Origin: a phage | Reading direction: 5' to 3' (one strand) | Sequence record: PZ445453.1 | DNA: 64,000 bases | Shown here: one piece after another, positions 1 to 64,000 of the stretch | Position numbering within the stretch: position 1 is the first letter of the stretch | Layout: every line of letters starts with the position of its first letter | Made by a program: the position numbers and the translations under genes | Notes under the pieces: model-generated | Databases searched by the model: none | Seen by the model: only the letters and a program-made list of their open reading frames with translations | What the model was told of the DNA's origin: nothing

Positions 1-200
1 TCATTACTAAGCTAAATATAATCTATCTAACCTTTAAAACTATAACTATAATCTATCGAATTGTTGCACAAAGTAACTATTAAATTGTTAGTAACATTAC
101 TAAATAATTAATATCCTATCTATTTATGATCTAATCTTTACCTTCCTATCTATTACCTAAATAACCATTTCATACAGAAATCATTTCATACAATAACTAT
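1..200. repeat. AT-rich leader with short direct repeats (CTATCT x4-5; CATTTCATACA x2)
   Basis: Motifs read at ~24-36, 49-61, 113-126, 142-156 and 165-198; no ORF. Confidence 0.5.
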
Positions 201-259
201 AACAAGAAATATAATTAGCAAGCGTATCATTAGCAGCCTATGCCGGACACATAGGCGGC

Positions 260-400
260 TAATAATAACGCAACTACACACCCCACATAATAACCATCAC
301 CGATAGTTATTATTTGTGCTTATGTAGCTTGCAACAATTGCAAGCGCAACAATATACATGGTATATTGTATCCCTTACATTGTTGCGGTGCGTTATTATT
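260..400. repeat. inverted-repeat / palindrome cluster
   Basis: TAATAATAACGCAAC (260-274) vs GTTGCGGTGCGTTATTATT (382-400); internal palindromes TTGCAACAATTGCAA and CAATATAC-ATG-GTATATTG. Confidence 0.5.
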
Positions 401-704
401 AGCTAATATTTGGAACATTGGCTATAATATAAGCTACATATAATAAGCTATTCAATAATAAACATCGTGAACAATGACATTGATGATCATAATGCGCCAC
501 CTTCCAGGGGACGCTATGTGAACACAAAGAAATCTTTCTTGTCAAGAAAAATATCACCATTATTGCGCAAAATTATTTATATCTGAATAGATGGTTTTTC
601 ATACTATTGCCCCATATAACCTATCATTTGTTGAGCCTATTCTCTTAAAAGCGCAATAAATCAGAATTATCTTGATTTTTAGGTAGTTTTATAGTATAGA
701 AAAT

Positions 705-913
705 ATGCAAATGATAATCATTATCAGCTATCTTCCACGGGTGGCACTATTTCACGCCAGATCATTTCATTTGGCAAGGTGTAGATAGATGTTTAGACTT
801 GCCAAGCCATTGATTTACTTAGAATTTATCTGTTTTGTTGTGAGTAGTACCTTTCTTGCTCAGAAAATAATCAAAAGTCTTATAAGTCATTGAATGATAA
901 TGCAAATGATAAT
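705..913. repeat. 14-bp direct repeat ATGCAAATGATAAT (705-718 and 900-913)
   Basis: Exact repeat read in sequence; both copies next to ATGATAAT-like half repeats. Confidence 0.55.
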
Positions 914-1042
914 AATTCTCATTGATATTTGAGGGGGACGGTCGGCAGAAATCGGGGGGCGCTGAAAATCGCGTTAAGCACCTCTCGCAAGCGAGCAGTA
1001 TTTTGCGGCAAGTTATTGATATTATTGGCTTTACGCTTATGA

Positions 1043-1131
1043 AAAGGGGTGTGTCGAAATAAATCGGGTATACCGGAAAATTTTTGTGGTATAGATATTT
1101 ATTTGTCTATATTATGTACAAAGGGGTGTGT
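1043..1131. repeat. direct repeat AAAGGGGTGTGT (1043-1054 and 1120-1131)
   Basis: Exact 12-mer twice, each followed by (C/T)(G/A)AAA(A)TAA, just upstream of the first ORF. Confidence 0.5.
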
Positions 1132-1224
1132 TAAAAATAATAGGTATATATAGAATAATTGATAGGGAAATCCTATACTAATTCCTCCATTAATGATGTT
1201 TCTATGTTACTGTCCTTGTAATAG

Positions 1225-1647
1225 ATGAAAAGACGCTATATGATGTGTGGCATGAAACGTAAATTTATAAAGGAGTCTGATATGTGTGTTCCTCTTAGCA
1301 GTCCACTGCTGTTAGAATTTTACAAAGCATGGATGGAAGATCATTCCTCAATGCATCGTGAGAATGTTGGTTTGTGTAATTGCCTTATGGATTACCTGGC
1401 AACCACTATGTCAAAGAAAAAACCTACGGAAGAAGATATAGAATATTTCAAGATGGTTCGTAGCAAAACGCTGGAAGAGATGAAACTGCAATTCACGTGT
1501 GCTGGGCTATCCTCCTTCCTACCCTTTAATTATGATCTTCTGTGTTATGAAGATGAAGGTAAGACACATTCTTGCCATACCAACCCAAAGAGATTGCAGT
1601 GGGTGAAAGATAGAATCGAAGATGCAAATAATGCTTGCATTGAATAG
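1225..1647 (+). CDS. hypothetical protein, paralog family A member 1
   Basis: 140-aa ORF; shares LLxFY...GLCxCL...PFN...KRxxWVxDR pattern with 3575..3943 and 4567..5151. Confidence 0.55.
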   Translation: MKRRYMMCGMKRKFIKESDMCVPLSSPLLLEFYKAWMEDHSSMHRENVGLCNCLMDYLATTMSKKKPTEEDIEYFKMVRSKTLEEMKLQFTCAGLSSFLPFNYDLLCYEDEGKTHSCHTNPKRLQWVKDRIEDANNACIE

Positions 1648-1717
1648 AAATGTCTGTACACTGTGTTCCATAAGATATGCAATATCGCGCATAACAAACT
1701 ACTAATGAGAGGTGTAA

Positions 1718-2176
1718 ATGAAAACTGTATCTTTGTATCTTGCTAACACGGAGCGTGTACATAATCTTGTAAAAGAATGCGGTGTGAGTGTTCAATTTAA
1801 CATAGGAAAGCCTTCCGTGGTGACAGGCAGTGAGATGTGTGTTATTGATTTCCTCAATGAATATTTTCGTGGAAAACCTATTGCTCGTCACTTCATTCAA
1901 GAAATGCGAGATGTTCTACAGGATTATGAATTCTACCCAGAAATTTGTGAACGCTATGAAACGATTCTTAGTTCTGTAGAAGATCCAGATACTAGTGAAA
2001 CAGGTGCTTCCCACTTGCTGTGGATGTTGAATGAAATTCAGGATGGGTGTAATGGTATGTCTGAAACCAAACGCCATCGTTGGCTAGGCTATATTCAGGG
2101 TGTTATGGTTATGAAAAACCTTATTACAGTGAATGATGAACGTAACGCTACACGCCCCGTCTTTAATGGAGCATAA
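1718..2176 (+). CDS. hypothetical protein
   Basis: 152-aa ORF in co-directional packed block. Confidence 0.55.
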   Translation: MKTVSLYLANTERVHNLVKECGVSVQFNIGKPSVVTGSEMCVIDFLNEYFRGKPIARHFIQEMRDVLQDYEFYPEICERYETILSSVEDPDTSETGASHLLWMLNEIQDGCNGMSETKRHRWLGYIQGVMVMKNLITVNDERNATRPVFNGA

Positions 2177-2177
2177 C

Positions 2178-2393
2178 ATGAAAAGCATTAGGGTGTGTAT
2201 TGAAAATAATTGTGGCTATCTGGGGTTGACACACGTTGCTTTCCCTCTTATATTGGATGCCGATATAGCTTACAGCGGAGTTGCTTATGTGTCATTCAAG
2301 ACAATGAGCCAAGTACCTGGCTGGAATTGGGAAGTAGTTGATGTTGTTGAAGGAGAAGACTATGTTTTCCTTCCACACGAATATACTGTTTAA
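2178..2393 (+). CDS. hypothetical protein
   Basis: ORF trimmed to ATG at 2178 (GGAG 6 nt upstream, directly after upstream stop). Confidence 0.45.
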   Translation: MKSIRVCIENNCGYLGLTHVAFPLILDADIAYSGVAYVSFKTMSQVPGWNWEVVDVVEGEDYVFLPHEYTV

Positions 2394-2408
2394 AGAGAGG
2401 AAAAGAAG

Positions 2409-2591
2409 ATGGATAAACAAACTACCGTGTACTTAGTAACAAAGAATACCCTAGACTGGAACCAATGCAGCACTGTCCCTTACAAGATCTGTGCAACATT
2501 AGAACTAGCACAACGTGCAGAAGCAGAAGTGGATGCCATGCAAATGCAACACAGCTATGGTGAAATCATTCCTTTTACTATTGAACAATAA
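2409..2591 (+). CDS. hypothetical protein
   Basis: 60-aa ORF, RBS-like AGAGG upstream. Confidence 0.45.
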   Translation: MDKQTTVYLVTKNTLDWNQCSTVPYKICATLELAQRAEAEVDAMQMQHSYGEIIPFTIEQ

Positions 2592-2602
2592 GGATTTGTG
2601 TA

Positions 2603-3055
2603 ATGTTTGAAATTGGTAAAGTGTATCGTTTTAAGAACGCATCTTATATCCGTAAGTTTGCTAATGTGTCTGAGTGCAATAGCAGGATTGCTTCTTTCTT
2701 AGGTGATTCCTGTTTTCGTGTATTAGATGTGGATGACTGGTATGGTGTCACTTCTTTGCAATCCTTAGCAGGAGAGCAAGAAATTATCACTCAAAATGAA
2801 GGAGACTTTGTTCTGTGTTACACCTTGCTTGCAGAAGCTGAGTTTGAATACTTTGTAGAAGTATTAGAAGAAGCACCAAAAAGTAAGCATGAAGAGAAAT
2901 ACCTGCTTGTAGTGGATGGAGTTCCAATTGTGGAAACCATCTCCCGTGAGGAAGTTGAAAAAGAGGCAAAACGTTACAAGCTGGATCGTACACAGAGTGT
3001 AGTTGAAGTCTATTCTCTTGTTGGTGTTGCAGATGTTCATGTGAACATTGTATAA
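2603..3055 (+). CDS. hypothetical protein
   Basis: 150-aa ORF. Confidence 0.55.
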   Translation: MFEIGKVYRFKNASYIRKFANVSECNSRIASFLGDSCFRVLDVDDWYGVTSLQSLAGEQEIITQNEGDFVLCYTLLAEAEFEYFVEVLEEAPKSKHEEKYLLVVDGVPIVETISREEVEKEAKRYKLDRTQSVVEVYSLVGVADVHVNIV

Positions 3056-3269
3056 TATGTGTAATGATAGATACATTCTTCGTGTATCTGATAAGTCTCC
3101 TATGTTTGACTGGCGGGGCTGGTGGCTACTAGCTCCGATGCAAGGTCTGACAGACGTGGAAAAGGAGGCTTATGTGTATACAAAAGAAGAGATAGAAGAT
3201 AGCCTTTATTTGACAGATAACATTAAGAATGGTATCTTTGAGTGTAAATTGAAAGGAGAGGAAGAATGA
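3048..3269 (+). CDS. hypothetical protein
   Basis: 73-aa ORF, short overlap with upstream gene. Confidence 0.45.
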   Translation: MYNMCNDRYILRVSDKSPMFDWRGWWLLAPMQGLTDVEKEAYVYTKEEIEDSLYLTDNIKNGIFECKLKGEEE

Positions 3270-3565
3270 CTGTTACAGAAAAACTGCGTTGTATTGCAAA
3301 GCAAAGTGGAGAAGGTTTGTGGTTTCCTATTGATGAAGTTATTCAGGACTGTTACGATCAGGCTAAAACTGGCAAATACTCCAAAGCATTTAAACCATCT
3401 GTTTTCGGTTTGGATGACTATCCGACAAATGAACAAGCAAGGAAACGCCAAGTTGATTTGATTGATCTTGCTATGGAAGCACTACGGGAGCGTGGACTTA
3501 GTAAGGTGTATGCTTTAAACACCAAAGAGGGTTTTGTAGATTCAGTGATCGTAGACTGGCATTAA
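3266..3565 (+). CDS. hypothetical protein
   Basis: 99-aa ORF, ATGA-type overlap with upstream stop. Confidence 0.5.
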   Translation: MTVTEKLRCIAKQSGEGLWFPIDEVIQDCYDQAKTGKYSKAFKPSVFGLDDYPTNEQARKRQVDLIDLAMEALRERGLSKVYALNTKEGFVDSVIVDWH

Positions 3566-3574
3566 GGAGCAGCC

Positions 3575-3943
3575 ATGCAAGAGAATAATAAAGTGTGTAA
3601 CATGAAAAGCAGCCCCTATTTGCTACAATTTTATGAGTGGTGGTTGGAACAAGAAGATACAAACTTTAGCAAAAAGCACTATGGTCTTTGCACGTGTCTT
3701 GTAGACTTCTTATACAACATTGCTTGGATAAAAGATGTTGAAAATGTATCAAAACTCCAATCCTCTGTACGAGAGGAAATGAAGGAACAGTTTAAGAAAG
3801 CGGGTTTGAACCATTTACATCCATTTAATACAGATTTCTCACATTACTTTACAGAAACAGAGTTAGGCATTGCACACCTTAACAAAGAACGTGTACAATG
3901 GGTGATTGATCGTATTCGTGATATGGAGGAATACAATGGTTAA
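3575..3943 (+). CDS. hypothetical protein, paralog family A member 2
   Basis: 122-aa ORF; family A motifs (LLQFYEWW, GLCTCL, HPFN, ERVQWVIDRI). Confidence 0.55.
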   Translation: MQENNKVCNMKSSPYLLQFYEWWLEQEDTNFSKKHYGLCTCLVDFLYNIAWIKDVENVSKLQSSVREEMKEQFKKAGLNHLHPFNTDFSHYFTETELGIAHLNKERVQWVIDRIRDMEEYNG

Positions 3944-4154
3944 GTTTAAAATTTTCTGTGCAATTACTGTTTGTCTTATTCTTGCATACGTATTATTCTC
4001 TAATATCATCCGTTTAGGTGAGTATATGGCAAGAGAAGCTCGTGAAAGCGAAGCTAAAAAAGAACAGTGTATTGTGTTCAAGCATCAAAGAGATGCTGAA
4101 AAGTTTCTCGCACTTGATTGCAATCGTTATGTATCTTATCAAATGTATAAGTAA
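3936..4154 (+). CDS. small membrane protein, paralog family B
   Basis: Start moved to ATG 3936 after GGAGGA; N-terminal hydrophobic helix; C-terminal KHQRDAEKFLALDCNRYVSY resembles 8648..8872. Confidence 0.45.
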   Translation: MVKFKIFCAITVCLILAYVLFSNIIRLGEYMAREARESEAKKEQCIVFKHQRDAEKFLALDCNRYVSYQMYK

Positions 4155-4163
4155 GGAGGATTT

Positions 4164-4388
4164 ATGGTAAAACGTCTGGAATGGGATGCGTGTACTGCTC
4201 ACGCTTGTCACTGCGATATTGTGGAAGATCCTAATGGAGAAATGGTGTATTATGAGGATTACGAAGCATTGCATAATGCTGTGATCGCTTTACTGGATGA
4301 TATTAGCTCTCGCTATCCAGGACAACAATTTACGTGTCCACACATTCAACTGTTAGCTAAACTTACGGAGTATCCAAGTGTTCCATAA
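4164..4388 (+). CDS. hypothetical protein
   Basis: 74-aa ORF with GGAGGA RBS. Confidence 0.5.
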   Translation: MVKRLEWDACTAHACHCDIVEDPNGEMVYYEDYEALHNAVIALLDDISSRYPGQQFTCPHIQLLAKLTEYPSVP

Positions 4389-4389
4389 T

Positions 4390-4557
4390 ATGGGTGTCCC
4401 TGAACAACTCCTCTTTATTGTAGGACTAGTAGGCTTATTGGCGGCTGGCGCTAAAGCCGCTTCTCACACGCATCACATAATGTTAAGATTTCTATTCCTG
4501 CTCCCTTCTATCCTCGTGTTATTAGTCATACTGATCGATAATATTTTGCACAATTAA
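4390..4557 (+). CDS. small hydrophobic protein (sub-threshold ORF)
   Basis: 55-aa ORF not in supplied track; two hydrophobic stretches; fills intergenic gap. Confidence 0.3.
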   Translation: MGVPEQLLFIVGLVGLLAAGAKAASHTHHIMLRFLFLLPSILVLLVILIDNILHN

Positions 4558-4566
4558 GGAGAGGTT

Positions 4567-5151
4567 ATGAGTAAAATTATACCAAGCAGTTATGAATTAT
4601 TACAGTTTTATGTATATTATATAGACTGGGTTACTAGATCAAATGTTAAAGACAATGCGATGTTTAGTAAAAACATCTGTTTAACAGAAAGTATCTTCCG
4701 TTACTGGCACACAGGCAGAAAGTGTACACACAGTGAAGCTATGCGCATTGTAGGTGAATACCTAGAGCAATTGCAAAAAGCAGAACTTCCTGTCCTTCAC
4801 CCATTCAATGAATCTAAAGAAGAATTAGAACAAGAGTGTAGGGAAGGTAAATGCCATTTGAATGAAAAACGTATTGAATGGGTAAGGCAACGTTTAGCCG
4901 ATGCAGGAAAGTCTCCTAGTGACTCTGACTATACGTGGTACGATGTAGAGGGTTTAGTTCAAGGTTTTGAGGCTTGTGCTATAAATAATACCAACTTTGC
5001 CAAAGTTTTATGCGAGGTTTATGACCTGGCAGATAAAATCCGAAATCAAGGATGGAAACAAGAGCATAAAGAATCATATGAACGCCTTGACAAGATTTTC
5101 AAACAGATCTATTCTAACCACAAAGAGATGTTCCAAATGGAGGATGTGTAA
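4567..5151 (+). CDS. hypothetical protein, paralog family A member 3
   Basis: 194-aa ORF; family A motifs (LLQFY, ICLTE, HPFN, EKRIEWVRQRL). Confidence 0.55.
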   Translation: MSKIIPSSYELLQFYVYYIDWVTRSNVKDNAMFSKNICLTESIFRYWHTGRKCTHSEAMRIVGEYLEQLQKAELPVLHPFNESKEELEQECREGKCHLNEKRIEWVRQRLADAGKSPSDSDYTWYDVEGLVQGFEACAINNTNFAKVLCEVYDLADKIRNQGWKQEHKESYERLDKIFKQIYSNHKEMFQMEDV

Positions 5152-5837
5152 TGAAAGAGATTATGTTTGAAGGGCATCGTTACGAAGTTCCAGACAATGC
5201 AAATTTCATGGCTCGTGATATCACTGGGGATGTGTTCTGGTTTGAAGATGAACCTGTGTTTTCTTCGAACAAACACTGGTTTTCACAACAATCTTCTTCG
5301 GAAAATATGACTTTTGGCTACGTAGAGCCTAAAGTACGTTGCAAAGCAGCTTCTTCTTTGGTAAAAATTTCTCAAGATGATCAAGAAAATACTCAAGATG
5401 TTGTTAGTGCACTACTGAAGTACATTGCAGAACTTGAGAAGAAAGTTAAAGAAGCAGAAACTAAAGTGAAAGCACGATCAGCAATCATCGAAACTATGTC
5501 TGAACGTATTTTAGAACTGGAAGATTTGTGTGGAGAGGCTTATCAAGTGGTTGGTGCACTGGCTTGTGAAGCAGAAATGTTTGAAACTTCAGAACAAGTT
5601 TCACATATGTTAGATAATTTAAGTGAATGTAAAATGATTCATGATGATGTATTGCCATTTTGTTGCAATGTTAACAAAACAGAGCAAACAGAAGATTCAG
5701 AAACAGTTTATGTTCCGCTGATGTGTGTTCCAGATCATCTAAAAGGTGTATTCTCTTGTAAATGGTCACTGTTGAGCGTTACCAACTGTGGTGAAAACTA
5801 TTCTGCTAACATTGAATTGCTAAAACACGTTAAATAA
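5151..5837 (+). CDS. hypothetical protein
   Basis: 228-aa ORF; central predicted coiled coil. Confidence 0.55.
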   Translation: MKEIMFEGHRYEVPDNANFMARDITGDVFWFEDEPVFSSNKHWFSQQSSSENMTFGYVEPKVRCKAASSLVKISQDDQENTQDVVSALLKYIAELEKKVKEAETKVKARSAIIETMSERILELEDLCGEAYQVVGALACEAEMFETSEQVSHMLDNLSECKMIHDDVLPFCCNVNKTEQTEDSETVYVPLMCVPDHLKGVFSCKWSLLSVTNCGENYSANIELLKHVK

Positions 5838-5847
5838 GGAGAGTAAG

Positions 5848-6252
5848 ATGTGGTCTGTTAAAATCAAATATAATGCACAGTATTATGGTGGACAACCTTA
5901 TGAAGTTGTTATTTGTGACTGTATCTCTAAAGAAGTTGCACAGCTTTGTGGCGCTGGCGTTAGTGAAGCTATGAACAAAATGCATAACTCGACTGTGCGT
6001 TACCTGGATCAAGATATTCCAGAAGATGTAAATGACTATGCTTACGAAGTTATTTACAGTGAAGGTAAGAAGCTCTCTATTGAAGATGCACTTAAAGCAC
6101 TACCTGCTATGTGCAGCCCAACACCAGAAGCAGTTAAAGAGATTTTACCAGAATCCAACCCCGATGAATATGCCTCTATGGTTGCTTCAGATATGTGGAA
6201 TCTCTGTCGAGAAACTATGATTAAAAATCTTGTGGAAATGGCGCATGAGTAA
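5848..6252 (+). CDS. hypothetical protein
   Basis: 134-aa ORF. Confidence 0.55.
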   Translation: MWSVKIKYNAQYYGGQPYEVVICDCISKEVAQLCGAGVSEAMNKMHNSTVRYLDQDIPEDVNDYAYEVIYSEGKKLSIEDALKALPAMCSPTPEAVKEILPESNPDEYASMVASDMWNLCRETMIKNLVEMAHE

Positions 6253-6463
6253 AACACACTTTATACATCCGTTTGATCCAAAGAACAAGGCTGTTATACA
6301 CCGCCGTTGGACTGAAACGCGCATTACGAAATGTCCTGTGCCAGCAGCACAGGAATATAACAAAACATATAAAGCAGAATTTGTGGAGTACACCTTTATA
6401 AATAACAAAGGGAAGGAGGTTTATGTTCCAGAATACTGCCTTTGGATAAAATGGGAGGAATAA
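6245..6463 (+). CDS. hypothetical protein
   Basis: ORF trimmed to ATG 6245 overlapping upstream stop. Confidence 0.4.
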   Translation: MSKTHFIHPFDPKNKAVIHRRWTETRITKCPVPAAQEYNKTYKAEFVEYTFINNKGKEVYVPEYCLWIKWEE

Positions 6464-6630
6464 TGCAAACATTTTTTATCGACAAGTTCAATAAAAATAT
6501 GAACACGTGGATGGCAACATTCACTATGCAATTTGCGTCGTTTAAAGAAGCTCAAGAATGGTGCGATCAACACAAGGATTTTGATTTTTACTATCAAATC
6601 AATCTGAATCTCTCTCCAGAGGAGAAATAA
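6463..6630 (+). CDS. hypothetical protein
   Basis: ORF trimmed to ATG 6463 after GGGAGG. Confidence 0.4.
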   Translation: MQTFFIDKFNKNMNTWMATFTMQFASFKEAQEWCDQHKDFDFYYQINLNLSPEEK

Positions 6631-6631
6631 T

Positions 6632-6976
6632 ATGTTGGCTGATATTGAAATCCTTATGTACCGACAAGGTATGATCAAAATGTGGCTGGACTCTTTTAGC
6701 AACATATACAGCACAGTGCGATCAGCAGAGGAGCGTAAAACGCTTATTTTATCTGCTATTGTTGATAAACAACGTTTCTTCAAAGAAGTTTTGCAAACAG
6801 GCTTCTCCGATGCAGGAGTAGAGATTGCAACTCTTAGTCTTGGGGTGCTGTCTTACTTGGAGTCCGTTGTTTTATATGTCTTCTCTTTAGAAGAAGACTT
6901 GCAATTTGAAGCATTAAAACTTATCTTAGATGCTGCAATTGACATAGAACAAAATCGAATTGATTCTTTTGAATAA
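6632..6976 (+). CDS. hypothetical protein
   Basis: 114-aa ORF. Confidence 0.5.
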   Translation: MLADIEILMYRQGMIKMWLDSFSNIYSTVRSAEERKTLILSAIVDKQRFFKEVLQTGFSDAGVEIATLSLGVLSYLESVVLYVFSLEEDLQFEALKLILDAAIDIEQNRIDSFE

Positions 6977-6992
6977 AAATAAGGAGAAAACT

Positions 6993-7451
6993 ATGCAAGA
7001 GGTTAAACATTATCCACATGGTCGTAGTTTTGTAGCTGTATGGCATGTTCCTGCTCGTAATGAACTGTTTTGTGCATCTTTTCATTACAAAGATGGACAA
7101 TATTTCACCTATGACGAGACGATGGATGATTTTATCCCAGAGTGCGATCATGGGTATACACCAATGTTCTTTAAACGTATGAAAGCTCGTTTCTTCGTTA
7201 CAGATGTTGATGGTGAACCTACTTGGCACATCGAAGAAGATTGGCAAGATTCTGTGGATATTAAAGAAGCCCCAGAATGGGCTACACTACTGGTACACGT
7301 GAAAACCCCTACCCTTGACATTATGGCGTGGGTTAATCATGATGATACCCATTACCAATACATAAACAGTAGCACAGAGATTTCTGGTGAGATTATTGGT
7401 CGTTGGAAGCCTACGAATCAGGTTGCTATTGTCGGATATAAGGCAGTATAA
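6993..7451 (+). CDS. hypothetical protein
   Basis: Start at ATG 6993 after AAGGAG. Confidence 0.5.
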   Translation: MQEVKHYPHGRSFVAVWHVPARNELFCASFHYKDGQYFTYDETMDDFIPECDHGYTPMFFKRMKARFFVTDVDGEPTWHIEEDWQDSVDIKEAPEWATLLVHVKTPTLDIMAWVNHDDTHYQYINSSTEISGEIIGRWKPTNQVAIVGYKAV

Positions 7452-7452
7452 T

Positions 7453-7647
7453 ATGAAAAGTAGCGTAGATTGGGATGATTTATCCGCTTTTGAAAAATGG
7501 TTCTTAGGTAGTGGTTGTTATGCAGATGGGGATCTCGAAAGAGATCCTTCTGGAAACTACATTATGCCATTAACCCAAGGTTTTTATGAGTGCTGGTGCG
7601 CAGCACAAAACAACGTACTGAATAAGGAGACAACACAATGCAATTAA
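7453..7647 (+). CDS. hypothetical protein
   Basis: ORF trimmed to ATG 7453 directly after upstream stop. Confidence 0.4.
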   Translation: MKSSVDWDDLSAFEKWFLGSGCYADGDLERDPSGNYIMPLTQGFYECWCAAQNNVLNKETTQCN

Positions 7648-7877
7648 ACATCGGACAACCAATTTTTGATGCAGATACTGGTCAATATGCAGTGATTGTT
7701 GCTCGTATGAGCGGTGATGACTTTATTGTTTCAGAACTACTGGAATCAGATCCGCAACTGCGTGTGGTTTGTGACCTATATCTTCGAGACGAAAGTGATC
7801 GCATTGCACTGAAAGAAGATGGTATGCTTTACTACACCTGGACTAGAGATCCTGGTGTAAAGGAGGTAGAGGTATAA
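7638..7877 (+). CDS. hypothetical protein
   Basis: 79-aa ORF with AAGGAG RBS. Confidence 0.5.
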   Translation: MQLNIGQPIFDADTGQYAVIVARMSGDDFIVSELLESDPQLRVVCDLYLRDESDRIALKEDGMLYYTWTRDPGVKEVEV

Positions 7878-8176
7878 TGGTAAGGAATAGGGGTTTACAT
7901 AAAAGAAGACACCTTACTTACTGGCATCGCAAAGTACATGAACCTGTATCAAAGAAAGAATGGCAATACCTGCCTTATGGAAAGGAGCGAAGGAAGTATT
8001 TGTTAGCTCATTTAAGAGTACATGGTTCGCTTCCTGTTAACAGTAAGTGGCAATTGCAAACAGTTTATGACGAAGATATGAAATATCTGTTAAAGAGAGG
8101 CATTATTTGCCTTGTTAAGATAGGACGATGGAAATCTCGTCAATCTTATATCGTACTTAAACAGGAGAAACCATGA
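7877..8176 (+). CDS. hypothetical basic protein
   Basis: 99-aa ORF, Lys/Arg-rich. Confidence 0.5.
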   Translation: MVRNRGLHKRRHLTYWHRKVHEPVSKKEWQYLPYGKERRKYLLAHLRVHGSLPVNSKWQLQTVYDEDMKYLLKRGIICLVKIGRWKSRQSYIVLKQEKP

Positions 8177-8424
8177 ATATCAAAGATGTTGTAGCATATG
8201 TAGAAGATGAAGTTAAAAACCATACAAGTTTACTGAAAGTAATGGTTGTGGTTAAAAATGGCATTGGACAAGTAAACGTACAACATGTCTTATCTGATAC
8301 TGTATATAATGTGTTTGAATGTAAAGACACACCTCATGGAGTACGTGTGGTGTATATTGATAACAATTTCAAAGAATGTGTGAGACATACCTTAGAAAAT
8401 GAACTAAGGATCACAATCTTATGA
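8173..8424 (+). CDS. hypothetical protein
   Basis: 83-aa ORF, ATGA overlap. Confidence 0.5.
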   Translation: MNIKDVVAYVEDEVKNHTSLLKVMVVVKNGIGQVNVQHVLSDTVYNVFECKDTPHGVRVVYIDNNFKECVRHTLENELRITIL

Positions 8425-8594
8425 GTTATTATGTTGTACCCTATGCCAATAAGTGGAGAGTAAGAGAAACTTGTTTTCTATTCTCCTGGTGGGCTACGTT
8501 CGGAGATGGTTGTGGAAATGATACAGGGAAGCCTGTAGAGTATGACACAAAAGAAGAATGTGAACAGTGGATAAAATTAACACAAAGATGTTGA
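8421..8594 (+). CDS. small Cys-containing protein (sub-threshold ORF)
   Basis: 57-aa ORF not in supplied track; ATGA overlap with upstream gene. Confidence 0.3.
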   Translation: MSYYVVPYANKWRVRETCFLFSWWATFGDGCGNDTGKPVEYDTKEECEQWIKLTQRC

Positions 8595-8647
8595 CACGAT
8601 CTTAACTTCTTGTTAGTATCAATATGTACTAACGATAAGGAGGGTTT

Positions 8648-8872
8648 ATGAAGTCTGTAAACAAGTTGCAACAATTTTTGTTATCAACAGCAATCTTTTT
8701 GCTTTTGTTAATTGGTATTCTGTATGGTGCATCTAACTTATACAATCTACACAACAATGTAGAACATAATATAGAGAAGTGCACCATCCTAAAACACAAT
8801 AAACAAGCAGAAGATTTCTTAAAGAATAAGTGTTACAATTACATTGATTATGAGGAGACAAACAATGATTAA
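8648..8872 (+). CDS. small membrane protein, paralog family B
   Basis: N-terminal TM helix; KHNKQAEDFLKNKCYNYIDY resembles 3936..4154. Confidence 0.5.
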   Translation: MKSVNKLQQFLLSTAIFLLLLIGILYGASNLYNLHNNVEHNIEKCTILKHNKQAEDFLKNKCYNYIDYEETNND

Positions 8873-9107
8873 ACAATTAGGGATGCGAGTATACAGTGAG
8901 TGGACTCCAAGCAATGGCCCAGGAGTTGTTGCAGCTAAATGTATCAATGGTCGTATTGAGTACCTGGAAGGTTATGAAGATAATGAAGAGTTAGTAGATT
9001 ATGCTAAATCTTTTATTGAAGATGATACAGACTTTATTGTATTGTATGATACAGGAGAGTTAGAGTATGGATATGATGGAGATGGGGATATCTTTGAACT
9101 TCAATAA
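8865..9107 (+). CDS. hypothetical acidic protein
   Basis: ORF trimmed to ATG 8865 after GAGGAG. Confidence 0.45.
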   Translation: MIKQLGMRVYSEWTPSNGPGVVAAKCINGRIEYLEGYEDNEELVDYAKSFIEDDTDFIVLYDTGELEYGYDGDGDIFELQ

Positions 9108-9125
9108 GAGTAGTAAGTAAGATAT

Positions 9126-9174
9126 AAAGAGTATATAGTTAGTTATAGAGTTAGTAACATTACATATACTCTTT
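9126..9174. repeat. intergenic inverted repeat (AAAGAGTATAT ... ATATACTCTTT)
   Basis: 11-bp arms read at 9126-9136 and 9164-9174. Confidence 0.5.
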
Positions 9175-9314
9175 CCATGTATAACATGGAATATTCTCTA
9201 CCTCGCTATCGCTCGGTATATAAGATTAGGGTAGCATGTTTTTTACGAAAAGTAAAACTGTTTGTACCGATTGATAGCAGGTTTTTAATAGATTTTATCT
9301 ATGAGGAGTAGAAA

Positions 9315-9533
9315 GTGTACAAATTATATAAAGCAAAAGATAAGTTTACGGGTAATACATCTGGTTTCTATGTAACACCACGAGGTGTTGCTGTATTTGA
9401 TTGGATCTCTGGTACTCCAGATCGTGAAATGATCTCTCTTGTAAAACTGTCAGAACAAGAGTACACTTACGGTGACATTACAACATTCTATTCTCGTGCA
9501 GAGAATCCAAAACTGATTGCGGAGTGGGAATAA
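9315..9533 (+). CDS. hypothetical protein (GTG start)
   Basis: 72-aa ORF, GAGGAG RBS upstream of GTG. Confidence 0.45.
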   Translation: MYKLYKAKDKFTGNTSGFYVTPRGVAVFDWISGTPDREMISLVKLSEQEYTYGDITTFYSRAENPKLIAEWE

Positions 9534-9796
9534 TGGTTACACGATATGGTTTAGAGGTGTACAGCCAAGGTGCTGCTGGTCAATGTGATATTGTACCAGA
9601 TCCAGAGGGGGATTATGTTCTTCTTGCTGATTACAATAAGCTAGAAGAAAGACTTCTGGCTGTGTATGCTAAAGAGAACAAAACAATCTGTCCTTATTGC
9701 AGTGGAATGGGTTGGGTGGTTGCAGATGTTGGACAAATGTATGAATGTGTACCTTGTAAAACCACAGGATTTATTGAAAAGGATACTGACAAATGA
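9533..9796 (+). CDS. hypothetical protein with CxxC...CxxC
   Basis: CPYCSGMG...CVPCK zinc-ribbon-like spacing. Confidence 0.45.
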   Translation: MVTRYGLEVYSQGAAGQCDIVPDPEGDYVLLADYNKLEERLLAVYAKENKTICPYCSGMGWVVADVGQMYECVPCKTTGFIEKDTDK

Positions 9797-10041
9797 CTGT
9801 AGCAGATAAAATGAGAGAACTGGCAGAAAACGCAGAACTTAACAAAGCAAAGGAGAGTTTACAAAATATCTACGCGTATATTGAGAGAGCAGCTAAAGAT
9901 GGGGACAGAGAAGTTGCTATATACACGCTTTATCCAACTTTTGTAAAAGTTAGCTTGGATGCTGAAGGTTTTTCAACTTTTATTGATACAGAAACATCTC
10001 ATTACGATGAAAACTTTACTCGAATAGTTATTCGATGGTAA
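9793..10041 (+). CDS. hypothetical protein
   Basis: 82-aa ORF, ATGA overlap. Confidence 0.5.
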   Translation: MTVADKMRELAENAELNKAKESLQNIYAYIERAAKDGDREVAIYTLYPTFVKVSLDAEGFSTFIDTETSHYDENFTRIVIRW

Positions 10042-10146
10042 ATTTCTGACATTTATGCGCCCTGGCTACCTGGGCGTAATAAATTCAGTTTATATTTGAT
10101 CCGCGCCTTCGGCGCTTAGGCAAAGCCACGCCACATAGGAGAGTTT

Positions 10147-10557
10147 ATGTTCAAATGGTTAAAAGGGTTTCTAACATCTTTGGCAGAACCTAAGCAAGAT
10201 GTTATTAAAAGCTCTATCACAGGAAAACCGCTTGTTATCGTTACAGGCGGCTTTGGTCATGGGTTTTCCCTTAAACAAACAGATATAGGTTTACAGGGAT
10301 GTTTGATTAGTTTTAGAATCACTCAATTAGGAGACAACAGACAAACAATCTTAGATCTTTTCAATGGAGAGTTTGATGATTATTTATCTAAGAGTGATAA
10401 AGAACGTCTGATCGAGCATATAAAACACCGCTATGAACGTGGTGGTTACTATCTAGAGACAAAACGTAATTCACAAGGTAATCTTGACATAGTTAGCACA
10501 GCGTGGGATAATGAATTTAAAACTAAACTTGGTAAACTTCTGGAGGAGTTATGGTAA
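10147..10557 (+). CDS. hypothetical protein
   Basis: 136-aa ORF with GGAG RBS. Confidence 0.5.
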   Translation: MFKWLKGFLTSLAEPKQDVIKSSITGKPLVIVTGGFGHGFSLKQTDIGLQGCLISFRITQLGDNRQTILDLFNGEFDDYLSKSDKERLIEHIKHRYERGGYYLETKRNSQGNLDIVSTAWDNEFKTKLGKLLEELW

Positions 10558-10733
10558 ATATTAAAACAGGTGATATTGTACGTCTTGCCAGTGAAGAAAT
10601 GTTAATGACTGTAATGGTATCTACTTATGATACTTGCGAAGTGGTGTGGTTTGATGTTAATGAGCAACTACAGAAAGCTACATTTGATAAACGTATGCTT
10701 CGTAAAGTTGAAGAAGTGAAGGAGGAAGAATAA
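10551..10733 (+). CDS. hypothetical protein
   Basis: 60-aa ORF. Confidence 0.45.
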   Translation: MVNIKTGDIVRLASEEMLMTVMVSTYDTCEVVWFDVNEQLQKATFDKRMLRKVEEVKEEE

Positions 10734-10734
10734 T

Positions 10735-10947
10735 ATGACAATGTTGCTTCGTGTTTTTGTGTTTCTTATGTTCTGGATTATCGTTGGTAACGGTATCGTA
10801 TTTTTGATTTTTCCTGAAGTAATGACAGGTAATGAAAATAAAGCCGTGCCTTACATTATGCTTATTGGTTACGGTATTGGTACACTTGGACTACTGTTTG
10901 CTGATTGGTTGGTCAATACTTTGTTCTCTAAGTACAGGAACAACTAA
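10735..10947 (+). CDS. small two-TM membrane protein
   Basis: 70 aa with two hydrophobic helices. Confidence 0.5.
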   Translation: MTMLLRVFVFLMFWIIVGNGIVFLIFPEVMTGNENKAVPYIMLIGYGIGTLGLLFADWLVNTLFSKYRNN

Positions 10948-10948
10948 T

Positions 10949-11221
10949 ATGTCGGAAAAATTACCTAACGTCTTCTTTTGTTTTGTAGACTGTGTTACAC
11001 AAGAAATTATAGTTGACGAAGAAGGTATGTTTACCTATTTTGCATCTGAAGAAGAGGCAAAACTATCAGCTATGAAATGTATAAGCCAATTGTCAGTACC
11101 TGCTGTCAACAGGTTCGGTATTGCACAGGTGTATAAAACAGTAACAGAGTTTACACCAGAGCGAAAACTAACTTTTCTTAACGTTCACTTTGTTTGTAAG
11201 TTTAGTGAACTACGACATTAA
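10949..11221 (+). CDS. hypothetical protein
   Basis: ORF trimmed to ATG 10949. Confidence 0.4.
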   Translation: MSEKLPNVFFCFVDCVTQEIIVDEEGMFTYFASEEEAKLSAMKCISQLSVPAVNRFGIAQVYKTVTEFTPERKLTFLNVHFVCKFSELRH

Positions 11222-11234
11222 ATCAGGAGTAAAA

Positions 11235-11834
11235 ATGAAAGAATATTGGAGTGGTGAGAAGGGCTTGCTAAAGCCAGGAATGCTTTTGCGAGTAAAGAAC
11301 ATGTTGATCACACAAGATTACATAATGCCTAATCCTGGAACATTAGTAGAATTCCTTACTGCACGAGATCAACCTGGGGTTGGTGAAATGTGGATTGTAA
11401 CATGGATATCTCTCGATGGTAAATTGCGCGTTGCTCCTATTGACCCAAAACACTTGGAATCTCCTTACGCCAGCATTGATTCTCGGATCATAGATTTGGC
11501 TAGAGTTTATAAGGCTAGGACTGGTGTAGAATTAGATGTAGAAATTTTAAATCAATGTATTGACTTCTTACCTGAAAAAGTGCATAATGCACAACAAGAA
11601 GATAGCGGTTTAGAAGTTATTCTTCTGAATGATGGGATGTTCTCTGGTCTGGCATCTGTAGATTTTCCAATAACATTAAGATTGTTACCTGGGGAATACG
11701 TACTGGATGACACTACTATTGCTATATCCTCTAAAATTTTAGAACTCATTCCAGGTGCAAGGTGTGTTGGTGATACATCTTCCTTGCTGTTTACCCTGAA
11801 TGAAGAAGCCATTATAGTTAAAAAGGAGAAGTAA
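11235..11834 (+). CDS. hypothetical protein
   Basis: Start at ATG 11235 after CAGGAG. Confidence 0.5.
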   Translation: MKEYWSGEKGLLKPGMLLRVKNMLITQDYIMPNPGTLVEFLTARDQPGVGEMWIVTWISLDGKLRVAPIDPKHLESPYASIDSRIIDLARVYKARTGVELDVEILNQCIDFLPEKVHNAQQEDSGLEVILLNDGMFSGLASVDFPITLRLLPGEYVLDDTTIAISSKILELIPGARCVGDTSSLLFTLNEEAIIVKKEK

Positions 11835-11990
11835 ATGATGACGTTTATTGTTGGTGTTGTTGTTGGTTATTTTGGTCACAAGTACCAAGATGTTATCATC
11901 GCTAAAGTTGACGAAGTAATCGAAAAATTTAAACACTAATTTTCTAAAAGGCTGTACTATTGTGCAGCCTATCTTTCAAAGGAGAGTAAA

Positions 11991-12164
11991 ATGTTCAAAG
12001 ATACCAATTATAAATGTGTACATTGTGGTAAATCTTTTGGTGATCACCAAGCTAAAACATTCAATTGTCCACGAAAAGGGCGAGGTAGCTTTAAAGGTTT
12101 TAATCCATCCCACGTTTATTCTCCCAACTACGAGAAACCAGAAGAAGAAAAATTTGTAATCTGA
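11991..12164 (+). CDS. small C2C2 zinc-finger protein (sub-threshold ORF)
   Basis: 57-aa ORF not in supplied track; AAGGAGAG RBS; KCVHCGK...FNCPRKG. Confidence 0.35.
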   Translation: MFKDTNYKCVHCGKSFGDHQAKTFNCPRKGRGSFKGFNPSHVYSPNYEKPEEEKFVI

Positions 12165-12173
12165 GGAGGCAAT

Positions 12174-12461
12174 ATGGAACTAGTACAAGAAGTTTATGAA
12201 AAACTAAAAGAAGAGAATCTTGATTGGCCTGAACATGCTCTTATTGTCGTCAAAGATACTAATGGTGAAATAAAATTCTCAAGTGTAAGTGAAGATGATG
12301 TTGTTTTAAGTCCTACAGGATATTATATGAGAGGTGTTACGTGCCTATTCAACACCAAAGTGTATCCTGAAATTAAACTTAGTTACGGGGAACCTGATCA
12401 TCCAGAAATCGTTACACGTAATGAATATGAAAATTATTATTTTGCTCGTGAAAGCAAATAA
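12174..12461 (+). CDS. hypothetical protein
   Basis: 95-aa ORF with GAGGAGG RBS. Confidence 0.5.
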   Translation: MELVQEVYEKLKEENLDWPEHALIVVKDTNGEIKFSSVSEDDVVLSPTGYYMRGVTCLFNTKVYPEIKLSYGEPDHPEIVTRNEYENYYFARESK

Positions 12462-12469
12462 GGAAAACT

Positions 12470-12793
12470 ATGCAAAAAATAAACACTGGTTCTCGTCCTA
12501 AACAGAAGCAAACAAAAGCAAGGGTATCTTATGTTGATAACTCTTGTTATAATTTCAAAAATGTTAAAGAAGTTGTCATTGATGAAAAAGAAGGTTTGAT
12601 TCACATTTCATCTGAACGTTTGAAAGGTAGTGTTACTCTTCGTGAGAATGTATCTATACCTATGAAAGTTGTGGTTACACTTTGTGTTGATAAGCCAGAT
12701 GTTGTTAACTATTATGTGTTCCGTGATAGTTGTATTTCATCTCATAATAAGATTTTTAAATCTTCGCACGTTAAAACAAAACACATTGTATAA
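12470..12793 (+). CDS. hypothetical protein
   Basis: 107-aa ORF followed by terminator. Confidence 0.5.
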   Translation: MQKINTGSRPKQKQTKARVSYVDNSCYNFKNVKEVVIDEKEGLIHISSERLKGSVTLRENVSIPMKVVVTLCVDKPDVVNYYVFRDSCISSHNKIFKSSHVKTKHIV

Positions 12794-12798
12794 CACAT

Positions 12799-12822
12799 AA
12801 ACCCGCTTCGGCGGGTTTTCTT
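12799..12822 (+). terminator. intrinsic terminator
   Basis: CCCGC-TTCG-GCGGG hairpin then TTTTCTT. Confidence 0.7.
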
Positions 12823-12878
12823 GTATGTATGCTCTTCATCTGTTATAAACACTTTTAGCATAAACAATAGGAGGTATT

Positions 12879-13100
12879 ATGTCTGTAGTTGTAGAAGGTA
12901 GTATTGGTTTCTTAGTAGATAACCCTCACCCTTTCGTGGTTAAGGTTCATATTCAAGAAAAGGTAAGCAACAATACGTGGCTGTGCTTGTTAGATAGTAA
13001 GATACACTCTTATACAGAGGTTTATCTTCACACTTGGCAAATTGGTACGATAACAGCAGAGGATGAATTGATAATTGAACTATATGAACGAGATCTATAG
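12879..13100 (+). CDS. hypothetical protein
   Basis: 73-aa ORF with AGGAGG RBS. Confidence 0.45.
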   Translation: MSVVVEGSIGFLVDNPHPFVVKVHIQEKVSNNTWLCLLDSKIHSYTEVYLHTWQIGTITAEDELIIELYERDL

Positions 13101-13180
13101 ATGACTTTATTAGAGAGTATTGTAGTGTTAATCATCTTTATCATTGTTGTCATAGGATATTTTACAGAAGACTAAAATAA

Positions 13181-13213
13181 AGCCCCTAGAATCGCTTCTA
13201 GGGGCTTTTGTTT
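13181..13213. terminator. bidirectional intrinsic terminator at strand-switch
   Basis: 11-bp stem AGCCCCTAGAA/TTCTAGGGGCT flanked by A-run and T-run. Confidence 0.7.
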
Positions 13214-13275
13214 GCATAAGGTAGGGAAACGTATTACTAAAATAAAAAGTGCGTTAGAATGCGTTACAGGAGGTT

Positions 13276-13533
13276 TTAGGAATGCATAAAATCTTCTTCA
13301 GGACAGGTTGAGAGATAAGAAATGCACGTTGGGACAACAACAACATTATCTTTAAGGTTTGCAACCAAACCTTTTGTAATCCCAGCTACTGCCCCGTTAA
13401 TATCTGCTTGACGGATACCAAAACCTTGTTGTGCGGATAGATAACAAAATCCCTCACCTTTCTGTTGATTATTATTGAAGTAATAAACGTAGTGCATCAT
13501 AAAATGGTCTTTAACGATTTGTTCTGTGGTCAT
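13276..13533 (-). CDS. hypothetical protein
   Basis: 85-aa ORF. Confidence 0.5.
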   Translation of the reverse strand: MTTEQIVKDHFMMHYVYYFNNNQQKGEGFCYLSAQQGFGIRQADINGAVAGITKGLVANLKDNVVVVPTCISYLSTCPEEDFMHS

Positions 13534-13544
13534 AATATTCTCCT

Positions 13545-13570
13545 ATAAGAAAAGGGGCTTTCGCCCCCTT
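13545..13570 (-). terminator. intrinsic terminator
   Basis: GGGGC-TTTC-GCCCC hairpin; T-run on minus strand. Confidence 0.6.
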
Positions 13571-13577
13571 GGTTAAG

Positions 13578-14390
13578 TTATTTAGTCAAATGATCTTCTA
13601 TCATTTTTATGAAAGCAGGATTGCTAAAAGCATCTGCGGCCTTTTCTCGATAAACAAAGACTCCTCTATCTTCGTAAAGAAGAGTTTCTTCGTAATTAAT
13701 TCCTGGGTTAACAACGATCATTTTTGTACCCATATTAAGTGCAGGGAATAATTCCCAATTAAAATTGATAACTTGGTTTGAACATCCTACTACTACAACC
13801 AAATCTTGCATGGTTAAAGTATCAAACAAGTGAGCCATATCTGCATACAAAGGTGCAGCCTCACCAAAAAATACAACATTAGGCTTCACCCAGTTATAAT
13901 CATCTATGTTTATACTGCTGTAACCAATATCTACCAGTGTCTTGTAATCTCCAGGATGCATACGATAAACTATTTCAGGAAGATATCCGTGCACGTGAAT
14001 AACAGAATCCCTGTCTACACCTGCTCGCTCTAGTAGATCATCGACGTTTGTTGTCAAGTTTACTACTTGGTTAGGATATTCCTTAAACCACTTTGCTATT
14101 TGAATATGTGCAGCATTAGGTTGTACATCTTTAAGCTCAACACGTCTTTTGTTATAAAATTCGTGTGTTTTGGCATACAAATCCATACCGTTCTCGTCTA
14201 CACCACCAACCACGGGAAGATCTGGAGATGTTCTAACACGATAACCTGCTTGGAAAGCTCCAATATCGCAGACCTCTTGTAAATCATATTCCTCCCATAA
14301 GGCACGACCACTATCTGTGTCTGTTCGGAATGTTCGAATCCCACTGTCTGCACTTAAACCAGCGCCACTGACAAAAATTACTCTTCGCAT
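13578..14390 (-). CDS. Sir2-family (sirtuin-like) NAD+-dependent enzyme lacking Zn-ribbon
   Basis: GAGLSADSGIRTFR, TTNVDDL and VHG motifs; no CxxC...CxxC module. Confidence 0.8.
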   Translation of the reverse strand: MRRVIFVSGAGLSADSGIRTFRTDTDSGRALWEEYDLQEVCDIGAFQAGYRVRTSPDLPVVGGVDENGMDLYAKTHEFYNKRRVELKDVQPNAAHIQIAKWFKEYPNQVVNLTTNVDDLLERAGVDRDSVIHVHGYLPEIVYRMHPGDYKTLVDIGYSSINIDDYNWVKPNVVFFGEAAPLYADMAHLFDTLTMQDLVVVVGCSNQVINFNWELFPALNMGTKMIVVNPGINYEETLLYEDRGVFVYREKAADAFSNPAFIKMIEDHLTK

Positions 14391-14947
14391 TCAATATCCT
14401 CTTCGTAATCATCATCCCAAGAAGATGCATCGTAACGCTCTTCCTCTTCGAAATCCCAATTAATTTCTACTCCAAAATCTAAAAACAATTTAACAATGTT
14501 TTCTGTAGAATAGTATTTATCATAAGCGTTAGCTAGTTCCCAATACTTGTCACTCAATTTTTTATAAGTAGGATCATTATAGTCATAATCTACTTTATAA
14601 CCATAGTCATACATCTCTTGTTCAGCTTTAAGCATAGCTTCTGGTGTAAGAAGATTAGGGAACGGACGATTTCTTTCTTTTAACTTAGAAGCGATCCAGT
14701 TTGCAACATTCGCCACTTCACCATCTCGATTATCACCTAAACAACTTGCATAATCTCCATCTTCGTAAGTGCCTAAATCCCCACTCACTTCATGTACAAT
14801 AGATGAATACGATCCACACGTTTCACAATCTGAAAAAGTGTCTACTGTTGTAATATCAATAGATAAAACTGGTAAAGCCATAGCTTCTTTCACACAAGCC
14901 TCCTCATATAATAACATGTCATCAAAACCCATATATCCTCCAGACAA
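14378..14947 (-). CDS. highly acidic hypothetical protein co-transcribed with Sir2-like gene
   Basis: 189 aa, Asp/Glu/Tyr-rich C-terminus; 13-nt overlap with Sir2 start. Confidence 0.55.
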   Translation of the reverse strand: MSGGYMGFDDMLLYEEACVKEAMALPVLSIDITTVDTFSDCETCGSYSSIVHEVSGDLGTYEDGDYASCLGDNRDGEVANVANWIASKLKERNRPFPNLLTPEAMLKAEQEMYDYGYKVDYDYNDPTYKKLSDKYWELANAYDKYYSTENIVKLFLDFGVEINWDFEEEERYDASSWDDDYEEDIECEE

Positions 14948-14968
14948 ATAAAGCCCCTGTTTGGGGCT
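14944..14968 (-). terminator. intrinsic terminator / 5' leader hairpin
   Basis: AGCCCC-TGTTT-GGGGCT hairpin; T-run on minus strand. Confidence 0.55.
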
Positions 14969-14985
14969 TTGGTTAAGTTTTACGG

Positions 14986-15015
14986 ATTATACCAGACTTT
15001 TAAGGTACTTGTCAA
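14986..15015 (-). promoter_or_regulatory. sigma70-consensus promoter (TTGACA-N18-TATAAT) on minus strand
   Basis: Reverse complement reads cccTTGACAagtaccttaaaagtctggTATAATccg. Confidence 0.55.
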
Positions 15016-15262
15016 GGGCTTCTTGATCACCTTGACAAACATAGCAACGGAAGTCTTGAGCAGAAGGTTCTTTGTCCTCGTCCCAATAGACAGTACCTTT
15101 ATAGCGTGAGCCTGGGAACTCGAAGTATGCCACATGAGTAATATGGTGTGGGCCACCCCAAAACTCTGTAAAAGTAAATTGAGGATACGCTGCTTTAACT
15201 GTATTTTCAAACCAAGTTTTACGATCTAATGCTTCGTTTATAAAATAAGCATGGCGTTCCAT
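14987..15262 (-). CDS. hypothetical protein
   Basis: 91-aa ORF. Confidence 0.5.
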   Translation of the reverse strand: MERHAYFINEALDRKTWFENTVKAAYPQFTFTEFWGGPHHITHVAYFEFPGSRYKGTVYWDEDKEPSAQDFRCYVCQGDQEALDKYLKSLV

Positions 15263-15311
15263 TTCATCCCAATCTTTCCAAACGCATCTACAAAGTTAAA
15301 CTCTAAACCTT

Positions 15312-15836
15312 TCATACAACCTCCTCGTAATTGTTATTGTGTTTTACTGTCTCAACATACAATAAAGATTCCATCTGTAATACATTACCAGAAATAATAA
15401 ACCCATAAGCCATTTCAGATGTGTCTATATCATATGCCCCGTCTTCCGGTTTAGCAAAGTGTAAAATTATTTCATCTGGGTTTTCTTCATCCCATATTTT
15501 AGAAATTTTCCGAACCAGAATATTAGCTAAAATAGTTGACATTCGGGATAAAGCTGTATCCTCATATCTTTTAAAACCTAACCAATAGAGGTTAAGAATT
15601 TCTACTTCTTCTTGTGTTAAGTTTTTGTCTAAAGTAATCAGATCTGTAGGATACATCGTTTCTGTTGAACCTACTATTACAAAACCTGGAGTGTTATGAA
15701 AAACAATCTTAACTTTATCACGTATGAAGTTTAAACCTTGTGCCTCAACTATATATTGTATTGTAGGTACAATATCGTTTGTTACATCAATAAAGCTATC
15801 TTTAATGACACTTATATTATTTCTGGACAAGACCAT
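15312..15836 (-). CDS. hypothetical protein
   Basis: 174-aa ORF. Confidence 0.5.
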   Translation of the reverse strand: MVLSRNNISVIKDSFIDVTNDIVPTIQYIVEAQGLNFIRDKVKIVFHNTPGFVIVGSTETMYPTDLITLDKNLTQEEVEILNLYWLGFKRYEDTALSRMSTILANILVRKISKIWDEENPDEIILHFAKPEDGAYDIDTSEMAYGFIISGNVLQMESLLYVETVKHNNNYEEVV

Positions 15837-16395
15837 TCTCCTCTAAAATAGGTTTAATAAATTCGAAGATTTGTTTTTTACTTTTACCTCGAATATTAAA
15901 ACAAGGAACATTAAACTTTTTAGCCAACATCCAAGCTGTTCTTGTACCACCTAAAGGATCTCCATTTTTATCTGTATTTGCACAAGCTAAAAGAAAACAA
16001 GATGGTTTTGGATTCTCAAGATCTCTGCCAAGAACTTGGTGGATATTTCTTTGATGTAATTTTTTAGCACCTTGAGATAATCTGTCCCAAGCTGGATGCA
16101 ATTCTTTTGCATATTGCAAGGTTAGAGCATAGTTTACACTATCTGGTCTGTCAAGAACAATAACCTCTCCCTCTATCTCATTACCTTTAAACGAAGGCCA
16201 AGGAATGTATATTTCTTTCTTTGTATTGTTTCCACTATCATACACCCCGCATTCAAATGCGGAATCTGCACCTTCTGCTTTACCAGATCGTAAAATGAAC
16301 CATGTAGATAACCATTTTGCAACAGCTACCATAGTGTCCCATTCTTCGTCTGTAATATCTCTGCTACCAACACCTGTGTAGAATAAATCGCTCAT
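15817..16395 (-). CDS. SLOG/DprA-like Rossmann-fold protein
   Basis: YTGVGSRDIT ... SGKAEGADSAFECG pattern; start set to ATG 16395 with AAGGAG RBS, the 38-aa extension in the track rejected. Confidence 0.5.
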   Translation of the reverse strand: MSDLFYTGVGSRDITDEEWDTMVAVAKWLSTWFILRSGKAEGADSAFECGVYDSGNNTKKEIYIPWPSFKGNEIEGEVIVLDRPDSVNYALTLQYAKELHPAWDRLSQGAKKLHQRNIHQVLGRDLENPKPSCFLLACANTDKNGDPLGGTRTAWMLAKKFNVPCFNIRGKSKKQIFEFIKPILEENGLVQK

Positions 16396-16405
16396 GGTTT
16401 TCTCC

Positions 16406-16726
16406 TTAACAAGTAATATTGGGAATAATACTGGGAGTAACAATTGGAGTAATAGGGTACGTAAACCAAGGGCTTCCAATTTCCCAAGGACTATAAGGTG
16501 TACGAGGATCAAATGGAGGCGTTACTTGAGGCTTTTTCCACATCTCCGCTAGTTGTTTCTTCCATTTATCCCTTGCTGTATCGTTATCTTCATCCAACTG
16601 CTCGTCATTATCTTTTATTTCTGATTTTGGAAATAAAAGCTCTTTGACTAACTCAACGTCTTCCGTTTCAATAGTAGTTTCTTTCGTAATATTCCCTACC
16701 GTCTCTTTAATTGTGACTTTATACAT
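16406..16726 (-). CDS. hypothetical protein
   Basis: 106-aa ORF with GAGGAGG RBS. Confidence 0.45.
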   Translation of the reverse strand: MYKVTIKETVGNITKETTIETEDVELVKELLFPKSEIKDNDEQLDEDNDTARDKWKKQLAEMWKKPQVTPPFDPRTPYSPWEIGSPWFTYPITPIVTPSIIPNITC

Positions 16727-17472
16727 TAGTCCTCCTCTAAAGTAGAATAAAATTGTAACGTATTTGAATCATCAAAATATGCAAAGGTTAAATTACCATT
16801 GAAGCAAGATCCTGTATCCATATATACCCTATTACTGCTAATTACAGGTTTAGGAACATAAGAATGCCCGTGAAATACATAATCTACTCCTGAAACTCTA
16901 GGAAGAAGAATTCCTTCAAGTGCGCAATCTATCATATCACGATCCCACATTAAAGATTCTGTGAATCGAGATACTTGTTCTTTATTCATATTCGAACAAA
17001 ATGGCAAAACTTCCGTCACTGGCAGATGTTCCAAAACTGAAGGATATCCTCCGTGAATAAAGCCTAGTTTCATATTACGATAATTGACAACAAGTACAAC
17101 AGGTAAGTCTTCTAGCATCAAAGCAAGAGCAGTTGCACCTTCTTCTCCACACTCGTTTAAAACTGTATGGCCTCCGTTCTGAAACCAACATTCGTAATAT
17201 CGCCTATCACCTTCTAGCAACCCTTTAATCATCATATCTTCGTGGTTCCCACGGATACCATAACGATTTAGCTTTCTGGTGAATTCAACAACACAACGAA
17301 AATTCTGCTTGCCGCGATCTGTAAGATCTCCTAAAGATACAACAACATCTTGATCTCGGATACCTAAAGTATTAACACCTTTCTGGTACAAATCAAAGCA
17401 ACCATGTAAATCACCAATAATAAACAGGTCTTGATCATCTTTTACACTAATTTCTTGATATACTAGCATCAA
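16726..17472 (-). CDS. Ser/Thr protein phosphatase (calcineurin-like metallophosphoesterase)
   Basis: GDLHGCFD, GDLTDRG, GNHE motifs in order. Confidence 0.85.
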   Translation of the reverse strand: MMLVYQEISVKDDQDLFIIGDLHGCFDLYQKGVNTLGIRDQDVVVSLGDLTDRGKQNFRCVVEFTRKLNRYGIRGNHEDMMIKGLLEGDRRYYECWFQNGGHTVLNECGEEGATALALMLEDLPVVLVVNYRNMKLGFIHGGYPSVLEHLPVTEVLPFCSNMNKEQVSRFTESLMWDRDMIDCALEGILLPRVSGVDYVFHGHSYVPKPVISSNRVYMDTGSCFNGNLTFAYFDDSNTLQFYSTLEED

Positions 17473-17795
17473 CTCTCCTCAAAATCCATAAGTATAAAGA
17501 TATTAACTTTACCTTCTATATTATGTTCTACAACAAGATCTGCAAATTCTTTGTAGGCTTTTTCTTCTATTTGTTCAATGTGAGACGCTACATCTTTGTA
17601 TATAGCGTCACCATCTACTTTAACAAGGAGGAATAGAGATCTTACTTCAATCTCTTTATTTTTGCGGGGTAGAAAATCGACGGCTTCTTGTATACGCCAG
17701 CCGAGATACCCTGGAGTCCTTTGAATATCCTCCAAATGACTTTCTAAGATTTCCCTTCCTTTGTCTATTAAAGCCTGTTCTGTCGTTATTTTCAT
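17469..17795 (-). CDS. hypothetical protein
   Basis: 108-aa ORF, ATGA overlap. Confidence 0.5.
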   Translation of the reverse strand: MKITTEQALIDKGREILESHLEDIQRTPGYLGWRIQEAVDFLPRKNKEIEVRSLFLLVKVDGDAIYKDVASHIEQIEEKAYKEFADLVVEHNIEGKVNIFILMDFEES

Positions 17796-17805
17796 CCCCT
17801 TCTCC

Positions 17806-18378
17806 TTAATGTGTTAATGAAACTGCGTAACTAAACACAGGTTCAGATATTACATCGGCTACAGTAATAAAAACGTCCTCATCTTGCGTTGTTTCTACAC
17901 GACATACAGTTACACCATTTACTACAAATTCAACGCAATGAGGAATATCTTCACAAACGAATGTAGTGTAAGTAACACCCAAAGCATCATACAAAGATTT
18001 AACAGTGTTTGCAAGTGCCGCAGTTTCTTCTTTTTCTGAGACAATGAATGCTGTAACAACAAGATTGTTTGCATAGTTTAGACTGTCCTCTATAGCCAAT
18101 GATTTACAAGGTAGTAATGCAAAATATTTACCTGGTTTAATCAGACCTGCTTCCCATTGATTCAAAATTGCTTGGGATGGTTTAGTAATATAAAACAGAT
18201 TTTCGCTTGGATTATCAATATTACTTCTGGCGATACAACGTGAAGGATTATTAATATCAAACACATGATCAAAATCTACACAAACTGGTAAACTGAAAGG
18301 TGTGAATTTTTTATCTAATAATCCTACTGCTGACAATATGTTTGCTGTGCTTATCTTCCCGTTAAAAGCTAAACGCAT
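17806..18378 (-). CDS. hypothetical protein
   Basis: 190-aa ORF. Confidence 0.5.
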   Translation of the reverse strand: MRLAFNGKISTANILSAVGLLDKKFTPFSLPVCVDFDHVFDINNPSRCIARSNIDNPSENLFYITKPSQAILNQWEAGLIKPGKYFALLPCKSLAIEDSLNYANNLVVTAFIVSEKEETAALANTVKSLYDALGVTYTTFVCEDIPHCVEFVVNGVTVCRVETTQDEDVFITVADVISEPVFSYAVSLTH

Positions 18379-18389
18379 ATTTAACTCCT

Positions 18390-18593
18390 TTAACTAGCAA
18401 CCGTAACTTCCGAACTTTCTTCTTTCGTACTGTCTACGATATGCCTGGTGGCAATATACGAGACTTGCCAGTTACCATCTGGTGTAGTCTCAATAAGTAC
18501 CCTATCTACTTCGAGAAAATGCAAAAATTCAACCATCGCTCGCTTCGATAGGAATTGTTTTTTAACAGTCTCCTCAAAAGATTGAACTGCCAT
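18390..18593 (-). CDS. hypothetical protein
   Basis: 67-aa ORF. Confidence 0.45.
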   Translation of the reverse strand: MAVQSFEETVKKQFLSKRAMVEFLHFLEVDRVLIETTPDGNWQVSYIATRHIVDSTKEESSEVTVAS

Positions 18594-18602
18594 GTTTCCT
18601 CC

Positions 18603-19265
18603 TTATTTAATATTCAATTTTGCACAAAGACGTTGTACCGCTTTGGCATCGAACAAACTCCCACGAATAGTTCTCTTTCCTGATTCATTCAGATGCTTTG
18701 CAATCGTCATATATGGCGTTTTACAAGCCCTGTATGCAACTAAAGAATCTTTTAAAGAAAGCGCAAACTCTTTTGAGCGTTTTGCTTCTTCCGTTTTCGT
18801 ATAATCTGTTCTTTTGTATTTAGGGTTTGCTGCACCAAGAAGCGTTCCCTTCGCTTTTGCTACCTTAAGGCTCTTCTTAACACGATCAGATATTGCACGA
18901 GCCTCTTCTTCTGCCAGAACTGCTAAAATATTTATTATCATATTTTCAGCGGAGGGCATCGTTGCTATTCGTACATTAATCATCTCTAACAAGGTTGCAA
19001 CAGAAGCTGTGTTACGTCCAAGACGGTCAACCTTAGCAACAACAAGTGTAGCACCTGTTTCTTTGCAAAGATTAACAGCTTTTACAAGCTCTCTACGTTG
19101 CTTCCAATCGCCTTTACCAGAATAAAACTCTGCAAAGCTACCTACAATAGTATAATTTTCTTGTGAATCCAGGAAGCGTTGGATATCTGCTTCCTGTGAT
19201 TCTATACCATACTGGTTGCCTTGTTGTTTCTTCTTAGAAAGTCGATGATACAGTACAAACTTCAT
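18603..19265 (-). CDS. serine recombinase (resolvase/invertase family)
   Basis: N-terminal YHRLS...Q with Ser nucleophile, VDRLGRN motif, C-terminal HTH-like segment. Confidence 0.75.
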   Translation of the reverse strand: MKFVLYHRLSKKKQQGNQYGIESQEADIQRFLDSQENYTIVGSFAEFYSGKGDWKQRRELVKAVNLCKETGATLVVAKVDRLGRNTASVATLLEMINVRIATMPSAENMIINILAVLAEEEARAISDRVKKSLKVAKAKGTLLGAANPKYKRTDYTKTEEAKRSKEFALSLKDSLVAYRACKTPYMTIAKHLNESGKRTIRGSLFDAKAVQRLCAKLNIK

Positions 19266-19322
19266 AATACCCTCCTGTTCTGTTACAGGAAGTATGCACT
19301 ACCTTAACGTTAAAGTCAACAG

Positions 19323-19538
19323 TTAAGTAGTGGTAATATCATCTTCTTGAATATCAGGATCAACTTCTGCAAAGATAGCTTCTACAGGAATTTCTTCACC
19401 TGCTATTCTAGAAAGAAGCACTGAACCAATAGCTTTTGCGTGTTCTTCGGATTCCGCATAAACATTAGTCCCTGTGTCTTTTTTCTTAGTTTCGTTAAAA
19501 TATACCAGATAGTAATTGTATGCCATTATTCTTCCCAA
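19323..19538 (-). CDS. hypothetical protein
   Basis: 71-aa ORF. Confidence 0.45.
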   Translation of the reverse strand: MGRIMAYNYYLVYFNETKKKDTGTNVYAESEEHAKAIGSVLLSRIAGEEIPVEAIFAEVDPDIQEDDITTT

Positions 19539-19777
19539 TCGTTGTTACGAGCATTTTCAAGAACCTTGACAACTTCTGCATACTCTACAGCTAAACCAGC
19601 ACACACTTCAGCTTGTTTTGCAATTGCTTGTTTAAAGAACATAGCGATTGCAACACTCTGTGTTGTGTGAATGTTATCTGCTTTAGTTGATACGTGAAGA
19701 TCAAAATCTTCTTCATCAAAGGTGAGTTCCATAGTAACAATAAATTTCTCGGTCATAAAAATGCTCCTCTTAAACAA
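19526..19777 (-). CDS. hypothetical protein
   Basis: 83-aa ORF. Confidence 0.45.
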   Translation of the reverse strand: MFKRSIFMTEKFIVTMELTFDEEDFDLHVSTKADNIHTTQSVAIAMFFKQAIAKQAEVCAGLAVEYAEVVKVLENARNNDWEE

Positions 19778-20279
19778 AATAGAAAGGTTGAGTTAAACCC
19801 AGCCTGTTTTTTGGGTCGTAGACGTACCAAGCATATGCTGTCTTATCAGTACCACCTGCAACAAAAGATGGTCGTTCAGAAAGAACAATCAAATTTGTTG
19901 GTGGATTCTGTTTATGGAATTCCCTTCGTTTAATAGACTCTAGGAACCCAAGACGCAACAAGTATATGCAAACGTCTGCTTCTTTTAAGCTCTTTTGCAA
20001 GAACTCAAGTGCAAGTCTGAATGGTGGATTTGTGATTATAATATCCGGCTTAGTATGCCATTCGTGGTTAAAATAATCCTTCCCTTCTTCTAACTCACAA
20101 TATTCTGATCCTTCTGGAAAATGTTGATAAATTGCAGCAGCAGCGCCTTTACACGGTTCTGCAAAAATAAAACCTTCTTCTTTAAGGTTATTAAAATCTA
20201 TTACACTAAATAATGCATTTATACATTTTTGTGGAGTAGGATAGTAATCAGTTGGTGGACGATCATACTTATTTGCCAC
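19770..20279 (-). CDS. putative DNA N6-adenine methyltransferase (small)
   Basis: IITNPPF (motif IV N/DPPF/Y) and EPCKGAAA (SAM-binding-like). Confidence 0.55.
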   Translation of the reverse strand: MANKYDRPPTDYYPTPQKCINALFSVIDFNNLKEEGFIFAEPCKGAAAAIYQHFPEGSEYCELEEGKDYFNHEWHTKPDIIITNPPFRLALEFLQKSLKEADVCIYLLRLGFLESIKRREFHKQNPPTNLIVLSERPSFVAGGTDKTAYAWYVYDPKNRLGLTQPFYFV

Positions 20280-20697
20280 TACTTAAAATCTCCTCTTTTG
20301 TGATTTCAGGGTTTTCTTCAAAAACCATAATATCTCTTAAGAACGTTAATTCTTCCATAGATACTGGTATTGTATCTTCTTCTGTTTTTCGTTTACATAA
20401 ATCGTCAAGAAAGTTTTTAATGTTTTCTGACACATCGTAAAATTTCAACAGTTGATAATCACAGGAGGAGATCCTATCTAGTTCTAACATCCTTTCTAAG
20501 ATATTTTCTGTGTTGCCGTACAACACACGAACTTCTCCGAAAGGGTTGACTAAATATTGTGAATTTCTAAACCATCCCTTTTTAGATACAGTGTAACGCT
20601 GTTCTGCTAAACTTTCAATAAAATTTTTAGCTCTTTTACAGTTTTGTTCTAAAGAGTAGTAGGCTTTTTCTACAAATATTACAGGTACTGGTAACAT
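20269..20697 (-). CDS. hypothetical protein
   Basis: 142-aa ORF; GGAGGA RBS. Confidence 0.5.
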   Translation of the reverse strand: MLPVPVIFVEKAYYSLEQNCKRAKNFIESLAEQRYTVSKKGWFRNSQYLVNPFGEVRVLYGNTENILERMLELDRISSCDYQLLKFYDVSENIKNFLDDLCKRKTEEDTIPVSMEELTFLRDIMVFEENPEITKEEILSSGK

Positions 20698-20737
20698 ATC
20701 TCCTCCTAATAACCCCCTTAAGGGGGTTTATGATAGA

Positions 20738-21391
20738 TTAATTATCAGAGGATACTTTATCAAGTTTTTCAGAGACTGTCAATACTTTTTCTTGTGATTC
20801 TTTCATTTCTGCTAAAATACTTTCAGCTTCATCACTATCAGGATCACCAGTCAACAGCATACTAATTAGTTGCTCCTTGCTGAAGTTGAGAATATCTTCC
20901 GCTGTTAACTCCAGTTGTTCTTCGATCTCTTCGATAAAAGTTTCACCGCCTGAAAAAGCATCTCGTAGTTTTGCAACTTCCATCGCTTCTTCTGGGGTTG
21001 CCCCAGCATCTAAAGCTGCTAAAGCAAAATCTGCCCCACTACCAACTGCATAATAATCTTCAGTTAAAGGATATGCTCGCGTTGGATTATTACCCTCGTG
21101 CATATAAATTTTACCGTCAGGGTGAACAACCAATGCCACAAACTCTTCATCTTCTTTATCAGGATCTGACTGGATCACCAAACCTGGGATTGTCTCTTGT
21201 GCTGCCTGGCATTGTAAGTTTTGTTCAAACCAAGAAAAGAAAGTCAGGATAGAAGATAGACGTCCTGCACCACCAACGAGGTAGTCCCCAATTTTACGCA
21301 CTTTCTTGAAATTTAAAGTGTCTACACGACTACCTACTGTTACTTTACCATCAGACAGAATTTTGTTACGTGTTGCAATAATTGTTGTCAT
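20738..21391 (-). CDS. hslV: HslV-like Ntn-hydrolase peptidase with C-terminal acidic extension
   Basis: M-TTIIA N-terminus (Thr nucleophile), KVRKIGDYLVGGAG, AVGSGADFALAAL align to HslV TTIVS / KVRRL...AGFAGG / AIGSGG blocks. Confidence 0.65.
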   Translation of the reverse strand: MTTIIATRNKILSDGKVTVGSRVDTLNFKKVRKIGDYLVGGAGRLSSILTFFSWFEQNLQCQAAQETIPGLVIQSDPDKEDEEFVALVVHPDGKIYMHEGNNPTRAYPLTEDYYAVGSGADFALAALDAGATPEEAMEVAKLRDAFSGGETFIEEIEEQLELTAEDILNFSKEQLISMLLTGDPDSDEAESILAEMKESQEKVLTVSEKLDKVSSDN

Positions 21392-21882
21392 TATACTTCC
21401 TCCTGTAGTGTTTTAAGGACTGCTTTACCACCGCTTACATATTTACGGAGATAATCAATAGCTCTTAGTGTTTCTTTATCCACAAGAATTTTATTAGTTC
21501 TTGTTAGTGGATGATTTAGTAAATCACTGCAATTTCTTACTAACATAGATTTCTTGTGAAAGATGCTGCTAAGAAAAAGAAGTTTACAATCTTCTTCATC
21601 AATTAGGAGTAATTCTGAATTAGACCCAGCTACATTTATTATACACTCAAACAAGCCTTCTTGACTATCAGATAATTCCTGGTAATATTTAGTTAGCCAA
21701 TCCTCTCCTTTCAACCAACTAAAAAACATCTGAACTTTTTGCAAAGTTGTCATGTTCTCTAAACGAAGAGATATTTCTTTTTCAATCTTGTCAATATAAA
21801 TCTGTCTAAACTCATTCGGCTTAACTAAGCCAGCTTGATAGCATTCATCAATACCATTGCGATCAATCTCAATTAGCGTCAT
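21391..21882 (-). CDS. hypothetical protein
   Basis: 163-aa ORF, ATGA overlap with HslV-like gene. Confidence 0.5.
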   Translation of the reverse strand: MTLIEIDRNGIDECYQAGLVKPNEFRQIYIDKIEKEISLRLENMTTLQKVQMFFSWLKGEDWLTKYYQELSDSQEGLFECIINVAGSNSELLLIDEEDCKLLFLSSIFHKKSMLVRNCSDLLNHPLTRTNKILVDKETLRAIDYLRKYVSGGKAVLKTLQEEV

Positions 21883-21918
21883 TTAACCTCCATAACAGGC
21901 ATCCTTGCCTTGTAATTA

Positions 21919-22671
21919 TTAATATACTTCCGTGATGAACTGAGACAAACGGGAACGTTGGTTATCAGCAGTTGTCATTTCAACATAACCAATAAAATCT
22001 ACAATAGCTTCCCTTTCTCCTTCTTCGTTAATAGGAACAACACGATCTAACAAATCACCTAACCCATTAGCTCTTCGTTTAATTGCATATGTTTGATTAA
22101 CATCGCCCATAATGACAATACGTGTATTAAGACCTGCTCGCTCAAGGAGAAGTTTTACTGTATTTGGTGACATAAGTTGAACTTCATCAATAAGAATAAT
22201 GCTGTTATCCCACGTAGCACCTAGTGCATAGTTTGGAATATTAAGTTCAATTTTGCCACTTGCAATATCGTTTTCCAATTTATTTGCAGTCATAAACTGT
22301 TGGAAAATTCTTTTAGTTGATTCGTAGTGTGCTGCTAGTTTATCAGTCTTATCTCCAGATAAGAAACCAATCTGATCATCACCTACTTCTGTCGGGTTTT
22401 TAAGGAAAATCAACTTTCTGAAGTCACCAGCTTTAAGCATTTGCAATGCTTTCCATAGTGCTGTTGTTGTTTTTCCTGTTCCTGCTGGGGCATTAACAAT
22501 GGTTAAATCATTCCAAACCATGCTTCTTACAATAGCTTCTTGATTCCCAACAGGGGTAAATTCATCAAGACGGTAATCATCATTTCCTACTGCTTTAGCC
22601 GCATAACGACTGGCACGTTTGTCATCATTGGCTGCTGATTGACGACGAGCCTTTGCGGTTTTATTTCCCAT
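21919..22671 (-). CDS. phoH: PhoH-like ATPase
   Basis: Walker A NAPAGTGKTTTAL and PhoH-like context. Confidence 0.85.
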   Translation of the reverse strand: MGNKTAKARRQSAANDDKRASRYAAKAVGNDDYRLDEFTPVGNQEAIVRSMVWNDLTIVNAPAGTGKTTTALWKALQMLKAGDFRKLIFLKNPTEVGDDQIGFLSGDKTDKLAAHYESTKRIFQQFMTANKLENDIASGKIELNIPNYALGATWDNSIILIDEVQLMSPNTVKLLLERAGLNTRIVIMGDVNQTYAIKRRANGLGDLLDRVVPINEEGEREAIVDFIGYVEMTTADNQRSRLSQFITEVY

Positions 22672-22685
22672 GTTTGCACTCCTTA

Positions 22686-22708
22686 TAAAAGGGGCTTTCG
22701 CCCCTTTG
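22686..22708 (-). terminator. intrinsic terminator (bidirectional-looking)
   Basis: AGGGGC-TTTC-GCCCCT hairpin with T-runs on both sides. Confidence 0.6.
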
Positions 22709-22709
22709 T

Positions 22710-23210
22710 TTAGTTATAAGCGTCTAATGTTCCAGTTTTAAGTACCTGAATTACACGCTCTGCGCGATTAGGCGTTTGGCGATACCATTTACTTTTACGT
22801 AAATTTATAGAGGCTTGAGTATAATATGAATTACTCACTAAAGTCAAGCTATTTTTGAAAGATTCTGCACCTTTCAATCCCATTTGAAATACCATATTAA
22901 TAATAGCCATTTTACGATTAGGACTTACTTTATCGTAAATAGGAGATAATATGGTACTTGAATGGATTTGTTGTATCGCTTTCTTTACGTCACTCTCAAA
23001 GATTTTTCTAGCTTCCGCTTCAGTAATAACTCCATTGGTTTTTCTACCTACTAAGTTATCAAGAATGCGTATAGCTTCTGCTTTATCTTTGAGTTTTGTC
23101 AGAAGGTGTCCAATACCAACTGTCCAATACCCTTCGGTATCAGGATATACAGTTAGCTTTAGTCCTTCATCAAAACGTAACATATCAAACACATCAACTA
23201 CTTTAGCCAT
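22710..23210 (-). CDS. endolysin, T4 e-type lysozyme
   Basis: Near-collinear with T4 lysozyme: DEGLKLTVYPDTEGYWTVGIGHLLTK, INMVFQMG, SRWYRQTPNRAERV. Confidence 0.9.
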   Translation of the reverse strand: MAKVVDVFDMLRFDEGLKLTVYPDTEGYWTVGIGHLLTKLKDKAEAIRILDNLVGRKTNGVITEAEARKIFESDVKKAIQQIHSSTILSPIYDKVSPNRKMAIINMVFQMGLKGAESFKNSLTLVSNSYYTQASINLRKSKWYRQTPNRAERVIQVLKTGTLDAYN

Positions 23211-23222
23211 GTTTTCCTTATA

Positions 23223-23366
23223 TTAGTCGCCCTCCCCATGATCTAGCTCTTGAAACAGTAGGTGTTCAGGAGACATTTCACGTTTAGGCTTCGTCTTTTT
23301 AGTTTGGGACTTAAGCTCTGTTGCCAAAGCACGAGAAAAGATCTTACGTTTTTGTTTACCTTTCAT
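23223..23366 (-). CDS. small basic protein (sub-threshold ORF)
   Basis: 47-aa Lys-rich ORF not in supplied track. Confidence 0.3.
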   Translation of the reverse strand: MKGKQKRKIFSRALATELKSQTKKTKPKREMSPEHLLFQELDHGEGD

Positions 23367-23370
23367 ATTG

Positions 23371-23637
23371 TTACTCCGCAATCTGAGCCATGAATTCACG
23401 TAGTTCAGAAAAACCTCCTACGTGGGTTAGCTGTTCACCATCTTCCACAAAAATCTGAGGGAATGTGCGTGGTAGAACACCTGTTTTCTCTAAAACCAGA
23501 TTCTGAATCTGATCTAAAGAATAGTCTTCATCTAAGGTAAGGTATTTAAAATCCTGTTCACGCTGTTCTAGTAGAATCTTAGCGTTAGTGCAGAAAGGAC
23601 AATTTGGTTTACCGTAGATAATAAAATTCATTTTCAC
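23371..23637 (-). CDS. glutaredoxin/NrdH-like redoxin
   Basis: CPFC active site near N-terminus, ~88 aa. Confidence 0.75.
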   Translation of the reverse strand: MKMNFIIYGKPNCPFCTNAKILLEQREQDFKYLTLDEDYSLDQIQNLVLEKTGVLPRTFPQIFVEDGEQLTHVGGFSELREFMAQIAE

Positions 23638-24464
23638 TCCTTGTTTAAAAGTATAGTTAAAGTTCTTACAATACCGCTGTCAACACTTCGCGGATTTAAA
23701 GTAGGATCTGTTTTTAAATAAGATGTTGCTGGTCTGACTGCTTTGGAATTATAGGTTGAAGCAGACACAGGATTAACTGTAACAGATAAATCTATAACAA
23801 GAAATATCTTTCGTGCAAAATCATACCAAGAAATATAATCTGCACCTGCATAGTGTACAATTTTACTGTTTACACCATCTTTTACAAGTTTAAAAATTGT
23901 TTCTGCAAGATCAGGTGCATAAGTAGGACATGATAAATGATCACATACTACATTAAATTCTTTTTGACCACCGTTGTAGCGTTCCAACATAGTTTTCAAA
24001 AAGTTATGTCCAAATTCACTATAAACAGAAGCTGTTCTGATAATAAGTGCTGTAGGACAAACTGTTTGTACTAAAGTTTCACCTAATTGTTTACTGTAAC
24101 CGTAGATGTTCAAGGGGTTTGTTTTACTGTCTTCTGTGCCAGCAACATTCCCATCAAAAACATAGTCTGTTGAAATATGTACAAACTGTATCAGTAAATC
24201 ATTACATGCTTTGGCAATGTTTGTTGCACCGTATGCATTAACATTTATACAGGTGTTAACATCTTCTTCAGCTTTATCTACTGCCGTGTAAGCCGCACAA
24301 TTCACAACAACATCAGGCATATGCTGTACAAGACTATCCATAACATCTTTAAAGTTGGTAATGTCTACATCACTTGCTTCAATCAAAATAACATCTTCGG
24401 GCGCAACTTTTGCCAAAGACTGTCCTAATTGACCTTTTGAACCAAAGACTAAAAATTTTGTCAA
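23634..24464 (-). CDS. rmlD: dTDP-4-dehydrorhamnose reductase
   Basis: N-terminal FGSKGQLG Rossmann motif, YxxxK, ~276 aa, directly downstream of rmlC. Confidence 0.8.
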   Translation of the reverse strand: MTKFLVFGSKGQLGQSLAKVAPEDVILIEASDVDITNFKDVMDSLVQHMPDVVVNCAAYTAVDKAEEDVNTCINVNAYGATNIAKACNDLLIQFVHISTDYVFDGNVAGTEDSKTNPLNIYGYSKQLGETLVQTVCPTALIIRTASVYSEFGHNFLKTMLERYNGGQKEFNVVCDHLSCPTYAPDLAETIFKLVKDGVNSKIVHYAGADYISWYDFARKIFLVIDLSVTVNPVSASTYNSKAVRPATSYLKTDPTLNPRSVDSGIVRTLTILLNKE

Positions 24465-25015
24465 AATATGATCTCCTTTAGTGTTTTGGCTTCCTGATCT
24501 TTTTGTGACAAGATAGGTTTAAAATTAATATCATTAAAGATTAAATCAAAACCCCAATCTATATTGATATCTGGATCATTCCACGCAAGACTACACTCTG
24601 AAGTCGGATCGTAATATTCTGTACATTTGTATTCAAAATCAGCAATATCGCTAATCACAACAAAGCCATGAGCGAAACCAGGAGGAATCCAAAATTGTGT
24701 TTTATTCTTTTCAGATAAGAGAACACCTACCCATTCTCCAAATGTTGGACTACCAACCCTAATATCTACAGCAACATCATAAACTTCACCACGAACACAA
24801 CGTACTAACTTCCCTTGTGGGTTTTTCTTTTGAAAATGAAGCCCACGTAGAACTCCTCGGATAGAACGTGAATGGTTATCTTGGACAAAGTTTTGTTTAC
24901 CTATGTATTGATCATATAAAGCCTGATTAAAACTTTCTAAGAAAAAGCCACGTTCATCTCCATAAACGTCAGGTTGAATGATCAACAAGTCTTCGATTTT
25001 TGTTGCTTGAATCAT
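24461..25015 (-). CDS. rmlC: dTDP-4-dehydrorhamnose 3,5-epimerase
   Basis: RGLHFQ cupin motif, ~184 aa. Confidence 0.85.
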   Translation of the reverse strand: MIQATKIEDLLIIQPDVYGDERGFFLESFNQALYDQYIGKQNFVQDNHSRSIRGVLRGLHFQKKNPQGKLVRCVRGEVYDVAVDIRVGSPTFGEWVGVLLSEKNKTQFWIPPGFAHGFVVISDIADFEYKCTEYYDPTSECSLAWNDPDINIDWGFDLIFNDINFKPILSQKDQEAKTLKEIIF

Positions 25016-25026
25016 TTAATTCCCCT

Positions 25027-25896
25027 TTATTTTAATTTAAGTAAATACTTACCGTAGTCTGTTTTACTTAAAACCTCTCCAGAACTTTTTACAGAATCTA
25101 AAGTAATCCATTCATTTTTAAAAGCAATCTCTTCCAGGCATGCAACCTTCATACCTTGTTGCTTCTCTATTGCATGAACAAATTGAGATGCTTCCATAAG
25201 ACTTTCATGTGTTCCTGTATCCAACCAAGTGAAACCTCTTCCTAGTTTACAGACACGTAAAGTCTTTTCTTTCCGGTACATCTCATTTATATCTGTAATC
25301 TCTAACTCCCCTCTAGCAGAAGGTTTAACGCTTTTAGCTTTCTGTATAACAGAATTATCGTAAAAGTACAAGCCTGTAACTGCATAATTGCTTTTTGGTG
25401 TTTTTGGTTTTTCTTCAATACTCACCACTGTACCTTCAGAATCAAACTCAACAACACCAAATCTTTCAGGATCATTTACGTGATACCCAAAGATATTAGC
25501 TCCACCATTCTTTTCAATATGTTCTTTAGCAGAATCTAAAATGCTACCAAAACTCTGACCAAAGAATAAATTATCACCTAGCACAAGTGCTACAGAATCT
25601 TCACCAATAAAGTTCTCACCAATAATAAATGCTTCTGCTAAACCTTTTGGGCTATTCTGTACTGCATACTGTAGGGAAATACCAAAAGAAGAACCATCAC
25701 CTAGAAGATTTACAAAATTAATTTGATCTTCTGGTGTTGTAATTATTAGTATTTCCCTAATTCCAGAAAGCATTAGGACAGAGAGTGGATAATAAATCAT
25801 AGGCTTATCATAAATTGGTAATAGTTGTTTACTAATCCCTTTAGTAACTGGGTAAAGTCTTGTTCCACTACCACCTGCTAAGATAATACCTTTCAT
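25027..25896 (-). CDS. rmlA: glucose-1-phosphate thymidylyltransferase
   Basis: [19 protein letters not shown]-terminus, ~289 aa. Confidence 0.9.
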
Positions 25897-25904
25897 ACTC
25901 CTCC

Positions 25905-26894
25905 TTAAACTTTATTTTCCCACCACTCTTTGTTATCTACATACCAATCAATGGTTGAATAAAGTTTTTCTTCAAATGTGCCTTTAGCTTTCCACCCTAA
26001 TTCCTTTTCAATCTTATAAGGATTCACTTCGTATCTTAAATCATGTCCAGGTCTATCTGTAACCATCTCAATAAGGCTACAAGCATCTGTTTCAGATGGA
26101 TACACCGCATCCATATAATCACAAATCATATAGATTACATCAATATTAGTTCTAGGGTTTCTGCTCCCAATATTATATGTTTCTCCAGATTTGCCTTTAG
26201 TTACTACTAGGTGTAATGCTTCTGCGTGATCGTCAACGTATAACCAATCTCTTACTTGAAGACCATTGCCATAAACAGGGATTGGTTTATGCATCAAGAT
26301 ATTTGTTATCGTTTTAGGTATTAGTTTTTCTGGATGATGATATGCTCCAAAATTATTTGAACAATTTGTTATAACTGTCGGAATACCATAAGTACGATGC
26401 CACGCTCTTACCAAATGGTCGCTTGCAGCTTTAGATGCAGCATATGGACTACTTGGCTTATAAGGATTCTGTTCTGTAAACGGATAATCCCCTTCTTCCA
26501 TATCACCATACACTTCATCTGTTGAAATATGATGAAACATTTTAAGATTTGATTTATCTCCCATTAAACGAACAGCTTCTAGAAGATTAAATGTTCCAAC
26601 AATATTTGAATTTATAAAAACACTCGGTGATGCTATTGAATTATCTACGTGACTTTCTGCTGCAAGATGCATTATATAATCTGGATTAACATCTGCCACA
26701 ATCTTAGCAGTTAACTGAGCATTTGTCAAGTCAACACGACAAAACTTTACATTAGGTGTTTCTGATAAATTTCTAGGGTCTGAAGCGTAACCCCATTTAT
26801 CTATAACGTAAATATCATTCTTAGTGTTTTTAGCCAGGAAACGAACTACCGCACTTCCAATAAAGCCTAAACCACCTGTTACTAAGTATTTCAT
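25905..26894 (-). CDS. rmlB: dTDP-glucose 4,6-dehydratase
   Basis: [23 protein letters not shown] (YxxxK), RPGHDLRY. Confidence 0.9.
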
Positions 26895-27088
26895 TTAGTC
26901 TCCTTCCAATTATTCCCTTCAGTAAAAACAATACCTTCATAAAATAACCATCTGGAACCTTTTTTAACAGGAACAGGAAGCTCTTCTTCAGTAAAGTTAT
27001 AAACCTCTCTAGCATCTTCTAAAAGTGATGCAAATGTTTTTGGACTTACTGTTACGCGAGGAGCATTGATCAGTTGATCTAGCATCAT
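26891..27088 (-). CDS. hypothetical protein
   Basis: Start trimmed to ATG 27088 preceded by AGGAGG. Confidence 0.4.
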   Translation of the reverse strand: MMLDQLINAPRVTVSPKTFASLLEDAREVYNFTEEELPVPVKKGSRWLFYEGIVFTEGNNWKETK

Positions 27089-27101
27089 TCTACTATCCTC
27101 C

Positions 27102-27428
27102 TTACCAAACGTGTTGAGAAATAATAGTTTCCGTTTCAATGTTATATTTTTCAAGAAGTTGTGCATAGGCTTCTTTTGCATTCTTATTTAGTTGCTCAAG
27201 ATCTACAGCTATACTTCCTTCGCCACCTTCTAAATAAATCCCATATATGCAATAAGATGCATCAGCGTCATAGAAAGGTGAGATACGGCTTAAATCAAGA
27301 CCTTCTTGTAAGAACCAATTAAAATCTCCATCAAATTCTTCTTCAATTCTAGGATCTTCTCCTACAGCCTCTTCCCATTTATTAAAAGGTGCACCCTGTA
27401 ACATACGCCATGCAATATCAACTCCCAC
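27102..27428 (-). CDS. hypothetical acidic protein
   Basis: 108-aa ORF. Confidence 0.5.
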   Translation of the reverse strand: MGVDIAWRMLQGAPFNKWEEAVGEDPRIEEEFDGDFNWFLQEGLDLSRISPFYDADASYCIYGIYLEGGEGSIAVDLEQLNKNAKEAYAQLLEKYNIETETIISQHVW

Positions 27429-27564
27429 TATCTTCCTCCTCTTCTTTTTCTTCTGTATGAACGAAACCTAAGCCGTTACAATTCCAACAAGGAATAAATT
27501 GTTCCATACTAACAATAAAATTCCCAGTACCACCGCAGATAGGACAAATGCTTACATCATCCAT
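27418..27564 (-). CDS. small zinc-ribbon protein (sub-threshold ORF)
   Basis: 48-aa ORF not in supplied track; CPICGG...CWNCNG. Confidence 0.3.
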   Translation of the reverse strand: MDDVSICPICGGTGNFIVSMEQFIPCWNCNGLGFVHTEEKEEEEDSGS

Positions 27565-27566
27565 TA

Positions 27567-27773
27567 TTAAAGCTCCTCAATCTTTTCTAACATCTGTTTT
27601 AACTCATTCTCTGTTAACAGAATTTCTGTGATACCATCATAAGTTTCTACCATCAGAGTAAAACATTTCTCTCCATCTGAACACACAAAAGCACCACCTT
27701 CATCTTCTGTTAAGTCAGAATTAATATCTACATCAACAAAATCAATCATCTTTTTCTCCTTTGATAATTTCAA
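27567..27773 (-). CDS. hypothetical protein
   Basis: 68-aa ORF. Confidence 0.45.
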   Translation of the reverse strand: MKLSKEKKMIDFVDVDINSDLTEDEGGAFVCSDGEKCFTLMVETYDGITEILLTENELKQMLEKIEEL

Positions 27774-27960
27774 ACTTGGCTACACCATTAACTATAATAT
27801 GACCGCAAGACATAACTCCTAGCCAATGATCACCATTCTTTTTTAAACGTTTACCGTAAACATCACAGAAACCATTCTGTAATTCGGAAGCCTCATAAGA
27901 GGCTCCCTTTTCGAAAACGTCTTTGAAGTCAGAAATTAATCCAACACAAAGTAGTTTCAT
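27742..27960 (-). CDS. hypothetical protein
   Basis: 72-aa ORF. Confidence 0.45.
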   Translation of the reverse strand: MKLLCVGLISDFKDVFEKGASYEASELQNGFCDVYGKRLKKNGDHWLGVMSCGHIIVNGVAKFEIIKGEKDD

Positions 27961-29045
27961 TAAAAGTCTAACTCCTCGTCATCACTTACATCTTTATTTG
28001 CTGAATTCAGTTTGTAAGCTGTAATTTGGATCTCCTGTGCTGCTGCTTGGATTTGATCTGGATTTAACCAAACATCCATCCAAGGCAGTGGACTTTTCTT
28101 CGGTGCACGGAATTTGTGTTTCATTTTCAGTCTGCGATAGATAGGAGCAGCATTGAAGTAAACCCAAAGTTTGAACAACTCTGCGTTACCACCAACGATA
28201 ATCCTTCCTTCACTAAACAGATAGTCACACCAATCTTCCTCTTGTCCAACTACCGTGTCAAGAATTTCTGTCAGAACGTCGATATTATCTTCGTATACTT
28301 TTCTCCAGACAGGATCTTTCAGCAGTGCATCAATAATAGCATAATCCATTTTAACGTGCAATAGTTCATCCAACATAATTTTTTGAATGAGTTTAGCTGC
28401 ACCTACAAACAGTTGCTGCTCTGCTAAGGCAAATGTTGCAGCAAAAGAGGATATGAATTGAATGCCTTCCAGACCGATAAGTGCAATCATGCCTTTCAGG
28501 ATCAGTAGACGAAGGTTATCATCCTTCTCAATCAGACCTAGAGCATATTTATGTCCTGCCTCTGCCAGATCACTCATTATCTCTTCAACTATACCCATCC
28601 TCTGGAAGATTCTTTCGTTCTCCATAATCTGATCGATAACTTCATTTGGATTAGGGATACACTGACGAATAATTTCAGAATATGTCAAAGCGTGTAAAAC
28701 TTCCATTTCTGATTGCTTCATCATCATTGCACATGCTTCGTTGTTGCTTAAAAATGGTGCAAACAAAGTGATGATTGATTTAGCAAGTGAATCATTTTCC
28801 CATTGGAAAGATAGGTTTTTGATCATAACATCATAGTTGCTTTTAGAACAAGCTACGAAATCTTTTCGTGTCTGATCTAAGTTTACTTCGTTTTCATCCC
28901 AATCTTGCTGTTTTTGTAGTTTGTACAGACGATGCATTTCTGGGTATGTTACATTAATAGAATCAAAAATACCTAACTGTTCTCCCAAAAATACAGGGTA
29001 GAAACCTTCTTTGTAAGTGTCGTTGTATAAGTTAATTGCTGCCAT
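27960..29045 (-). CDS. nrdB: ribonucleotide reductase class Ia small subunit
   Basis: Ferritin-like di-iron R2 pattern, 361 aa, adjacent to nrdA. Confidence 0.88.
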   Translation of the reverse strand: MAAINLYNDTYKEGFYPVFLGEQLGIFDSINVTYPEMHRLYKLQKQQDWDENEVNLDQTRKDFVACSKSNYDVMIKNLSFQWENDSLAKSIITLFAPFLSNNEACAMMMKQSEMEVLHALTYSEIIRQCIPNPNEVIDQIMENERIFQRMGIVEEIMSDLAEAGHKYALGLIEKDDNLRLLILKGMIALIGLEGIQFISSFAATFALAEQQLFVGAAKLIQKIMLDELLHVKMDYAIIDALLKDPVWRKVYEDNIDVLTEILDTVVGQEEDWCDYLFSEGRIIVGGNAELFKLWVYFNAAPIYRRLKMKHKFRAPKKSPLPWMDVWLNPDQIQAAAQEIQITAYKLNSANKDVSDDEELDF

Positions 29046-29367
29046 TTAAATCCTCCACAATATCACACATTGCTTTTATTGTATCAATGTGTTCTCTCTC
29101 CATACCATCCTCTAGGTAAGCCTTCTCTAATGCGTCCCATACACTCTTTGTGAGTAGTATAGTAACCTCTCCCTCATACCTTGCTCTGGTTAAAGCATAC
29201 CAGGTAGCTATGGGATCATTGGAAGCCCATATTTCAACACTGGAAAATTGAAAACCTGCAATATAATGACAACACCAATCGAATGTAAAATCTTTACTAT
29301 CTACCAGTGTATAATTTCCCCAGCGTCTTTGTGGTGTTGCTCCAGGTAATACAACTAATGTAGGCAT
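29032..29367 (-). CDS. hypothetical protein
   Basis: Start set to ATG 29367 preceded by AAGGAGGA, downstream of nrdA terminator. Confidence 0.45.
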   Translation of the reverse strand: MPTLVVLPGATPQRRWGNYTLVDSKDFTFDWCCHYIAGFQFSSVEIWASNDPIATWYALTRARYEGEVTILLTKSVWDALEKAYLEDGMEREHIDTIKAMCDIVEDLNGSN

Positions 29368-29382
29368 ATTCCTCCTTAAGAA

Positions 29383-29401
29383 AGGGGGACAAAGCCCCCT
29401 A
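29383..29401 (-). terminator. intrinsic terminator after nrdA
   Basis: GGGGG-ACAAAG-CCCCC hairpin; T-run on minus strand. Confidence 0.6.
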
Positions 29402-29407
29402 GTTTCA

Positions 29408-31669
29408 TTACATCTTACAAGCCTCACAACCGGATTCTTCATCCTCTTGAGCGAGGGAGGTTGCCGATTTTGTTCTGCTATTTAGATAATACAAAGATTT
29501 ACCACCAAGTTTTGCAAACTGAAGGATATATTGCATTTCTGATTTAATGGATAAACGACCACCTTCCATCTTAGAATAGTCAATCCACTTATCACATGAT
29601 GCACCTTGATCTAAGAATTTAGTCAATAGTCCATATGCTTCAGCCATATCTTTATCTGGCGTATCCCAAGCCGATTGGTAAATATCTTTTAGTTTATCGT
29701 AATCTGGCACAATAAACAGGACATTACCTTTTTGGCTTTGTTTATAAACTATAGTATCACGTACAGGATACACAGAGTTAGTCGTATTACTTACAAGACT
29801 ACTGGACTCATTTGGAGCAATAGCTGCTAATACGCTATTTCGGATACCACCTTGTGCAATGATATCTTGTCGTAAACCTTCCCAATCCATTTTAAGTTTA
29901 AAATTGCCAATATCGTCTACAGCTTTAGCGTAGGTATCAATAGGCAACCATCCTTCAGGCCATTTGGTTTTATGCATCCATTCTGCATTACCTTTCTCTT
30001 TTGCCAAACGAAGAGAAGCTCTTGCTAACCAATAATAATGTCTTTCTGCTAATTCGTGAATTAGTTTTTTGCCGTAAGGATCTGAATAAGTAACAAAATT
30101 ACTTGCCAGATAATGTGCAAGGTTTGTAATACCTACACCGATAGACCTACGTGCTTTAGCAGTGATTTCGTTATGTTTAAACGGATACTGCATTGTTTCA
30201 ATAACATTATCAATAGTTAGAACGGTATAATATGCAACATCTTCATATTCTTCTGGTGTAACACGACCAGCTACAATAGAAGACAGGAAGCATAATGCCA
30301 ATTCTTGATCTTCTGTATTCTCACCTGTGAAAAGATCAGTCATATTGTGAAATGCTTTCGTAGGTAAGAAAATTTCTTGGCACAAGTTTGACTGGTAAAT
30401 AACATCCTTAAACGGAGTATGCTTATTAGCATTATCCGCAAAGAACATATAAATACGTCCTGTCTCTGCTCTTTGTGTAATAATTTCTGCCAGAAGATCT
30501 CGTGCTTTTACAAACTTCTTCTTAATTCGTTTGCGACTAACTTTTTCATATACTTCTTCAAACTCTTCCTCGCTTTTATAAAGCGCCTCATAGAGTTCTG
30601 GTGCTTCGTCATAACTGACTAGCATCCAATCTTTACCTTTTGCTGCACGACGCAGGAAAGCATTGTTTACTACGATAGAGTAATCAAGTTTATCTACTCG
30701 TTTTTCACTAACAGTAGTTGGGTTTTTCAAACGTACCAGATCTTCAAAATCAGGTTCTAATATTGTAAACGTTACTGTTGCACTTCCACCACGACTTGCT
30801 TGTTTTGATGCTCCAACACTTGTCTCCATCCATTTCAGGTATGGTAAAAGACCACCGTGAACGATACGGTTATTCTTAACACCTTGTCCTGTAGCACGGG
30901 TTTGGAGGTTAACACCAATACCTGCATTATTCAATGTATATTCATGAGCAAGATAGTTAGCAATTGCTAAAGATTCTGCTGTATCATCTGCTCTAAACAG
31001 ACAACAAGAAGCACTACCTTTAATCTTAGTACGCAAAGTTGTTAAATAAGGCGATGGTAAATTAATCTTGAGATCACTTACGTAGGTATATAGACGTTTA
31101 ATGTCTTCTACTCTGCGATCTTTTGGTTGAATTTCCATTACCTTCATTGCTACACCAATGAATAAAAACTGTGGTGATTCAAAAACAACATCATTGATCG
31201 CATCTTTCACAAGATACTTATCAACCATCTGGCGCAGTACGGAATAACCATAAGTTAGGTTTTTATCGTGATTGACAATTTTACCAATCTCAATAATTTC
31301 TTCTTCTGTATAATCCATTTTTCCCCAATAGCCTTTACTTACAGACATATTGTAGAAATCCAGGAGGGAGGGGATATTATGATATCCCCCATGAGCCTGT
31401 TTATAAATCATACCAAGAAGTAACCGACCTGCCATATCACTATATGCCTGATCTTTCTTATCAATACATGCTGCTATCATAGCTTTATGTAAATCACGAG
31501 TAGGCACACCGTCGTAACAACGTTTAACAGCTTCGAGTTCAATTTCAGACCAATTTAATTTACCAGCAGCAAACTCTGACCATTTACGAAGTTTTTCTGG
31601 ATTAAATTCTTCTTTCTTGCCGTTTGTTTTTGTTACATAACGGATAGATTTGCTTAGATACTGAGTCAC
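29408..31669 (-). CDS. nrdA: ribonucleotide reductase class Ia large subunit
   Basis: 753 aa, N-terminal ATP-cone-like region, C-terminal CEACKM redox cysteines. Confidence 0.9.
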   Translation of the reverse strand: MTQYLSKSIRYVTKTNGKKEEFNPEKLRKWSEFAAGKLNWSEIELEAVKRCYDGVPTRDLHKAMIAACIDKKDQAYSDMAGRLLLGMIYKQAHGGYHNIPSLLDFYNMSVSKGYWGKMDYTEEEIIEIGKIVNHDKNLTYGYSVLRQMVDKYLVKDAINDVVFESPQFLFIGVAMKVMEIQPKDRRVEDIKRLYTYVSDLKINLPSPYLTTLRTKIKGSASCCLFRADDTAESLAIANYLAHEYTLNNAGIGVNLQTRATGQGVKNNRIVHGGLLPYLKWMETSVGASKQASRGGSATVTFTILEPDFEDLVRLKNPTTVSEKRVDKLDYSIVVNNAFLRRAAKGKDWMLVSYDEAPELYEALYKSEEEFEEVYEKVSRKRIKKKFVKARDLLAEIITQRAETGRIYMFFADNANKHTPFKDVIYQSNLCQEIFLPTKAFHNMTDLFTGENTEDQELALCFLSSIVAGRVTPEEYEDVAYYTVLTIDNVIETMQYPFKHNEITAKARRSIGVGITNLAHYLASNFVTYSDPYGKKLIHELAERHYYWLARASLRLAKEKGNAEWMHKTKWPEGWLPIDTYAKAVDDIGNFKLKMDWEGLRQDIIAQGGIRNSVLAAIAPNESSSLVSNTTNSVYPVRDTIVYKQSQKGNVLFIVPDYDKLKDIYQSAWDTPDKDMAEAYGLLTKFLDQGASCDKWIDYSKMEGGRLSIKSEMQYILQFAKLGGKSLYYLNSRTKSATSLAQEDEESGCEACKM

Positions 31670-31680
31670 TTCCTCTCCTA

Positions 31681-31941
31681 TTAATTGTGCATGTTTAGAA
31701 CATCTACATCATAACCGCCACGCATCTCATTATATAAGCCATTTGCGTATAGAAAACCTTCAAAATGATCTATACCTTCAAAACCTTTTGCCTTTGCTTT
31801 GCGGTCTGCTTCTTGTCTTTTTGGGGATAATCTTTTAGATGTATCAAGGATAACTGTTACATTGCAACCTAATGTTTCATCAAAATAGACTTCAATTTCA
31901 CAGCCTTCATATTTATTACTTTCTGTCATTTGGCCTCTCAA
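31681..31941 (-). CDS. hypothetical protein
   Basis: 86-aa ORF. Confidence 0.5.
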   Translation of the reverse strand: MRGQMTESNKYEGCEIEVYFDETLGCNVTVILDTSKRLSPKRQEADRKAKAKGFEGIDHFEGFLYANGLYNEMRGGYDVDVLNMHN

Positions 31942-32352
31942 TTAGAATTCAGAATCATCATCTCGTGATGGATCATGTTCATTTCCGAAGTCTTCCATTT
32001 TGATATGAGAGCTACCCCAACCTGTAAAATCTTCTTCTCCAAAGTGCAAAATATCTACACCTTGATAGATTCGTTTATATTTATAGTCCTGTCGAACTGG
32101 GAAAGTATACAATGTAGTATTTGCAAACACCACACGTCGATTGTTGTTACTACGAATATTAACACCACGTTCTACTGTATAATGTCCATCGGTAGACATA
32201 CCAAGCATTACTAATGCTGCTCGCAATGTAGTGTTATGATATTCGTGAGGAATTTTTCCTCCGTGTTTTTTAGCCATTTCTTTCCAGATCGGTGTAGCCT
32301 TAATGGTAGACATACTTACGGTCGCCCAAATGGTTGTATTAATTAGTGACAT
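31942..32352 (-). CDS. hypothetical protein
   Basis: 136-aa ORF. Confidence 0.5.
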   Translation of the reverse strand: MSLINTTIWATVSMSTIKATPIWKEMAKKHGGKIPHEYHNTTLRAALVMLGMSTDGHYTVERGVNIRSNNNRRVVFANTTLYTFPVRQDYKYKRIYQGVDILHFGEEDFTGWGSSHIKMEDFGNEHDPSRDDDSEF

Positions 32353-32449
32353 AAATTCTCCTTCTCTCTTTTAAGGAGAGCATAGCTCTCCTAACGTTAG
32401 CCTATACTACACGAATCTCAATTAAAAGTCAACTATAATTTTAAGTTGA

Positions 32450-33421
32450 TCACCATTTTGTATGGTTAGTCAAAAGTTGACGATGTTGAATCCAACCACA
32501 GAAGTTTCCACTCCACAAACGATGTTTACGATCCATATGTGTAATACCTTCTTCCCAAGAGGAAGGGAACGGAGGAATATTAATACCACCTTTCTGTTGT
32601 TTTAATCCTGACAAATCCATTTCTTTCATTGGCGTTGCCTGGTGTTCAAACGGAGATGCATGTACCTTTTGTCCAGACAGCAAACGAGAATAGATATCCA
32701 ATGCTTTATCTTTAGTATCATTCAACTTACGATAACTTACCTGAGCGCAACAAGAAGCTGAAATAGCTTTTGCTTCATCTTCTGTCAACATTTTCTCGTT
32801 GGAGAAGGTTTCACCCAAGAAATAACGGATCATACCAGTTTCTGGATCTCGATCACGATTAACGTAAGGTGTATGCCACTCCCCTGGGAAAAGAAGATAT
32901 GGTTCAGAAGATTCATACAGTTTTTTAATTTCTTTAGCAAGAGCCTCAATAGTAGGATCTGCATCAGCATCTACACGCAACCACAAGAAGTTTTCTAATT
33001 CTGTAGTGGTTACTACAGTCTTCATACGCTGGAATGGTTCTAGTAGTCGGTTTGCAACCTGTTTATGATAACCAGCAAGGGCAAACTCTTCTGCAAAACG
33101 TGCAGCACTTAGCGCAGCCAAGTCCCACCATTCTTTTGCAGTGTAACCTGCATCAATCAGGGCATCGTGATCTGTGCCTTTATCTTGCATACCTGGTTGG
33201 TTAGCACCAAAACGATAAGGACGTGCTGGAGATTGCCGTACCATTTCAATTAGAGTTTTAACAGGGATAGCTCGACTTGATGCAGCATTACGAGAAAACA
33301 AACGATGCGTCATCAATTCAGAGTGAATGATTCGAGGATATTCAAGTTCAAAGGTAACAATATCCTTACCTTCAGATGTTTGAGAGTGTGCAATAATTTT
33401 TGCTGAAATAGAATCTGTCAT
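32450..33421 (-). CDS. thyX: flavin-dependent thymidylate synthase (ThyX-like)
   Basis: MTHRLFSRNAASSRA resembles ThyX RHR...S.R signature. Confidence 0.65.
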   Translation of the reverse strand: MTDSISAKIIAHSQTSEGKDIVTFELEYPRIIHSELMTHRLFSRNAASSRAIPVKTLIEMVRQSPARPYRFGANQPGMQDKGTDHDALIDAGYTAKEWWDLAALSAARFAEEFALAGYHKQVANRLLEPFQRMKTVVTTTELENFLWLRVDADADPTIEALAKEIKKLYESSEPYLLFPGEWHTPYVNRDRDPETGMIRYFLGETFSNEKMLTEDEAKAISASCCAQVSYRKLNDTKDKALDIYSRLLSGQKVHASPFEHQATPMKEMDLSGLKQQKGGINIPPFPSSWEEGITHMDRKHRLWSGNFCGWIQHRQLLTNHTKW

Positions 33422-33430
33422 TATTTCTCC

Positions 33431-34021
33431 TTAAGGTAGTAAAATACTTTCAATTTCTTCCCACTGATTATCTAAACCAGTGATAATTACATTAGGAAGT
33501 TTCTTTAACTCTTCCAAGTATGGATCTTCATAAATAGTGTTGAAATATATTTTCAACGTTTCATCTGGAAACAGGACAAGATTTTCAGCCCTATCATCAA
33601 TAGTTACGTCGCAAGGCAATAAGTATTTTTCTTTTGTTGCGAAAAAACCATTACCAGATGTTCTACTAAAATCCACTTTATCTAAAGACCGTGTTACGTG
33701 TCTATATTTAGAACTAAGGTGTCCACCCTTAGTGTGGCTTGCTATAGATATATTAGCTCCATTTGCAATTATACGATGAACAACATCTGTACTATTAGGT
33801 ACTACTCCCATAGTATCATATAGATGTTGGTTATCCCAAAAAGAGTAAGGATCTACACCAAATTGCTTTTTAAAATCAGGGAAATATTTCGTAATATCAT
33901 AATGCACAGTTTTATGTGTATTATCAAATTTGATATTAGATCTACTTACCGCATTTAACCAATTTAACCACTCTATATCCGCAGGAGCTATTACTAAATC
34001 CCAATCACATACTAGACGCAT
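33431..34021 (-). CDS. HAD-family nucleotidase-like protein
   Basis: Start set to ATG 34021 (AGGAG RBS) giving N-terminal MRLVCDWDLV = HAD motif I (DxDx[TV]). Confidence 0.45.
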   Translation of the reverse strand: MRLVCDWDLVIAPADIEWLNWLNAVSRSNIKFDNTHKTVHYDITKYFPDFKKQFGVDPYSFWDNQHLYDTMGVVPNSTDVVHRIIANGANISIASHTKGGHLSSKYRHVTRSLDKVDFSRTSGNGFFATKEKYLLPCDVTIDDRAENLVLFPDETLKIYFNTIYEDPYLEELKKLPNVIITGLDNQWEEIESILLP

Positions 34022-34568
34022 TATTTCTCCTGTTATAACATTTTCTACACATTGTTTCGTAAATGTCTTCTCCCCCAATAACAATCTGTTCTTTAGAGTC
34101 GATAAGTCTAGCATTGAAAATAGCTTTTCTTCCACATTTACAAATGCTTTTCAATTCTGTAATTGAATCTGCTATGGCTAATAACCGTTCAGAACCTTCA
34201 AACAATTCTGTAGCAAAATCTGTTTTAAGTCCATAGCAGAATACAGGAATATCGTAATTATCTACCACATCTCCAAGAATGTCAACCATATCTTTAGTTA
34301 GGAATTGTGATTCATCTACAAATACTGCATCTACTGGATTTTCTTTAAGCTGTGTATAAATTTCCAGCATATCTTCTTTTGTTTTAACTGGTTTTGCTTC
34401 CTCTTTAATACCTAGCCTAGAAGCAATAGCACAACCAGATCTGGTATCTAAAGCTGAAGTTAAAAGAAGAACTTTCATATTTCTTTCTTTATAGTTCCAA
34501 GCTGTTTGTAGAAGATGTGTGCTTTTACCACTGTTCATCGGACTATATCGGAAATAAAGTTTAGCCAT
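34005..34568 (-). CDS. tdk: thymidine kinase
   Basis: MAKLYFRYSPMNSGKSTHLLQ P-loop, VDESQFL, C-terminal CxxC...CRKCY; collinear with E. coli Tdk. Confidence 0.9.
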   Translation of the reverse strand: MAKLYFRYSPMNSGKSTHLLQTAWNYKERNMKVLLLTSALDTRSGCAIASRLGIKEEAKPVKTKEDMLEIYTQLKENPVDAVFVDESQFLTKDMVDILGDVVDNYDIPVFCYGLKTDFATELFEGSERLLAIADSITELKSICKCGRKAIFNARLIDSKEQIVIGGEDIYETMCRKCYNRRNNASSM

Positions 34569-34613
34569 ATTTTCTCCTCTAACGCTCCCGTTTGTGGGAG
34601 CGATAATACTTTA

Positions 34614-35189
34614 TTATTTCTCTTCGTCAAGAAGAATTTTTACTATTTGTTTTCTTCGCTTACTTACTGTACTTTCTGGTGAAATTCCGCGCTTCGTTAG
34701 CCAATTTTTATCCTTTTTAGACTGGCATAAAGCTATCGCTTCCTTCTCCGCTTTTGCTTCCCTGAATGTCATATCGTGCTTGTCAGCATAAGCCAGGATA
34801 GCGTTACACTGCTTACAAACTACACGCAGGTCGTCTTCTGTTACATACAATAGGCGTAAAACAAAACTTGGGATATCTTCATAACAGGTTAATGTACCTG
34901 CTGCATTGATATGGTCTACTTGAAAGTCTTTCATACCTCCTGTGTGTCCACACAATTCACACTTACAATTCCAAACCTGTTTCGGTTTGCCTGTTTTCTT
35001 ATCTAAAACTACATTGCCATCTTTGTCCAACCTATCGGCTTTAAATCGTACAGATTGGATCTTTTTTATCTTATTTGGGTGTCTCACCCATGCTTTCCTT
35101 AAGCAACCCCTTAAATATGTATAAAAGGCTGCTTGAGTTTTCCAAGGTGTTCCATCTCCCCAAATAACTTTAGGTTCTTTATTTTCCAA
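34614..35189 (-). CDS. HNH endonuclease (free-standing)
   Basis: CKCELCGHT...QVDHINA...CKQCN. Confidence 0.55.
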   Translation of the reverse strand: MENKEPKVIWGDGTPWKTQAAFYTYLRGCLRKAWVRHPNKIKKIQSVRFKADRLDKDGNVVLDKKTGKPKQVWNCKCELCGHTGGMKDFQVDHINAAGTLTCYEDIPSFVLRLLYVTEDDLRVVCKQCNAILAYADKHDMTFREAKAEKEAIALCQSKKDKNWLTKRGISPESTVSKRRKQIVKILLDEEK

Positions 35190-35373
35190 TAGTGCTCACC
35201 TTTTTAGCTACATAATCTCCAGGTGGGATGTTATATTTAAAGAAAAGCATACGGTCTAAACCAGCCTTACACATGTTTTCTGGGATTGTGATTGTATATA
35301 GGAGTTTATCTCCACGCTTATTGTATATTTTATATACTTCACCCTCTCCGTATTGTTTACCGTGAGAAGCCAT
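35179..35373 (-). CDS. hypothetical protein
   Basis: 64-aa ORF. Confidence 0.45.
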   Translation of the reverse strand: MASHGKQYGEGEVYKIYNKRGDKLLYTITIPENMCKAGLDRMLFFKYNIPPGDYVAKKVSTIGK

Positions 35374-35758
35374 CTACACTCTCCTTCAATTGTTCAATAG
35401 CATCTGCTGCTTCAATGTACTTACCTTTATACATTGCTTTTAAAGCCTTACGAACAAGATCATCGTCTGTGTATAAATCAATTAGCTGATTAGCTAACTC
35501 AATTTTTACAGGGTTTTTTAGATTAGGGTAGGCTTCATACAACATATTGTAATACTTATCACTCAATTCTTTTTCAATATGAATAACGTGAATCGCTTTG
35601 TTTAGGTTGATCACACGATCACCTTTGTTTCGACAAGCATACTTAGCTAACTTAGTGAAACAAGGAGTTGCACCAATTAGATATGCAAGTTCCAAAGGTT
35701 GCATACGCATACGTTTGTAGTGATCACCATCAATTTGAATATCCAGTGCTGTAGTCAT
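35357..35758 (-). CDS. hypothetical protein
   Basis: 133-aa ORF with GGAGGA RBS. Confidence 0.5.
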   Translation of the reverse strand: MTTALDIQIDGDHYKRMRMQPLELAYLIGATPCFTKLAKYACRNKGDRVINLNKAIHVIHIEKELSDKYYNMLYEAYPNLKNPVKIELANQLIDLYTDDDLVRKALKAMYKGKYIEAADAIEQLKESVDGFSR

Positions 35759-35773
35759 AAATCCTCCAAAAAT

Positions 35774-35796
35774 AAAGGGGCTTTCGCCCCTTTTTA
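35774..35796. terminator. bidirectional intrinsic terminator
   Basis: GGGGC-TTTC-GCCCC hairpin flanked by A-run and T-run. Confidence 0.65.
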
Positions 35797-36759
35797 TTAA
35801 ATTCCAATAACAGTGTTTACACGCTTCTCTTTGCTACGCAAATTAACACGTCCACGAGACAGGCTATTACATGATGTGCATCTTAGCACTTGGAATGTAC
35901 TAACCGCTGTTGTGTAAACCTTACCAGGAACAACTTCAAGGTGCTCTTTACCGCAACGAGGACAACGAAGTTTTTCATCGTCATAGAATGCAGATACGTT
36001 AGGATGCTGTGGAATCCACGCACGAAGTTTGATGTAAAGATCTCTAAGAGAAACAACATCACCATCGTTGTATGTTTGCATACGGAAGAAGGCGTGTCTG
36101 TCTCCTTCACAACATGCTTTCCACAAAGGAAAACCTTCATTGTCAAGTTTAAAGTTTTCTGTATCAAAATACAAACACATTTCTTTAAGCGCATTAGAAG
36201 GTAGTGCAAACTGCTTCTTAGCTGCCTTGAGTGTATCAATTACAACATAGTGTGATGGTGGCTCCATACCGTGAAAAGCAAAACGTTGGTTAATATAAGC
36301 CTTATCAAACTTAATACCGTTGTGTGCGATCACAATATCTGCATCGTCAAGCAAGTGCCACAGATCTTGACATAATTCCCAATCATCTGTATGATCTATG
36401 TCAAACAGAGGGTAATTGCTAAGGTTCTTACCTTCTACTTCTCCTGTTTCTAAATCAGCAGATGAATAGGAGAGCAAGTAACCTCGACGAATAACTTGTT
36501 CAGGTGCAATAAAGGCTTTGAAACGTGAGAAGCTATACACAATCTCCGGTGCTGTCTCTACGTCAATAATTTTAATTACTGGCCCACCTTTATCTTGCGG
36601 AGCACCGCGATGTGGTGAATTTACACGAGCTAAGTAATCATTTACTGTGCTCTTCTTACTAGAACTTCCCAACACCTCTTGTGCAATCTTACGCGAAGAA
36701 TAACCTTGTGCTTTCATAGATACAATCAAGGCTTTCTGTTCGTCTGTTAATTTACTCAA
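35797..36759 (-). CDS. DEDD-family 3'-5' exonuclease with N-terminal HTH and C-terminal Zn-ribbon
   Basis: IIDVETAP (Exo I), IAHNGIKFD (Exo II), CPRCGK...CTSCN. Confidence 0.55.
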   Translation of the reverse strand: MSKLTDEQKALIVSMKAQGYSSRKIAQEVLGSSSKKSTVNDYLARVNSPHRGAPQDKGGPVIKIIDVETAPEIVYSFSRFKAFIAPEQVIRRGYLLSYSSADLETGEVEGKNLSNYPLFDIDHTDDWELCQDLWHLLDDADIVIAHNGIKFDKAYINQRFAFHGMEPPSHYVVIDTLKAAKKQFALPSNALKEMCLYFDTENFKLDNEGFPLWKACCEGDRHAFFRMQTYNDGDVVSLRDLYIKLRAWIPQHPNVSAFYDDEKLRCPRCGKEHLEVVPGKVYTTAVSTFQVLRCTSCNSLSRGRVNLRSKEKRVNTVIGI

Positions 36760-36880
36760 TGTTCCTCCTGCTCTGAAATATATGCTTGTAGCATACTTTC
36801 AAAAGTTGTTTCATCATTCGCCCAACGTTTCATATATACCAACTGAAAAATTGTCTCTATCCATTCGTCAGTTGTCATCT

Positions 36881-37873
36881 CTACTTCTTCACCATCCCAA
36901 GAAGTAAATTTAACGCCATCTGGGAACCATCATAATACTGATCTTTAACTGTCTGAAAAAGTTCAGCCTGTGTTTTACATTTGGAAATAAGATTAAAGCA
37001 AGTAATATCTCCAAACTTAACATCGAAATCTTGGTAAGGTCGAATACTATCTGTCTTATCGCCCATTAGCATTTGATAAGCTAACCAGTAACTACCCCAG
37101 CCCTTAATTTCTTTTTTCTTACCTTTTTCTACGATCCAGATATCGCCGATAGATTCATCAATCAGAATAATACAAGGATTTTTATAAACACCATCCTCTT
37201 TATAAAAGTTAAAGAGTAAACTCGGTGTGTGCAAGCTATCTTTGTCGATAGATGCTACAATATGAGAAAACTTACCAGTTTCCTTGTAGGCTTTATACCC
37301 TGCATATCCATAGATTTCTAAAGCATCATCTGCCTCAATACCAGTAACAACGTCACCGTTATGTTTTTCAACTAGATAATCTTTAGTATCTGATAAATGG
37401 ATTGGTCTTAAATCTGATCGTTCTGATTTATATTCTTTTGGCATTTTGAAAGAATGCCGGAAGGTTTTTCCTACCCCGATGACACCGCAATACTTTTGAA
37501 GTTTTAGGTGATCCATCATCTGGGTTATTTTTGTCTTTGCAGCTTGAAACGTAAAAGAAATATTGTCTGGGACTATTTGAACGTCTTTTATTTCAAAATC
37601 TTCTCTAGAGAACAACTTCTTACCAGCAGCTTCGCGTTGCGCGTTAAGTGCTCCTAGCCATCCTCCAATATTTTTTGAAGATTTACCCCAAAAATCTGTT
37701 CTTGTTTCAAACTCTTTTACATTACCGGAAGCCTTGTGTACAGCGTGGATTTTTCTTTGTTCTAAAGCTGAAGACGCTTGGAACGCCACTTGATCGTAGT
37801 CTATTGCAAGAATTGTGTTCTCGTCAACATATTTGTGCAGGTCTTCCGGTTGGATTAAAATGTAGCCGCTAAT
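36881..37873 (-). CDS. T4-type RNase H / 5'-3' flap endonuclease, non-canonical start
   Basis: GIEADDALEI, SIDKD, GDKTDSIRP align to T4 RNase H; conserved N-terminal block ILAIDYDQVAFQ lies upstream of the GTG used by the ORF track, so CDS extended to an in-frame ATT. Confidence 0.65.
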   Translation of the reverse strand: MSGYILIQPEDLHKYVDENTILAIDYDQVAFQASSALEQRKIHAVHKASGNVKEFETRTDFWGKSSKNIGGWLGALNAQREAAGKKLFSREDFEIKDVQIVPDNISFTFQAAKTKITQMMDHLKLQKYCGVIGVGKTFRHSFKMPKEYKSERSDLRPIHLSDTKDYLVEKHNGDVVTGIEADDALEIYGYAGYKAYKETGKFSHIVASIDKDSLHTPSLLFNFYKEDGVYKNPCIILIDESIGDIWIVEKGKKKEIKGWGSYWLAYQMLMGDKTDSIRPYQDFDVKFGDITCFNLISKCKTQAELFQTVKDQYYDGSQMALNLLLGMVKK

Positions 37874-37881
37874 ATTACCTC

Positions 37882-38094
37882 CTATTCATCATCTGAACTC
37901 TCTGTTGAGAATGTTCGTGTGTAGGGACACTGACGACTTGCAGAAACCTCTATAACCTTGTCGTACATACCGTTAGAGTAAAAACAGTATTTTGTACTTC
38001 CAGAAACTTGTTCTCCAGAATTAATTAAAGTTATTTGACCAGCATAAGAATAAGAACTGATTACTAAAAGTAAACCGACAAGAAGTTTTTTCAT
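37882..38094 (-). CDS. small secreted/lipoprotein-like protein
   Basis: MKKLLVGLLLVISSYSYAG signal-peptide-like N-terminus. Confidence 0.5.
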   Translation of the reverse strand: MKKLLVGLLLVISSYSYAGQITLINSGEQVSGSTKYCFYSNGMYDKVIEVSASRQCPYTRTFSTESSDDE

Positions 38095-38168
38095 GGTGTG
38101 TCTCCTTAAAAGCCCACCTAACTAAGTAGGTAGGCATATTAACACATATTAAATTAGTAAGTCAAGTA

Positions 38169-39074
38169 TTATTTTTGAATAGTTGACTTGATAAGGTCTT
38201 GCATAATACCACGGATTTCATTAAAGCACAGAAGGACAGATGCTTCAAAAGATCCTTCTTCATCGTTAAAGTATTTAGGGAATTTAATACCACTCAACTT
38301 AAATTCTTTATCGACAATAAAGTTAACGAAACCGTCATATTCCAGGCCAATGGCAACAACGTGCTTACCATCTTCCATAAGTTCTACTGCACGAGATTCA
38401 TAAAGGGACTCTTTACTCCATACAACCACACCTTCCGAATCTTCAAGTTTAATATAATTACCCAGGGTCAGTCGTTCAGCCTCATGTTCTTCTAAGATGG
38501 TATCAAAACCTTTAATAATGGCTTCTTCGTGTACACTAAACGGCAGAACTGGGAAAGTACCCAACACCTCACGAAGAAATACAGCAATATCTTCACTAAT
38601 TTTCTTAGAACCATTAAGAACATAGGTAATACTGTTTTCAGTGTCTACAACAACATAGTTATAGAAATCATCTGCTTCTGTTTCTGGGAGCAGAGAAAAC
38701 ACGATATCAGCCTCAATTGCTTTTTTACTTTCTTTGTCCAAGAAGAATTCTTTAGTAGGATTTGCAGCAATAAACTCTTGTTCCATCTCCTGGAGTTTTT
38801 CATTAAGAATGCGTTTAACTTTCTTCTTGTTAACTTTCTTAACAGACTGCCCTACTTTAATAACCTCTAAACCAGAGAACACTTTTACATAGGAACCATC
38901 ATCTTCAAAACGAACAAGACCAATGGTATGTGCTTGTTGCCCCTGTGCCACAACAAAATCCAGCGGTTTGTCTGTTACTGTGTTCAGTGCTGAAATAGAC
39001 AGACCATCACCAGAAATCAGGGTTACGCAAGATTTGAAATTTTTAGCAAACATAGTTTTCTCCTCAAATAACAA
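38169..39074 (-). CDS. hypothetical protein (possibly RdgC-like)
   Basis: 301-aa ORF; only weak size/composition resemblance. Confidence 0.5.
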   Translation of the reverse strand: MLFEEKTMFAKNFKSCVTLISGDGLSISALNTVTDKPLDFVVAQGQQAHTIGLVRFEDDGSYVKVFSGLEVIKVGQSVKKVNKKKVKRILNEKLQEMEQEFIAANPTKEFFLDKESKKAIEADIVFSLLPETEADDFYNYVVVDTENSITYVLNGSKKISEDIAVFLREVLGTFPVLPFSVHEEAIIKGFDTILEEHEAERLTLGNYIKLEDSEGVVVWSKESLYESRAVELMEDGKHVVAIGLEYDGFVNFIVDKEFKLSGIKFPKYFNDEEGSFEASVLLCFNEIRGIMQDLIKSTIQK

Positions 39075-39342
39075 CTACAAAATATTTTACACCATCATAT
39101 TCGACAATATGATCAGGATATTTAAATCCTTTATAAGATTTACCAAACAGACTAACAGCCTCATTAGCTTTGTTTTGCGGATTACTCAACCACTGTTCTT
39201 CTGTGTAAAACTTAAATTCTGTTCTCTTACCTTCTTTTTCTAAACCAACAATTTCCTGTGTGATATCTTCAATACCTGCATTCTTCAAGGATTTGATCAC
39301 CTGACGCAAACCATGTTTAAAGATATCTTCTGCTGTTAACAT
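39064..39342 (-). CDS. hypothetical protein
   Basis: 92-aa ORF. Confidence 0.5.
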   Translation of the reverse strand: MLTAEDIFKHGLRQVIKSLKNAGIEDITQEIVGLEKEGKRTEFKFYTEEQWLSNPQNKANEAVSLFGKSYKGFKYPDHIVEYDGVKYFVVVI

Positions 39343-39378
39343 AATACCTCCAATAAGCCCCAGAAGGGGCTTTATTTC

Positions 39379-40101
39379 TTAAGCAATGATTGCTGCGATA
39401 TTAGGTTTAACAAAGGTAGATGGTTTCATAATTTTACCTTTGTCATCAAAGAATACGTATACCTTTTGAACTTCGTTATATACAGCGTGTACCCCAGTAT
39501 AAGAACCTTCTGCACGATCTTTGCTTCGCATCTCGATAGCATCACATTCTTTTTCGAGAGCTTCAATAATATCCTTAGTTTCCCAAATAGCCAGGAGTTG
39601 CTTCTTGGTAGGATACTTGGACTCATTGCTATTCAACACTTCACGCATAACCTTCTTCTCGTTATAAACAGAACGTACCAAAGTATCTCGTGCCATACGT
39701 GTAAGTGTAAGAGACATTAGGGCAAATTGCAAGTCATTTTCTACCATTTTATCAAATTCAATGATAACATCGTAGATGTTTTCTGCCAGAACATCTCCTG
39801 TCGGCATTTCCAGAGCTTTATCAACACCTTCTTTACCAAAGAACATAAACGCCAGGTAGGATGCTACCACAAAAATATCTGCTGCTGCATCAAGTAATTC
39901 AACGTGATCATTTTCCTGTGCTGCTGCTTGGAACTCTTTAAGTTCTTCTCGTACAAAAGAAAGTTGAGCTTCAAACATCTCTTGAGTAAATTCTGGAGTT
40001 ACTCCACCACGTGCCTTAGCATTCCAAGCAACAATTTGATCGGCAGCTTTGATAAAGAAGCTATTGTCCACTTTTACTTGTTTGAAAAAATTCTCGATCA
40101 T
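39379..40101 (-). CDS. MazG-like nucleotide pyrophosphohydrolase
   Basis: REELKEF ... DHVELLDAAADIFVVASYLA matches ExxE...ExxD all-alpha NTP-PPase signature. Confidence 0.5.
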   Translation of the reverse strand: MIENFFKQVKVDNSFFIKAADQIVAWNAKARGGVTPEFTQEMFEAQLSFVREELKEFQAAAQENDHVELLDAAADIFVVASYLAFMFFGKEGVDKALEMPTGDVLAENIYDVIIEFDKMVENDLQFALMSLTLTRMARDTLVRSVYNEKKVMREVLNSNESKYPTKKQLLAIWETKDIIEALEKECDAIEMRSKDRAEGSYTGVHAVYNEVQKVYVFFDDKGKIMKPSTFVKPNIAAIIA

Positions 40102-40110
40102 TGTTTCTCC

Positions 40111-40290
40111 TTATTTAAAATATTGTTCTAACAAAACACTAATGCGAACTACCGATTCGCCCATATATGCCCCAGCACAGAGGAAAACAACAAATCTACA
40201 AAAATTGCAGTACCATTTGTCCACTGGAAACGAGGCTAACATTATAATTGCAATAGCAATTAACATCATAAGAACTGTTGCTAATACCAT
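40111..40290 (-). CDS. small membrane protein (sub-threshold ORF)
   Basis: 59-aa ORF not in supplied track; GAGGTAGGT RBS; hydrophobic N-terminus. Confidence 0.35.
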   Translation of the reverse strand: MVLATVLMMLIAIAIIMLASFPVDKWYCNFCRFVVFLCAGAYMGESVVRISVLLEQYFK

Positions 40291-40299
40291 ACCTACCTC

Positions 40300-41415
40300 T
40301 TACTCTGCTGGTTCCCAAGTACCTGGAATCATCTTACGTACACGTACCCCAACAGGTTTGGTAGGAATACCTTCGTCTGAAAATTCTTCGTACTCTATTT
40401 CAACAAATTGACCAATAAGTGTCAAAGCATTTTCTTCTTTACGATAGTTAATGGTTTCATCTGAATCCTTACGCATCAGGAATTCGACTACTTTACCATT
40501 TTCCATCTCGCCTGTCAATACCCCGTCACCATTTTTATCACGTTTTGCACTGACTACCTTAACTTCAAGAGTCTGCCGTGGTTTACGTTTAATAACATCA
40601 TAAGAACGTTTATCAAACTCGTAAACACCTTGTGCGTTACGATACACCACACCTTCCGCTTTTTCACGTAGAGCCTTTGCATAGAATTCATCAAACTGCT
40701 CTTGGTTTTCAATGTATTCTGTATGTACTACACAAATAAGTTCATCTAAACCTTTATCTTCAACAACTTCTTTTAGAGCAGCTAAAACTTGAACCCTCTT
40801 CTCAAATGGTACAGATGGCACAGGAACATCATATACATAGTATTTAAGAAGCGGAGTGTTAGCATTATGCTTTTTCCACGCACTATTAATTTGTTGAAGG
40901 CTAAGGACACCCAAGCCAGCAAAAACTTCACCGTCAAGAGGATGACCAACTACTTCTTTAATGAAGGTTGGAATTTCTTTCCAGTGAGGTGGAAGTTTAT
41001 ATACCTCCCCAGCTTTAGATAAACATTCACCTTGCATGTTAATCATTGAACGTAGACCATTCAATTTATATTGTGCATAACCTGGGAACAAAACACGATC
41101 AGCATAATCTTTATAATCCTGACATTTCATGGGTGTGGAAGGAACATGGTTTTCAGCTTCCTCTTTTGTTTTATAATACCCATTCTTAAGTTGCTTTGTC
41201 CATTTGGCAAGAGCTTCTATTTCAGCTTGTTCTTCTGCTGTTGTTTCATTTGAGCGACCAATATTTTTAGGTTCTGCTGTATAAGATTTGCTAGTAATCT
41301 TTCCACCTAATTGACCATGAGCAACAGTTACAACACTACCTTCGGTATAGACTGACCACTGTTTAATTTTACCTGTAGAAGTTTTACCATATAATGTAGG
41401 ATTAGTTTGTTTCAT
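40300..41415 (-). CDS. ATP-dependent DNA ligase
   Basis: Motif I KLNGLR, III DGEVF, IV EGVVYR, V VIKRK; start trimmed to ATG 41415 with GGAGG RBS. Confidence 0.85.
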   Translation of the reverse strand: MKQTNPTLYGKTSTGKIKQWSVYTEGSVVTVAHGQLGGKITSKSYTAEPKNIGRSNETTAEEQAEIEALAKWTKQLKNGYYKTKEEAENHVPSTPMKCQDYKDYADRVLFPGYAQYKLNGLRSMINMQGECLSKAGEVYKLPPHWKEIPTFIKEVVGHPLDGEVFAGLGVLSLQQINSAWKKHNANTPLLKYYVYDVPVPSVPFEKRVQVLAALKEVVEDKGLDELICVVHTEYIENQEQFDEFYAKALREKAEGVVYRNAQGVYEFDKRSYDVIKRKPRQTLEVKVVSAKRDKNGDGVLTGEMENGKVVEFLMRKDSDETINYRKEENALTLIGQFVEIEYEEFSDEGIPTKPVGVRVRKMIPGTWEPAE

Positions 41416-41605
41416 CTTTAACCTCCAGTTGCGAAAGAACCCATTTAGCCATTTCAATTTCACCGTGTAGTCTGCCTAGTTCATAGGCATCATCAATATT
41501 ACCACCAGTGTAATCATCCACCATAAAGTAAGGATCTTCGCTACTGTTAGGTGCGTTTGCAATTCTCGTTAGTTCTTCAATAAATGTCATAGTTACCCTT
41601 ACCAA
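41402..41605 (-). CDS. hypothetical protein
   Basis: 67-aa ORF. Confidence 0.45.
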   Translation of the reverse strand: MVRVTMTFIEELTRIANAPNSSEDPYFMVDDYTGGNIDDAYELGRLHGEIEMAKWVLSQLEVKDETN

Positions 41606-41823
41606 TTATACACAAGAGTTTGAATCTCTTCCATCAAGTCTTCAAGATCTGTATCAACGTATTCAGAAGATGTTGCCATAAAGTATGTAATCATTGTGAA
41701 CCCTTCCGAAGAAAGGGCATCAAGGATATCATTAAACATATCTTCCATTTCAGTATTCTCACCAAATGAGAATAACATTTGTTGATCTTCGCTTACACCT
41801 TTAACATAGATAGCTGTACTCAT
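41599..41823 (-). CDS. hypothetical acidic protein
   Basis: 74-aa ORF, very acidic. Confidence 0.45.
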   Translation of the reverse strand: MSTAIYVKGVSEDQQMLFSFGENTEMEDMFNDILDALSSEGFTMITYFMATSSEYVDTDLEDLMEEIQTLVYNW

Positions 41824-41826
41824 ATA

Positions 41827-42147
41827 TTAATCCTTAAGACGTTCATTTAAATCTGCAATAACATCACCTAAATCTTCACATTCCAGTGTTAATTCTGAAA
41901 CTTGTCCACTCAAATAACAAACTTCTTCATTTAGATCTGAAATAATGTTTTCTAATGAATCTACTTGGTCATCATATGAACGTTTTGTTTCTTCAAGTTC
42001 TTCCGTAAGATCATTAATCAAATGGAGCAAAGATAAGATATAACCGTCTCCTGTCTCGTTCCTCCACTCACTTCCGTAGCGATAAATAATAATTTCACCA
42101 TTATCGACTACTGTAAAATACTTACCTTCACCAGAATAAATTTCCAT
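41827..42147 (-). CDS. hypothetical coiled-coil protein
   Basis: 106-aa ORF. Confidence 0.5.
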   Translation of the reverse strand: MEIYSGEGKYFTVVDNGEIIIYRYGSEWRNETGDGYILSLLHLINDLTEELEETKRSYDDQVDSLENIISDLNEEVCYLSGQVSELTLECEDLGDVIADLNERLKD

Positions 42148-42156
42148 ACACTCTCC

Positions 42157-42561
42157 TTATTGTAGCTTAAGTGAACTGCGAAGACGTTTCTCTTGCTGAT
42201 CACGAATATGTTGTGGAACCTCATGAATTGAGTCGTTACCGTGCCTATTTTCAACAACTAAAGAGATAACTTGATAACCAAACTCTTCAGCAAGAGTAAA
42301 ATAAGGTTTAAGTTCTTTCTCTGTGGTTGAAGTGTTAGAGACAATAATCTTTTTAATATTAGATGCCATAGCATCACGAACAATACTCTGACACCATGCG
42401 TGTGCTTTACCTACATTCTCTGGCTTCCAATCGTAAACACCACTTTCTGTGTAATGATATTGATCTGCCTCACAGATAGGCCAATAACCTTCAGAAATAA
42501 TTTCTGCTACTGTAGATTTACCTGCACCTGAAACACCACGTAAAATGATAAGTTGTTTCAT
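42157..42561 (-). CDS. P-loop kinase (polynucleotide-kinase-like)
   Basis: ILRGVSGAGKST Walker A at N-terminus, 134 aa. Confidence 0.6.
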   Translation of the reverse strand: MKQLIILRGVSGAGKSTVAEIISEGYWPICEADQYHYTESGVYDWKPENVGKAHAWCQSIVRDAMASNIKKIIVSNTSTTEKELKPYFTLAEEFGYQVISLVVENRHGNDSIHEVPQHIRDQQEKRLRSSLKLQ

Positions 42562-43494
42562 TTAACCCCCAAAGAAGTTTTCTATTTCTTTACGTCGCTC
42601 TTGTGGATCTAGAGCAGCCCATTGAACCTTCGTAAAATTATTTCGAAGCCATTCTAGCAAAGTATAATATTCTTCGTCAACAATTTGTTTAGCATTTTTT
42701 GGGTTGTCCCAAATCATATCCCACTTCTTATTGCCACCACGCATAAGGAACTTCTTAGCAAGATAGTATGGTGACTTAATCTTTAAGAGTAAGTTAAACG
42801 GATAGTTTGTTTCACGAACAACAAAGCCTTCGTGTCTACAATGTTTAGACATTTCAACAACATCTGAAAATTTAATCATCGGATAAACTTCAGGACGTTT
42901 AAACTTTGCAACAGATGCAATCCCATCAAGAACACCTTCAGGTAACATGAAACTTGTCCCATCAAGATTTTGAATTCTTGCTCCAATTAAGTATGCGCCT
43001 GGTTCTTCTTCGACAATATGTGGATCAGAAGGATCACAGATTTCAAAAAGGAAAGTTGCTTTTGCACTTTCTGTCCACTTAATGAAATACTCTATGTCGT
43101 CACACTCGGAAACAATACGGTTCTTTGCCATAATTGCAAAATCTGATTCTAGGCTCCCTGTTGTTGATACAACAAGTTTCCCTTTGTACACACCTACAGA
43201 TGCCATAAAACCGTTTACTTTACGGACAGCATCTACAAGTTCATCTGCTGGAAGATCTGTACCATTCTCAAAACGATTAAAGATTTTAGTAAAAGGCCAA
43301 ATAACAACATTGTCTTCTGAGTCAACAACCAACCCACGACAATCTAGAAGTCGTTTGTCAACGTTCCACAAATTATCCCAGAATACATTGTTTTTGTATT
43401 TAAGTACAGCAAGACCAGCATACTCTCCAGATTTAACTTCTTTTTTATGCACTAAACCTTTTGCAATCAGGTCATCACAATTGAACTTAGCCAC
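42562..43494 (-). CDS. RNA-ligase-like nucleotidyltransferase
   Basis: Motif I RKVNGFM, III FLFEICDP, IV HEGFVVRE, V LLLKIKSP. Confidence 0.6.
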   Translation of the reverse strand: MAKFNCDDLIAKGLVHKKEVKSGEYAGLAVLKYKNNVFWDNLWNVDKRLLDCRGLVVDSEDNVVIWPFTKIFNRFENGTDLPADELVDAVRKVNGFMASVGVYKGKLVVSTTGSLESDFAIMAKNRIVSECDDIEYFIKWTESAKATFLFEICDPSDPHIVEEEPGAYLIGARIQNLDGTSFMLPEGVLDGIASVAKFKRPEVYPMIKFSDVVEMSKHCRHEGFVVRETNYPFNLLLKIKSPYYLAKKFLMRGGNKKWDMIWDNPKNAKQIVDEEYYTLLEWLRNNFTKVQWAALDPQERRKEIENFFGG

Positions 43495-43495
43495 C

Positions 43496-44047
43496 TTAAT
43501 CTCCTTTGATTATCTTATGATGGTCTACAACAACAATATCACGTTTATCCATAATAGAGATGATTTCGTCAAAATGCAAGATTTTTCCGTGTGCATCCCA
43601 ACCAACATCCAACATTTTCCCATACAAATGATCAGGGAATGATCCGTGAGAGTGTCCGTGTAGCATGATTGATCCATGCCCTTGTTTATTCCAGGCAGCC
43701 ATAGGGTAATGGCTTAAGACGAAAAACAGCTTCTGATATTTCACTTCGTCATAATAAACCACTTCTCCATACTCTGCAAGCACTTTTCGGTGTTTGCTGT
43801 AATCATGGTTCCCAACACAATAAGTAATATCCCCTTGGAGGCGGGAAGCAATCTTACGGGTATCTTCTTCAGTCCCGAAACAGAAGTCCCCAAGATGGTA
43901 CATCTTTACTCCTGGTGTTGTGGCACATTTGTTCCATGCTTCGATCAGTGCTTCTGTCATATGCTCCATATCTTCCCACGGTCGATATTCAGGAGCAAAC
44001 TCTCGAATACGTTTGTGCATAAAATGCAAATCACTTGTAATAAACAT
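43496..44047 (-). CDS. calcineurin-like metallophosphoesterase
   Basis: SDLHF, LGDFCFG, GNHD, HGHSH motifs. Confidence 0.7.
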   Translation of the reverse strand: MFITSDLHFMHKRIREFAPEYRPWEDMEHMTEALIEAWNKCATTPGVKMYHLGDFCFGTEEDTRKIASRLQGDITYCVGNHDYSKHRKVLAEYGEVVYYDEVKYQKLFFVLSHYPMAAWNKQGHGSIMLHGHSHGSFPDHLYGKMLDVGWDAHGKILHFDEIISIMDKRDIVVVDHHKIIKGD

Positions 44048-44409
44048 TAGTATAATCCCTCGCTGAATAGTTCACTATCGTGACCATTTCTTTCATAGTT
44101 AATTTGTTTGGCGTTATCTGCAATGATATAAGCATCTTTGCGACTCCACCAATTATAATACTGATCAATAAACCCTTGATTATCAGGTAAGCAAAACAGT
44201 TTATCGATCAATCCTGCATCTTTTAAAACATTAAGTTGTGCAGATAGTACAGGATTTGCATGCCTAACACAAGGAATAATTAACTCTTCGCCATTGTTGA
44301 GAATATACTTATTCGCAGCGCAGACTATAACACGTTGAGCATAGTGATCCTCACCAATCCAGGTAAGAGGTTGGTAACAAATATCATGTTGATTAGTAGC
44401 GCACATCAA
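44047..44409 (-). CDS. hypothetical protein
   Basis: 120-aa ORF, ATGA overlap. Confidence 0.5.
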   Translation of the reverse strand: MMCATNQHDICYQPLTWIGEDHYAQRVIVCAANKYILNNGEELIIPCVRHANPVLSAQLNVLKDAGLIDKLFCLPDNQGFIDQYYNWWSRKDAYIIADNAKQINYERNGHDSELFSEGLY

Positions 44410-44564
44410 TTTTCTCCATACTCTTTTAATTTATCAGCGAAAAAACTGTAATCAGGAAGTAAAAGATCATTACTCGTATCGCTCCAGTTTTCTTCCTCTC
44501 TATAGATAAAATGCCCTTCATCCTCTTCTTGCTCTGACCAAACTGAATAATGCATAATACCTAC

Positions 44565-44939
44565 TTAATAGTTAACACGTTTAATTTCAACACCATAGGA
44601 TGAAATAAAATTTTCCTTAGCTAACATATATTTACCAGCAGCAGAAGGGTTTGATGTATGGACATAGATAGTTTTAAGAGCATCCCATTCACCCGCATAC
44701 AACATACATTCTACGTCTAAGAATGCATGATATCCTTCCTGATCTTCTCCAAGATCATTATCGAAGTGTATCTCTGAGATATTATTGAAATTATCTTCAT
44801 CTGAAACAAAAGATAACCAATCCTCAAAAGATTTTAACCAAATAGCATCCTCATAACCATAATCTTTAGGATCTCTTAAATCGTCTAACCAAAGAATTTT
44901 AGCCACTATCAACCCCCTTCCTGTTTCTCTTCTTTCCAA
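44565..44939 (-). CDS. hypothetical protein
   Basis: 124-aa ORF. Confidence 0.5.
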   Translation of the reverse strand: MERRETGRGLIVAKILWLDDLRDPKDYGYEDAIWLKSFEDWLSFVSDEDNFNNISEIHFDNDLGEDQEGYHAFLDVECMLYAGEWDALKTIYVHTSNPSAAGKYMLAKENFISSYGVEIKRVNY

Positions 44940-45100
44940 GTTTTACCATTATCTACCAACTTCTTAGAAACAGCAAATCTTTCTCCATTGATATAAAACA
45001 AATAAAGAATAAAGGATTTTCCTATAGTTACAGTATCTGCTACTTCTACACGCTTTACACCTTGCATGTATTTGGCTTTACCTGAATAAATAAGGAACAT
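44909..45100 (-). CDS. hypothetical protein
   Basis: 63-aa ORF, ATGA overlap with upstream gene. Confidence 0.4.
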   Translation of the reverse strand: MFLIYSGKAKYMQGVKRVEVADTVTIGKSFILYLFYINGERFAVSKKLVDNGKTWKEEKQEGG

Positions 45101-45378
45101 TACTTATTCCTTTTGTTGTTGATCACATCTAAAGCTGTGTAAGGTTTGTTTGTACCACTGTATTCAAGAATAATTGGTACATATTCATAGACCAACTCAA
45201 AAGTACCATACACAGAATCTGCAACTGAAATAAGCATTTCAGTGCCTTCATCGTTCTTGATTAATGAAAATCTTGCGCCTGGTTTATTGAGCACTTCATA
45301 TTTCTTACCTGCTGTCAGCAAACCTGAATACCATTCATTTTGCACAACAGACAAACACTTCAGATAAGTTTTTCTCAT
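45100..45378 (-). CDS. hypothetical protein
   Basis: 92-aa ORF. Confidence 0.5.
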   Translation of the reverse strand: MRKTYLKCLSVVQNEWYSGLLTAGKKYEVLNKPGARFSLIKNDEGTEMLISVADSVYGTFELVYEYVPIILEYSGTNKPYTALDVINNKRNK

Positions 45379-45716
45379 TTCTTTTTGCTCCTTCTTTTAG
45401 GCTTCTCGTATAAACCTAACACAGCAGACTCTTTTGCACAAATAGGAACTGACTTCATTCCTCGTTTTTTAGCTTCTGGTAGATTCAAAACCCACCAGCC
45501 AAACCAATACAATTCATCTTCTGTGAAAGGATCTGCCATAGGATCTGCATCACGTTCTTCAAATTTAGCAAGAGCTTCTTCTATCTTTTCTATTGGAGTA
45601 TCAAAGACAAAAGCCTCTGTGTCAAATTTTTGTTTCTTAGGAGCGGCTTTTGCCGCCCCATCTTTAGATGCGCGCTTTGTTACGGATCGCTTCTTCGGTG
45701 TTTTCGCCATCAACAA
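45375..45716 (-). CDS. hypothetical basic protein
   Basis: 113-aa ORF with Lys-rich termini. Confidence 0.5.
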   Translation of the reverse strand: MLMAKTPKKRSVTKRASKDGAAKAAPKKQKFDTEAFVFDTPIEKIEEALAKFEERDADPMADPFTEDELYWFGWWVLNLPEAKKRGMKSVPICAKESAVLGLYEKPKRRSKKK

Positions 45717-45903
45717 CCTCCATGCGGTGTAAGAAATCTTGCTGGAATCGCCAATACTGTTGACCAGTCCTTACATCTTCGTAGATCACAACAGGATCAA
45801 ATACTTTAGATACACCTGCTGGTTTAGGAAAGCCAACTACACGATATAAACCGCCTTTGCTAATACAAGAATATGTTACATCAGTTAAAATTTCTTTTTT
45901 CAT
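45664..45903 (-). CDS. hypothetical protein
   Basis: 79-aa ORF. Confidence 0.4.
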   Translation of the reverse strand: MKKEILTDVTYSCISKGGLYRVVGFPKPAGVSKVFDPVVIYEDVRTGQQYWRFQQDFLHRMEVVDGENTEEAIRNKARI

Positions 45904-46097
45904 TTCTTAATAAACTCCAATACAGGTACGTGATCAGCAGTTAAAGTTACACAATTGTAACTCACCTTTTCAACTTCAGAGAATGCTTCAACCCACAGCA
46001 AGAAATTCTCTTTAGCTTCTTCATAATTCAATGTTGACTTAACAACATGGAACTCACCAAGGATGACTCTATAGATTGTTTGCATAGTTTGATTCAT
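45900..46097 (-). CDS. hypothetical protein
   Basis: 65-aa ORF. Confidence 0.45.
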   Translation of the reverse strand: MNQTMQTIYRVILGEFHVVKSTLNYEEAKENFLLWVEAFSEVEKVSYNCVTLTADHVPVLEFIKK

Positions 46098-46163
46098 TTA
46101 TTTTTCCTTTGTTTAAAATGTGTTAAACAATCGCAAATGCTTGTGACGCACTTTGTGATTCCA

Positions 46164-46532
46164 CTAATTAATGTCAGCACTATGATTGTTGAGAGTATAG
46201 GATACTCCATCGCCCAAGTCAACATGAATCTCAACTCCTAACTGTCTTTCTAATGGTAAACGTTTTGAGAATTGATAATTACAAAGTTTACAGTCTAAGT
46301 CAAGCAACTCATGTTTGCTTAAACCTGCAACGATAACTTTGCTTCCCACTGTCCACTCAATACCTTCAAAGTTATCTCTTCTTTTCAAAATGTCAAGTAA
46401 GAAGATGATTTGTTGCCATTCCATAGACAAGTCTTCTTCATAGAACGCAGAACAAAAAGTTTTATCATCGTAGAAAGCATACATTATGCCTCCATCTATT
46501 GTTTCACTTCTAACGTAACGTGTGACCCTCAT
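46164..46532 (-). CDS. hypothetical protein (first gene of minus block)
   Basis: 122-aa ORF. Confidence 0.5.
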   Translation of the reverse strand: MRVTRYVRSETIDGGIMYAFYDDKTFCSAFYEEDLSMEWQQIIFLLDILKRRDNFEGIEWTVGSKVIVAGLSKHELLDLDCKLCNYQFSKRLPLERQLGVEIHVDLGDGVSYTLNNHSADIN

Positions 46533-46873
46533 TATTCCCTCCTGTATGGCTCTGTAACGAGCTAATCGCCTTTAAGATATGCAATCACCTTACCTCACAG
46601 TAAAACTCGTTACAATCGTTTTTAGGAGGTTTAGGTTGTACTTAAAAATAATCCAAAAAGGTGTTGACAAACGCAAAAAAGTATGCTACCCTAACCCCCG
46701 AAAAACGCCGAGCGCAGCGAGGGGGTGTTATCTAATCTTGTGATACATGATCTAACAGACAACTGAGTAGTCTACATATAGCACTATGTTATGTCTCTAA
46801 TACTAACATACATACTCTATACTAACAATAGATTCTTTATTAATTTTATTATTAATTAAATAATAAATATTTA

Positions 46874-46902
46874 TTGACTTTAGATCTATCTGTAGGTAGA
46901 GT
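46874..46902 (+). promoter_or_regulatory. sigma70-like promoter TTGACT-N17-TAGAGT
   Basis: Read upstream of prs. Confidence 0.5.
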
Positions 46903-46941
46903 AGAGAACATAAAGTCCTAACTCAACTAAGGAGATAAAGA

Positions 46942-47835
46942 ATGAAAGTTAGTATTCTACATGGTGTTGACTGTTATGTTACTGATGTAGACGTTAAAGT
47001 GTTTACATTCTCTGGTGGAGAACAACATGTTCAATTAGATACGAACCTGTCAGGTTTCAATCATGCTACAGACAGAATCTTACTCACTTTAGAAGTAAGA
47101 TCTGCTAAAGACTTGATGACTTTGGTTATGACTAAGAATGCATTGGACAATATGCTGTATCATAAACCATATTGTGTTGATTTACTCATGTTGTATGTAC
47201 CGTATGCACGACAAGACAGAGTGTGTGAGCCTGGGGAAGCATTCGGAGTTAAAGCATTTGCTTCTATAATTAATTCATTAAATTTCTCACGTGTTATCGT
47301 TGCTGATCCACATAGTGATGTTACTCCAGCAGTGTTTGACAGACTTTGTGTAATACCTCAAGAAGAGATTGCTTACGAAACTTTAAAATGGAAGTTACGT
47401 ATGGAGAATTTTGCTCTTGTTAGCCCTGATGGTGGTGCTCTTAAGAAAATATTTAAATTATCTAAGAAAATGGCTTTAGATGTGTTCTGTGCAGAGAAGG
47501 TTAGAGATACCGCAACAGGTGCTATTGTTCGTACAGACATTTCTGTACAGGATTTCAATAAGCGTAACCTGATGATCGTAGATGATATCTGTGATGGTGG
47601 TAGAACTTTTATTGAGTTGGCTAAAGTGCTACGTGCTCGTAACGCAGGTAAGATTGAGTTGTATGTTACACACGGTATCTTTTCTAAAGGTCTTAAAGAG
47701 TTAAGTGAGCACTTTGACTGCATTCATTCTCTTAATGTGTGGGAAGATAACATCCAAGAAGATTCCGGTGTTCTTGTTAAGAATCAGTCAGATTTGCAGC
47801 AACAAATTGTATCTCCATACGTGTGGAATTTTTAA
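46942..47835 (+). CDS. prs: ribose-phosphate pyrophosphokinase (PRPP synthetase)
   Basis: MIVDDICDGGRTF PRPP-binding loop, ~297 aa. Confidence 0.8.
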   Translation: MKVSILHGVDCYVTDVDVKVFTFSGGEQHVQLDTNLSGFNHATDRILLTLEVRSAKDLMTLVMTKNALDNMLYHKPYCVDLLMLYVPYARQDRVCEPGEAFGVKAFASIINSLNFSRVIVADPHSDVTPAVFDRLCVIPQEEIAYETLKWKLRMENFALVSPDGGALKKIFKLSKKMALDVFCAEKVRDTATGAIVRTDISVQDFNKRNLMIVDDICDGGRTFIELAKVLRARNAGKIELYVTHGIFSKGLKELSEHFDCIHSLNVWEDNIQEDSGVLVKNQSDLQQQIVSPYVWNF

Positions 47836-47845
47836 ATAATAAGTG

Positions 47846-47874
47846 TTGACAATAGGGAGTATGCTTAGTAAGAT
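47846..47874 (+). promoter_or_regulatory. sigma70-like promoter TTGACA-N17-TAAGAT
   Basis: Read upstream of Nampt gene. Confidence 0.55.
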
Positions 47875-47906
47875 ACTCCCACACTAACAAACAAGGAGAC
47901 ATAACT

Positions 47907-49640
47907 ATGAATATTTTTGCACCTTTTGCTACTGATTGGTATAAACCTGGTCACAAGCAGATGTACAACCAAAATACAAAACTCATTTTCTCTAATTTAA
48001 CTCCTCGTAATGATAAAAACTTTGCACACTATGCAGATCGTGAAGCACGTGGTGTCATTGTTTTAGGTATTCGTCGAGCAGTAACCGATGCTCTTGTAAC
48101 TATGTGGGACGGCTTCTTTAAAATGTCTCGTAGTGCAGCAGTAAATAAATTTTATCGTATGTCTAAGAATGCATTAGGTGCTTCTGCTCCTTCTGCTGAG
48201 TGTTGGGGTGAATTGCACGATTTAGGTTATCTTCCGCTGGAAGTTCGATCTCTGCCGGAAGGTGTTTTGTGTCCTATTGGTGTTCCTGTGTTTACTGTGC
48301 ATAATACTTTAGAAAAATTCTTTTGGTTAACTAACTATGTGGAAACACTGTTGTCAGATGAAACTTGGAAGACAATGACTAATGCCACAGCAGCTTTTCA
48401 GTATAAGCGTATCGCTATGGCATATGCGATGGCAACGTGTGATAATATTGATCACGTTAACTTCCAGTGTCATGATTTTAGCCTACGTGGTTTAAGCAAT
48501 ATCGAAGATGGTTATAAGAGTGGTATCGCTCATTTGGCATCTTTCACAGGAACAGATAATATTCTGGCTATTGAAACTGTGCATGATTATTATGGTATTG
48601 ATTATGATCAGTTTGTTGCAGGTTCTATTCCGGCAACAGAACATTCAGTAGCAACAACTAACATTGGAGCTATTGTTGAAGATCTGAAGAAACATTTCCC
48701 ACATCTTAAAGATGATGTAGATGGGCTTCGTTATGTAGCAGAAAAAGAGTTTCTTCGTCGTTATATCGAAGAAATTGTTCCAGAAGGTTTTTGTTCATAT
48801 GTAGCAGACTCTTATGACTATTGGGCTGTATTGACTCGCATTCTGGTAGAATTGAAAGATTCCATTATGTCACGAAATGGTCGTCTTGTTATTCGTCCAG
48901 ATTCAGGAGATCCGGTTAAAGTTGTTGCAGGATACAATGTTGAATCTTTTGATAACTATGAAGACCTCTTAAATAATGGTATTGCGACAGCCACTGAAGT
49001 AGTTCATTTGGCTGATGTTAATAAGTATTACAATGTTCTTCAGGATTGCAGCGTTGCTGATTGTATTGACGAAACTTATGAGATTCCTTATTGTGAAGCA
49101 GTAGGTTCTATTCAAATCCTTTGGGAAGTGTTTGGTGGTACTATCAACCGAAAAGGCTACAAGGTTCTTGATCAGCATATCGGTATGATTTATGGCGATT
49201 CTATTACTGTTGAACGAGAACACGAAATCTTACGCCGACTGAAGAAGAAAGGTTTTGCAGCTTCCAATATTGTATTTGGTGTTGGTAGTTATACTTATCA
49301 GTTCAATACACGAGATACTTTTGGTTTTGCTGTTAAAGCAACAGGTAGTATTATCGGTGAACACGAGATTTTGGTAAGTAAAGAGCCTAAAACTGATCCT
49401 GGTAAACGCTCTGCAAAAGGTTTTATTAAGGTTGTTAAGGATGCCAATGGTAATCTCTCTCTTGTAGATAATCTTTCTTTTAAAGATATCCAGGATGAAG
49501 ACAATGAATTACAAGTTATCTTCAAGGATGGTAAGGTTATTATACCACAAGTAGAAGGACGTGATGAAACATTCACTGATATCCGCAACCGTGTTGACGT
49601 AGAGGTTCTTCGTACTATGGGAACCATCCAGGTTGACTAA
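47907..49640 (+). CDS. nadV: nicotinamide phosphoribosyltransferase (Nampt)
   Basis: N-terminal TDWYKPGHKQMY resembles Nampt DSYKVTHYKQYP; SFTGTDN block. Confidence 0.88.
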   Translation: MNIFAPFATDWYKPGHKQMYNQNTKLIFSNLTPRNDKNFAHYADREARGVIVLGIRRAVTDALVTMWDGFFKMSRSAAVNKFYRMSKNALGASAPSAECWGELHDLGYLPLEVRSLPEGVLCPIGVPVFTVHNTLEKFFWLTNYVETLLSDETWKTMTNATAAFQYKRIAMAYAMATCDNIDHVNFQCHDFSLRGLSNIEDGYKSGIAHLASFTGTDNILAIETVHDYYGIDYDQFVAGSIPATEHSVATTNIGAIVEDLKKHFPHLKDDVDGLRYVAEKEFLRRYIEEIVPEGFCSYVADSYDYWAVLTRILVELKDSIMSRNGRLVIRPDSGDPVKVVAGYNVESFDNYEDLLNNGIATATEVVHLADVNKYYNVLQDCSVADCIDETYEIPYCEAVGSIQILWEVFGGTINRKGYKVLDQHIGMIYGDSITVEREHEILRRLKKKGFAASNIVFGVGSYTYQFNTRDTFGFAVKATGSIIGEHEILVSKEPKTDPGKRSAKGFIKVVKDANGNLSLVDNLSFKDIQDEDNELQVIFKDGKVIIPQVEGRDETFTDIRNRVDVEVLRTMGTIQVD

Positions 49641-49711
49641 ATAAAAACTTCGTGATAAGATTAAGGTAAGGAGAGCCTGCAACTGCCCTGGATGGGCTTC
49701 ACGAAGGATTT

Positions 49712-49933
49712 ATGAAACAACATAATTTTTATTTTCGTTGCCGAGCCTGTAACAGACACTTGACTAATCATTCCCGTAGAGACAGGAATGGTAATATTCA
49801 AGAGTCGGATCTATGCTCGATTTGTACAAGTTTGGCATTCGACGACAGTCCCGAAAGGGTTTATCAACATCAAAGTGTAACTGATCTTCTTCTAAATTAC
49901 ACAGCACCAGAGGAGGAATTAGATTTCACATAA
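49712..49933 (+). CDS. small zinc-ribbon protein
   Basis: CRACNRH...CSIC. Confidence 0.5.
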   Translation: MKQHNFYFRCRACNRHLTNHSRRDRNGNIQESDLCSICTSLAFDDSPERVYQHQSVTDLLLNYTAPEEELDFT

Positions 49934-50053
49934 TTAAGGAAACAGTATGTCTACAGAAATTATTTTTGGCTTATCTGTTTTTATTGCTCTTGTATCTTTT
50001 GTATGCGGTTATACATTAGGTTACAGATCAAGAAAAAATATTGTAAAAACTAG

Positions 50054-50083
50054 TTGACAACATAGCTAGTTATTTGCTAAGAT
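50054..50083 (+). promoter_or_regulatory. sigma70-like promoter TTGACA-N18-TAAGAT
   Basis: Read upstream of 50114 ORF. Confidence 0.5.
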
Positions 50084-50113
50084 AAGCCCAAGTTAAACAA
50101 AAAGGAGAAAACT

Positions 50114-50380
50114 ATGACAGAACGTACTTATGGTAAAGAATTGATTGAGAAGCACGTATTGATTGATAATAAAGGTGGAGCAATCTTTATTTTTGAACCT
50201 GAATCAGTTCTTACTGAAAACGAAAATGGTAGCGTTAGCCTTAAAACAGAAAGTTTGGTAATTGACTTCCTTGCTCTTCTGGATGAAATGGGGCTTCCTC
50301 ACGAAGAAGAAGCAGCTATTGCTTTGATTACAGTTCTTCTGGAGAAACGCGAAGCTGGTGAAATGACCCAGTATGCTTAA
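50114..50380 (+). CDS. hypothetical protein
   Basis: 88-aa ORF with AAGGAG RBS. Confidence 0.5.
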   Translation: MTERTYGKELIEKHVLIDNKGGAIFIFEPESVLTENENGSVSLKTESLVIDFLALLDEMGLPHEEEAAIALITVLLEKREAGEMTQYA

Positions 50381-50387
50381 TATTCAA

Positions 50388-50463
50388 GGTTCCATAGCTC
50401 ACTGACGAGAGCGCACACCTCATAAGTGTCGAGGGCAGGGATTGTAACCCTGGGGAACCACCA
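50388..50463 (+). tRNA. tRNA-Met/Ile2-type (anticodon CAT), non-canonical T-loop
   Basis: Acceptor GGTTCCA/GGGAACC, D-stem GCTC/GAGC, anticodon loop CTCATAA, T-stem CAGGG/CCCTG with loop ATTGTAA, encoded CCA. Confidence 0.5.
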
Positions 50464-50494
50464 TTTAAAAGGAGGTGCTATGCATCTCCTATAT

Positions 50495-50580
50495 GCAAGT
50501 GTGGTGGAATTGGTGATACACATTGTGCTTAAAACGCAACGCTTAAATGATTGAGGGTTCGAATCCCTCCACTTGCACCA
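50495..50580 (+). tRNA. tRNA-Leu (anticodon TAA), type II
   Basis: Perfect 7-bp acceptor, anticodon stem TTGTG/CGCAA loop CTTAAAA, 13-nt variable arm, T-arm GAGGG-TTCGAAT-CCCTC, CCA. Confidence 0.75.
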
Positions 50581-50621
50581 ATCTAGGCTTCAATTTAAAT
50601 AATATTTTTAGTAAAAATATC

Positions 50622-50650
50622 TTGACATCTACTTAGTTTTTTGTTATAGT
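50622..50650 (+). promoter_or_regulatory. sigma70-like promoter TTGACA-N17-TATAGT
   Basis: Read upstream of tRNA-like gene at 50662. Confidence 0.55.
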
Positions 50651-50661
50651 TATTGTGAAAA

Positions 50662-50743
50662 CGGGGTGTATCTCACCTGACTTCTAATCAGGCGTTAACC
50701 GAGTAATTGGAGTATGCAGGTTCGAATCCTGTCACCCCGACCA
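50662..50743 (+). tRNA. tRNA-like gene with Arg(TCT) anticodon arm, atypical
   Basis: Acceptor CGGGGTG/CACCCCG, T-arm GCAGG-TTCGAAT-CCTGT and CCA are canonical, but only 7 nt separate acceptor from anticodon stem and a 23-nt variable region follows. Confidence 0.4.
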
Positions 50744-50761
50744 AAAAGTTTTAAAAACTAC

Positions 50762-50791
50762 TTGACAAGCAAGATAGTTTTATGTTAGAGT
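50762..50791 (+). promoter_or_regulatory. promoter TTGACA-N18-(TG)-TAGAGT
   Basis: cTTGACAagcaagatagttttaTGtTAGAGT. Confidence 0.45.
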
Positions 50792-50806
50792 TAAAATATG
50801 ATAACG

Positions 50807-50896
50807 GGAAGGTAGGGCGCAGCGGTGCGCAACCAGGTTTGAACCCTGGCCCATTGTAGCGATACGGTGATGGTTCGACTCCATTATCTTCCTCCA
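50807..50896 (+). tRNA. tRNA-Ser (anticodon TGA), type II
   Basis: Acceptor GGAAGGT/ATCTTCC, anticodon stem CCAGG/CCTGG loop TTTGAAC, long variable arm, T-loop TTCGACT, CCA. Confidence 0.7.
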
Positions 50897-50941
50897 AATT
50901 CAATTAGTAACAGATTCAGGTTGTTTTGAATAATTAAAAAC

Positions 50942-51027
50942 GGTAGATTGGTGAAATGGTAGCCACAACAGTTTGCTAAACTGTCGTCGGAAACGGCGTG
51001 TAGGTTCAAGTCCTACATCTACCGCCA
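50942..51027 (+). tRNA. tRNA-Ser (anticodon GCT), type II
   Basis: Acceptor GGTAGAT/ATCTACC, anticodon stem ACAGT/ACTGT loop TTGCTAA, variable hairpin, T-arm GTAGG-TTCAAGT-CCTAC, CCA. Confidence 0.75.
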
Positions 51028-51166
51028 AGTTATCTTTAATGTAGCTTGTACTCTTACTTTAGCAGAGTAAATCTTCGGCAAGTGGCAGTAACCACTTTAC
51101 CGATATCCCATAGTCAAGTGCCGCAAACACTGGCTATTTTAAAGATAATTTATACGAGGAGGATGT

Positions 51167-51547
51167 ATGCCAAGTAATGATTATATGCGGGAATACATGA
51201 AAACTCGGTGGCAGAAGCGAAGAGCTTCCGCAATCCTCCAGCTTGGAGGTAAATGTGTTAATTGTGGGTCTGTAGATGACTTGGAATTTGATCATAAAGA
51301 TTCAAGCGAGAAGAAGTTTTATATTAGTCGAATGAGTTCATGTTCGGAGGCTAAATGGCAAGAAGAACTTGCCAAATGTCAACTTTTGTGTCATGCTTGT
51401 CACATGAAGAAGACAAGAATTTCCCAAGACATGGGAAACAGAATTAGAACCACGGTGTGTGTTTGCGGAGCAGTATTCCATAGTACAAAGGCTTATGCTG
51501 GACATACACGGTGGTGTAAAGAGTATGCATCGTTAGCCAAGCGGTAA
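51167..51547 (+). CDS. HNH homing-type endonuclease inside tRNA cluster
   Basis: CVNCGS...EFDHKD...LLCHACH; last 21 nt overlap the start of tRNA-Lys. Confidence 0.7.
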   Translation: MPSNDYMREYMKTRWQKRRASAILQLGGKCVNCGSVDDLEFDHKDSSEKKFYISRMSSCSEAKWQEELAKCQLLCHACHMKKTRISQDMGNRIRTTVCVCGAVFHSTKAYAGHTRWCKEYASLAKR

Positions 51548-51601
51548 GGCACTTGACTTTTAATCAAGGGAGCGAAGGTTCGAATCCTTCACGATGTACC
51601 A
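51527..51601 (+). tRNA. tRNA-Lys (anticodon TTT)
   Basis: Acceptor GCATCGT/ACGATGT, anticodon stem CTTGA/TCAAG loop CTTTTAA, T-arm GAAGG-TTCGAAT-CCTTC, CCA. Confidence 0.75.
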
Positions 51602-51606
51602 AACAC

Positions 51607-51693
51607 GTAGGTATCGCATAGCGGCAATTGCTGGAGACTGTAAATCTCTTGCCCTTCGGGGCTTCGTTGGTTCGAGTCCAACTACCTGCACCA
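51607..51693 (+). tRNA. tRNA-Tyr (anticodon GTA), type II
   Basis: Acceptor GTAGGTA/TACCTGC, anticodon stem GGAGA/TCTCT loop CTGTAAA, long variable arm, T-loop TTCGAGT, CCA. Confidence 0.7.
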
Positions 51694-51700
51694 AATTAAA

Positions 51701-51785
51701 GATGGATTGGCCTAGTGGTTGGGCGACGGACTGTTAATCCGTGAACGAAAGTTCTAGCAAGGTTCAAATCCTTGATCCATCGCCA
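51701..51785 (+). tRNA. tRNA-Asn (anticodon GTT) with unusually long variable arm
   Basis: Perfect acceptor GATGGAT/ATCCATC, anticodon stem ACGGA/TCCGT loop CTGTTAA, ~15-nt variable hairpin GAAC-GAAA-GTTC, T-arm CAAGG-TTCAAAT-CCTTG, CCA. Confidence 0.6.
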
Positions 51786-51864
51786 AATAGTGCTTGTAGA
51801 GTTAATAGAAACCTCTAGAATTTTCTAGAATTGTAGGTATCAAATCCTACCAAGCAAATATTTT

Positions 51865-51939
51865 GCTCCTATCGTATAACGGCTATTACGGTTGCCTTGT
51901 AAGCAACTTATCAGGGTTCGAGTCCTTGTGGGAGCACCA
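51865..51939 (+). tRNA. tRNA-Thr (anticodon TGT)
   Basis: Acceptor GCTCCTA/TGGGAGC, anticodon stem GTTGC/GCAAC loop CTTGTAA, T-loop TTCGAGT, CCA. Confidence 0.75.
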
Positions 51940-51962
51940 ATTTTAACTCTAAAGGAGTATAT

Positions 51963-52286
51963 GTGACAGAAAAAGAGTTAGAGAAATATTTTAATATCAA
52001 TGTTTTCGATGGTTTTGATGACATTGAAGATGTTGAAAGATATTATGAAGTAGAGTTAGATAAGGATAACATTGTAATTCTTTCTGCCACTTATGATTGT
52101 GCATATTATGAAGGTGAATCTCACGTTTATTTTTATGATATGAAAACATCTTTGTTTTATGAAGTACACGCATATCATTGTTCTTGTTATGGCTTAGAAG
52201 GTCAGTGGGAACCTGAAGAAATAGGTGATTTGGACTTCACTGTTGCATATCTAAACAGACGTGGTGCATCTACTATTTTAAAATAA
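51963..52286 (+). CDS. hypothetical protein inside tRNA cluster
   Basis: 107-aa ORF with AAGGAG RBS. Confidence 0.5.
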   Translation: MTEKELEKYFNINVFDGFDDIEDVERYYEVELDKDNIVILSATYDCAYYEGESHVYFYDMKTSLFYEVHAYHCSCYGLEGQWEPEEIGDLDFTVAYLNRRGASTILK

Positions 52287-52300
52287 ATATCAAAAGCCTC

Positions 52301-52330
52301 TTGACAAAGGGGCTAATAATATGTTAGAGT
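52301..52330 (+). promoter_or_regulatory. promoter TTGACA-N18-(TG)-TAGAGT
   Basis: cTTGACAaaggggctaataataTGtTAGAGT upstream of tRNA-Gly. Confidence 0.45.
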
Positions 52331-52341
52331 AATATTGTTAA

Positions 52342-52416
52342 GCGGGTATAGTGTTAATGGTAGCATATGAGGTTTCCACCCTCCAGGTGCAGGTTCAAGT
52401 CCTGTTACTCGCTCCA
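52342..52416 (+). tRNA. tRNA-Gly (anticodon TCC)
   Basis: Acceptor GCGGGTA/TACTCGC, anticodon loop TTTCCAC, T-arm GCAGG-TTCAAGT-CCTGT, CCA. Confidence 0.65.
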
Positions 52417-52515
52417 AGATTATTTAAATGGAATCGCTAGAGAAAATTTCTCTTTTCGCTCATGGTTTTCTCCTTCAAACTCTAGCGGTTCTTTTTAAGT
52501 GATTTTTAGTTTTAT

Positions 52516-52590
52516 TGGAGATTAGCCTAGTGGGAAGGCAACGGCCTTTGAAGTCGTGATGACTAGGTTCGATTCCTAGATCTCCAGCCA
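52516..52590 (+). tRNA. tRNA-Gln (anticodon TTG)
   Basis: U1-A72 acceptor TGGAGAT/ATCTCCA, anticodon stem ACGGC/GTCGT loop CTTTGAA, T-arm CTAGG-TTCGATT-CCTAG, CCA. Confidence 0.75.
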
Positions 52591-52597
52591 AGATTTA

Positions 52598-52673
52598 CAG
52601 TGCGTAGCGCAGTTGGTAGCGTGGGAGCTTTGGACGCTTCAGGTCGCAGGTTCGAGTCCTGCCGCACTGACCA
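52598..52673 (+). tRNA. tRNA-Pro (anticodon TGG)
   Basis: Acceptor CAGTGCG/CGCACTG, D-arm GCGC-AGTTGGTA-GCGT, anticodon loop TTTGGAC, T-arm GCAGG-TTCGAGT-CCTGC, CCA. Confidence 0.78.
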
Positions 52674-52678
52674 AATTT

Positions 52679-52753
52679 GCAGAGATAGCTGAGACGGATT
52701 AGTGCTACCCTGAAAAGGTAGAAAGGATGGATCGTTACCATCTCTCTGCACCA
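52679..52753 (+). tRNA. tRNA-Phe (anticodon GAA), atypical T-loop
   Basis: Acceptor GCAGAGA/TCTCTGC, anticodon stem CTACC/GGTAG loop CTGAAAA, T-arm GATGG-ATCGTTA-CCATC, CCA. Confidence 0.65.
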
Positions 52754-52830
52754 AATAACACCATCCAAGGAGTAGACTTGGTTAACTGTCAATAGCACAT
52801 TGAGGCTTCTTACAGTGGTGTACTTATTAT

Positions 52831-52915
52831 GGCTAAGTGGTGGAATGGTATACACGATACGCTTAGAACGTATTGCCCCAAGGGATTGTGAGTTCGAGTC
52901 TCACCTTAGCTACCA
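52831..52915 (+). tRNA. tRNA-Leu (anticodon TAG), type II
   Basis: Acceptor GGCTAAG/CTTAGCT, anticodon stem ATACG/CGTAT loop CTTAGAA, 14-nt variable arm, T-arm GTGAG-TTCGAGT-CTCAC, CCA. Confidence 0.75.
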
Positions 52916-53003
52916 TATCTAAGAGATATCATAGGGTTTGCAACGGATATCTACCGTCCTGTTAAGGATACCACGCCAAGACGGGTTATAAAGGGTTAGC
53001 CAT

Positions 53004-53079
53004 TGATAGTGTGAAGCTGGCGTTTCGAGTGCTTTCATAAGGCATTGCGAGAAGAGTTCGATTCTCTTACTATCAACCA
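53004..53079 (+). tRNA. tRNA with CAT anticodon (Met or Ile2-lysidine type)
   Basis: Acceptor TGATAGT/ACTATCA, anticodon loop TTCATAA, T-arm AAGAG-TTCGATT-CTCTT, CCA. Confidence 0.55.
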
Positions 53080-53094
53080 AATTACTACAGATTG

Positions 53095-53173
53095 CGCGGG
53101 ATAGAGGAGTCTGGTCGTCCTCGCCAGTTTCATATGCTGGAGATCGTAGGTTCAAATCCTACTCCCGCCTCCA
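53095..53173 (+). tRNA. tRNA with CAT anticodon and unpaired 1:72
   Basis: Acceptor CGCGGGA/TCCCGCC with C1xC72 mismatch, D-stem GAGG/CCTC, anticodon stem CCAGT/GCTGG loop TTCATAT, T-arm GTAGG-TTCAAAT-CCTAC, CCA. Confidence 0.55.
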
Positions 53174-53231
53174 ATAAATACCTCCCTTCTGGTGTAATGA
53201 TTAAGTTACATTGACACTTCAAGGAACTCAT

Positions 53232-53314
53232 AGCCGGGTAGATTTAAAAGAGTATGGTACTCAATATGGCTCCAAACCATAGATCAAGGGGTTCGATTCC
53301 TCACCTTGCTGCCA
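53232..53314 (+). tRNA. tRNA-Trp (anticodon CCA); 5' boundary uncertain
   Basis: Perfect anticodon arm TATGG-CTCCAAA-CCATA (53265-53281), T-loop TTCGATT, 3' acceptor CCTTGCT + G + CCA; best 5' partner AGCCGGG at 53232 implies ~7 extra nt in D region. Confidence 0.45.
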
Positions 53315-53319
53315 ATTAT

Positions 53320-53395
53320 TGTGGTATCGTACAGATGGTTAGTACACTCGACCGATAATCGAGAAACAACGGTTCGACTCCGTTTACCACGACCA
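53320..53395 (+). tRNA. tRNA-Ile (anticodon GAT)
   Basis: Acceptor TGTGGTA/TACCACG, D-arm GTAC-AGATGGTTA-GTAC, anticodon stem CTCGA/TCGAG loop CCGATAA, T-arm AACGG-TTCGACT-CCGTT, CCA. Confidence 0.7.
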
Positions 53396-53506
53396 AACTC
53401 CGTGCCAGCGGTGTCTTCGAAGAACAAGCCTAGTTCCTTCTGAGATGGAGGGGTGCGACTCCTTAACGCACATACTACTACTACTAAATACTTATCAGGA
53501 GATATT

Positions 53507-53776
53507 ATGTATACTTTAAAAGTAATTCGCAAGTTTCCTCAAGAAGAGGAAGTAAGAATTTATAACACTGTACCATTCGTAGTAAATGAAGAAGAATTCT
53601 TTTATTGCTTAGAAGATGAAGTGATTATTCAATATCATTGGGAAGGTTATGACAGACCAGATGGTGTTGTAGCTTCTGTGATTGCTGGTGAAAGAGTGTT
53701 ATTCATTCACAAAACTGAATCAGCATATTTAATGAATGATAAAGGACAAACTGTTAAAGTAATTAACAGACCATAA
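53507..53776 (+). CDS. hypothetical protein
   Basis: Start set to ATG 53507 after CAGGAG; followed by terminator. Confidence 0.5.
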   Translation: MYTLKVIRKFPQEEEVRIYNTVPFVVNEEEFFYCLEDEVIIQYHWEGYDRPDGVVASVIAGERVLFIHKTESAYLMNDKGQTVKVINRP

Positions 53777-53788
53777 AGAATTTTATAA

Positions 53789-53812
53789 AAGCCTCCTTTT
53801 TGGAGGTTTTTT
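53789..53812 (+). terminator. intrinsic terminator
   Basis: CCTCC-TTTTT-GGAGG hairpin then T-run. Confidence 0.65.
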
Positions 53813-53882
53813 ATTATCTATAAAATAAAGATCTTTACAAAACGTATAAAATATGTTATCCTTAAGTAAGGAGGTGCATATT

Positions 53883-54173
53883 ATGCCTAAATTGAAAAGA
53901 GGTCGAGGTAGACCTACAGCCGAAATGCAACAGATTTATGCTATGGATGCTGCACAGGCGCAAGTAAAAGAAATTTTTGCTGGTCGTTATTTAGATGCTA
54001 TGCGTTACATTGCAGATCTTGTTGTAGATGAAAAGGCTTCTGCTAATATTAAGTTGACTGCTTCTAAGATCATCAAAGAACAAGTAGAAGAATGGCTGGA
54101 AGAACATTATGAATCTATGGAAGAAGAAGATATTCTTCCAGAAAATTCTCCCCCTCAAAAAATCGTTATCTAA
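53883..54173 (+). CDS. DNA-binding protein with AT-hook (candidate small terminase)
   Basis: Start at ATG 53883 after AAGGAGG; N-terminal MPKLKRGRGRPT; upstream of large terminase. Confidence 0.4.
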   Translation: MPKLKRGRGRPTAEMQQIYAMDAAQAQVKEIFAGRYLDAMRYIADLVVDEKASANIKLTASKIIKEQVEEWLEEHYESMEEEDILPENSPPQKIVI

Positions 54174-54218
54174 TTCTCCTCTCTTGGGAACTTTGTTCCC
54201 CCTCTCCTTGTTAATTAA

Positions 54219-54250
54219 CACCCCTTTCCGAAAGGTTAGGGGGTTTTTTA
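54219..54250 (+). terminator. intrinsic terminator
   Basis: CCCCTTTCC-GAAA-GGTTAGGGGG hairpin then TTTTTTATTT. Confidence 0.6.
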
Positions 54251-54519
54251 TTTATACCTATTGCTTTTATATATGTTTTTATGATATGATTAATACAGGA
54301 GGACTATAAAATGAGAAACTATGTAGCTAAACACGATTTCAATAGGGCTTCTTATCACAGAGATAAGAAGAACGGTTATTCGCGTAAATGGGATCTGGAG
54401 GAAGAGTTAGATTATGATTACAGAAGAACAATGGAAGGAGATTTTGGAGAATGCACAACCGATGGTAGTGAAGAAGATAGTTAATAATTCACCAAGTCTC
54501 CCTAAAGTAAAATTTAAAG

Positions 54520-54951
54520 ATGATGATACTGACTATGTTAATAAACCTACTGAAGAATAAATGGGTTAGGTATCTTGTTCTTATTATAGCACTGTTTAGT
54601 GGTTTGTATATTGGTTTAAACAAATTACACGACGATGTGTATACACAAGGCTACAACGCAGGTGTTGCTAAACAAGAACAAATATTACAGCAAAACCAAA
54701 TTAAAGCAAAACAGCAATTCGATATCTTACAAGCAAAAGCAGATTCAGAAAGATCTAAGTTGAATGAAAAAATTCATTCATTAACGAAAGAAAGAAATGA
54801 TCTTCTTACACAACTGGATAAGAAGAGTAATAACATAACACAAGAGAGAATAGATTATGCGAAAACATCTTCTGGCGCTATGTCTTGTTTTAGCCCTAAT
54901 GATGACGGGTTGCGCATCATCAACAACAGCTTCCCAGCCTCTGCTGATTGA
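54520..54951 (+). CDS. Rz-like inner-membrane spanin (i-spanin)
   Basis: N-terminal TM helix followed by long coiled coil, 143 aa. Confidence 0.55.
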   Translation: MMILTMLINLLKNKWVRYLVLIIALFSGLYIGLNKLHDDVYTQGYNAGVAKQEQILQQNQIKAKQQFDILQAKADSERSKLNEKIHSLTKERNDLLTQLDKKSNNITQERIDYAKTSSGAMSCFSPNDDGLRIINNSFPASAD

Positions 54952-55186
54952 GCAGTGTAAAGCCATAGCAACACAACAAATTAAAGCCCCTGATTCTGTC
55001 AGTATGGAGAAACCATCTACCCCTGTTTTATATACTCCTAATCAAATAAAGAAAGGAGTTACAAGATCAGAGGTAGTTGATAATCAAACTTTAAACAACG
55101 CTTTGTGGGAAAAAGATAGGATAAAACTTATCAGTTTGCAAAATTATATTAAAACATTACAAAGTGAAGGAATAATTTCTAATTAG
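54857..55186 (+). CDS. Rz1-like outer-membrane lipoprotein spanin (o-spanin)
   Basis: MRKHLLALCLVLALMMTGC lipobox; starts in alternate frame inside the 3' end of the Rz-like gene. Confidence 0.55.
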   Translation: MRKHLLALCLVLALMMTGCASSTTASQPLLIEQCKAIATQQIKAPDSVSMEKPSTPVLYTPNQIKKGVTRSEVVDNQTLNNALWEKDRIKLISLQNYIKTLQSEGIISN

Positions 55187-55194
55187 GAGGAGAT

Positions 55195-64000: not shown

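What the first reader, a model, noticed from the sequence alone, without database searches (positions are those of the whole stretch)
14944..15015. Consensus sigma70 promoter firing directly into a terminator hairpin ahead of the acidic-protein/Sir2 operon
On the minus strand a perfect TTGACA-N18-TATAAT (15015 down to 14986) overlaps the stop codon of the upstream gene. About 11 nt after the predicted start lies the hairpin AGCCCC-TGTTT-GGGGCT followed by a T-run (14968 down to 14941), then the start of the acidic-protein gene. The arrangement could be an attenuator or a processing signal controlling expression of the Sir2-like operon.
Basis: seen in the sequence. Interest (0 to 1): 0.4.

Follow-up and report, generated by a model that had tools for sequence, protein, structure and literature searches.

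The report
Phage promoter firing into leaky terminator
In a phi92-like E. coli phage, a textbook-perfect host-type promoter sits in the last codons of one gene and transcribes straight into a terminator-like hairpin before the next gene; this looks like a conserved, compact promoter-plus-stem-loop cassette of a kind already described in other phages, not a special switch for the Sir2 genes.

Summary
The window is Escherichia phage JohannJBalmer (Bas62, phi92-like). On the minus strand, TTGACA-N18-TGgTATAAT (15015-14986) is the only 12/12 sigma70 match in 64 kb (0.11 expected), and its -10 contains the upstream stop codon. An 8-bp hairpin (14970-14950) followed by TTTATTTGT starts at about +10 of the predicted transcript, and GGAGG and ATG follow.

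The promoter, hairpin and T-tract order is kept in three Stephanstirmvirinae lineages. The promoter hexamers are invariant, the stem is kept, ten different loops are seen, and the leader sequence is not conserved. The hairpin scores as a moderate intrinsic terminator and forms with probability about 1.0. With only about 9 nt ahead of it, no antiterminator fold is possible. Rfam finds nothing, no Q-like protein or pause element is found, and Sir2 genes in other phage families lack the module.

Promoter-before-hairpin junctions are enriched in this genome (6 of 17, P=0.004). This site is the only one where a full, U-tailed hairpin lies inside the promoter's own transcript.

Best reading: a PeSL-like transcription-unit boundary with constitutive self-attenuation. 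All function is inferred, because no transcript data exist. It is a new member of a known kind, of modest interest.

The parts
15010..15015 (-). -35 hexamer TTGACA, inside the codons Leu-Asp-Lys of the upstream ORF
   Evidence: Invariant in all relatives retrieved by protein homology.
14993..14994 (-). TG of an extended -10 (TGgTATAAT)
   Evidence: Kept in Justusliebigvirus, Phapecoctavirus and Klebsiella phage KP13-26, lost in Klebsiella phage phi1_175008.
14986..14991 (-). -10 hexamer TATAAT; contains the stop codon TAA (14989-14987) of bas62_0185
   Evidence: It is TATAGT (stop codon TAG) in Phapecoctavirus and the Klebsiella phages.
14971..14979 (-). Predicted transcription start (A at 14979, give or take 2 nt) and the 9-nt unpaired leader AAACTTAAC(C)
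   Evidence: Inferred from the usual 7-nt distance between the -10 and +1; not measured. The sequence is not conserved between lineages, but the length (8-9 nt) is.
14950..14970 (-). Hairpin: 8-bp stem (AAAGCCCC/GGGGCTTT, five G-C pairs) and 5-nt loop AAACA; +10 to +30 of the predicted transcript
   Evidence: dG -12.5 to -13.3 kcal/mol, pair probability 1.00. The stem is kept while ten different loops are seen in relatives.
14944..14952 (-). T-rich tract TTTATTTGT, which overlaps the three closing A-T pairs of the stem
   Evidence: 6 T in the first 8 bases and a classical terminator score d = +10.2, comparable with the bidirectional terminator-like hairpin at 12799-12818 (+11.6). It is TTTTCTTTTAT (d = +27) in Phapecoctavirus.
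14930..14941 (-). Shine-Dalgarno GGAGG (14941-14937) and the ATG (14932-14930) of bas62_0184
14987..15262 (-). Upstream ORF bas62_0185: the C-terminal 91 residues of the phi92 gp041 family (phrog_8514, unknown function), left after a 2.1-kb deletion
14378..14932 (-). bas62_0184, acidic protein (184 aa, pI 4.05, 46 Asp+Glu), phrog_9509, unknown function
13578..14390 (-). bas62_0183, Sir2-family protein; overlaps the end of bas62_0184 by 13 nt
   Evidence: PF02146, E = 3e-22; phrog_2162.
13551..13570 (-). Next hairpin downstream (AAGGGGGC-GAAA-GCCCCTTT plus TCTTATAGG), between Sir2 and bas62_0182
   Evidence: d = +14.5.
13179..13208 (-). 13-bp terminator at the end of the minus-strand gene block
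   Evidence: dG -21.1 kcal/mol, d = +26.7.

Best explanation
This is a compact transcription-unit boundary of the 'promoter plus stem-loop cassette' type.

The proposed mechanism has four steps.
1. A near-perfect sigma70 early promoter is written into the last 29 nt of the upstream ORF, so the host RNA polymerase can use it without phage factors.
2. The 54-nt spacer holds an intrinsic-terminator-type hairpin. This hairpin stops part of the transcription arriving from the roughly 30-kb upstream gene block.
3. Because the hairpin lies at +10 to +30 of the promoter's own transcript, it also stops a fraction of those transcripts. That would release an RNA of about 35 nt.
4. The remaining transcripts read through into the acidic-protein and Sir2 genes.

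The net effect would be unregulated (constitutive) self-attenuation of a very strong promoter, together with insulation from upstream transcription.

Shown here: the sequence elements, their statistical rarity, their conservation, and the absence of any alternative fold.
Inferred: promoter activity, the start site, and the fraction of transcripts that terminate.
For: Promoter:
- It is the only 12/12 match in 64 kb (0.11 expected) and has an extended -10.
- The hexamers are invariant, apart from TAA to TAG in the -10, in three lineages found by protein homology. This holds although the encoded C-terminus changes from EALDKYLKSLV to EAFDNYMKTVV and 6 of the 18 spacer positions differ.
- The promoter-bearing bins are the most conserved part of the gene between phi92 and Phapecoctavirus (86-100%). 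Identity drops to 0-30% immediately downstream.

Hairpin as terminator:
- It has a GC-rich 8-bp stem followed directly by a T-rich tract. It scores d = +10.2, similar to the bidirectional terminator-like hairpin at 12799-12818 (+11.6).
- The Phapecoctavirus orthologue has a different, longer stem (11 bp) and a better U-tract (d = +27).
- Ten different loop sequences occur with the stem preserved.

No switch:
- The hairpin pair probability is 1.00 in the nascent leader, and the leader is only 9 nt.
- The leader is not conserved and Rfam has no match.

Genome-wide pattern:
- 6 of 17 intergenic coding-strand hairpins have a promoter of at least 9/12 ending no more than 45 nt upstream (background 0.095, P = 0.0036).
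- Promoters downstream of hairpins are not enriched (2 of 17, P = 0.49).

Precedents:
- PeSL cassettes of T4-type phages have very strong promoters and stem-loops that terminate as well as rrnB T1 (PMC2839356).
- 42 terminators mapped in 5'UTRs right after promoters in six Pseudomonas phages give short RNAs plus read-through (PMC10914365).
- In the E. coli greA leader, an intrinsic terminator 40-60 nt from the start stops two thirds of transcripts (PMC2836576).
Against: - No transcript data exist for this phage subfamily. Promoter use, start site and termination efficiency are all unmeasured.
- The U-tract is interrupted (UUUAUUUGU), so termination may be weak.
- The promoter lies in coding sequence, so part of its conservation may be protein constraint. 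For the Klebsiella comparison alone, 11 of 12 identical hexamer positions against a 67% identical spacer is only marginal (my estimate, P about 0.06).
- Relatives L012-L017 were retrieved with the promoter pattern itself, so they say nothing independent about promoter conservation.
- At the other five promoter-hairpin junctions, the promoter's own transcript would avoid termination: the start falls inside the stem at three, and the tail is T-poor at two. Why self-attenuation should be kept at this one site is therefore unexplained.
Confidence: 0.5

Rival explanations
1. The hairpin is mainly an RNA stability or processing element. It would protect the 3' end of the upstream message after cleavage in the adjacent U-rich tract, or give structure just ahead of the ribosome-binding site. 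It would terminate little, and the promoter would simply drive the downstream genes.
For: - Nearly every intergenic gap of the minus-strand block has a GC-rich hairpin a few nucleotides before GGAGG, several with GAAA or UUCG tetraloops and some without a T-tract. This suggests a role beyond termination.
- The U-tract here is interrupted.
Against: - The T-rich tail is kept in three lineages although its sequence differs (TTTATTTGT, TTTTCTTTTAT, TTTATTCGT), and it is best in the lineage with the strongest stem. A pure stability hairpin has no need of it.
- With 8-9 unpaired nucleotides at the predicted 5' end, the hairpin is too far from the end to act as an ompA-type 5' protector (established knowledge: no more than about 2-4 unpaired nt).
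- An 8-bp stem is not an RNase III substrate.
Confidence: 0.2
2. The terminator is a gate that a phage or host factor opens, in the manner of lambda PR'-tR'/Q or Pseudomonas AlpA. The promoter would fire constitutively into the terminator, and the Sir2 genes would be expressed only once polymerase is made termination-resistant.
For: - The order strong promoter, then terminator within 40 nt, then genes is the layout of Q-type systems. It is conserved in three lineages, with a stronger terminator in Phapecoctavirus.
- It is the only junction in the window where the promoter's transcript contains a full U-tailed hairpin.
Against: - The gene directly upstream (gp041 family) has no Pfam match and belongs to an unknown-function PHROG.
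- Bas62 keeps only the C-terminal 91 residues of that gene, yet keeps the module.
- No conserved -10-like pause element is present in the initially transcribed region.
- The spacer and leader, where a factor would have to bind or an RNA element would have to form, vary between lineages.
- I did not screen all phage proteins for antiterminators.
Confidence: 0.1
3. The promoter match is not used during infection, being either a coding-sequence coincidence or silenced once the polymerase is redirected. On this view the hairpin is simply the terminator of the upstream genes.
For: - The promoter lies wholly inside coding sequence, with no AT-rich UP element upstream.
- Part of its conservation could be protein constraint.
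- The rV5 paper's in-silico analysis raises the possibility of altered promoter recognition: a T4-late-like motif upstream of late genes and a possible Srd-like anti-sigma homologue.
Against: - A 12/12 match plus TG is expected 0.11 times per window. Here it sits exactly at a gene end, pointing at the next gene.
- The hexamers survive amino-acid replacements on both sides (Leu to Phe keeps TT; Lys to Asn keeps A).
- Other promoters of this genome likewise overlap upstream stop codons.
Confidence: 0.1
4. In addition to any transcriptional role (this is not exclusive of the other readings), the conserved promoter patch serves as a homologous-recombination joint for swapping neighbouring genes between phages, as proposed for PeSLs.
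For: - Phage ESCO5 carries a phi92-type gp041 allele in a Phapecoctavirus backbone. The right-hand crossover lies between informative sites 1300 and 1321, and the -35 hexamer is at 1314-1319.
- Identity between genera drops from about 100% to under 30% exactly at the module.
- The gene downstream is variable: 35% identity between genera, and deleted in the Klebsiella phages.
Against: - This is one event only.
- The two other rearrangements nearby are not at cassettes. The Bas62 2.1-kb deletion lies between 25-nt repeats inside genes, and the loss of the acidic gene is internal to that gene.
- The cassettes of this genome are not long dispersed repeats. Only 20-26-nt hairpin families recur.
Confidence: 0.25

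Closest known systems
PeSL (promoter-early stem-loop) cassettes of T4-type phages RB49 and phi1 (Arbiol et al. 2010, PMC2839356)
   Same: Both have a strong sigma70-consensus early promoter combined with a G/C-tract stem-loop, ending in an SD and a start codon. Both lie between small accessory genes. In both, the stem-loop position relative to the promoter varies between copies within one genome: downstream of the -10, overlapping the -10, or with the -35 in the loop. The stem-loops are thought to terminate or attenuate upstream transcription. One mosaic breakpoint falls in the cassette here.
   Different: The phage family is different (Stephanstirmvirinae) and there is no sequence homology. 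In PeSLs the stem-loop lies at or before the start site; here the complete hairpin plus U-tract is inside the promoter's own transcript. The promoter here lies in coding sequence without an AT-rich upstream region. The cassettes are not roughly 100-bp dispersed repeats. Mini-circle formation was not tested.
5'UTR premature-termination units mapped by ONT-cappable-seq in Pseudomonas phages (PMC10914365, PMC11512511)
   Same: A terminator lies immediately downstream of a phage promoter. In those phages this gives a short RNA with the same 5' end as a longer read-through message, and the arrangement is conserved within genera.
   Different: Those units were measured, and their short RNAs are 70-250 nt, some with conserved sequence. 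Here the predicted RNA is only about 35 nt, its single-stranded part is not conserved, and nothing has been measured.
E. coli greA leader terminator (GraL; PMC2836576)
   Same: A strong sigma70 promoter is followed within 40-60 nt by an intrinsic terminator that constitutively stops about two thirds of transcripts, independent of growth phase.
   Different: GraL is a host gene leader with an 11-bp stem, an AU7GCU2 tail and heterogeneous 3' ends. It may have a function as an RNA.
Lambda PR'-tR' with Q antiterminator (established knowledge; AlpA analogue PMC9371919)
   Same: A constitutive promoter fires into a nearby terminator ahead of an operon.
   Different: No Q-like gene, Q-binding element or conserved sigma-dependent pause element is found here. 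The terminator is also much closer: +36 here against +194 in lambda (from memory).

Membership tests
E. coli sigma70 promoter | -35 TTGACA and -10 TATAAT separated by 17 +/- 1 nt | tested here: met
   12/12 with an 18-nt spacer. It is the only such site in the window (0.11 expected).
E. coli sigma70 promoter | Extended -10 (TGn) or other auxiliary elements | tested here: met
   TGgTATAAT is present. There is no AT-rich UP element; the upstream sequence is GC-containing coding sequence.
E. coli sigma70 promoter | Conserved in relatives beyond the coding requirement | tested here: inconclusive
   The hexamers are invariant in three lineages despite flanking amino-acid changes, and these are the most conserved bins of the gene. 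Only about three independent lineages are available, and the promoter lies within an ORF.
E. coli sigma70 promoter | A mapped primary 5' end or reporter activity | not testable with these tools
   No transcriptome was found for the subfamily.
Intrinsic (Rho-independent) terminator | GC-rich stem of 5-14 bp with a 3-8 nt loop | tested here: met
   8 bp (five G-C pairs), 5-nt loop, dG -12.5 to -13.3 kcal/mol, z = -3.35.
Intrinsic (Rho-independent) terminator | U-rich tract of 7-9 nt directly after the stem | tested here: met
   TTTATTTGT, interrupted, with 6 T in the first 8 bases. The d'Aubenton-Carafa-type score is +10.2 (threshold 0), computed with modern energy parameters and therefore approximate.
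Intrinsic (Rho-independent) terminator | Structure conserved while sequence varies | tested here: met
   Ten loop variants with the stem kept. In Phapecoctavirus the stem is a different 11-bp one with a T-G wobble pair and a better U-tract.
Intrinsic (Rho-independent) terminator | Measured RNA release | not testable with these tools
   Needs in vitro transcription or Term-seq.
Regulated transcription attenuator or riboswitch | Leader able to form an alternative (antiterminator) structure, or a leader peptide | tested here: not met
   About 9 nt precede the stem, the hairpin probability is 1.00 in the nascent leader, and the leader has no ATG.
Regulated transcription attenuator or riboswitch | Conserved leader sequence or a match to a known RNA family | tested here: not met
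   The leader is the least conserved part of the module. Rfam gives no match in the region even at E <= 1.
Lambda Q-type promoter-proximal antitermination | Q-family protein encoded next to the promoter | tested here: not met
   The upstream gene family has no Pfam hit and belongs to phrog_8514, unknown function. It is truncated in Bas62. The other phage proteins were not screened.
Lambda Q-type promoter-proximal antitermination | -10-like sigma-dependent pause element in the initially transcribed region | tested here: not met
   Only 2/6 matches, at different positions in two lineages, and none in the third.
ompA-type 5' stabilising stem-loop | Hairpin within about 2-4 nt of the 5' end | tested here: not met
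   8-9 unpaired nt at the predicted 5' end in all lineages. This depends on the predicted start site.
PeSL cassette (T4-type phages) | Sigma70-consensus promoter plus stable G/C-tract stem-loop plus SD/ATG in one intergenic unit | tested here: met
.
PeSL cassette (T4-type phages) | Many copies per genome with the stem-loop at variable positions relative to the promoter | tested here: met
   Six promoter-then-hairpin junctions (P = 0.0036), plus copies with the -35 in the loop or with the hairpin spanning the -10.
PeSL cassette (T4-type phages) | [quoted passage not shown] | tested here: not met
   Only 20-26-nt hairpin families recur. There is no AT-rich upstream region at this copy.
PeSL cassette (T4-type phages) | Acts as a recombination site for gene shuffling | tested here: inconclusive
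   One crossover maps to the promoter patch in ESCO5. Two nearby rearrangements do not involve cassettes.

The most novel reading that the evidence does not exclude
The promoter-proximal terminator is a conserved gate rather than a passive leak. On this reading the perfect promoter floods the cell with an RNA hairpin of about 35 nt, and the acidic-protein and Sir2 genes are expressed only when an as-yet unknown phage or host condition relaxes termination. Examples would be a polymerase modification or a small antiterminator that does not resemble Q or N. That would be a new timing device in a phage family with no known transcription programme.
Probability: 0.1. Interest if true: 0.55.

Novelty: new member of a known kind. 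Interest (0 to 1): 0.3.

Why it matters
If the reading is right, it gives a first, testable map of one transcription-unit boundary in the phi92-like phages, which are used in the BASEL collection and in phage therapy work and have no transcript data at all.

It extends the promoter-plus-stem-loop cassette idea from T4-type phages to an unrelated myovirus subfamily. It also points to one unusual copy, where the promoter's own transcript must pass a real terminator.

In practical terms, the 90-bp module is a candidate compact 'strong promoter plus built-in attenuator and insulator' part. The ESCO5 crossover suggests that such patches may guide gene exchange between genera.

It does not reveal a new regulatory principle or anything specific about phage Sir2 biology.

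Tried and rejected
- Rfam search of 13000-16000 at E <= 1: nothing in the region. The three weak hits elsewhere are below threshold.
- Classical attenuator: rejected, because no alternative fold is possible.
- Small regulatory RNA with a 5' seed: rejected, because the 9-nt single-stranded leader differs completely between lineages (AAACUUAAC, AUCUGAAC, AAUUAAUA).
- Q-type antitermination: no support from Pfam or PHROGs for the upstream gene and no pause element.
- 'Created by the Bas62 deletion': rejected. phi92 has the same module, and the deletion lies 250 nt upstream, between 25-nt repeats.
- 'Sir2-specific control': rejected after looking at T5-like and rV5-like Sir2 loci.
- Column-wise covariation counting on the MAFFT alignment: abandoned, because the 5' arm was misaligned by one column between groups. 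I folded each variant separately instead.
- My first hairpin-extraction script was confused by outer pairs and was redone.
- Search for transcriptomes of Stephanstirmvirinae: none found. The rV5 paper holds only in-silico predictions. The T4 genome review (PMC150520) is not held.
- IMG/VR search with the acidic protein gave only two near-identical loci.
- The scan with the promoter pattern gave six loci that are biased for the promoter. I used them only for hairpin variation.
Full report
**Identity of the window**

Window 13000-17000 is 100% identical to Escherichia phage JohannJBalmer (Bas62, MZ501084.1; Justusliebigvirus, Stephanstirmvirinae), a phi92-like myovirus. It is 97-98% identical to about 50 relatives. 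Over window 7689-54519 the window matches the record except for one 1-nt deletion, and it runs on past the end of the record.

The finding lies in a gene block of about 33 kb transcribed on the minus strand (window about 46.5 kb down to 13.2 kb). This block holds nucleotide-metabolism, replication and accessory genes.

**The observation**

- TTGACA at 15015-15010, then an 18-nt spacer.
- TATAAT at 14991-14986, preceded by TG at 14994-14993.
- The stop codon TAA of the upstream ORF at 14989-14987, inside the -10.
- A hairpin: AAAGCCCC (14970-14963), loop AAACA, GGGGCTTT (14957-14950).
- TTTATTTGT (14952-14944), GGAGG (14941-14937) and ATG (14932-14930).

The T-run is interrupted.

The promoter is the only exact TTGACA-N16-18-TATAAT in the window on either strand. 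The expectation is 0.11, and 10 of 100 shuffles give at least one. It is also the best hit of two independent scans. The hairpin segment folds at -13.3 kcal/mol, against -5.8 +/- 2.2 for shuffles (z = -3.35).

With the usual 7-nt distance from the -10, the start would be the A at 14979. The stem would then span +10 to +30 and the U-tract would end at +36. The start site is inferred, not measured.

**Surroundings**

The upstream ORF, bas62_0185, is the C-terminal 91 residues of the phi92 gp041 family (phrog_8514, unknown function, no Pfam match).

Relative to phi92, Bas62 lacks 2.1 kb: the Dcm methylase block gp044-gp042, most of gp045 and two thirds of gp041. The junction lies between two imperfect 25-nt direct repeats, about 250 nt upstream of the promoter. 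phi92 itself has the same promoter and hairpin after an intact gp041, so the deletion did not create the module.

Downstream come four features:
- An acidic protein of unknown function (184 aa, pI 4.05).
- A Sir2-family protein (PF02146, E = 3e-22).
- A second hairpin, then an 85-aa ORF.
- The strong terminator that closes the block.

**Conservation**

I retrieved relatives by protein homology, so these are unbiased with respect to the DNA motifs.
- Justusliebigvirus: phi92 and two IMG/VR contigs.
- Phapecoctavirus: phAPEC8_ev052, TSP7_1, ESCO5 and phiWec179. Their acidic protein is only about 35% identical.
- Two Klebsiella phages of the same subfamily. Their gp041 homologue is about 60% identical.

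All of them have the same order and almost the same distances: TTGACA, 18 nt, TATAAT or TATAGT (the stop codon becomes TAG), 14-15 nt, hairpin, T-rich tract, SD, ATG.

In the Klebsiella phages the encoded C-terminus has changed from EALDKYLKSLV to EAFDNYMKTVV, and 6 of the 18 spacer positions differ. The hexamers are untouched: Leu to Phe keeps TT, and Lys to Asn keeps A.

Between phi92 and Phapecoctavirus, the last ~70 nt of the gene are its most conserved part (86-100% identity, against 50-80% elsewhere). Identity falls to 0-30% immediately after the -10.

This supports selection on the promoter. However, with about three independent lineages and a promoter inside an ORF, coding constraint cannot be fully separated out.

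Six more loci were found with a pattern built from the promoter itself. They are biased for the promoter and I used them only for the hairpin.

Across all variants the stem is kept, and it is a different, longer 11-bp stem in Phapecoctavirus. Ten different loops occur: AAACA, AAGCA, AATCA, CAAGCA, TCCTT, TTCCT, TCTAT, TTGATT, TTT and CTT. The leader ahead of the stem is unrelated in sequence between lineages. That is the signature of a structure under selection, and not of a conserved RNA sequence.

**Is the hairpin a terminator?**

I computed a classical hairpin-plus-T-tract score with present-day energy parameters, so it is approximate. The values are:
- +10.2 for the Bas62 hairpin.
- +11.6 for the bidirectional terminator-like hairpin at 12799-12818.
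- +26.7 for the terminator that ends the block.
- +27 for the Phapecoctavirus orthologue, which has an 11-bp stem and TTTTCTTTTAT.

The T-rich tail is present in all lineages although its sequence differs. I read this as a moderate intrinsic terminator. The efficiency is unknown.

**Is it a regulated attenuator or processing site?**

- In the nascent leader the hairpin forms with probability 1.00. Only about 9 nt precede it, so no competing fold is possible.
- There is no leader peptide, and Rfam has no match at E <= 1.
- The leader sequence is not conserved, so a small RNA with a seed is unlikely.
- An 8-bp stem is not an RNase III substrate (established knowledge).
- The hairpin is too far from the predicted 5' end (8-9 unpaired nt) to act as an ompA-type 5' protector (established knowledge).
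- For a lambda-Q-like gate I found no Q-like protein upstream and no conserved -10-like pause element in the first 20 transcribed bases. I did not screen every phage protein.

**Is it about Sir2?**

In the Klebsiella phages the acidic gene is reduced to a 17-codon remnant, yet the module stays at the end of the gp041 homologue. In a T5-like phage and an rV5-like phage, Sir2 is packed inside an operon with a 0-8 nt gap or overlap to the upstream gene and no promoter or hairpin. The module therefore belongs to this junction in this subfamily. It is not a property of phage Sir2 genes in general.

**A genome-wide pattern**

In the annotated 46.8 kb, 17 GC-rich hairpins lie in intergenic gaps on the coding strand, most of them a few nucleotides before GGAGG. 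Six of them have a promoter match of at least 9/12 whose -10 ends no more than 45 nt upstream. The background is 0.095, giving a binomial P of 0.0036. Promoters downstream of hairpins are not enriched (2 of 17, P = 0.49).

Other layouts also occur:
- Promoters that use the upstream TGA stop codon as part of TTGACA.
- A -35 placed in a hairpin loop.
- A hairpin spanning the -10.
- One classical terminator-then-promoter junction.

The six promoter-then-hairpin junctions are not alike.
- In three (hairpins at about 38136, 34602 and 19292) the hairpin starts at or inside the -10. The start site then falls inside the stem and the promoter's own transcript cannot form it.
- In two (about 32392 and 20728) the tail is T-poor (d below 0 for 20728).
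- Only the reported site combines a top-scoring promoter with a complete, U-tailed hairpin inside its own transcript.

**Comparison with what is known**

The closest described system is the PeSL, the 'promoter-early stem-loop' of T4-type phages RB49 and phi1. PeSLs are strong sigma70-consensus promoters joined to G/C-tract stem-loops, ending in an SD and ATG, with the stem-loop in five different positions relative to the promoter.
- The stem-loop terminates as well as rrnB T1.
- The promoters are so strong that clones pick up down-mutations.
- The cassettes are proposed to act as recombination linkers for shuffling accessory genes (PMC2839356).

Terminators directly after promoters have also been mapped experimentally. 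In six Pseudomonas phages there are 42 such cases, mostly giving a short RNA plus a read-through message (PMC10914365). The same is seen in phage 201phi2-1 (PMC11512511). In E. coli, the greA leader terminator lies 40-60 nt from the start and constitutively stops two thirds of transcripts (PMC2836576). Promoter-proximal intrinsic termination is therefore a documented arrangement in both phages and E. coli.

The present module differs from PeSLs in four ways. It lies in another phage family. It lacks the AT-rich upstream region and the ~100-bp repeat character; only 20-26-nt hairpin families recur. And it places the whole terminator after the start site.

**A hint of the recombination role**

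Phage ESCO5 is Phapecoctavirus-type on both sides but carries a phi92-type gp041 allele (90-100% identity). The right-hand crossover lies between informative sites 1300 and 1321 of my alignment, and the -35 hexamer is at 1314-1319. This is one event only. The two other rearrangements nearby do not use cassettes.

**Verdict**

There is no sign of a regulated switch or of Sir2-specific control.

The best explanation, with confidence about 0.5, is a conserved compact transcription-unit boundary of the promoter-plus-stem-loop kind. It would insulate the acidic-protein/Sir2 genes from upstream transcription and give them a strong but self-attenuated early promoter.

The rivals are:
- A mainly RNA-stability hairpin (0.2).
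- Factor-gated antitermination (0.1).
- An unused promoter (0.1).

A recombination-joint role may be added to any of these (0.25). All functional statements are inferences from sequence. The experiments listed under next steps would settle them quickly.

Noticed in passing
window 15238-15320 (junction), compared with L001 3186-5663: Bas62 lacks 2.1 kb present in phi92: the Dcm cytosine methylase gp043, gp044, gp042, most of gp045 and two thirds of gp041. The junction lies between two imperfect ~25-nt direct repeats, ATGCG(TT)TGGRAAGRWTGGGATGAA. It leaves a 25-aa gp045 remnant (bas62_0186) and a 91-aa gp041 C-terminal ORF (bas62_0185) in different frames. The deletion also removed a classical terminator-then-promoter junction (UUCG hairpin, then TTGACA-17-TAAACT).
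   Followed up: yes
L007 (phage ESCO5) about 1860-2420: ESCO5 is a mosaic: a phi92-type gp041 allele (90-100% identity) sits in a Phapecoctavirus backbone (97-100% identity on both sides). The right-hand crossover lies in the 20 nt that include the -35 hexamer of the promoter studied here.
   Followed up: yes
L010 2690-2745 and L011 2711-2766: In two Klebsiella phages of the subfamily, the acidic-protein gene is reduced to a 17-codon remnant (MNFQDMINYQTQCVLNS*) that still resembles the N-terminus of the Bas62 protein. Sir2 follows directly.
   Followed up: partly
window about 36930: The window has a 1-nt deletion relative to MZ501084.1 (CCATCAT against CCATTCAT), inside bas62_0226 (putative 5'-exonuclease), which would shift its frame. 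The window also continues past the end of the GenBank record at window 54519, so it comes from a permuted or different copy of the genome.
   Followed up: partly
window 50388-50463 and 53004-53079: ARAGORN finds two tRNA-Met (CAT) genes that are not annotated in MZ501084.1. It finds 16 tRNA genes, against 14 annotated.
   Followed up: no
window 13551-13570, 22688-22707, 35774-35793; also 12799-12818: A dispersed family of near-identical intergenic hairpins, AAAGGGGC-GAAA-GCCCCTTT (GNRA tetraloop), occurs three times. There is also a UUCG-tetraloop hairpin. These are the same ultra-stable loop types known from T4 intercistronic regions.
   Followed up: partly
window about 38136-38113, 34602-34583, 19292-19271 (minus strand): At three junctions the hairpin begins at or inside the -10 of a sigma70-like promoter. 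The predicted start therefore falls inside the stem: upstream transcripts would see a hairpin, while the promoter's own transcripts would not.
   Followed up: partly
window about 8591-8619, 50054-50083 and 52296-52330 (plus strand): Two promoters use the TGA stop codon of the upstream gene as part of TTGACA. Ahead of tRNA-Gly, the -35 hexamer sits in the loop of a hairpin (AGCCTC-TTGACAAA-GGGGCT).
   Followed up: no
window 14378-14932: bas62_0184 is annotated 'putative aminoacyl-tRNA synthetase' in GenBank. It has no Pfam match and falls in an unknown-function PHROG (phrog_9509). It is a very acidic protein (pI 4.05, 25% Asp+Glu).
   Followed up: partly
window about 46942-49640 and 13578-14390: The phage encodes a PRPP synthetase and a nicotinamide phosphoribosyltransferase (NAD salvage) about 33 kb from its Sir2-family NAD-consuming enzyme. 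A functional link was not examined.
   Followed up: no

What the first reader, a model, noticed from the sequence alone, without database searches (positions are those of the whole stretch)
18603..19265. Serine recombinase in an otherwise lytic gene set
A resolvase/invertase-family recombinase (YHRLS...Q, VDRLGRN, C-terminal HTH) sits in the metabolism block. No integrase, attachment site or repressor is evident. It could drive an invertible segment elsewhere, or resolve replication multimers.
Basis: partly seen in the sequence, partly recalled or inferred. Interest (0 to 1): 0.45.

Follow-up and report, generated by a model that had tools for sequence, protein, structure and literature searches.

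The report
Conserved serine recombinase in lytic phage
The gene is a real, apparently active small serine recombinase already annotated in phi92-like lytic coliphages; I found no invertible segment or integration site for it, so its job remains unknown.

Summary
The window is Escherichia phage JohannJBalmer (Bas62, Justusliebigvirus). The ORF at 18603-19265 (- strand, 220 aa) is its annotated 'putative site-specific recombinase', identical to phi92 gp053.

- It matches Pfam Resolvase (E = 8e-22).
- The catalytic residues Y6, R8, S10, D80, R81, R84, E121 and R128 are conserved down to about 31% identity.
- A confident AF2 model shows a C-terminal helical DNA-binding domain. That domain resembles the start of the 'recombinase domain' of large serine integrases, not a Hin-type HTH.

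The gene is syntenic between PhoH and DprA-like genes. It is under strong purifying selection and has its own sigma70-like promoter. It occurs in about 160 phage records, from enterobacterial Stephanstirmvirinae to Vibrio and Shewanella myoviruses.

The invertase reading is not supported:
- Genome-wide inverted repeats are only intrinsic terminators or chance-level matches.
- About 51-56 related genome records are collinear over roughly 135 of 145 kb.
- There are no prophage copies in 5,426 E. coli genomes or 185,579 species genomes.

The genome is linear with a 343-bp direct terminal repeat. My best guess, at low confidence, is an early-acting resolvase-type or joining reaction on phage DNA at a site not yet identified. 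The gene is already known. Its function is open, which makes it moderately interesting.

The parts
18603..19265 (-). Serine recombinase CDS (220 aa; bas62_0194; identical to phi92 gp053)
   Evidence: ORF. Pfam Resolvase E = 8.4e-22. PHROG 125 E = 1.3e-31. 100% aa identity in 56 phage records. GenBank annotation 'putative site-specific recombinase'.
18843..19265 (-). Catalytic domain plus long helix E (residues 1-141)
19236..19238 (-). Codon of the predicted nucleophile Ser10 (TCT) in the motif Y-H-R-L-S
   Evidence: Ser10 is present in at least 90% of 29 family members; the one N-terminally truncated sequence lacks this region.
18618..18791 (-). C-terminal four-helix DNA-binding domain (residues 159-216) with the motif IAxxLNxxGxxTxRG...V.R, typical of the first part of the 'recombinase domain' of large serine recombinases
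19291..19319 (-). Sigma70-like promoter TTGACT-17-CATACT in the only sizeable spacer upstream of the gene
   Evidence: Consensus scan, 9 of 12 matches. An equivalent TTGACA-N16-18-TAnnnT promoter lies in the 50-70-nt spacer upstream of the orthologue in every lineage examined. The function is inferred, not shown.
19271..19292 (-). Dyad CTTCCTGT-aacaga-ACAGGAGG. An anti-Shine-Dalgarno arm overlapping the -10 and transcription start pairs with the ribosome-binding site. It would probably mask translation on read-through transcripts.
   Evidence: Analogous anti-SD/SD pairing occurs in the P0011, P0019 and P0027 lineages with different sequences. Arm mismatches are G.U-compatible on the sense strand. 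The dyad sequence is not conserved between this phage and Klebsiella phi1_175008, although the recognition helix is. This argues for an RNA structure rather than a recombinase site.
18390..18593 (-). Small ORF (67 aa, bas62_0193) immediately downstream, function unknown. It is linked to the recombinase in some lineages only, so it is probably not an obligate partner.
   Evidence: Homologues follow the recombinase in the Justusliebigvirus-like, phi1_175008, P0027 and KP13-16 lineages, but not in Phapecoctavirus or the marine phages. PHROG 27804, unknown function.

Best explanation
The ORF encodes a catalytically competent 'mini' serine recombinase. It has a resolvase-type catalytic domain and helix E, followed by a short helical DNA-binding domain derived from the recombinase domain of large serine integrases. 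It lacks the zinc-ribbon and coiled-coil module.

Shown:
- It is a vertically inherited, syntenic gene of strictly virulent myoviruses (Stephanstirmvirinae and Vibrio/Shewanella relatives of about 130-140 kb).
- It is under strong purifying selection.
- It does not mark an integration module or a detectable invertible segment.

Inferred:
- It is expressed from its own host-type (sigma70-like) promoter, so probably early in infection. Translation is probably masked on read-through transcripts.
- It probably performs a resolvase-type reaction (deletion or fusion between copies of one site in direct orientation) on the phage's own DNA. Examples would be cyclising or joining genomes through the terminal-repeat region, or processing replicative multimers.
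- It probably does not flip a segment.

The target site is unidentified.
For: Identity and competence:
- Pfam, PHROG and PDB matches.
- Catalytic residues invariant or nearly so across 29 sequences down to 31% identity.
- AF2 mean pLDDT 87, with serine-recombinase folds as the top structural matches.

Selection and inheritance:
- dN = 0.10-0.56 while dS is saturated (above 1.7). dN/dS is about 0.07-0.21 where it can be computed.
- 162 phage records carry the gene.
- It is intact in 64 of 65 Phapecoctavirus-type records and in all 56 Justusliebigvirus records.
- It sits between PhoH and DprA-like genes in E. coli, Klebsiella and Shewanella phages and in metagenomic contigs.

Early expression: a sigma70-like promoter lies in the upstream spacer in all lineages examined.

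Not an invertase or integrase:
- No inverted repeats beyond terminators and chance.
- Collinearity of about 51-56 related genome records.
- No copy in E. coli genomes.
- The closest homologues in 185,579 species genomes are 30-41% identical, and none is in Enterobacteria.

Genome form: linear with a 343-bp (329 bp in Phapecoctavirus) direct terminal repeat. This is a substrate on which a recombinase that joins repeats or ends would be useful. Large-serine-type enzymes do not need supercoiled substrates (established knowledge).
Against: - No recombination site was found near the gene, in the terminal repeat or anywhere else. The mechanistic part is inference by exclusion.
- Well-studied phages with short direct terminal repeats (T7, N4) manage without a site-specific recombinase.
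- A single site per linear genome cannot cyclise it unless the site lies in the repeat, and nothing in the repeat looks like a typical 26-50-bp crossover site.
- Small or degenerate sites, rare inversions and inversions under about 3-5 kb in the less closely inspected regions would have escaped my tests.
- One isolate (Schickermooser) has a frameshift-riddled 5' half of the gene. If that is real, the enzyme is dispensable for plaque formation.
Confidence: 0.4

Rival explanations
1. DNA invertase (the Gin/Cin/Hin model, or the Mpi model with remote invertible promoters). The enzyme would flip a phage segment bounded by inverted crossover sites to switch tail fibres or a promoter.
For: The PHROG family is named 'DNA invertase'. 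There is a sub-threshold NCBIfam match to the Mpi master invertase over its full length. A bacterial homologue in Humitalea has four 26-bp dyad sites clustered upstream of its gene. This phage group has a large multi-fibre adsorption apparatus.
Against: - The whole-genome self-blast finds only terminator hairpins.
- Short-range inverted repeats match shuffled expectation, 91 observed against 65-94.
- 26-bp palindromic sites are at the upper edge of the shuffled range and none share half-sites.
- The tail-fibre cluster is collinear in 52 records. Other regions are collinear in 51-56 records.
- The one notable 15-bp inverted-repeat pair (window 258-403) has the same orientation in all 56 records.
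- There is no HTH_7 domain.
Confidence: 0.07
2. Host-directed enzyme. This early protein would cut or rearrange host DNA, or the DNA of a resident mobile element or defence locus, as part of takeover or counter-defence.
For: It has an early-type promoter. It lies in a block rich in auxiliary or counter-defence-type genes: methyltransferases, sirtuin, Ser/Thr phosphatase, PhoH and DprA-like. No target was found in the phage genome.
Against: The gene is conserved from Escherichia and Klebsiella phages to Vibrio and Shewanella phages. A shared host target is hard to imagine unless it is a universal gene. There is no PADLOC match. There is no precedent that I know of. It was not tested here.
Confidence: 0.18
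3. Integrase for a cryptic lysogenic or pseudolysogenic state.
For: The second-best PHROG match is 'integrase'. The DNA-binding domain is related to large serine integrases.
Against: - The protein is 220 aa and lacks the zinc-ribbon and coiled-coil module that defines integrases.
- No repressor or excisionase is annotated.
- There is no match in 5,426 E. coli genomes.
- No close relative exists in 185,579 species genomes.
- The phages are described as strictly lytic.
Confidence: 0.03
4. Non-catalytic or vestigial. Either a DNA-binding regulator that keeps the recombinase fold, or the remnant of a mobile element with no role for the phage.
For: No substrate was found. A possible pseudogene exists in one isolate.
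Against: All catalytic residues are conserved over deep divergence. dN/dS is about 0.1-0.2. The synteny is stable, with no flanking repeats or target duplications. The frameshifted allele is unique among 65 records and could be sequencing error.
Confidence: 0.1

Closest known systems
phi92 gp053 / PHROG 125 'DNA invertase' orthologues in Stephanstirmvirinae (Justusliebigvirus, Phapecoctavirus and relatives)
   Same: 100% identical protein in 56 records, and 51-78% identical in other genera of the subfamily. Same position between PhoH and DprA-like genes. Same promoter-bearing upstream spacer.
   Different: Nothing differs; this is the same gene. Its names ('DNA invertase', 'resolvase', 'integrase', 'hypothetical') are automatic annotations. 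The only functional statement I found is a speculation about concatemers (PMC10282059).
Small resolvases (Tn3 / gamma-delta resolvase, Sin)
   Same: These are the best sequence-profile matches for the catalytic domain, E = 4e-17 to 1e-15. They share the same catalytic residues and helix E, and are of similar size.
   Different: The phage protein has no HTH_7 domain, no multi-subsite res region next to the gene and no transposon or plasmid context. It has a roughly 10-residue insertion after Ser10, as in large serine recombinases.
Hin/Gin/Cin/Pin DNA invertases
   Same: Serine recombinase fold and phage context (Gin in Mu, Cin in P1). Weak sequence match to Gin, E about 1e-3.
   Different: No adjacent invertible segment, no 26-bp inverted crossover sites and no HTH_7. 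The sequence relationship is much weaker than the relationship I recall within that family (not tested here).
Large serine integrases (Bxb1, SPbeta SprA, phiC31, A118)
   Different: The phage protein is less than half the length. It has no zinc-ribbon domain or coiled coil, so no built-in attP/attB selectivity or directionality control. There is no att site and no lysogeny.
Mpi master invertase (Bacteroides) and YneB resolvase-like proteins (Bacillus)
   Same: Similar length (about 200-215 aa), and the match runs over nearly the whole model (NF009949 positions 5-197 of 203; NF049883 positions 2-190 of 211).
   Different: Scores are far below the curated cut-offs (33.5 against 272 bits; 29.8 against 175 bits), so it is not a member. 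The multiple invertible promoters expected of an Mpi-type system (as I recall it; not checked here) were not seen.
P1 Cre/lox (functional analogy only)
   Same: If the cyclisation hypothesis holds, this would be a phage-encoded site-specific recombinase that joins terminally repeated ends after injection.
   Different: Cre is a tyrosine recombinase. P1 is temperate with about 10 kb of terminal redundancy. No lox-like site was identified here. The analogy is purely hypothetical.

Membership tests
Serine recombinase superfamily (Pfam PF00239) | Significant match to the resolvase catalytic-domain model above the gathering score | tested here: met
   78.3 bits against a cut-off of 23.3, E = 8.4e-22, residues 4-141. 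All 29 family members match.
Serine recombinase superfamily (Pfam PF00239) | Nucleophilic serine in a Y-x-R-x-S motif, plus the D-R-x-x-R and helix-E acidic/arginine residues (gamma-delta Y6, R8, S10, D67, R68, R71, E118, R125) | tested here: met
   Y6, R8, S10, D80, R81, R84, E121 and R128 are invariant or at least 90% conserved. The mapping to gamma-delta numbering is inferred from the HMMER alignments (the R81/R84 region is aligned directly; E121/R128 follow from the offset).
Serine recombinase superfamily (Pfam PF00239) | Alpha/beta catalytic fold followed by a long helix E | tested here: met
Serine recombinase superfamily (Pfam PF00239) | Catalyses site-specific strand exchange through a 5'-phosphoserine intermediate | not testable with these tools
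   Needs biochemistry.
DNA invertases (Hin/Gin/Cin/Pin) | C-terminal HTH_7-type domain | tested here: not met
   No HTH_7 hit for the protein at E <= 1, nor among the families listed for the 29 members.
DNA invertases (Hin/Gin/Cin/Pin) | Invertible segment bounded by inverted ~26-bp crossover sites, usually next to the gene | tested here: not met
   No inverted repeats beyond terminators and chance. No orientation differences among about 51-56 related genome records.
DNA invertases (Hin/Gin/Cin/Pin) | Fis-dependent recombinational enhancer | not tested
   No reliable sequence test is available.
Tn3/gamma-delta/Sin resolvases | res region with several dimer-binding subsites adjacent to the gene, in a transposon or plasmid | tested here: not met
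   The 57-nt upstream spacer holds a promoter and an SD-masking dyad that is not conserved between close relatives. The context is a syntenic phage gene block.
Large serine recombinases (phage integrases) | More than ~400 aa with a full recombinase domain, a zinc-ribbon domain and a coiled coil | tested here: not met
   220 aa. Only a four-helix remnant of the recombinase domain is present.
Large serine recombinases (phage integrases) | attP near the gene and integrated prophage forms | tested here: not met
   No match in E. coli genomes. The closest bacterial homologues are 30-41% identical and occur in unrelated taxa.
Mpi (NF009949) and YneB (NF049883) families | Score above the curated NCBIfam cut-off | tested here: not met
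   33.5 against 272 bits, and 29.8 against 175 bits.
IS607-type serine transposases | N-terminal MerR-like HTH preceding the catalytic domain | tested here: not met
   The catalytic domain starts at residue 1-4 and the DNA-binding domain is C-terminal.
PHROG 125 / phi92 gp053 orthologous group | Full-length profile match and orthology by identity and synteny | tested here: met
   E = 1.3e-31 over residues 1-212. 100% identity to phi92 gp053. Shared neighbourhood.

The most novel reading that the evidence does not exclude
The enzyme would be a dedicated genome-end recombinase of virulent myoviruses with direct terminal repeats. It would be a minimal, directionless derivative of large serine integrases, made from a host-type promoter right after injection. 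It would recombine a site in or beside the 343-bp terminal repeat, possibly involving the conserved cloverleaf element 230 bp away. The result would be to cyclise incoming genomes or to build or resolve concatemer junctions. That would be a Cre/lox-like step in a strictly lytic phage.
Probability: 0.1. Interest if true: 0.65.

Novelty: already known. Interest (0 to 1): 0.3.

Why it matters
As a sequence feature this is ordinary. The gene is annotated in this very genome and in more than 150 others.

What stays open is why a whole lineage of strictly lytic phages keeps an apparently active site-specific recombinase under strong selection. These phages have linear genomes with terminal repeats, and there is no inversion, integration or plasmid stage to serve.

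A real answer would add a step to the replication or takeover cycle of a phage group widely used in phage-therapy collections. Candidate answers are genome cyclisation, concatemer handling and host DNA manipulation.

It could also yield a very small recombinase of the large-serine type without directionality control, which may be useful as a genetic tool.

It matters in practice too. Screening software flags such genes as 'lysogeny-associated'. The evidence here says this gene is not an integration function.

Tried and rejected
1. Inverted repeats in the window and the whole rebuilt genome. The only significant hits are the GGGGCGAAAGCCCC terminator hairpins.

2. A PhaseFinder-style scan for short inverted repeats 30-1500 bp apart gave 91 pairs, against 65-94 in shuffles.

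3. A scan for 26-bp dyad sites (12+2+12) gave 13, against 2-13 in shuffles. None share half-sites.

4. The upstream dyads as res-like or operator sites were rejected. Their sequences differ between close relatives that share the same recognition helix. Their arm mismatches are G.U-compatible. They pair an anti-SD with the SD, so an RNA structure is more likely.

5. The 15-bp inverted-repeat pair at window 258-403 as an invertible element was rejected. It has the same orientation in all 56 records. My first junction-pattern test in viral contigs was uninformative because the arms are perfect inverted repeats.

6. The 2.1-kb Dcm-methylase indel near the gene is not a recombinase product. The junction lies in a ~25-bp imperfect direct repeat at gene ends, which points to ordinary homology-driven deletion.

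7. The downstream 67-aa ORF as an obligate partner or directionality factor was rejected, because it is absent from Phapecoctavirus and the marine phages.

8. Prophage or integrated copies: none found.

9. A defence-system link: no PADLOC hit.

10. The Schickermooser frameshifted allele as evidence of dispensability is unsafe. It is unique among 65 records and may be sequencing error.

11. Literature searches found no functional data. The Bas60 papers concern other genes.

12. The afdb50 fold library was unavailable. The Rfam search of the terminal region gave nothing meaningful.

Full report
WHAT THE WINDOW IS

The 8 kb around the finding is 100% identical to Escherichia phage JohannJBalmer (Bas62, MZ501084.1; Justusliebigvirus, Stephanstirmvirinae). 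It is about 98% identical to some 55 other phi92-like genomes.

Window position 1 is record position 90312. The window runs past the end of the record into the terminase, portal and capsid genes.

The ORF at 18603-19265 on the minus strand is bas62_0194, annotated 'putative site-specific recombinase'. Its protein is 100% identical in 56 phage records, including phi92 gp053.

THE OBSERVATION

The gene is real and the family assignment is sound.
- Pfam Resolvase: E = 8.4e-22, residues 4-141.
- PHROG 125 'DNA invertase': E = 1.3e-31.
- PDB profile hits to Tn3 and gamma-delta resolvases and to Sin: 4e-17 to 1e-15.
- The quoted motifs are at residues 6-10 (YHRLS) and 79-85 (VDRLGRN).

I aligned 29 family members reaching down to 31% identity. 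The residues that define serine-recombinase chemistry are invariant or nearly so: Y6, R8, S10, R57, D80, R81, R84, E121 and R128. From the alignments, these correspond to gamma-delta resolvase Y6, R8, S10, R45, D67, R68, R71, E118 and R125.

An AlphaFold model built on that alignment is confident, with mean pLDDT 87. It shows the catalytic domain, a long helix E (108-138), a flexible linker and four C-terminal helices (159-216).

THE C-TERMINAL DOMAIN

- 20 of 29 members weakly match Pfam PF07508 'Recombinase'.
- The segment carries the IAxxLNxxGxxTxRG...V.R signature of that domain.
- The spacing after Ser10 (S-x13-Q) is also of the large-serine type.

The protein is best described as a minimal serine recombinase. 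It has a catalytic domain plus a trimmed recombinase-domain HTH, and lacks the zinc-ribbon and coiled-coil module that gives integrases their site selectivity and directionality.

NCBIfam finds only sub-threshold similarity to CcrB, the Mpi master invertase and YneB. It is not a member of those families.

DISTRIBUTION, INHERITANCE AND SELECTION

tblastn finds the gene in 162 phage records.

| Group | Identity to this protein |
|---|---|
| Justusliebigvirus | 99-100% |
| Klebsiella phi1_175008-like | 78% |
| Phapecoctavirus | 57% |
| Klebsiella KP13-16 | 51% |
| Vibrio and Shewanella myoviruses of about 130-139 kb | 30-37% over the full length (49% over the N-terminal two thirds in Shewanella phage 1/40) |

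More distant copies occur in Cellulophaga, Arthrobacter and Microcystis phages. Metagenomic proteins fill the identity range from 88% down to 31%, many of them on contigs of 135-157 kb.

The gene sits downstream of PhoH in Escherichia and Klebsiella phages, in three metagenomic lineages and in Shewanella phage 1/40. A DprA-like gene lies downstream where one is annotated.

Synonymous sites are saturated (dS above 1.7) while dN is 0.10-0.56. Where it can be computed, dN/dS is about 0.07-0.21.

The gene is intact in all 56 Justusliebigvirus records and in 64 of 65 Phapecoctavirus-type records. The exception, Schickermooser, has about ten small indels in the 5' half. That may be sequencing error.

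This is a vertically inherited, selected gene of a deep lineage of virulent phages. It is not a recently acquired mobile element.

EXPRESSION SIGNALS

Genes in this block are tightly packed, but a spacer of about 50-70 nt precedes the recombinase gene in most lineages examined. Every lineage has a sigma70-type promoter upstream (TTGACA-N16-18-TAnnnT). Here it is TTGACT-17-CATACT at 19319-19291.

A dyad always overlaps the promoter. Its left arm lies in the spacer or -10 region, and its right arm lies in the 5' UTR, often covering the Shine-Dalgarno sequence. Here it is CTTCCTGT-aacaga-ACAGGAGG at 19292-19271.

I considered these dyads as res-like recombinase sites and rejected that, for four reasons:
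- The arm spacing varies from 5 to 37 nt.
- The internal arm mismatches are G.U-compatible on the sense strand.
- The arm sequences look like anti-SD sequences.
- The dyad sequence is not conserved between this phage and Klebsiella phi1_175008, although the putative recognition helix is nearly identical.

The likely meaning, which is inferred, is that the gene is transcribed by host RNA polymerase early in infection. Read-through transcripts from upstream would carry a masked ribosome-binding site.

IS THERE AN INVERTIBLE SEGMENT?

I rebuilt the complete 144.8-kb genome from the window and two fetched stretches.

Repeat scans:
- The self-blast gives inverted matches only at a family of intrinsic terminators (GGGGCGAAAGCCCC plus a T-run) and at chance-level 16-25-mers.
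- A scan for inverted repeats of at least 11 bp lying 30-1500 bp apart gives 91 pairs, against 65-94 in shuffled genomes.
- A scan for 26-bp dyad sites gives 13, against 2-13 in shuffles, with no shared half-sites.

Comparative test. If a segment flipped at appreciable frequency, independent assemblies should differ in orientation. They do not.
- Queries of 8, 14, 24, 24 and 25 kb covered the recombinase neighbourhood, the tail-fibre and baseplate cluster, the nucleotide-metabolism block, the helicase/NrdD block and the early left arm.
- For each query, 51-55 of about 57 Justusliebigvirus records contain at least 80% of the query in one collinear place.
- In the two searches where I listed the records, those with two places are records cut by their own ends.

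The repeat-rich early region was searched too, but its repeats and record boundaries make the result uninformative about inversions.

The only eye-catching short inverted-repeat pair has 15-bp perfect arms 116 bp apart, at window 258-272 and 389-403. It has the same orientation in all 56 records.

Limits of these tests:
- About 12 kb (record 38-50 kb) was not queried.
- Only the top hits cover window 50-64 kb.
- Inversions under about 3-5 kb in the regions judged from summary counts alone could be missed.
- Very rare events could also be missed.

NOT AN INTEGRASE

The 2.9 kb around the gene has no match in 5,426 complete E. coli genomes.

In one genome for each of 185,579 bacterial and archaeal species, the closest relatives are 30-41% identical. 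They lie in Alphaproteobacteria and Cytophagales, not Enterobacteria.

No integrase, excisionase or repressor appears in the parts of the record's annotation that I inspected.

GENOME FORM

Salmonella phage UAB_1, a Justusliebigvirus, is deposited with identical 343-bp direct terminal repeats. BME3 has 342-bp repeats by PhageTerm (PMC12210895). Stephanstirmvirinae in general are said to end in direct terminal repeats (PMC12695924). The Phapecoctavirus Schickermooser record carries a 329-bp repeat at the homologous place.

The repeat maps to window 634-976. The physical ends of the virion DNA therefore lie inside this window. In UAB_1 the recombinase gene is about 20 kb from the left end.

'Resolving circular replication multimers' therefore presupposes a circular stage that has not been shown for these phages.

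WHAT IT MOST LIKELY DOES

Shown:
- An apparently active serine recombinase.
- Conserved and under selection in a virulent lineage with direct terminal repeats.
- No detectable invertible segment, att site or prophage form.

Inferred:
- Early expression, and action on phage DNA in a resolvase-type (direct-repeat) or intermolecular joining reaction.
- This could be at the terminal-repeat region, giving cyclisation or concatemer formation. It could be on replicative multimers.
- An enzyme of the large-serine type without a coiled coil should recombine identical sites on linear DNA without accessory topology (established knowledge about that family).

I give this about 0.4 overall. The weight rests mostly on the parts that are shown, and the specific mechanism deserves no more than about 0.25-0.3. 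No site was found, and model phages with short direct terminal repeats do without such an enzyme.

Rivals:
- A host-directed role (0.18).
- A non-catalytic or vestigial protein (0.10).
- An invertase (0.07).
- An integrase (0.03).

The only statement in the literature I found is a speculation that it 'keeps concatemers as single genomes' (PMC10282059).

BACTERIAL COUSINS

Two of the bacterial homologues do have convincing sites next to the gene.
- Humitalea has four copies of a 26-bp dyad, GGAAGGTAnAGTCnGCTnTACCTTCC, within 2 kb upstream. None are expected by chance.
- A Pseudolabrys contig has a perfect 19+2+19 palindrome 57 bp upstream.

This architecture of serine recombinase can therefore work on hix-like sites close to the gene. 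That makes the absence of any such site near the phage gene more notable.

VERDICT

The finding is correct as an observation and already known as an annotation. The suggested invertase role is not supported. The resolvase role is possible but needs reframing for a linear genome with terminal repeats.

Interest is moderate to low (0.3). The open question is why strictly lytic phages keep this enzyme. It is real, and it can be tested directly with a Ser10Ala mutant, read-level junction analysis and binding-site mapping.

Noticed in passing
window 634-976: The 343-bp direct terminal repeat of Justusliebigvirus maps here, present as a single copy in this assembly. It was identified from the annotated, identical end repeats of Salmonella phage UAB_1. 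The physical ends of the virion DNA therefore lie inside the window, in a ~1.3-kb stretch (window 1-1280) with no substantial annotated genes. Phapecoctavirus Schickermooser has a 329-bp repeat at the homologous position, only about 70% identical.
   Followed up: partly
window 258-403: A 146-nt non-coding element with an outer 15-bp perfect inverted repeat (GCTAATAATAACGCA / TGCGTTATTATTAGC). It encloses three small palindromes and folds as a cloverleaf (DNA fold -36.6 kcal/mol, z = -7.0). It is the best-conserved non-coding block against Phapecoctavirus (81-84%), and the outer stem is kept by compensatory changes (CGCA/TGCG to GCCA/TGGC). It lies about 230 bp left of the terminal repeat and has the same orientation in 56 genomes. 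There is no Rfam match. It might be a packaging or repeat-duplication hairpin, an origin or an ncRNA.
   Followed up: partly
window 707-725 and 902-920; also record 79030-79124 (L011 29030-29124) and record 90160: Fur-box-like sequences (for example GCAAATGATAATCATTATC, 17 of 19 matches to the E. coli Fur consensus) occur twice in the terminal repeat and at equivalent places in the Schickermooser repeat. A cluster of four lies within 95 bp in a non-coding region at about 79 kb. Genome-wide there are 53 hits at 14 of 19 or better, against 10-27 in shuffles. They could be host Fur sites or sites for a phage DNA-binding protein.
   Followed up: partly
window 19271-19319 (- strand): The recombinase has its own sigma70-like promoter. 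An anti-SD arm at the -10 and transcription start pairs with its Shine-Dalgarno sequence. This recalls what I remember of phage T4 genes that are translated only from transcripts started at the proximal promoter. The arrangement recurs with different sequences in other lineages. In the Vibrio and Shewanella phages the hairpin is followed by a T-run, as if a terminator enclosed the promoter.
   Followed up: partly
window 15263-15291: This phage lacks about 2.1 kb that most relatives carry, holding a Dcm-like C5-cytosine methyltransferase and two small ORFs. The junction lies in a ~25-bp imperfect direct repeat (TTCATCCCAnnnTTCCnAACGCAT) found at both ends of the missing segment in phage PaulScherrer. 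This points to homology-driven deletion.
   Followed up: yes
L017 1370-1800 (NC_048196.1, phage Schickermooser): The 5' half of this phage's recombinase gene carries about ten small indels (22 gap columns in 400 nt) that destroy the frame, including the Ser10 region. The 3' half is clean. The allele is unique among 65 Phapecoctavirus-type records. It is either a sequencing artefact or an isolate that lives without the enzyme.
   Followed up: partly
window 13554-13567, 22691-22704, 35777-35790 (- strand) and other genome sites: A family of near-identical intrinsic terminators (AAAGGGGCGAAAGCCCCTTT plus T-run) recurs between genes on the coding strand. It accounts for all the 'significant' inverted and direct short repeats in the genome self-comparison.
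   Followed up: yes
L028 2017-3527; L030 3905-3944: Bacterial homologues have clear candidate recombination sites next to the gene. Humitalea has four 26-bp dyad sites within 2 kb upstream. A Pseudolabrys contig has a perfect 19+2+19-bp palindrome 57 bp upstream of the gene.
   Followed up: partly
records MG065639, MG065645, MG065656, MG065689: Several unannotated records labelled 'Campylobacter phage' are about 98% identical to these E. coli phages over tens of kb. They are probably mislabelled or contaminant assemblies.
   Followed up: no
record 78.8-88.3 kb (L011 28800-38300), just left of the window: An array of many very small ORFs, each preceded by a repeated 40-85-bp promoter-like block in direct orientation. 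It recalls the host-takeover modules next to the terminal repeats of other large virulent phages.
   Followed up: no

What the first reader, a model, noticed from the sequence alone, without database searches (positions are those of the whole stretch)
19770..20279. Compact orphan DNA methyltransferase
A 169-aa ORF has an NPPF catalytic motif (IITNPPF) and a glycine-rich SAM-binding-like segment with no restriction partner. It may be an anti-restriction adenine methylase, though it is short for a full methyltransferase.
Basis: partly seen in the sequence, partly recalled or inferred. Interest (0 to 1): 0.35.

Follow-up and report, generated by a model that had tools for sequence, protein, structure and literature searches.

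The report
Compact phage Dam-like adenine methyltransferase
This is a real, already-annotated small phage DNA adenine methyltransferase whose close relative in another coliphage was shown in 2025 to methylate GATC sites, so it is an ordinary member of a known enzyme family and not a new anti-restriction device.

Summary
Window 19770-20279 (-) is a 169-aa ORF with a GTG start, a GAGGAG ribosome-binding site, the motif IITNPPF and a motif-I-like EPCKGAAAA loop.

The window is Escherichia phage JohannJBalmer (Bas62, phi92-like). This gene is already annotated there as bas62_0197, 'putative N6 adenine methyltransferase'. It matches PHROG 799 ('DNA methyltransferase', E=1.7e-56) but passes no Pfam or NCBIfam threshold.

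The ~170-aa size is normal for the family, which has about 14,500 cluster representatives, nearly all of the best hits 130-260 aa. The AlphaFold model (pLDDT 90) is a complete Rossmann methyltransferase core with no target-recognition domain. Its nearest solved folds are M.TaqI, CamA and HsdM.

The 47%-identical ortholog in phage Bas51 (bas51_0176) was shown experimentally to make G-m6A-TC on phage DNA: 1405 methylated GATC sites in wild type against 35 in a T83P mutant. It also triggers retrons. The mutated residues are conserved here.

The family is a remote sister of HP1-Dam-like 'mini-Dam' proteins (Pfam PF05869; hhalign 93%). No restriction partner is present, so it is an orphan.

A broad anti-restriction role is not supported, because phi92-like phages are reported as exceptionally RM-sensitive. 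GATC specificity for this particular protein is inferred, not shown.

Novelty is low.

The parts
19770..20279 (-). CDS of the compact orphan N6-adenine DNA methyltransferase (169 aa; = bas62_0197 of phage JohannJBalmer; 99.4% identical to phi92 gp056)
   Evidence: ORF list and sequence; GenBank annotation; PHROG 799 E=1.7e-56; AF2 model pLDDT 90.3
20290..20295 (-). Shine-Dalgarno GAGGAG, 10 nt upstream of the GTG start
   Evidence: Reverse-complement read of 20261-20330. The phi92 record annotates an AGGAG RBS at the equivalent place
20232..20249 (-). Motif X-like DYYPTP (residues 11-16). T15 is invariant and Y13 and P16 are >=90% conserved. It aligns with HsdM 'YFTP' and HP1-Dam 'DLWATP'
   Evidence: Alignment A1; profile hit to StySJI HsdM; hhalign
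20127..20165 (-). Motif I-like AdoMet-binding loop FAEPCKGAAAAIY (residues 39-51); family consensus is EPCRGxGAIY
   Evidence: Alignment A1 with E41/P42/C43/G45 >=90% conserved; beta-strand 39-41 in the model
20019..20045 (-). Motif IV catalytic segment D79-IIITNPPF (residues 79-87). D79 and T83 correspond to the loss-of-function escape mutations D79G and T83P in the Bas51 ortholog
   Evidence: paper PMC12548924
20073..20078 (-). D68-Y69 (family 'DY' motif). D68 is equivalent to Bas51 D69, the site of escape mutation D69G
19836..19874 (-). Motif VIII-like RPSF followed by the loop VAGGTDKTA (residues 136-148). R136, P137, F139 and D145 are invariant. pLDDT is lower here, and some relatives carry a Cys4 insertion at this place. 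Inferred to be a DNA-contact loop
   Evidence: Alignment A1; pLDDT profile. The DNA-contact role is inference
20269..20697 (-). Upstream 142-aa ORF (bas62_0198, phrog_15078, unknown function). Its stop overlaps the methyltransferase start by 11 nt. It is clade-specific and absent at this position in Vequintavirus, so it is not an obligatory partner

Best explanation
The ORF encodes an active, stand-alone (orphan) SAM-dependent DNA N6-adenine methyltransferase of a compact phage family of about 170 aa (PHROG 799).

Anatomy: the protein is essentially a bare Rossmann-fold catalytic core. Its motifs run in gamma-like order: motif X DYYPTP, motif I EPCKG, motif IV NPPF, motif VIII RPSF. There is no separate target-recognition domain.

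Timing and action (inferred): the gene sits in the leftward early/DNA-metabolism gene block (PhoH, protease, ribonucleotide reductase, thymidylate synthase and so on). It is therefore expected to be made during infection and to methylate replicating phage DNA.

Specificity (inferred): by orthology with phage Bas51's enzyme, the most likely product is G-m6A-TC, that is, Dam-like methylation. The phage would supply this itself because host Dam does not keep up with phage DNA synthesis.

Likely consequences (inferred): protection only against GATC-directed, m6A-sensitive nucleases, and avoidance of the under-methylated state of phage DNA. The cost is exposure to methylation-sensing defences such as retrons whose msDNA carries GATC, and Dam-dependent nucleases.

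What is shown: the ORF, its motifs, the fold, homology to the Bas51 enzyme, and orphan status.
For: - PHROG 799 'DNA methyltransferase', E=1.7e-56.
- 237 word-index homologs and 14,530 exhaustive-search representatives; nearly all of the best 150 are 130-260 aa.
- Conserved motifs X, I, IV and VIII in 51 diverse homologs.
- AF2 model with pLDDT 90.3 and pTM 0.87, showing a full 7-strand class-I MTase core.
- Foldseek top PDB hits are N6-adenine DNA MTases: M.TaqI, CamA, StySJI and EcoKI HsdM, PacII.
- Bas51 = phage WalterGehring. Its bas51_0176 (177 aa) is 47% identical over 161 residues, E=8e-46, and carries D69, D79 and T83 exactly as in the paper.
- PMC12548924: native nanopore sequencing gave 1405 m6A GATC sites in wild type against 35 in T83P. 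The enzyme expressed alone triggers Retron-Squ1 and is toxic in E. coli.
- Synteny PhoH - protease - MTase is shared by Bas51, phi92 and this window.
- The remote sister family PF05869, founded on the HP1 'Dam' enzyme, has the same TRD-less layout: hhalign 93%, E=3.4e-7.
- GATC is not avoided in the window (253 observed, 273 expected), whereas GGCC, CATG, CCGG and CTAG are at 0.34-0.61 of expectation.
- RM sensitivity of phi92-like phages to EcoRI, EcoRV, EcoKI, EcoP1 and similar systems fits a GATC-only modification.
Against: - No methylation data exist for this phage or any phi92-clade phage in the literature I could search.
- 47% identity does not guarantee the same target sequence in DNA methyltransferases.
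- There is no hit above threshold in Pfam or NCBIfam and no sequence hit in PDB.
- Structural matches are only moderate (TM 0.5-0.6) and include RNA methyltransferases such as PH1948, Dim1/KsgA, Erm and TrmM.
- How a protein without a recognition domain reads GATC is unknown.
- GATC non-avoidance is weak evidence, because E. coli Dam also methylates GATC.
Confidence: 0.7

Rival explanations
1. It has the same chemistry (DNA N6-adenine methylation), but the phi92-clade enzyme has a different or relaxed sequence specificity: not GATC, or GATC plus near-cognate sites.
For: Only 47% identity to the characterized enzyme. The motif I loop and N-terminus differ between the clades. In Bas51, 'other' m6A sites also fell from 576 to 349 in the mutant, and the enzyme is toxic when expressed in E. 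coli, which hints at off-target activity. A TRD-less enzyme might be expected to be less stringent.
Against: The loops most likely to touch DNA are well conserved between the two clades: RPSF..G.TD..AYA and D.KNRL.L. The gene is syntenic. Non-specific adenine methylation would protect against EcoRI, EcoRV and EcoKI, yet these phages are highly RM-sensitive.
Confidence: 0.2
2. It is a dedicated broad anti-restriction methylase: the enzyme modifies many adenines so that phage DNA escapes host restriction systems generally.
For: It is an orphan phage methyltransferase with no cognate nuclease. Genome-announcement papers assume such a role for Justusliebigvirus methyltransferases.
Against: [quoted passage not shown] The ortholog's product is GATC-restricted. 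The strong avoidance of several 4-bp palindromes in the window suggests sites are escaped by depletion, not by modification.
Confidence: 0.05
3. It is an RNA (tRNA/rRNA m6A or m2G) or protein methyltransferase, not a DNA enzyme.
For: The NPPF/NPPY motif also occurs in RsmC/RsmD/HemK-type enzymes. There is a sub-threshold Pfam MTS hit. The Foldseek list includes PH1948, Dim1/KsgA, Erm and TrmM, and the PDB sequence-profile search lists METTL5. tRNA-synthetase-like genes lie nearby.
Against: The ortholog's loss abolishes GATC DNA methylation in vivo. The best fold and profile matches are DNA N6-adenine MTases. The HP1-Dam family relationship also points to DNA. All RNA-MTase matches are motif-level or generic Rossmann similarity.
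Confidence: 0.03
4. It is a degenerate, truncated remnant of a larger methyltransferase and has no activity.
For: It is short (169 aa), has no recognition domain, and the second glycine of GxG is replaced by alanine in this clade.
Against: The length is the family norm. All catalytic motifs are invariant. The confident model is a complete fold. Protein identity is >=98% across the 56 phi92-like records. The 177-aa ortholog is active.
Confidence: 0.02

Closest known systems
Bas51 (Escherichia phage WalterGehring) bas51_0176 'N6 adenine methyltransferase', the retron-Asa1/Squ1 trigger (PMC12548924)
   Same: Same PHROG family and size (177 vs 169 aa). 47% identity, E=8e-46. Same motifs, and the functionally tested residues D69, D79 and T83 are conserved. 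Same PhoH-protease-MTase synteny. Orphan.
   Different: NPPF here against NPPY. The motif I loop is KGAAAA here against RNSASG. The N-terminus differs. An extra 142-aa ORF lies between the protease and the MTase here. The target sequence and retron triggering have not been tested for this protein.
HP1 Dam-like 'mini-Dam' phage methyltransferases (Pfam PF05869 Dam)
   Same: About 170 aa with no target-recognition domain. Co-linear DxW/YxTP, NPPY/F and R-x-x-F motifs. Orphan genes in phage early/replication modules. hhalign probability 93%, E=3.4e-7.
   Different: Does not reach the Pfam threshold: no PF05869 hit for this protein, and 19.2 bits against a cut-off of 28.1 for the Bas51 ortholog. 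Only the N-terminal ~87 columns align. The motif I region differs (EPCxGxG against DLDxCA). That HP1 Dam methylates GATC rests on the titles of cited papers and on my memory, not on a test here.
Gamma-class N6-adenine DNA methyltransferases (M.TaqI, CamA, type I HsdM; Pfam N6_Mtase, Eco57I, TaqI-like)
   Same: Motif order X-I-IV-VIII, the NPPF/Y catalytic loop and the Rossmann fold. These are the best PDB fold matches (2np6, 7lni, 2okc, 2ar0) and the best PDB profile hit (HsdM StySJI).
   Different: Lacks their C-terminal TRD or helical domains and any HsdS partner. 10-15% identity and TM only 0.5-0.6. No Pfam threshold is passed.
E. coli Dam / T4 Dam (alpha-class, Pfam MethyltransfD12)
   Same: The predicted product (G-m6A-TC) and orphan status. 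It is a functional analogue.
   Different: No detectable sequence relationship. Alpha-class enzymes are about 260-280 aa with a TRD inserted between motifs and use DPPY (established knowledge). The shared specificity is convergent, not a sign of family membership.

Membership tests
PHROG 799 (phage 'DNA methyltransferase') | Significant match to the family HMM | tested here: met
   E=1.7e-56, 193 bits, residues 2-163. The V. cholerae prophage relative also matches, E=6e-56.
Amino (N6-adenine/N4-cytosine) DNA methyltransferases | Catalytic motif IV (D/N/S)PP(Y/F/W) | tested here: met
   N84-P85-P86-F87. N, P and P are invariant in 51 homologs.
Amino (N6-adenine/N4-cytosine) DNA methyltransferases | AdoMet-binding motif I on a class-I Rossmann fold | tested here: met
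   EPCKG loop after beta1. AF2 model pLDDT 90.3 with a seven-strand core. Foldseek probability is 1.00 to SAM-MTases.
Gamma-class N6-adenine MTases (M.TaqI / HsdM type) | Linear order: motif X, motif I, motif IV, motif VIII | tested here: met
   DYYPTP (11-16), EPCKG (41-45), NPPF (84-87), RPSF (136-139). Co-linear alignment to StySJI HsdM.
Gamma-class N6-adenine MTases (M.TaqI / HsdM type) | C-terminal target-recognition domain or a separate specificity subunit | tested here: not met
   The protein ends 30 residues after motif VIII. No extra domain appears in the model. No HsdS-like neighbour.
Gamma-class N6-adenine MTases (M.TaqI / HsdM type) | Passing a curated Pfam/NCBIfam model (N6_Mtase, Eco57I, EcoRI_methylase etc.) | tested here: not met
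   Only EcoRI_methylase at 13.4 bits (cut-off 26.4) and MTS at 11.2 bits (cut-off 23). NCBIfam gave nothing.
Pfam PF05869 Dam (HP1-Dam-like mini methyltransferases) | Score above the Pfam gathering threshold | tested here: not met
   No PF05869 hit for this protein. The Bas51 ortholog scores 19.2 bits against 28.1. The remote relationship is supported by hhalign at 93%, E=3.4e-7.
Bas51-type GATC-specific phage methyltransferase | Orthology (sequence, conserved functional residues, synteny) | tested here: met
   47% identity, E=8e-46. D68, D79 and T83 are conserved. PhoH-protease-MTase gene order is shared.
Bas51-type GATC-specific phage methyltransferase | m6A formed at GATC on phage DNA | not testable with these tools
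   Needs methylation-aware sequencing or DpnI/MboI digests. The only indirect evidence is that GATC is not depleted (observed/expected 0.93).
Type II restriction-modification system | Adjacent cognate restriction endonuclease | tested here: not met
   The neighbours are PHROGs of unknown function, an HslV-like peptidase and a DNA invertase. No nuclease is annotated in window 1-50000. PADLOC gives only a weak MTase_II match, E=2.3e-4.
E. coli/T4 Dam (alpha-class, MethyltransfD12) | Sequence match to the family model | tested here: not met
   No hit at E<=10 in Pfam. No PDB sequence hit.

The most novel reading that the evidence does not exclude
The enzyme may be kept by these RM-sensitive phages for a job other than defence evasion. 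Candidates are keeping fast-replicating phage DNA fully GATC-methylated to escape MutH/SeqA-type host processes, or marking DNA for replication or packaging. As a 169-aa protein without a recognition domain, it would then be one of the smallest autonomous sequence-specific DNA methyltransferases, reading GATC only through loops of the catalytic core or as a dimer. No solved structure shows such a recognition mode.
Probability: 0.3. Interest if true: 0.4.

Novelty: already known. Interest (0 to 1): 0.15.

Why it matters
The practical value is modest. If this enzyme makes G-m6A-TC like its Bas51 ortholog, phi92-like therapeutic and model phages carry Dam-type methylation of their own making. That predicts sensitivity to methylation-sensing defences (retrons with GATC in their msDNA, DpnI-like nucleases) and resistance to MboI/DpnII-type restriction. 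It also explains why the gene gives no protection in standard RM panels. The open mechanistic question is how a ~170-aa core without a recognition domain achieves sequence specificity. That interests methyltransferase specialists, but it applies to the whole family and is not specific to this locus.

Tried and rejected
- Pfam and NCBIfam scans gave no family above threshold.
- A PDB sequence search with the single protein found nothing. The profile search gave only marginal motif-level hits.
- Literature searches for direct methylome or digest data on phi92, Justusliebigvirus or Phapecoctavirus found none.
- The rV5 genome paper does not mention methylation, and the phi92 genome paper is not held.
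- The BME3 paper's statement of 'four methyltransferase CDSs' could not be verified. It does not apply to this window, where only one amino-MTase motif ORF exists.
- I considered the overlapping upstream 142-aa ORF as a specificity partner and rejected it. It is a clade-restricted unknown (phrog_15078) and is absent at this position in Bas51, where the enzyme works when expressed alone.
- I considered the larger phi92 methyltransferase gp043 as a second enzyme here. It is a C5-cytosine MTase lying in a 2.1-kb segment that this phage lacks.
- The promoter and terminator scan was at chance level and uninformative.
- GATC counts are only weakly informative, because host Dam targets the same site.

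Full report
**Observation**

Window 19770-20279 on the minus strand is an ORF of 169 codons starting with GTG. A GAGGAG Shine-Dalgarno lies 10 nt upstream, and the start overlaps the stop of the preceding ORF by 11 nt. The motif IITNPPF is at residues 81-87.

It contains one glycine and four alanines, but it aligns with the family's EPCxGxG motif I. It is the only ORF of 80 aa or more, in any frame of the 64-kb window, that has a (D/N/S)PP(Y/F/W/H) motif.

**Source and existing annotation**

The window is Escherichia phage JohannJBalmer (Bas62, MZ501084.1; Stephanstirmvirinae, Justusliebigvirus, phi92-like). The first 50 kb differ from that record by one 1-nt deletion.

The ORF is bas62_0197, 'putative N6 adenine methyltransferase'. 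It is 99.4% identical to phi92 gp056, 'DNA methyltransferase'. The gene and its general function are therefore already in the public record.

**Family**

- PHROG 799 ('DNA methyltransferase') matches at E=1.7e-56.
- Pfam gives only sub-threshold, motif-level hits (EcoRI_methylase 13.4 bits, MTS 11.2 bits). NCBIfam gives none. PADLOC gives only a weak type II MTase match.
- The word-index search returned 237 homologs. The best 120 were almost all 160-200 aa, with a few shorter fragments, and none had a precomputed Pfam domain.
- An exhaustive profile search returned 14,530 cluster representatives at E<=1e-3 (7,496 at E<=1e-10). Nearly all of the best 150 are 130-260 aa. The small size is the family norm, not a truncation.
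- Across 51 diverse members the conserved features are DxYPTP (motif X-like), EPCxGxG (motif I), an acidic residue (E62), D68-Y69, D79-x-IITNPPF (motif IV), R118, R136-P-S-F (motif VIII-like), D145 and Y149-A-W.
- Some members carry a Cys4 insertion between RPSF and GTD.

**Structure**

AlphaFold2 with this alignment gives a confident model (mean pLDDT 90.3, pTM 0.87). It has a complete class-I methyltransferase sheet and no additional domain. The only weaker regions are the first ~10 residues and the 141-150 loop.

Foldseek against PDB places it nearest to N6-adenine DNA methyltransferases of the gamma type: M.TaqI, CamA, StySJI and EcoKI HsdM, and PacII. Generic small Rossmann RNA methyltransferases follow. 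TM scores are only 0.5-0.6 and identity is 10-18% among the significant matches. The profile search of PDB sequences also ranks an HsdM first, aligning motif X, motif I and motif IV co-linearly.

The protein therefore has gamma-class motif order but lacks the C-terminal target-recognition domain that defines those enzymes.

**Experimental anchor**

A 2025 PLoS Biology paper (PMC12548924) reports several results for the 'N6 adenine methyltransferase' of BASEL phage Bas51:
- Escape mutants from Retron-Asa1 and Retron-Squ1 map to this gene (D69G, D79G, T83P).
- Native nanopore sequencing finds m6A at GATC on the phage genome.
- The T83P mutant loses it: 1405 against 35 GATC sites. GTAC calls are unchanged (509 against 511), and 'other' sites fall from 576 to 349.
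- The enzyme expressed alone is toxic in E. coli and triggers Retron-Squ1 in Serratia.

I identified Bas51 as phage WalterGehring. Its gene bas51_0176 (177 aa) has D69, D79 and T83 exactly as published, and the neighbouring 'glycosidase' has R87, matching the paper's R87* mutation.

That protein is 47% identical to the window ORF over 161 residues (E=8e-46). The three functionally tested residues correspond to D68, D79 and T83 here. The gene order PhoH - protease - methyltransferase is shared.

**Wider relationship**

The 173-aa 'Dam' of Haemophilus phage HP1 is the archetype of Pfam PF05869 (E=7e-75). A profile-profile comparison of our family with an alignment of HP1-Dam homologs gives 93% probability and E=3.4e-7 over 87 co-linear columns. 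DxWxTP aligns with DxYPTP and NPPY with NPPF.

The family is thus a remote sister of the 'mini-Dam' group, but it does not meet that Pfam model's threshold.

A 43%-identical relative in a Vibrio cholerae genome lies in a lambdoid prophage early region, between CII-like and O-like replication genes. It also has no nuclease partner.

**Orphan status and biological role**

- The immediate neighbours are clade-specific proteins of unknown function, an HslV-like peptidase and a DNA invertase.
- No nuclease or second methyltransferase is annotated in window 1-50000.
- phi92's additional C5-cytosine methyltransferase gp043 lies in a 2.1-kb segment that this phage lacks.
- The BASEL paper states that Vequintavirinae and phi92-like relatives are 'exceptionally susceptible' to RM systems and seem to lack effective protection. 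That argues against a broad anti-restriction function and fits a GATC-only modification.
- In the window GATC is not avoided (253 observed, 273 expected), while GGCC, CATG, CCGG and CTAG are at 0.34-0.61 of expectation. This is consistent with the model but only weakly informative.

**Conclusion**

The best explanation is an orphan, TRD-less N6-adenine DNA methyltransferase that most likely makes Dam-type G-m6A-TC on replicating phage DNA.

Shown: the ORF, motifs, fold, family, orthology to a characterized GATC enzyme, and absence of a partner.

Inferred: GATC specificity for this particular protein, the timing of expression, and the biological role. Candidate roles are protection from GATC-directed m6A-sensitive nucleases and avoidance of under-methylated DNA, at the cost of triggering methylation-sensing retrons.

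The main rival is the same chemistry with a different or relaxed specificity. RNA-methyltransferase, pseudo-enzyme and broad anti-restriction readings are unlikely.

Novelty is low. The gene is already annotated as such, and a close ortholog has been characterized.

Noticed in passing
window ~15263-15287: Compared with phage phi92, a ~2.1-kb segment is absent here. It carries part of gp041, gp042, the 329-aa C5-cytosine DNA methyltransferase gp043 (PCQ and ENV motifs), gp044 and part of gp045. The larger methyltransferase is therefore accessory within the genus, while the compact one is conserved.
   Followed up: partly
whole window: Several 4-bp palindromes are strongly under-represented against a second-order Markov expectation: GGCC 0.34, CATG 0.48, CCGG 0.53, CTAG 0.61, CGCG 0.68, GTAC 0.72. 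GATC, GCGC, TGCA and ATAT are near 1. This suggests restriction-site avoidance for some sites.
   Followed up: no
Bas51 (phage WalterGehring) genome; paper PMC12548924, S4 Table: About 510 m6A calls at GTAC in Bas51 do not depend on the compact methyltransferase (509 in wild type, 511 in T83P). This implies a second adenine methyltransferase activity or a base-caller artefact, and is unexplained.
   Followed up: no
window 20738-21391 (-) vs L007:1900-2949: At the same syntenic position between PhoH and the methyltransferase, this phage encodes an HslV/proteasome-like peptidase, whereas Vequintavirus phages encode a ClpP-like protease.
   Followed up: no
window 23634-26894 (-): A full dTDP-rhamnose-type pathway is annotated: thymidylyltransferase, 4,6-dehydratase, 3,5-epimerase and reductase. 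The BASEL paper mentions it as a putative dTDP glycosylation machinery that nevertheless gives no RM protection.
   Followed up: no
window ~36931, inside the 'putative 5'-exonuclease' gene (36756-37790, -): The window differs from GenBank MZ501084.1 by a single 1-nt deletion (CCATTCAT becomes CCATCAT), which would shift the frame of that gene. It could be a sequencing or version difference, or a real variant.
   Followed up: partly
alignment A1 (e.g. P0057, P0061, P0073, P0077, P0094, P0100, P0106): A subgroup of the family carries a ~25-30-residue insertion with four cysteines (CG..Y...C.CGG, zinc-ribbon-like) between motif VIII (RPxF) and the GTD loop. This is the place where a recognition element would be expected.
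   Followed up: no
phage database records MG0656xx ('Campylobacter phage' A150, C12, D1 and others); plasmid record CP057073.1: About 20 records labelled Campylobacter phages hit this gene at phi92-like (about 99% protein identity) or rV5-like (94.8-97.6% nucleotide identity to the Vequintavirus gene) levels. A 137.6-kb 'E. coli plasmid' carries the Vequintavirus-type methyltransferase. These are probably mislabelled or contaminant coliphage genomes.
   Followed up: no
window 18603-19265 (-): A serine recombinase / DNA invertase (Pfam Resolvase, E=8e-22) lies three genes downstream of the methyltransferase in this virulent myovirus. Its target is unknown.
   Followed up: no
window 13578-14390 (-) and 46943-49641 (+): A Sir2-family protein and an NAD-salvage pair (PRPP synthetase, nicotinamide phosphoribosyltransferase) are annotated in the same window. 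They may be relevant to NAD-depleting host defences.
   Followed up: no

What the first reader, a model, noticed from the sequence alone, without database searches (positions are those of the whole stretch)
20738..21391. Phage-encoded HslV-like peptidase with an acidic C-terminal extension
After Met1 the ORF reads TTIIA, and it carries KVRKIGDYLVGGAG and AVGSGADFALAAL blocks that are collinear with HslV, the threonine peptidase of the HslUV protease. It has an extra ~40-aa Asp/Glu-rich tail. It could pair with host HslU to redirect proteolysis, or act as a decoy.
Basis: partly seen in the sequence, partly recalled or inferred. Interest (0 to 1): 0.6.

Follow-up and report, generated by a model that had tools for sequence, protein, structure and literature searches.

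The report
Phage proteasome-like peptidase, not true HslV
This gene of a phi92-like E. coli phage encodes a stripped-down relative of the proteasome/HslV peptidases with an acidic tail; the family is already annotated and described from sequence, nobody has tested its function, and nothing found here supports the idea that it works with the host's HslU.

Summary
The ORF is real. It lies at 20738..21391 on the minus strand and encodes 217 aa. The window is Escherichia phage JohannJBalmer, where the gene is already annotated 'putative proteasome component'; sister phages call it 'peptidase HslV family'.

Homology to HslV and 20S beta subunits is solid (PHROG 1040 E=1e-61, Pfam Proteasome above threshold, hhalign 97% to E. 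coli HslV). Thr1, Asp17, Lys33, Ser129, Asp166 and Ser169 equivalents are invariant or nearly invariant in 35 homologs.

It is not an HslV ortholog:
- It scores 34 bits against an equivalog cut-off of 137.
- The model lacks helix H2, which forms part of the HslU-tail pocket.
- The phage encodes no HslU.

It fits the PPH/RPC phage proteasome homologs of Fuchs, Alva and Lupas (2021).

The tail is about 59 aa, not 40. It is acidic and typical of a phage-only subfamily.

Two new details emerged. An unknown all-helical ORF (21391..21882) is always immediately upstream and overlaps the start codon. One phage VEcB record carries a 1122-bp deletion that removes the catalytic N-terminus, so the gene is probably dispensable in the laboratory.

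Most likely this is an accessory Thr1 peptidase that does not use HslU; this is inferred. Interest is low to moderate.

The parts
20738..21391 (-). Complete ORF (217 aa plus stop) of the proteasome/HslV-like Ntn peptidase homolog. It equals bas62_0199 'putative proteasome component' of phage JohannJBalmer and phi92 gp058.
20918..21391 (-). Catalytic core, aa 1-158, with the proteasome-type Ntn-hydrolase fold. Blocks of 10 residues have mean pLDDT 81-98. Helices H1 (45-67), H3 (120-128) and H4 (133-143) are present; H2 is not.
21386..21388 (-). Thr2 codon. It becomes the Thr1 nucleophile once the initiator Met is removed. Invariant in the family (MTT...).
21350..21352 (-). Asp14 codon, equivalent to Asp17 of HslV and 20S beta. 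Invariant.
21302..21304 (-). Lys30 codon, equivalent to Lys33 of HslV and 20S beta (KKVR motif). Invariant.
21038..21040 (-). Ser118 codon in the GSG motif, equivalent to Ser124 of HslV and Ser129 of 20S beta. Invariant.
20948..20962 (-). D144-A-F-S147-G148, preceded by R143 (RDAFSGG). It aligns with Asp166, Ser169 and Gly170 of yeast beta5 (RDAYSGG). E. coli HslV has GDICIYTN at this place. D144, S147 and G148 are conserved in at least 90% of homologs.
21140..21190 (-). Acidic loop, aa 68-84 (IPGLVIQSDPDKEDEEF; 6 D/E, 1 K). It occupies the place of helix H2 and the pore loop of HslV. D81 is invariant; E82 and F84 are nearly so.
20741..20917 (-). C-terminal extension, aa 159-217, with no counterpart in HslV. 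It has 15 D/E against 5 K/R and three predicted helices of lower confidence. Homologs carry acidic extensions of 44-224 aa.
20846..20914 (-). The only conserved stretch of the tail, aa 160-182 (LELTAEDILNFSKEQLISMLLTG). The family motif is L-T-x-E-x4-[FLM]-[ST]-[KR]-E-[QE]-L-[LI]. It is kept even in Vibrio and Shewanella phage homologs.
21399..21404 (-). Shine-Dalgarno AGGAGG, 7 nt upstream of the ATG and lying inside the end of the upstream ORF.
21391..21882 (-). Upstream ORF of 163 aa (phrog_14834, unknown function). Its TAA stop shares one base with the peptidase ATG (TAATG). It sits immediately upstream in all 19 viral contigs whose peptidase is at least 41% identical. The model is all-alpha, pLDDT 94, with no structural or family match.
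21919..22671 (-). PhoH-like P-loop ATPase, first gene of the conserved PhoH / ORF163 / peptidase trio. It is also within about 3 kb of the peptidase in Vibrio, Aeromonas and Shewanella phages.
21206..22327 (.). Segment missing from phage VEcB record NC_052663/MT932211. The 1122-bp deletion lies between 8-bp repeats that match at 7 of 8 bases (GTGCTGC[C/T]). It fuses PhoH aa 1-113 to peptidase aa 64-217. It removes Thr1, Asp14 and Lys30, all of ORF163 and the C-terminal half of PhoH.

Best explanation
The gene encodes a phage-type proteasome homolog of the H2-less PPH/RPC clade of Fuchs, Alva and Lupas (2021). It is not an HslV ortholog.

Proposed mechanism. The protein is made without a propeptide. 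Host methionine aminopeptidase exposes Thr1. Thr1 then acts as nucleophile with the Asp14/Lys30 pair and the Ser118/Asp144/Ser147 network, as in 20S beta subunits and HslV. I infer that it is a catalytically competent peptidase that works in the infected cytoplasm without the canonical HslU docking mode, more like the unfoldase-independent BPH.

The acidic C-terminal arm is the hallmark of a phage-only subfamily. It probably projects outward as a docking site for a partner or substrate. The best candidate partner is the product of the overlapping upstream ORF163.

The gene is an accessory gene that probably aids fitness through host takeover or proteome remodelling. It is not needed for virion assembly or for growth in the laboratory.

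Shown here: homology, intact catalytic residues, absence of H2, the phage-only distribution, the conserved gene pair, and the natural deletion.
Inferred: enzymatic activity, oligomeric state, independence from HslU, the role of the tail, and the substrates.
For: Homology and fold:
-.

Catalytic residues:
- T2, D14, K30 and S118 are invariant, and G40, D144 and S147 are at least 90% conserved, in 35 homologs down to 31% identity.
- The same positions are kept in the short viral forms.
- The match to beta5 S129/D166/S169/G170 is shown and, at profile level.
- There is no propeptide, and every viral homolog whose ORF could be read from its start begins MT[TCV] (57 of 59 loci; the other two are cut).

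Not an HslV:
- It lies below the equivalog cut-offs.
- H2 is replaced by an acidic loop.
- 'PPH/RPC lacks the second helix (H2)' is stated in PMC8665760.

Place in sequence space:
- After its own subfamily, the next relatives are mainly 137-155-aa MTT... proteins, together with 173-182-aa forms that are not canonical HslV. The best short viral forms score 55-74 bits against 44 bits for E. coli HslV; the full range is 37-74, so many are no closer than HslV.

No unfoldase partner:
- No HslU in the genome or in 59 loci.
- The phage AAA ATPase is spread among many phages that lack the peptidase.
- The 2021 survey likewise found no co-occurring AAA+ proteins.

Phage-only:
- One 425-bp contig among 185,579 species genomes.

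Coupled partner:
-.

Accessory role:
- A separate prohead protease is annotated in the head module.
- One VEcB record lacks the catalytic N-terminus.
Against: All hosts of this subfamily are gammaproteobacteria, and gammaproteobacteria generally carry hslVU (general knowledge; only E. coli was checked here), so use of HslU cannot be excluded on distribution.

Two of the five HslU-pocket positions named in PMC6429459 are hydrophobic here too (HslV F54 = L49, F57 = F52). The KKVR segment is very HslV-like.

Loss of H2 might also prevent ring assembly. The protein could then be monomeric and not a self-compartmentalised protease at all; connectase, which is monomeric, lacks H1 and H2.

The VEcB deletion could be an assembly or stock artefact, because a second VEcB assembly is intact.

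The ORF163 adjacency is confined to one phage subfamily (134 records), so it may reflect common descent rather than a functional link.
Confidence: 0.5

Rival explanations
1. One reading: the phage peptidase forms HslV-like rings that dock onto host HslU hexamers. This creates a hybrid ATP-dependent protease with altered cleavage or substrate choice.
For: HslV is the best-scoring solved relative. The N-terminal 45 residues, including KKVR and GxAG, resemble HslV closely. The known hosts are gammaproteobacteria, which generally have hslVU (general knowledge; only E. coli hslVU was looked at). The phage brings no unfoldase of its own that tracks with the gene.
Against: Helix H2 is absent, including the positions equivalent to HslV A79/K80 that contact the HslU tail. 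Q114 is replaced by Pro. The protein lies below the HslV equivalog thresholds. The wider PPH family also occurs in Actinobacteria and PVC bacteria, with no AAA+ co-occurrence (PMC8665760).
Confidence: 0.2
2. One reading: the protein is a decoy or poison subunit. It titrates HslU or co-assembles with host HslV to shut down HslUV, and its own catalysis is irrelevant.
For: Phages are known to inhibit host proteases; T4 PinA against Lon is an example from general knowledge. The protein is very acidic (pI 4.3), as many phage mimic proteins are.
Against: All seven catalytic and active-site positions are invariant or nearly so across 31-75% identity. Selection for binding alone would not maintain this. 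The HslU-docking surface is the least HslV-like part of the protein.
Confidence: 0.07
3. The protein is a non-degradative Ntn enzyme, for example a sequence-specific protein ligase or transpeptidase like connectase, or an amidase. It would act as a monomer or small oligomer on one defined phage or host target.
For: Loss of one of the H1/H2 helices has a precedent in monomeric connectase. The 2021 survey warns that such variants may not form stacked rings. A tightly coupled partner gene (ORF163) could be the specific substrate or cofactor.
Against: There is no S3/S4 insertion like the connectase signature. H3 and H4, the helices that make ring-ring contacts in proteasomes, form the most conserved block of the protein. 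The closest structures are all ring-forming peptidases.
Confidence: 0.12
4. The protein is a morphogenetic (prohead or virion maturation) protease.
For: It is a protease homolog in a large myovirus.
Against: A separate prohead protease sits between the portal and scaffold genes (record 4523-5002 = window 59042-59521). This gene lies instead among lysozyme, PhoH, methyltransferase and nucleotide-metabolism genes. One VEcB record lacks the catalytic N-terminus.
Confidence: 0.03

Closest known systems
[quoted passage not shown]
   Same: It is a group I proteasome-like homolog. It starts directly with Met-Thr and has no propeptide. It lacks helix H2 and the S12/H5 elements. It is carried by tailed phages. 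No AAA+ partner co-occurs, and it has never been characterised experimentally. RPC in addition has a C-terminal extension, as this protein does.
   Different: Classic PPH is about 140 aa. This protein has a 158-aa core that keeps an 18-aa acidic loop where H2 used to be, plus a 59-aa tail. RPC was reported only from proteobacterial genomes, whereas this subfamily was found only in phages. Which CLANS cluster the authors would place it in could not be checked.
HslV (ClpQ), peptidase of the HslUV protease
   Same: Best-scoring solved relative. It shares the Thr1/Asp17/Lys33/Gly45/Ser124 constellation, the KKVR and GSG motifs, and the lack of a long propeptide.
   Different: About 28% identity. 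The protein is below the equivalog cut-offs. It has no H2, so part of the HslU-tail pocket is gone. The H3-H4 connection is 9 aa shorter. It has RDxxSGG instead of GDxxxYTN. It carries an extra acidic tail. There is no adjacent hslU.
BPH (bacterial proteasome homolog, PDB 5OVS/5OVT)
   Same: Foldseek scores are similar to those for HslV (E about 6e-10). BPH has an acidic loop lining the pore region and no known unfoldase, which is the working model proposed here.
   Different: BPH keeps H2 and is a bacterial protein forming a heptameric double ring. The oligomeric state of the phage protein is unknown.
20S proteasome beta subunits (archaeal beta, eukaryotic beta5)
   Same: Same fold. The GSG...RDxxSGG active-site support motif is closer to beta5 than to HslV.
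   Different: No propeptide, no H2, no H5, and no alpha-type partner subunit.

Membership tests
HslV (NCBIfam TIGR03692 / NF003964 equivalogs) | Whole-protein score above the curated equivalog cut-off | tested here: not met
   34.0 bits against 137, and 31.6 bits against 157.75
HslV | N-terminal Thr1 nucleophile with Asp17, Lys33, the Gly45 oxyanion residue and Ser124 | tested here: met
   T2, D14, K30 and S118 are invariant and G40 is at least 90% conserved. The alignment to E. coli HslV is.
HslV | Two helix pairs H1/H2 and H3/H4, with H1/H2 forming the apical surface and the pocket for the HslU C-terminal tail (F54, F57, A79, K80, Q114 per PMC6429459) | tested here: not met
   The model has H1 only (45-67), followed by a loop at 68-83. 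F54 corresponds to L49 and F57 to F52. The A79/K80 region is a non-helical acidic loop. Q114 corresponds to P108.
HslV | Encoded next to hslU, or with a cognate HslU available in the same genome | tested here: not met
   tblastn with E. coli HslU found nothing in the whole phage genome or in 59 related loci with 10-kb flanks. Only the host supplies an HslU.
HslV | Dodecamer of two hexameric rings whose peptidase activity is stimulated by HslU and ATP | not testable with these tools
   Only monomer prediction was available, and there is no biochemistry.
Pfam Proteasome (PF00227) / proteasome-like Ntn hydrolases | Score above the gathering threshold, and the alpha-beta-beta-alpha Ntn fold | tested here: met
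   25.1 bits against 22.4. Foldseek probability is 1.00 to HslV, archaeal 20S beta and BPH, with TM-score 0.52-0.68 normalised to the target.
PHROG 1040 'peptidase HslV family' | Full-length match to the family profile | tested here: met
   E=1.3e-61, covering residues 1-212
PPH (Fuchs et al. 2021) | Lacks helix H2 | tested here: met
   the definition is quoted
PPH | Encoded by tailed phages, with no propeptide | tested here: met
   167 phage records. Homologs whose ORF could be read from its start begin MT[TCV].
PPH | Compact, about 140 residues | tested here: not met
   217 aa: a 158-aa core plus a 59-aa tail. The 137-155-aa forms are among its nearest outside relatives. It is therefore PPH-like rather than a textbook PPH.
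PPH / RPC | Falls in the authors' CLANS sequence cluster (representatives WP_042125023.1 and WP_140207863) | not testable with these tools
   The representative sequences and the cluster file could not be retrieved.
RPC | PPH-like core plus a C-terminal extension or domain | tested here: met
   Homologs carry tails of 44-224 aa.
RPC | Found exclusively in proteobacterial genomes | tested here: not met
   One 425-bp contig in 185,579 species genomes (a pattern-limited scan), against 167 phage records and 56 viral contigs.
Phage prohead protease | Located in the head module between portal and scaffold/capsid genes, and required for growth | tested here: not met
   A different gene is annotated in that position. 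One VEcB record lacks this gene's N-terminus.

The most novel reading that the evidence does not exclude
PhoH-like ATPase, ORF163 and the peptidase form a phage-specific proteolytic module that does not depend on HslU. ORF163 is translationally coupled and has a confidently predicted all-helical fold with no known relative. It would be a dedicated cap, adaptor or assembly factor for an H2-less proteasome-like ring, docking through the acidic C-terminal arm. This would be the first viral proteasome-type machine with its own regulator.
Probability: 0.12. Interest if true: 0.7.

Novelty: already known. Interest (0 to 1): 0.3.

Why it matters
Proteasome homologs carried by phages have been catalogued, but none has been studied experimentally. 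It is unknown whether they form rings, what they cut, or whether they use host unfoldases.

This copy sits in a BASEL-collection phage that grows on E. coli K-12. Host hslU and hslV deletions and phage engineering are routine in that system, so the HslU question can be answered directly.

The practical value of this check is mostly corrective. 'HslV' in phage annotations should be read as 'H2-less proteasome homolog of unknown partner', not as a subunit of HslUV.

The conserved ORF163 pairing and the natural VEcB deletion give cheap starting points for experiments.

Tried and rejected
1. ORF163 as a degenerate alpha-like paralog of the peptidase. Aeromonas phage 2L372D has two adjacent PHROG 1040 genes, which suggested the idea. 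hhalign probability was 1.7% and BLASTP found nothing, so it was rejected.
3. The phage AAA ATPase (bas62_0104, annotated 'FtsH-like protease', outside the window) as a dedicated unfoldase. Its homologs are common in Enterococcus, Bacillus, Staphylococcus and Lactococcus phages, genera absent from the peptidase's organism tally, and rare in the Vibrio phages that carry it. Rejected as a specific partner.
4. PhoH adjacency as functional evidence. The whole block from glutaredoxin through lysozyme, PhoH and the peptidase to the recombinase and DprA genes is syntenic between E. coli and Shewanella phages. Common descent therefore explains the adjacency.
5. A HeH/SAP/Rho_N-type motif in the tail. 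The window's tail gave no Pfam hit. Only one long homolog gave a sub-threshold Rho_N match, E=0.058.
6. Known domains in the longer C-terminal extensions of homologs. None were found.
7. Membership of a defence or anti-defence family. No PADLOC hit.
8. Relatives in bacterial genomes or prophages. Essentially none.
9. Literature on the function of phage HslV or PPH. Genome papers mention it only in passing, and PMC8665760 is the only analysis. One search was wasted on too broad a term. Ramachandran et al. 2002 is not held.
10. The promoter and terminator scan gave no more sites than shuffled controls.

Full report
**The observation.** The ORF at 20738..21391 exists, on the minus strand. The ATG is the first start after an in-frame stop, so there is no propeptide. 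An AGGAGG lies 7 nt upstream.

**Source of the window.** Over the stretches compared (5 kb around the gene, and 9.5-12.7 kb pieces at both ends and around the locus) the window is 100% identical to Escherichia phage JohannJBalmer (MZ501084; BASEL phage Bas62; genus Justusliebigvirus, phi92-like). It covers record 90312..144831 joined to 1..9481. In that record the gene is already annotated 'putative proteasome component'. In phi92 and dozens of relatives it is 'peptidase HslV family', 'HslV family peptidase' or 'putative 20S proteasome'.

**Strength of the HslV resemblance.**
- PHROG 1040 'peptidase HslV family', E=1.3e-61.
- Pfam Proteasome, 25.1 bits against a gathering score of 22.4.
- HslV chains are the best PDB sequence matches: 5e-8 with the single sequence and 3e-12 with a profile of 36 family members. 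Beta5 subunits follow at about 1e-6.
- hhalign to E. coli HslV gives 96.9% probability over residues 1-129.
- The AlphaFold model built on the family alignment has mean pLDDT 86, with blocks of 81-98 in the core. It matches HslV, archaeal 20S beta and BPH with Foldseek probability 1.00 and E about 1e-10.

**Catalytic residues.** In 35 homologs of 31-75% identity, T2, D14, K30, G41, G43, S118 and G119 are invariant. G40, R143, D144, S147 and G148 are at least 90% conserved. By the alignment to E. coli HslV these are Thr1, Asp17, Lys33, Gly45 and Ser124. The GSG...RDAFSGG segment aligns with yeast beta5 GSG...RDAYSGG, that is Ser129, Asp166, Ser169 and Gly170. The fragment alignment is weak on its own but is backed by the profile match. 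E. coli HslV has GDICIYTN at that place. The active site is therefore complete, and in this respect closer to 20S beta than to HslV.

**Why it is not an HslV.**
- It scores 34 and 31.6 bits against the two NCBIfam HslV equivalogs, whose cut-offs are 137 and 157.75.
- The model shows one long helix (45-67), then a 16-residue loop (68-83), then a strand. HslV and 20S subunits have a second helix, H2, at that position.
- In alignments this region is IPGLVIQSDPDKEDEEF. It is acidic, contains Pro and Gly, and has D81 invariant, with E82 and F84 nearly invariant.
- PMC6429459 names HslV residues 54, 57, 79, 80 and 114 as accommodating the HslU C-terminal tail. Here 54 and 57 remain hydrophobic (L49, F52). 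Positions 79/80 fall in the non-helical loop, and 114 is Pro108.
- The H3-H4 connection is 9 residues shorter than in HslV.
- No HslU homolog is encoded anywhere in the phage genome or within 10 kb of the gene in 59 related phage loci.

**What family it belongs to.** Fuchs, Alva and Lupas (Bioinformatics 2021, PMC8665760) surveyed proteasome homologs. [quoted passage not shown] They state that 'PPH/RPC ... lacks the second helix (H2)'. They found no propeptides outside proteasome beta and HslV, no co-occurring AAA+ partners, and no clue to function.

The window protein fits that description. A profile search of 1.84 billion representative proteins finds 57 clusters at E<=1e-30. All have tails and are 183-350 aa long. 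Beyond them lies a continuum of mainly 137-155-aa proteins starting MTT at 1e-19 to 1e-28, mixed with 173-182-aa forms that are not canonical HslV. Direct BLASTP gives 37-74 bits to short viral forms and 44 bits to E. coli HslV. Short forms occur in about 490 phage records, including 42-kb Salmonella siphophages.

The tailed subfamily appears to be phage-only. The single hit among 185,579 bacterial and archaeal species genomes is a 425-bp contig (a pattern-limited scan). That argues against the authors' RPC, which was reported only from Proteobacteria. Cluster membership could not be tested because the representative sequences were not retrievable. I therefore file it as PPH-like: an H2-less phage proteasome homolog with an RPC-style extension.

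**The tail.**
- The extension is aa 159-217, which is 59 aa rather than 40. It has 15 D/E against 5 K/R.
- The core is itself acidic (pI 4.5; whole protein 4.3).
- Homologs have acidic tails of 44-224 aa.
- Only the first helix-turn-helix (LELTAEDILNFSKEQLISMLLTG, aa 160-182) is conserved. It persists in Vibrio and Shewanella phage homologs of 32-38% identity.
- Confidence in the tail is lower, with pLDDT falling from 82 to 47.
- Neither this tail nor the larger C-terminal domains of long homologs match any Pfam family.
[quoted passage not shown] That is the basis for the docking-arm inference.

**Gene neighbourhood.** On the minus strand the order is glutaredoxin, a small ORF, endolysin, PhoH-like ATPase (21919..22671), ORF163 (21391..21882), the peptidase, ORF142 (20269..20697), and an N6-adenine methyltransferase.

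The ORF163 stop (TAA) shares its last base with the peptidase ATG (TAATG), and the peptidase ribosome-binding site lies inside ORF163. In all 19 viral contigs whose peptidase is at least 41% identical, PhoH, an ORF163 homolog (99% down to 32% identity) and the peptidase are contiguous in that order. The same holds in phAPEC8 and in Klebsiella phage FBKp34. ORF163 occurs in 134 phage records, which equals the number of records whose peptidase is at least 60% identical.

ORF163 has no Pfam, PADLOC or annotated PHROG match. It folds with pLDDT 94 into nine helices. It has no structural neighbour and is not detectably related to the peptidase.

More distant phages (Vibrio 501E54-1, Shewanella 1/40, Aeromonas 2L372D) keep PhoH within about 3 kb but have no recognisable ORF163. 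Because the wider block is syntenic between these phages, PhoH proximity is explained by descent and is not evidence of a functional link.

**Dispensability.** The RefSeq/GenBank record of phage VEcB (NC_052663 / MT932211) lacks window 21206..22327. The 1122-bp deletion lies between 8-bp repeats that match at 7 of 8 bases (GTGCTGC[C/T]). It creates a 267-aa in-frame fusion of PhoH aa 1-113 to peptidase aa 64-217. The fusion lacks Thr1, Asp14 and Lys30, all of ORF163 and half of PhoH. A second VEcB assembly (OZ035773) is intact.

If the deletion is real, the trio is dispensable for propagation in the laboratory. Together with the annotated prohead protease in the head module (record 4523-5002, window 59042-59521), this rules out a morphogenetic role and points to an accessory function.

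**Mechanism.** The best-supported reading is an active Thr1 peptidase. Met removal by host methionine aminopeptidase follows from established knowledge: Thr is a permitted second residue. The catalytic network is shown by conservation.

Whether the protein forms rings is not known. The most conserved block is H3-H4 (GSGxDFALAALDAGATPEEAMEVAKxRD). These helices make the ring-ring contacts in proteasomes. This is compatible with a stacked assembly but does not prove it.

The acidic loop that replaces H2 recalls the long acidic pore loop of BPH, which has no known unfoldase.

I rate the alternatives as follows:

| Reading | Probability |
|---|---|
| HslU-independent peptidase | about 0.5 |
| HslU-dependent hybrid protease | 0.2 |
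| Non-degradative Ntn enzyme | 0.12 |
| Decoy of HslUV | 0.07 |
| Morphogenetic protease | 0.03 |

**Novelty.** The gene, its HslV/proteasome annotation, and the existence of H2-less phage proteasome homologs are all already public. No experimental study of any of them was found in the searchable literature.

Four smaller points are added here:
- The annotation 'HslV' overstates the relationship.
- The tailed forms are a phage-only subfamily.
- There is a translationally coupled partner of unknown function.
- There is a natural deletion.

Interest is low to moderate.

Noticed in passing
window 21391-21882 (-): ORF163 is an orphan, confidently folded all-alpha protein (pLDDT 94) with no family or structural match. 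It is always immediately upstream of the peptidase in Stephanstirmvirinae-type phages, with a 1-nt stop/start overlap (TAATG). It is the best candidate for a partner or regulator.
   Followed up: yes
window 21206-22327; L067 (NC_052663.1 20355-22977): The phage VEcB RefSeq record has a 1122-bp deletion between near-identical 8-bp repeats. It fuses PhoH to the peptidase and deletes ORF163. Another VEcB assembly (OZ035773) is intact. RefSeq annotates the 267-aa fusion as 'peptidase HslV family' although it lacks the catalytic N-terminus.
   Followed up: yes
L003:4432-4983 and L003:5001-5885 (Aeromonas phage 2L372D): Two adjacent PHROG 1040 genes of 183 aa and 294 aa. The shorter one has Cys in place of the GSG serine (VGCGEY). 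This could be a two-subunit, heteromeric version of the phage proteasome homolog.
   Followed up: partly
outside the window: MZ501084 record 75667-76794 and 59489-60649 (L006:25667-26794 and about L006:9891-10646): The phage has two paralogous AAA ATPases, 47% identical over 254 residues. One is annotated 'FtsH-like protease', but it is 375 aa, matched only ATPase-type Pfam families, and no peptidase family. Homologs are widespread in large phages of Gram-positive hosts.
   Followed up: partly
window 21919-22671 (-) and L002, L004, L027, L056: A PhoH-like ATPase stays within about 3 kb of the tailed peptidase in every locus with at least 32% identity, and in none of the loci with short PPH forms except L056. 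This is most simply explained by shared synteny.
   Followed up: partly
window 20714-20726, 21897-21910, 22688-22707: Short GC-rich hairpins sit in the three intergenic gaps of the lysozyme / PhoH / ORF163-peptidase / ORF142 string. None is followed by a good T-run on the coding (minus) strand. They may be RNA-stability or processing elements rather than terminators.
   Followed up: no
phage records MG065639, MG065645, MG065656, MG065689: Phage records labelled 'Campylobacter phage' (A150, A145, C3, A110a) are about 98% identical to this E. coli phage across the locus. The host label or the stock is probably wrong.
   Followed up: no
P0061, P0069, P0115 (long homologs): Some tailed homologs carry a Cys/His-rich insertion (C-x-H ... 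C-x-x-C, zinc-ribbon-like) and a conserved terminal domain ending W[RK]LHNA or W[KW]V. Neither is known to Pfam.
   Followed up: partly
window 20269-20697 (-): ORF142 (phrog_15078, unknown function), immediately downstream, is also conserved next to the peptidase in most relatives (26-97% identity). It overlaps the start of the methyltransferase gene by 11 nt.
   Followed up: no
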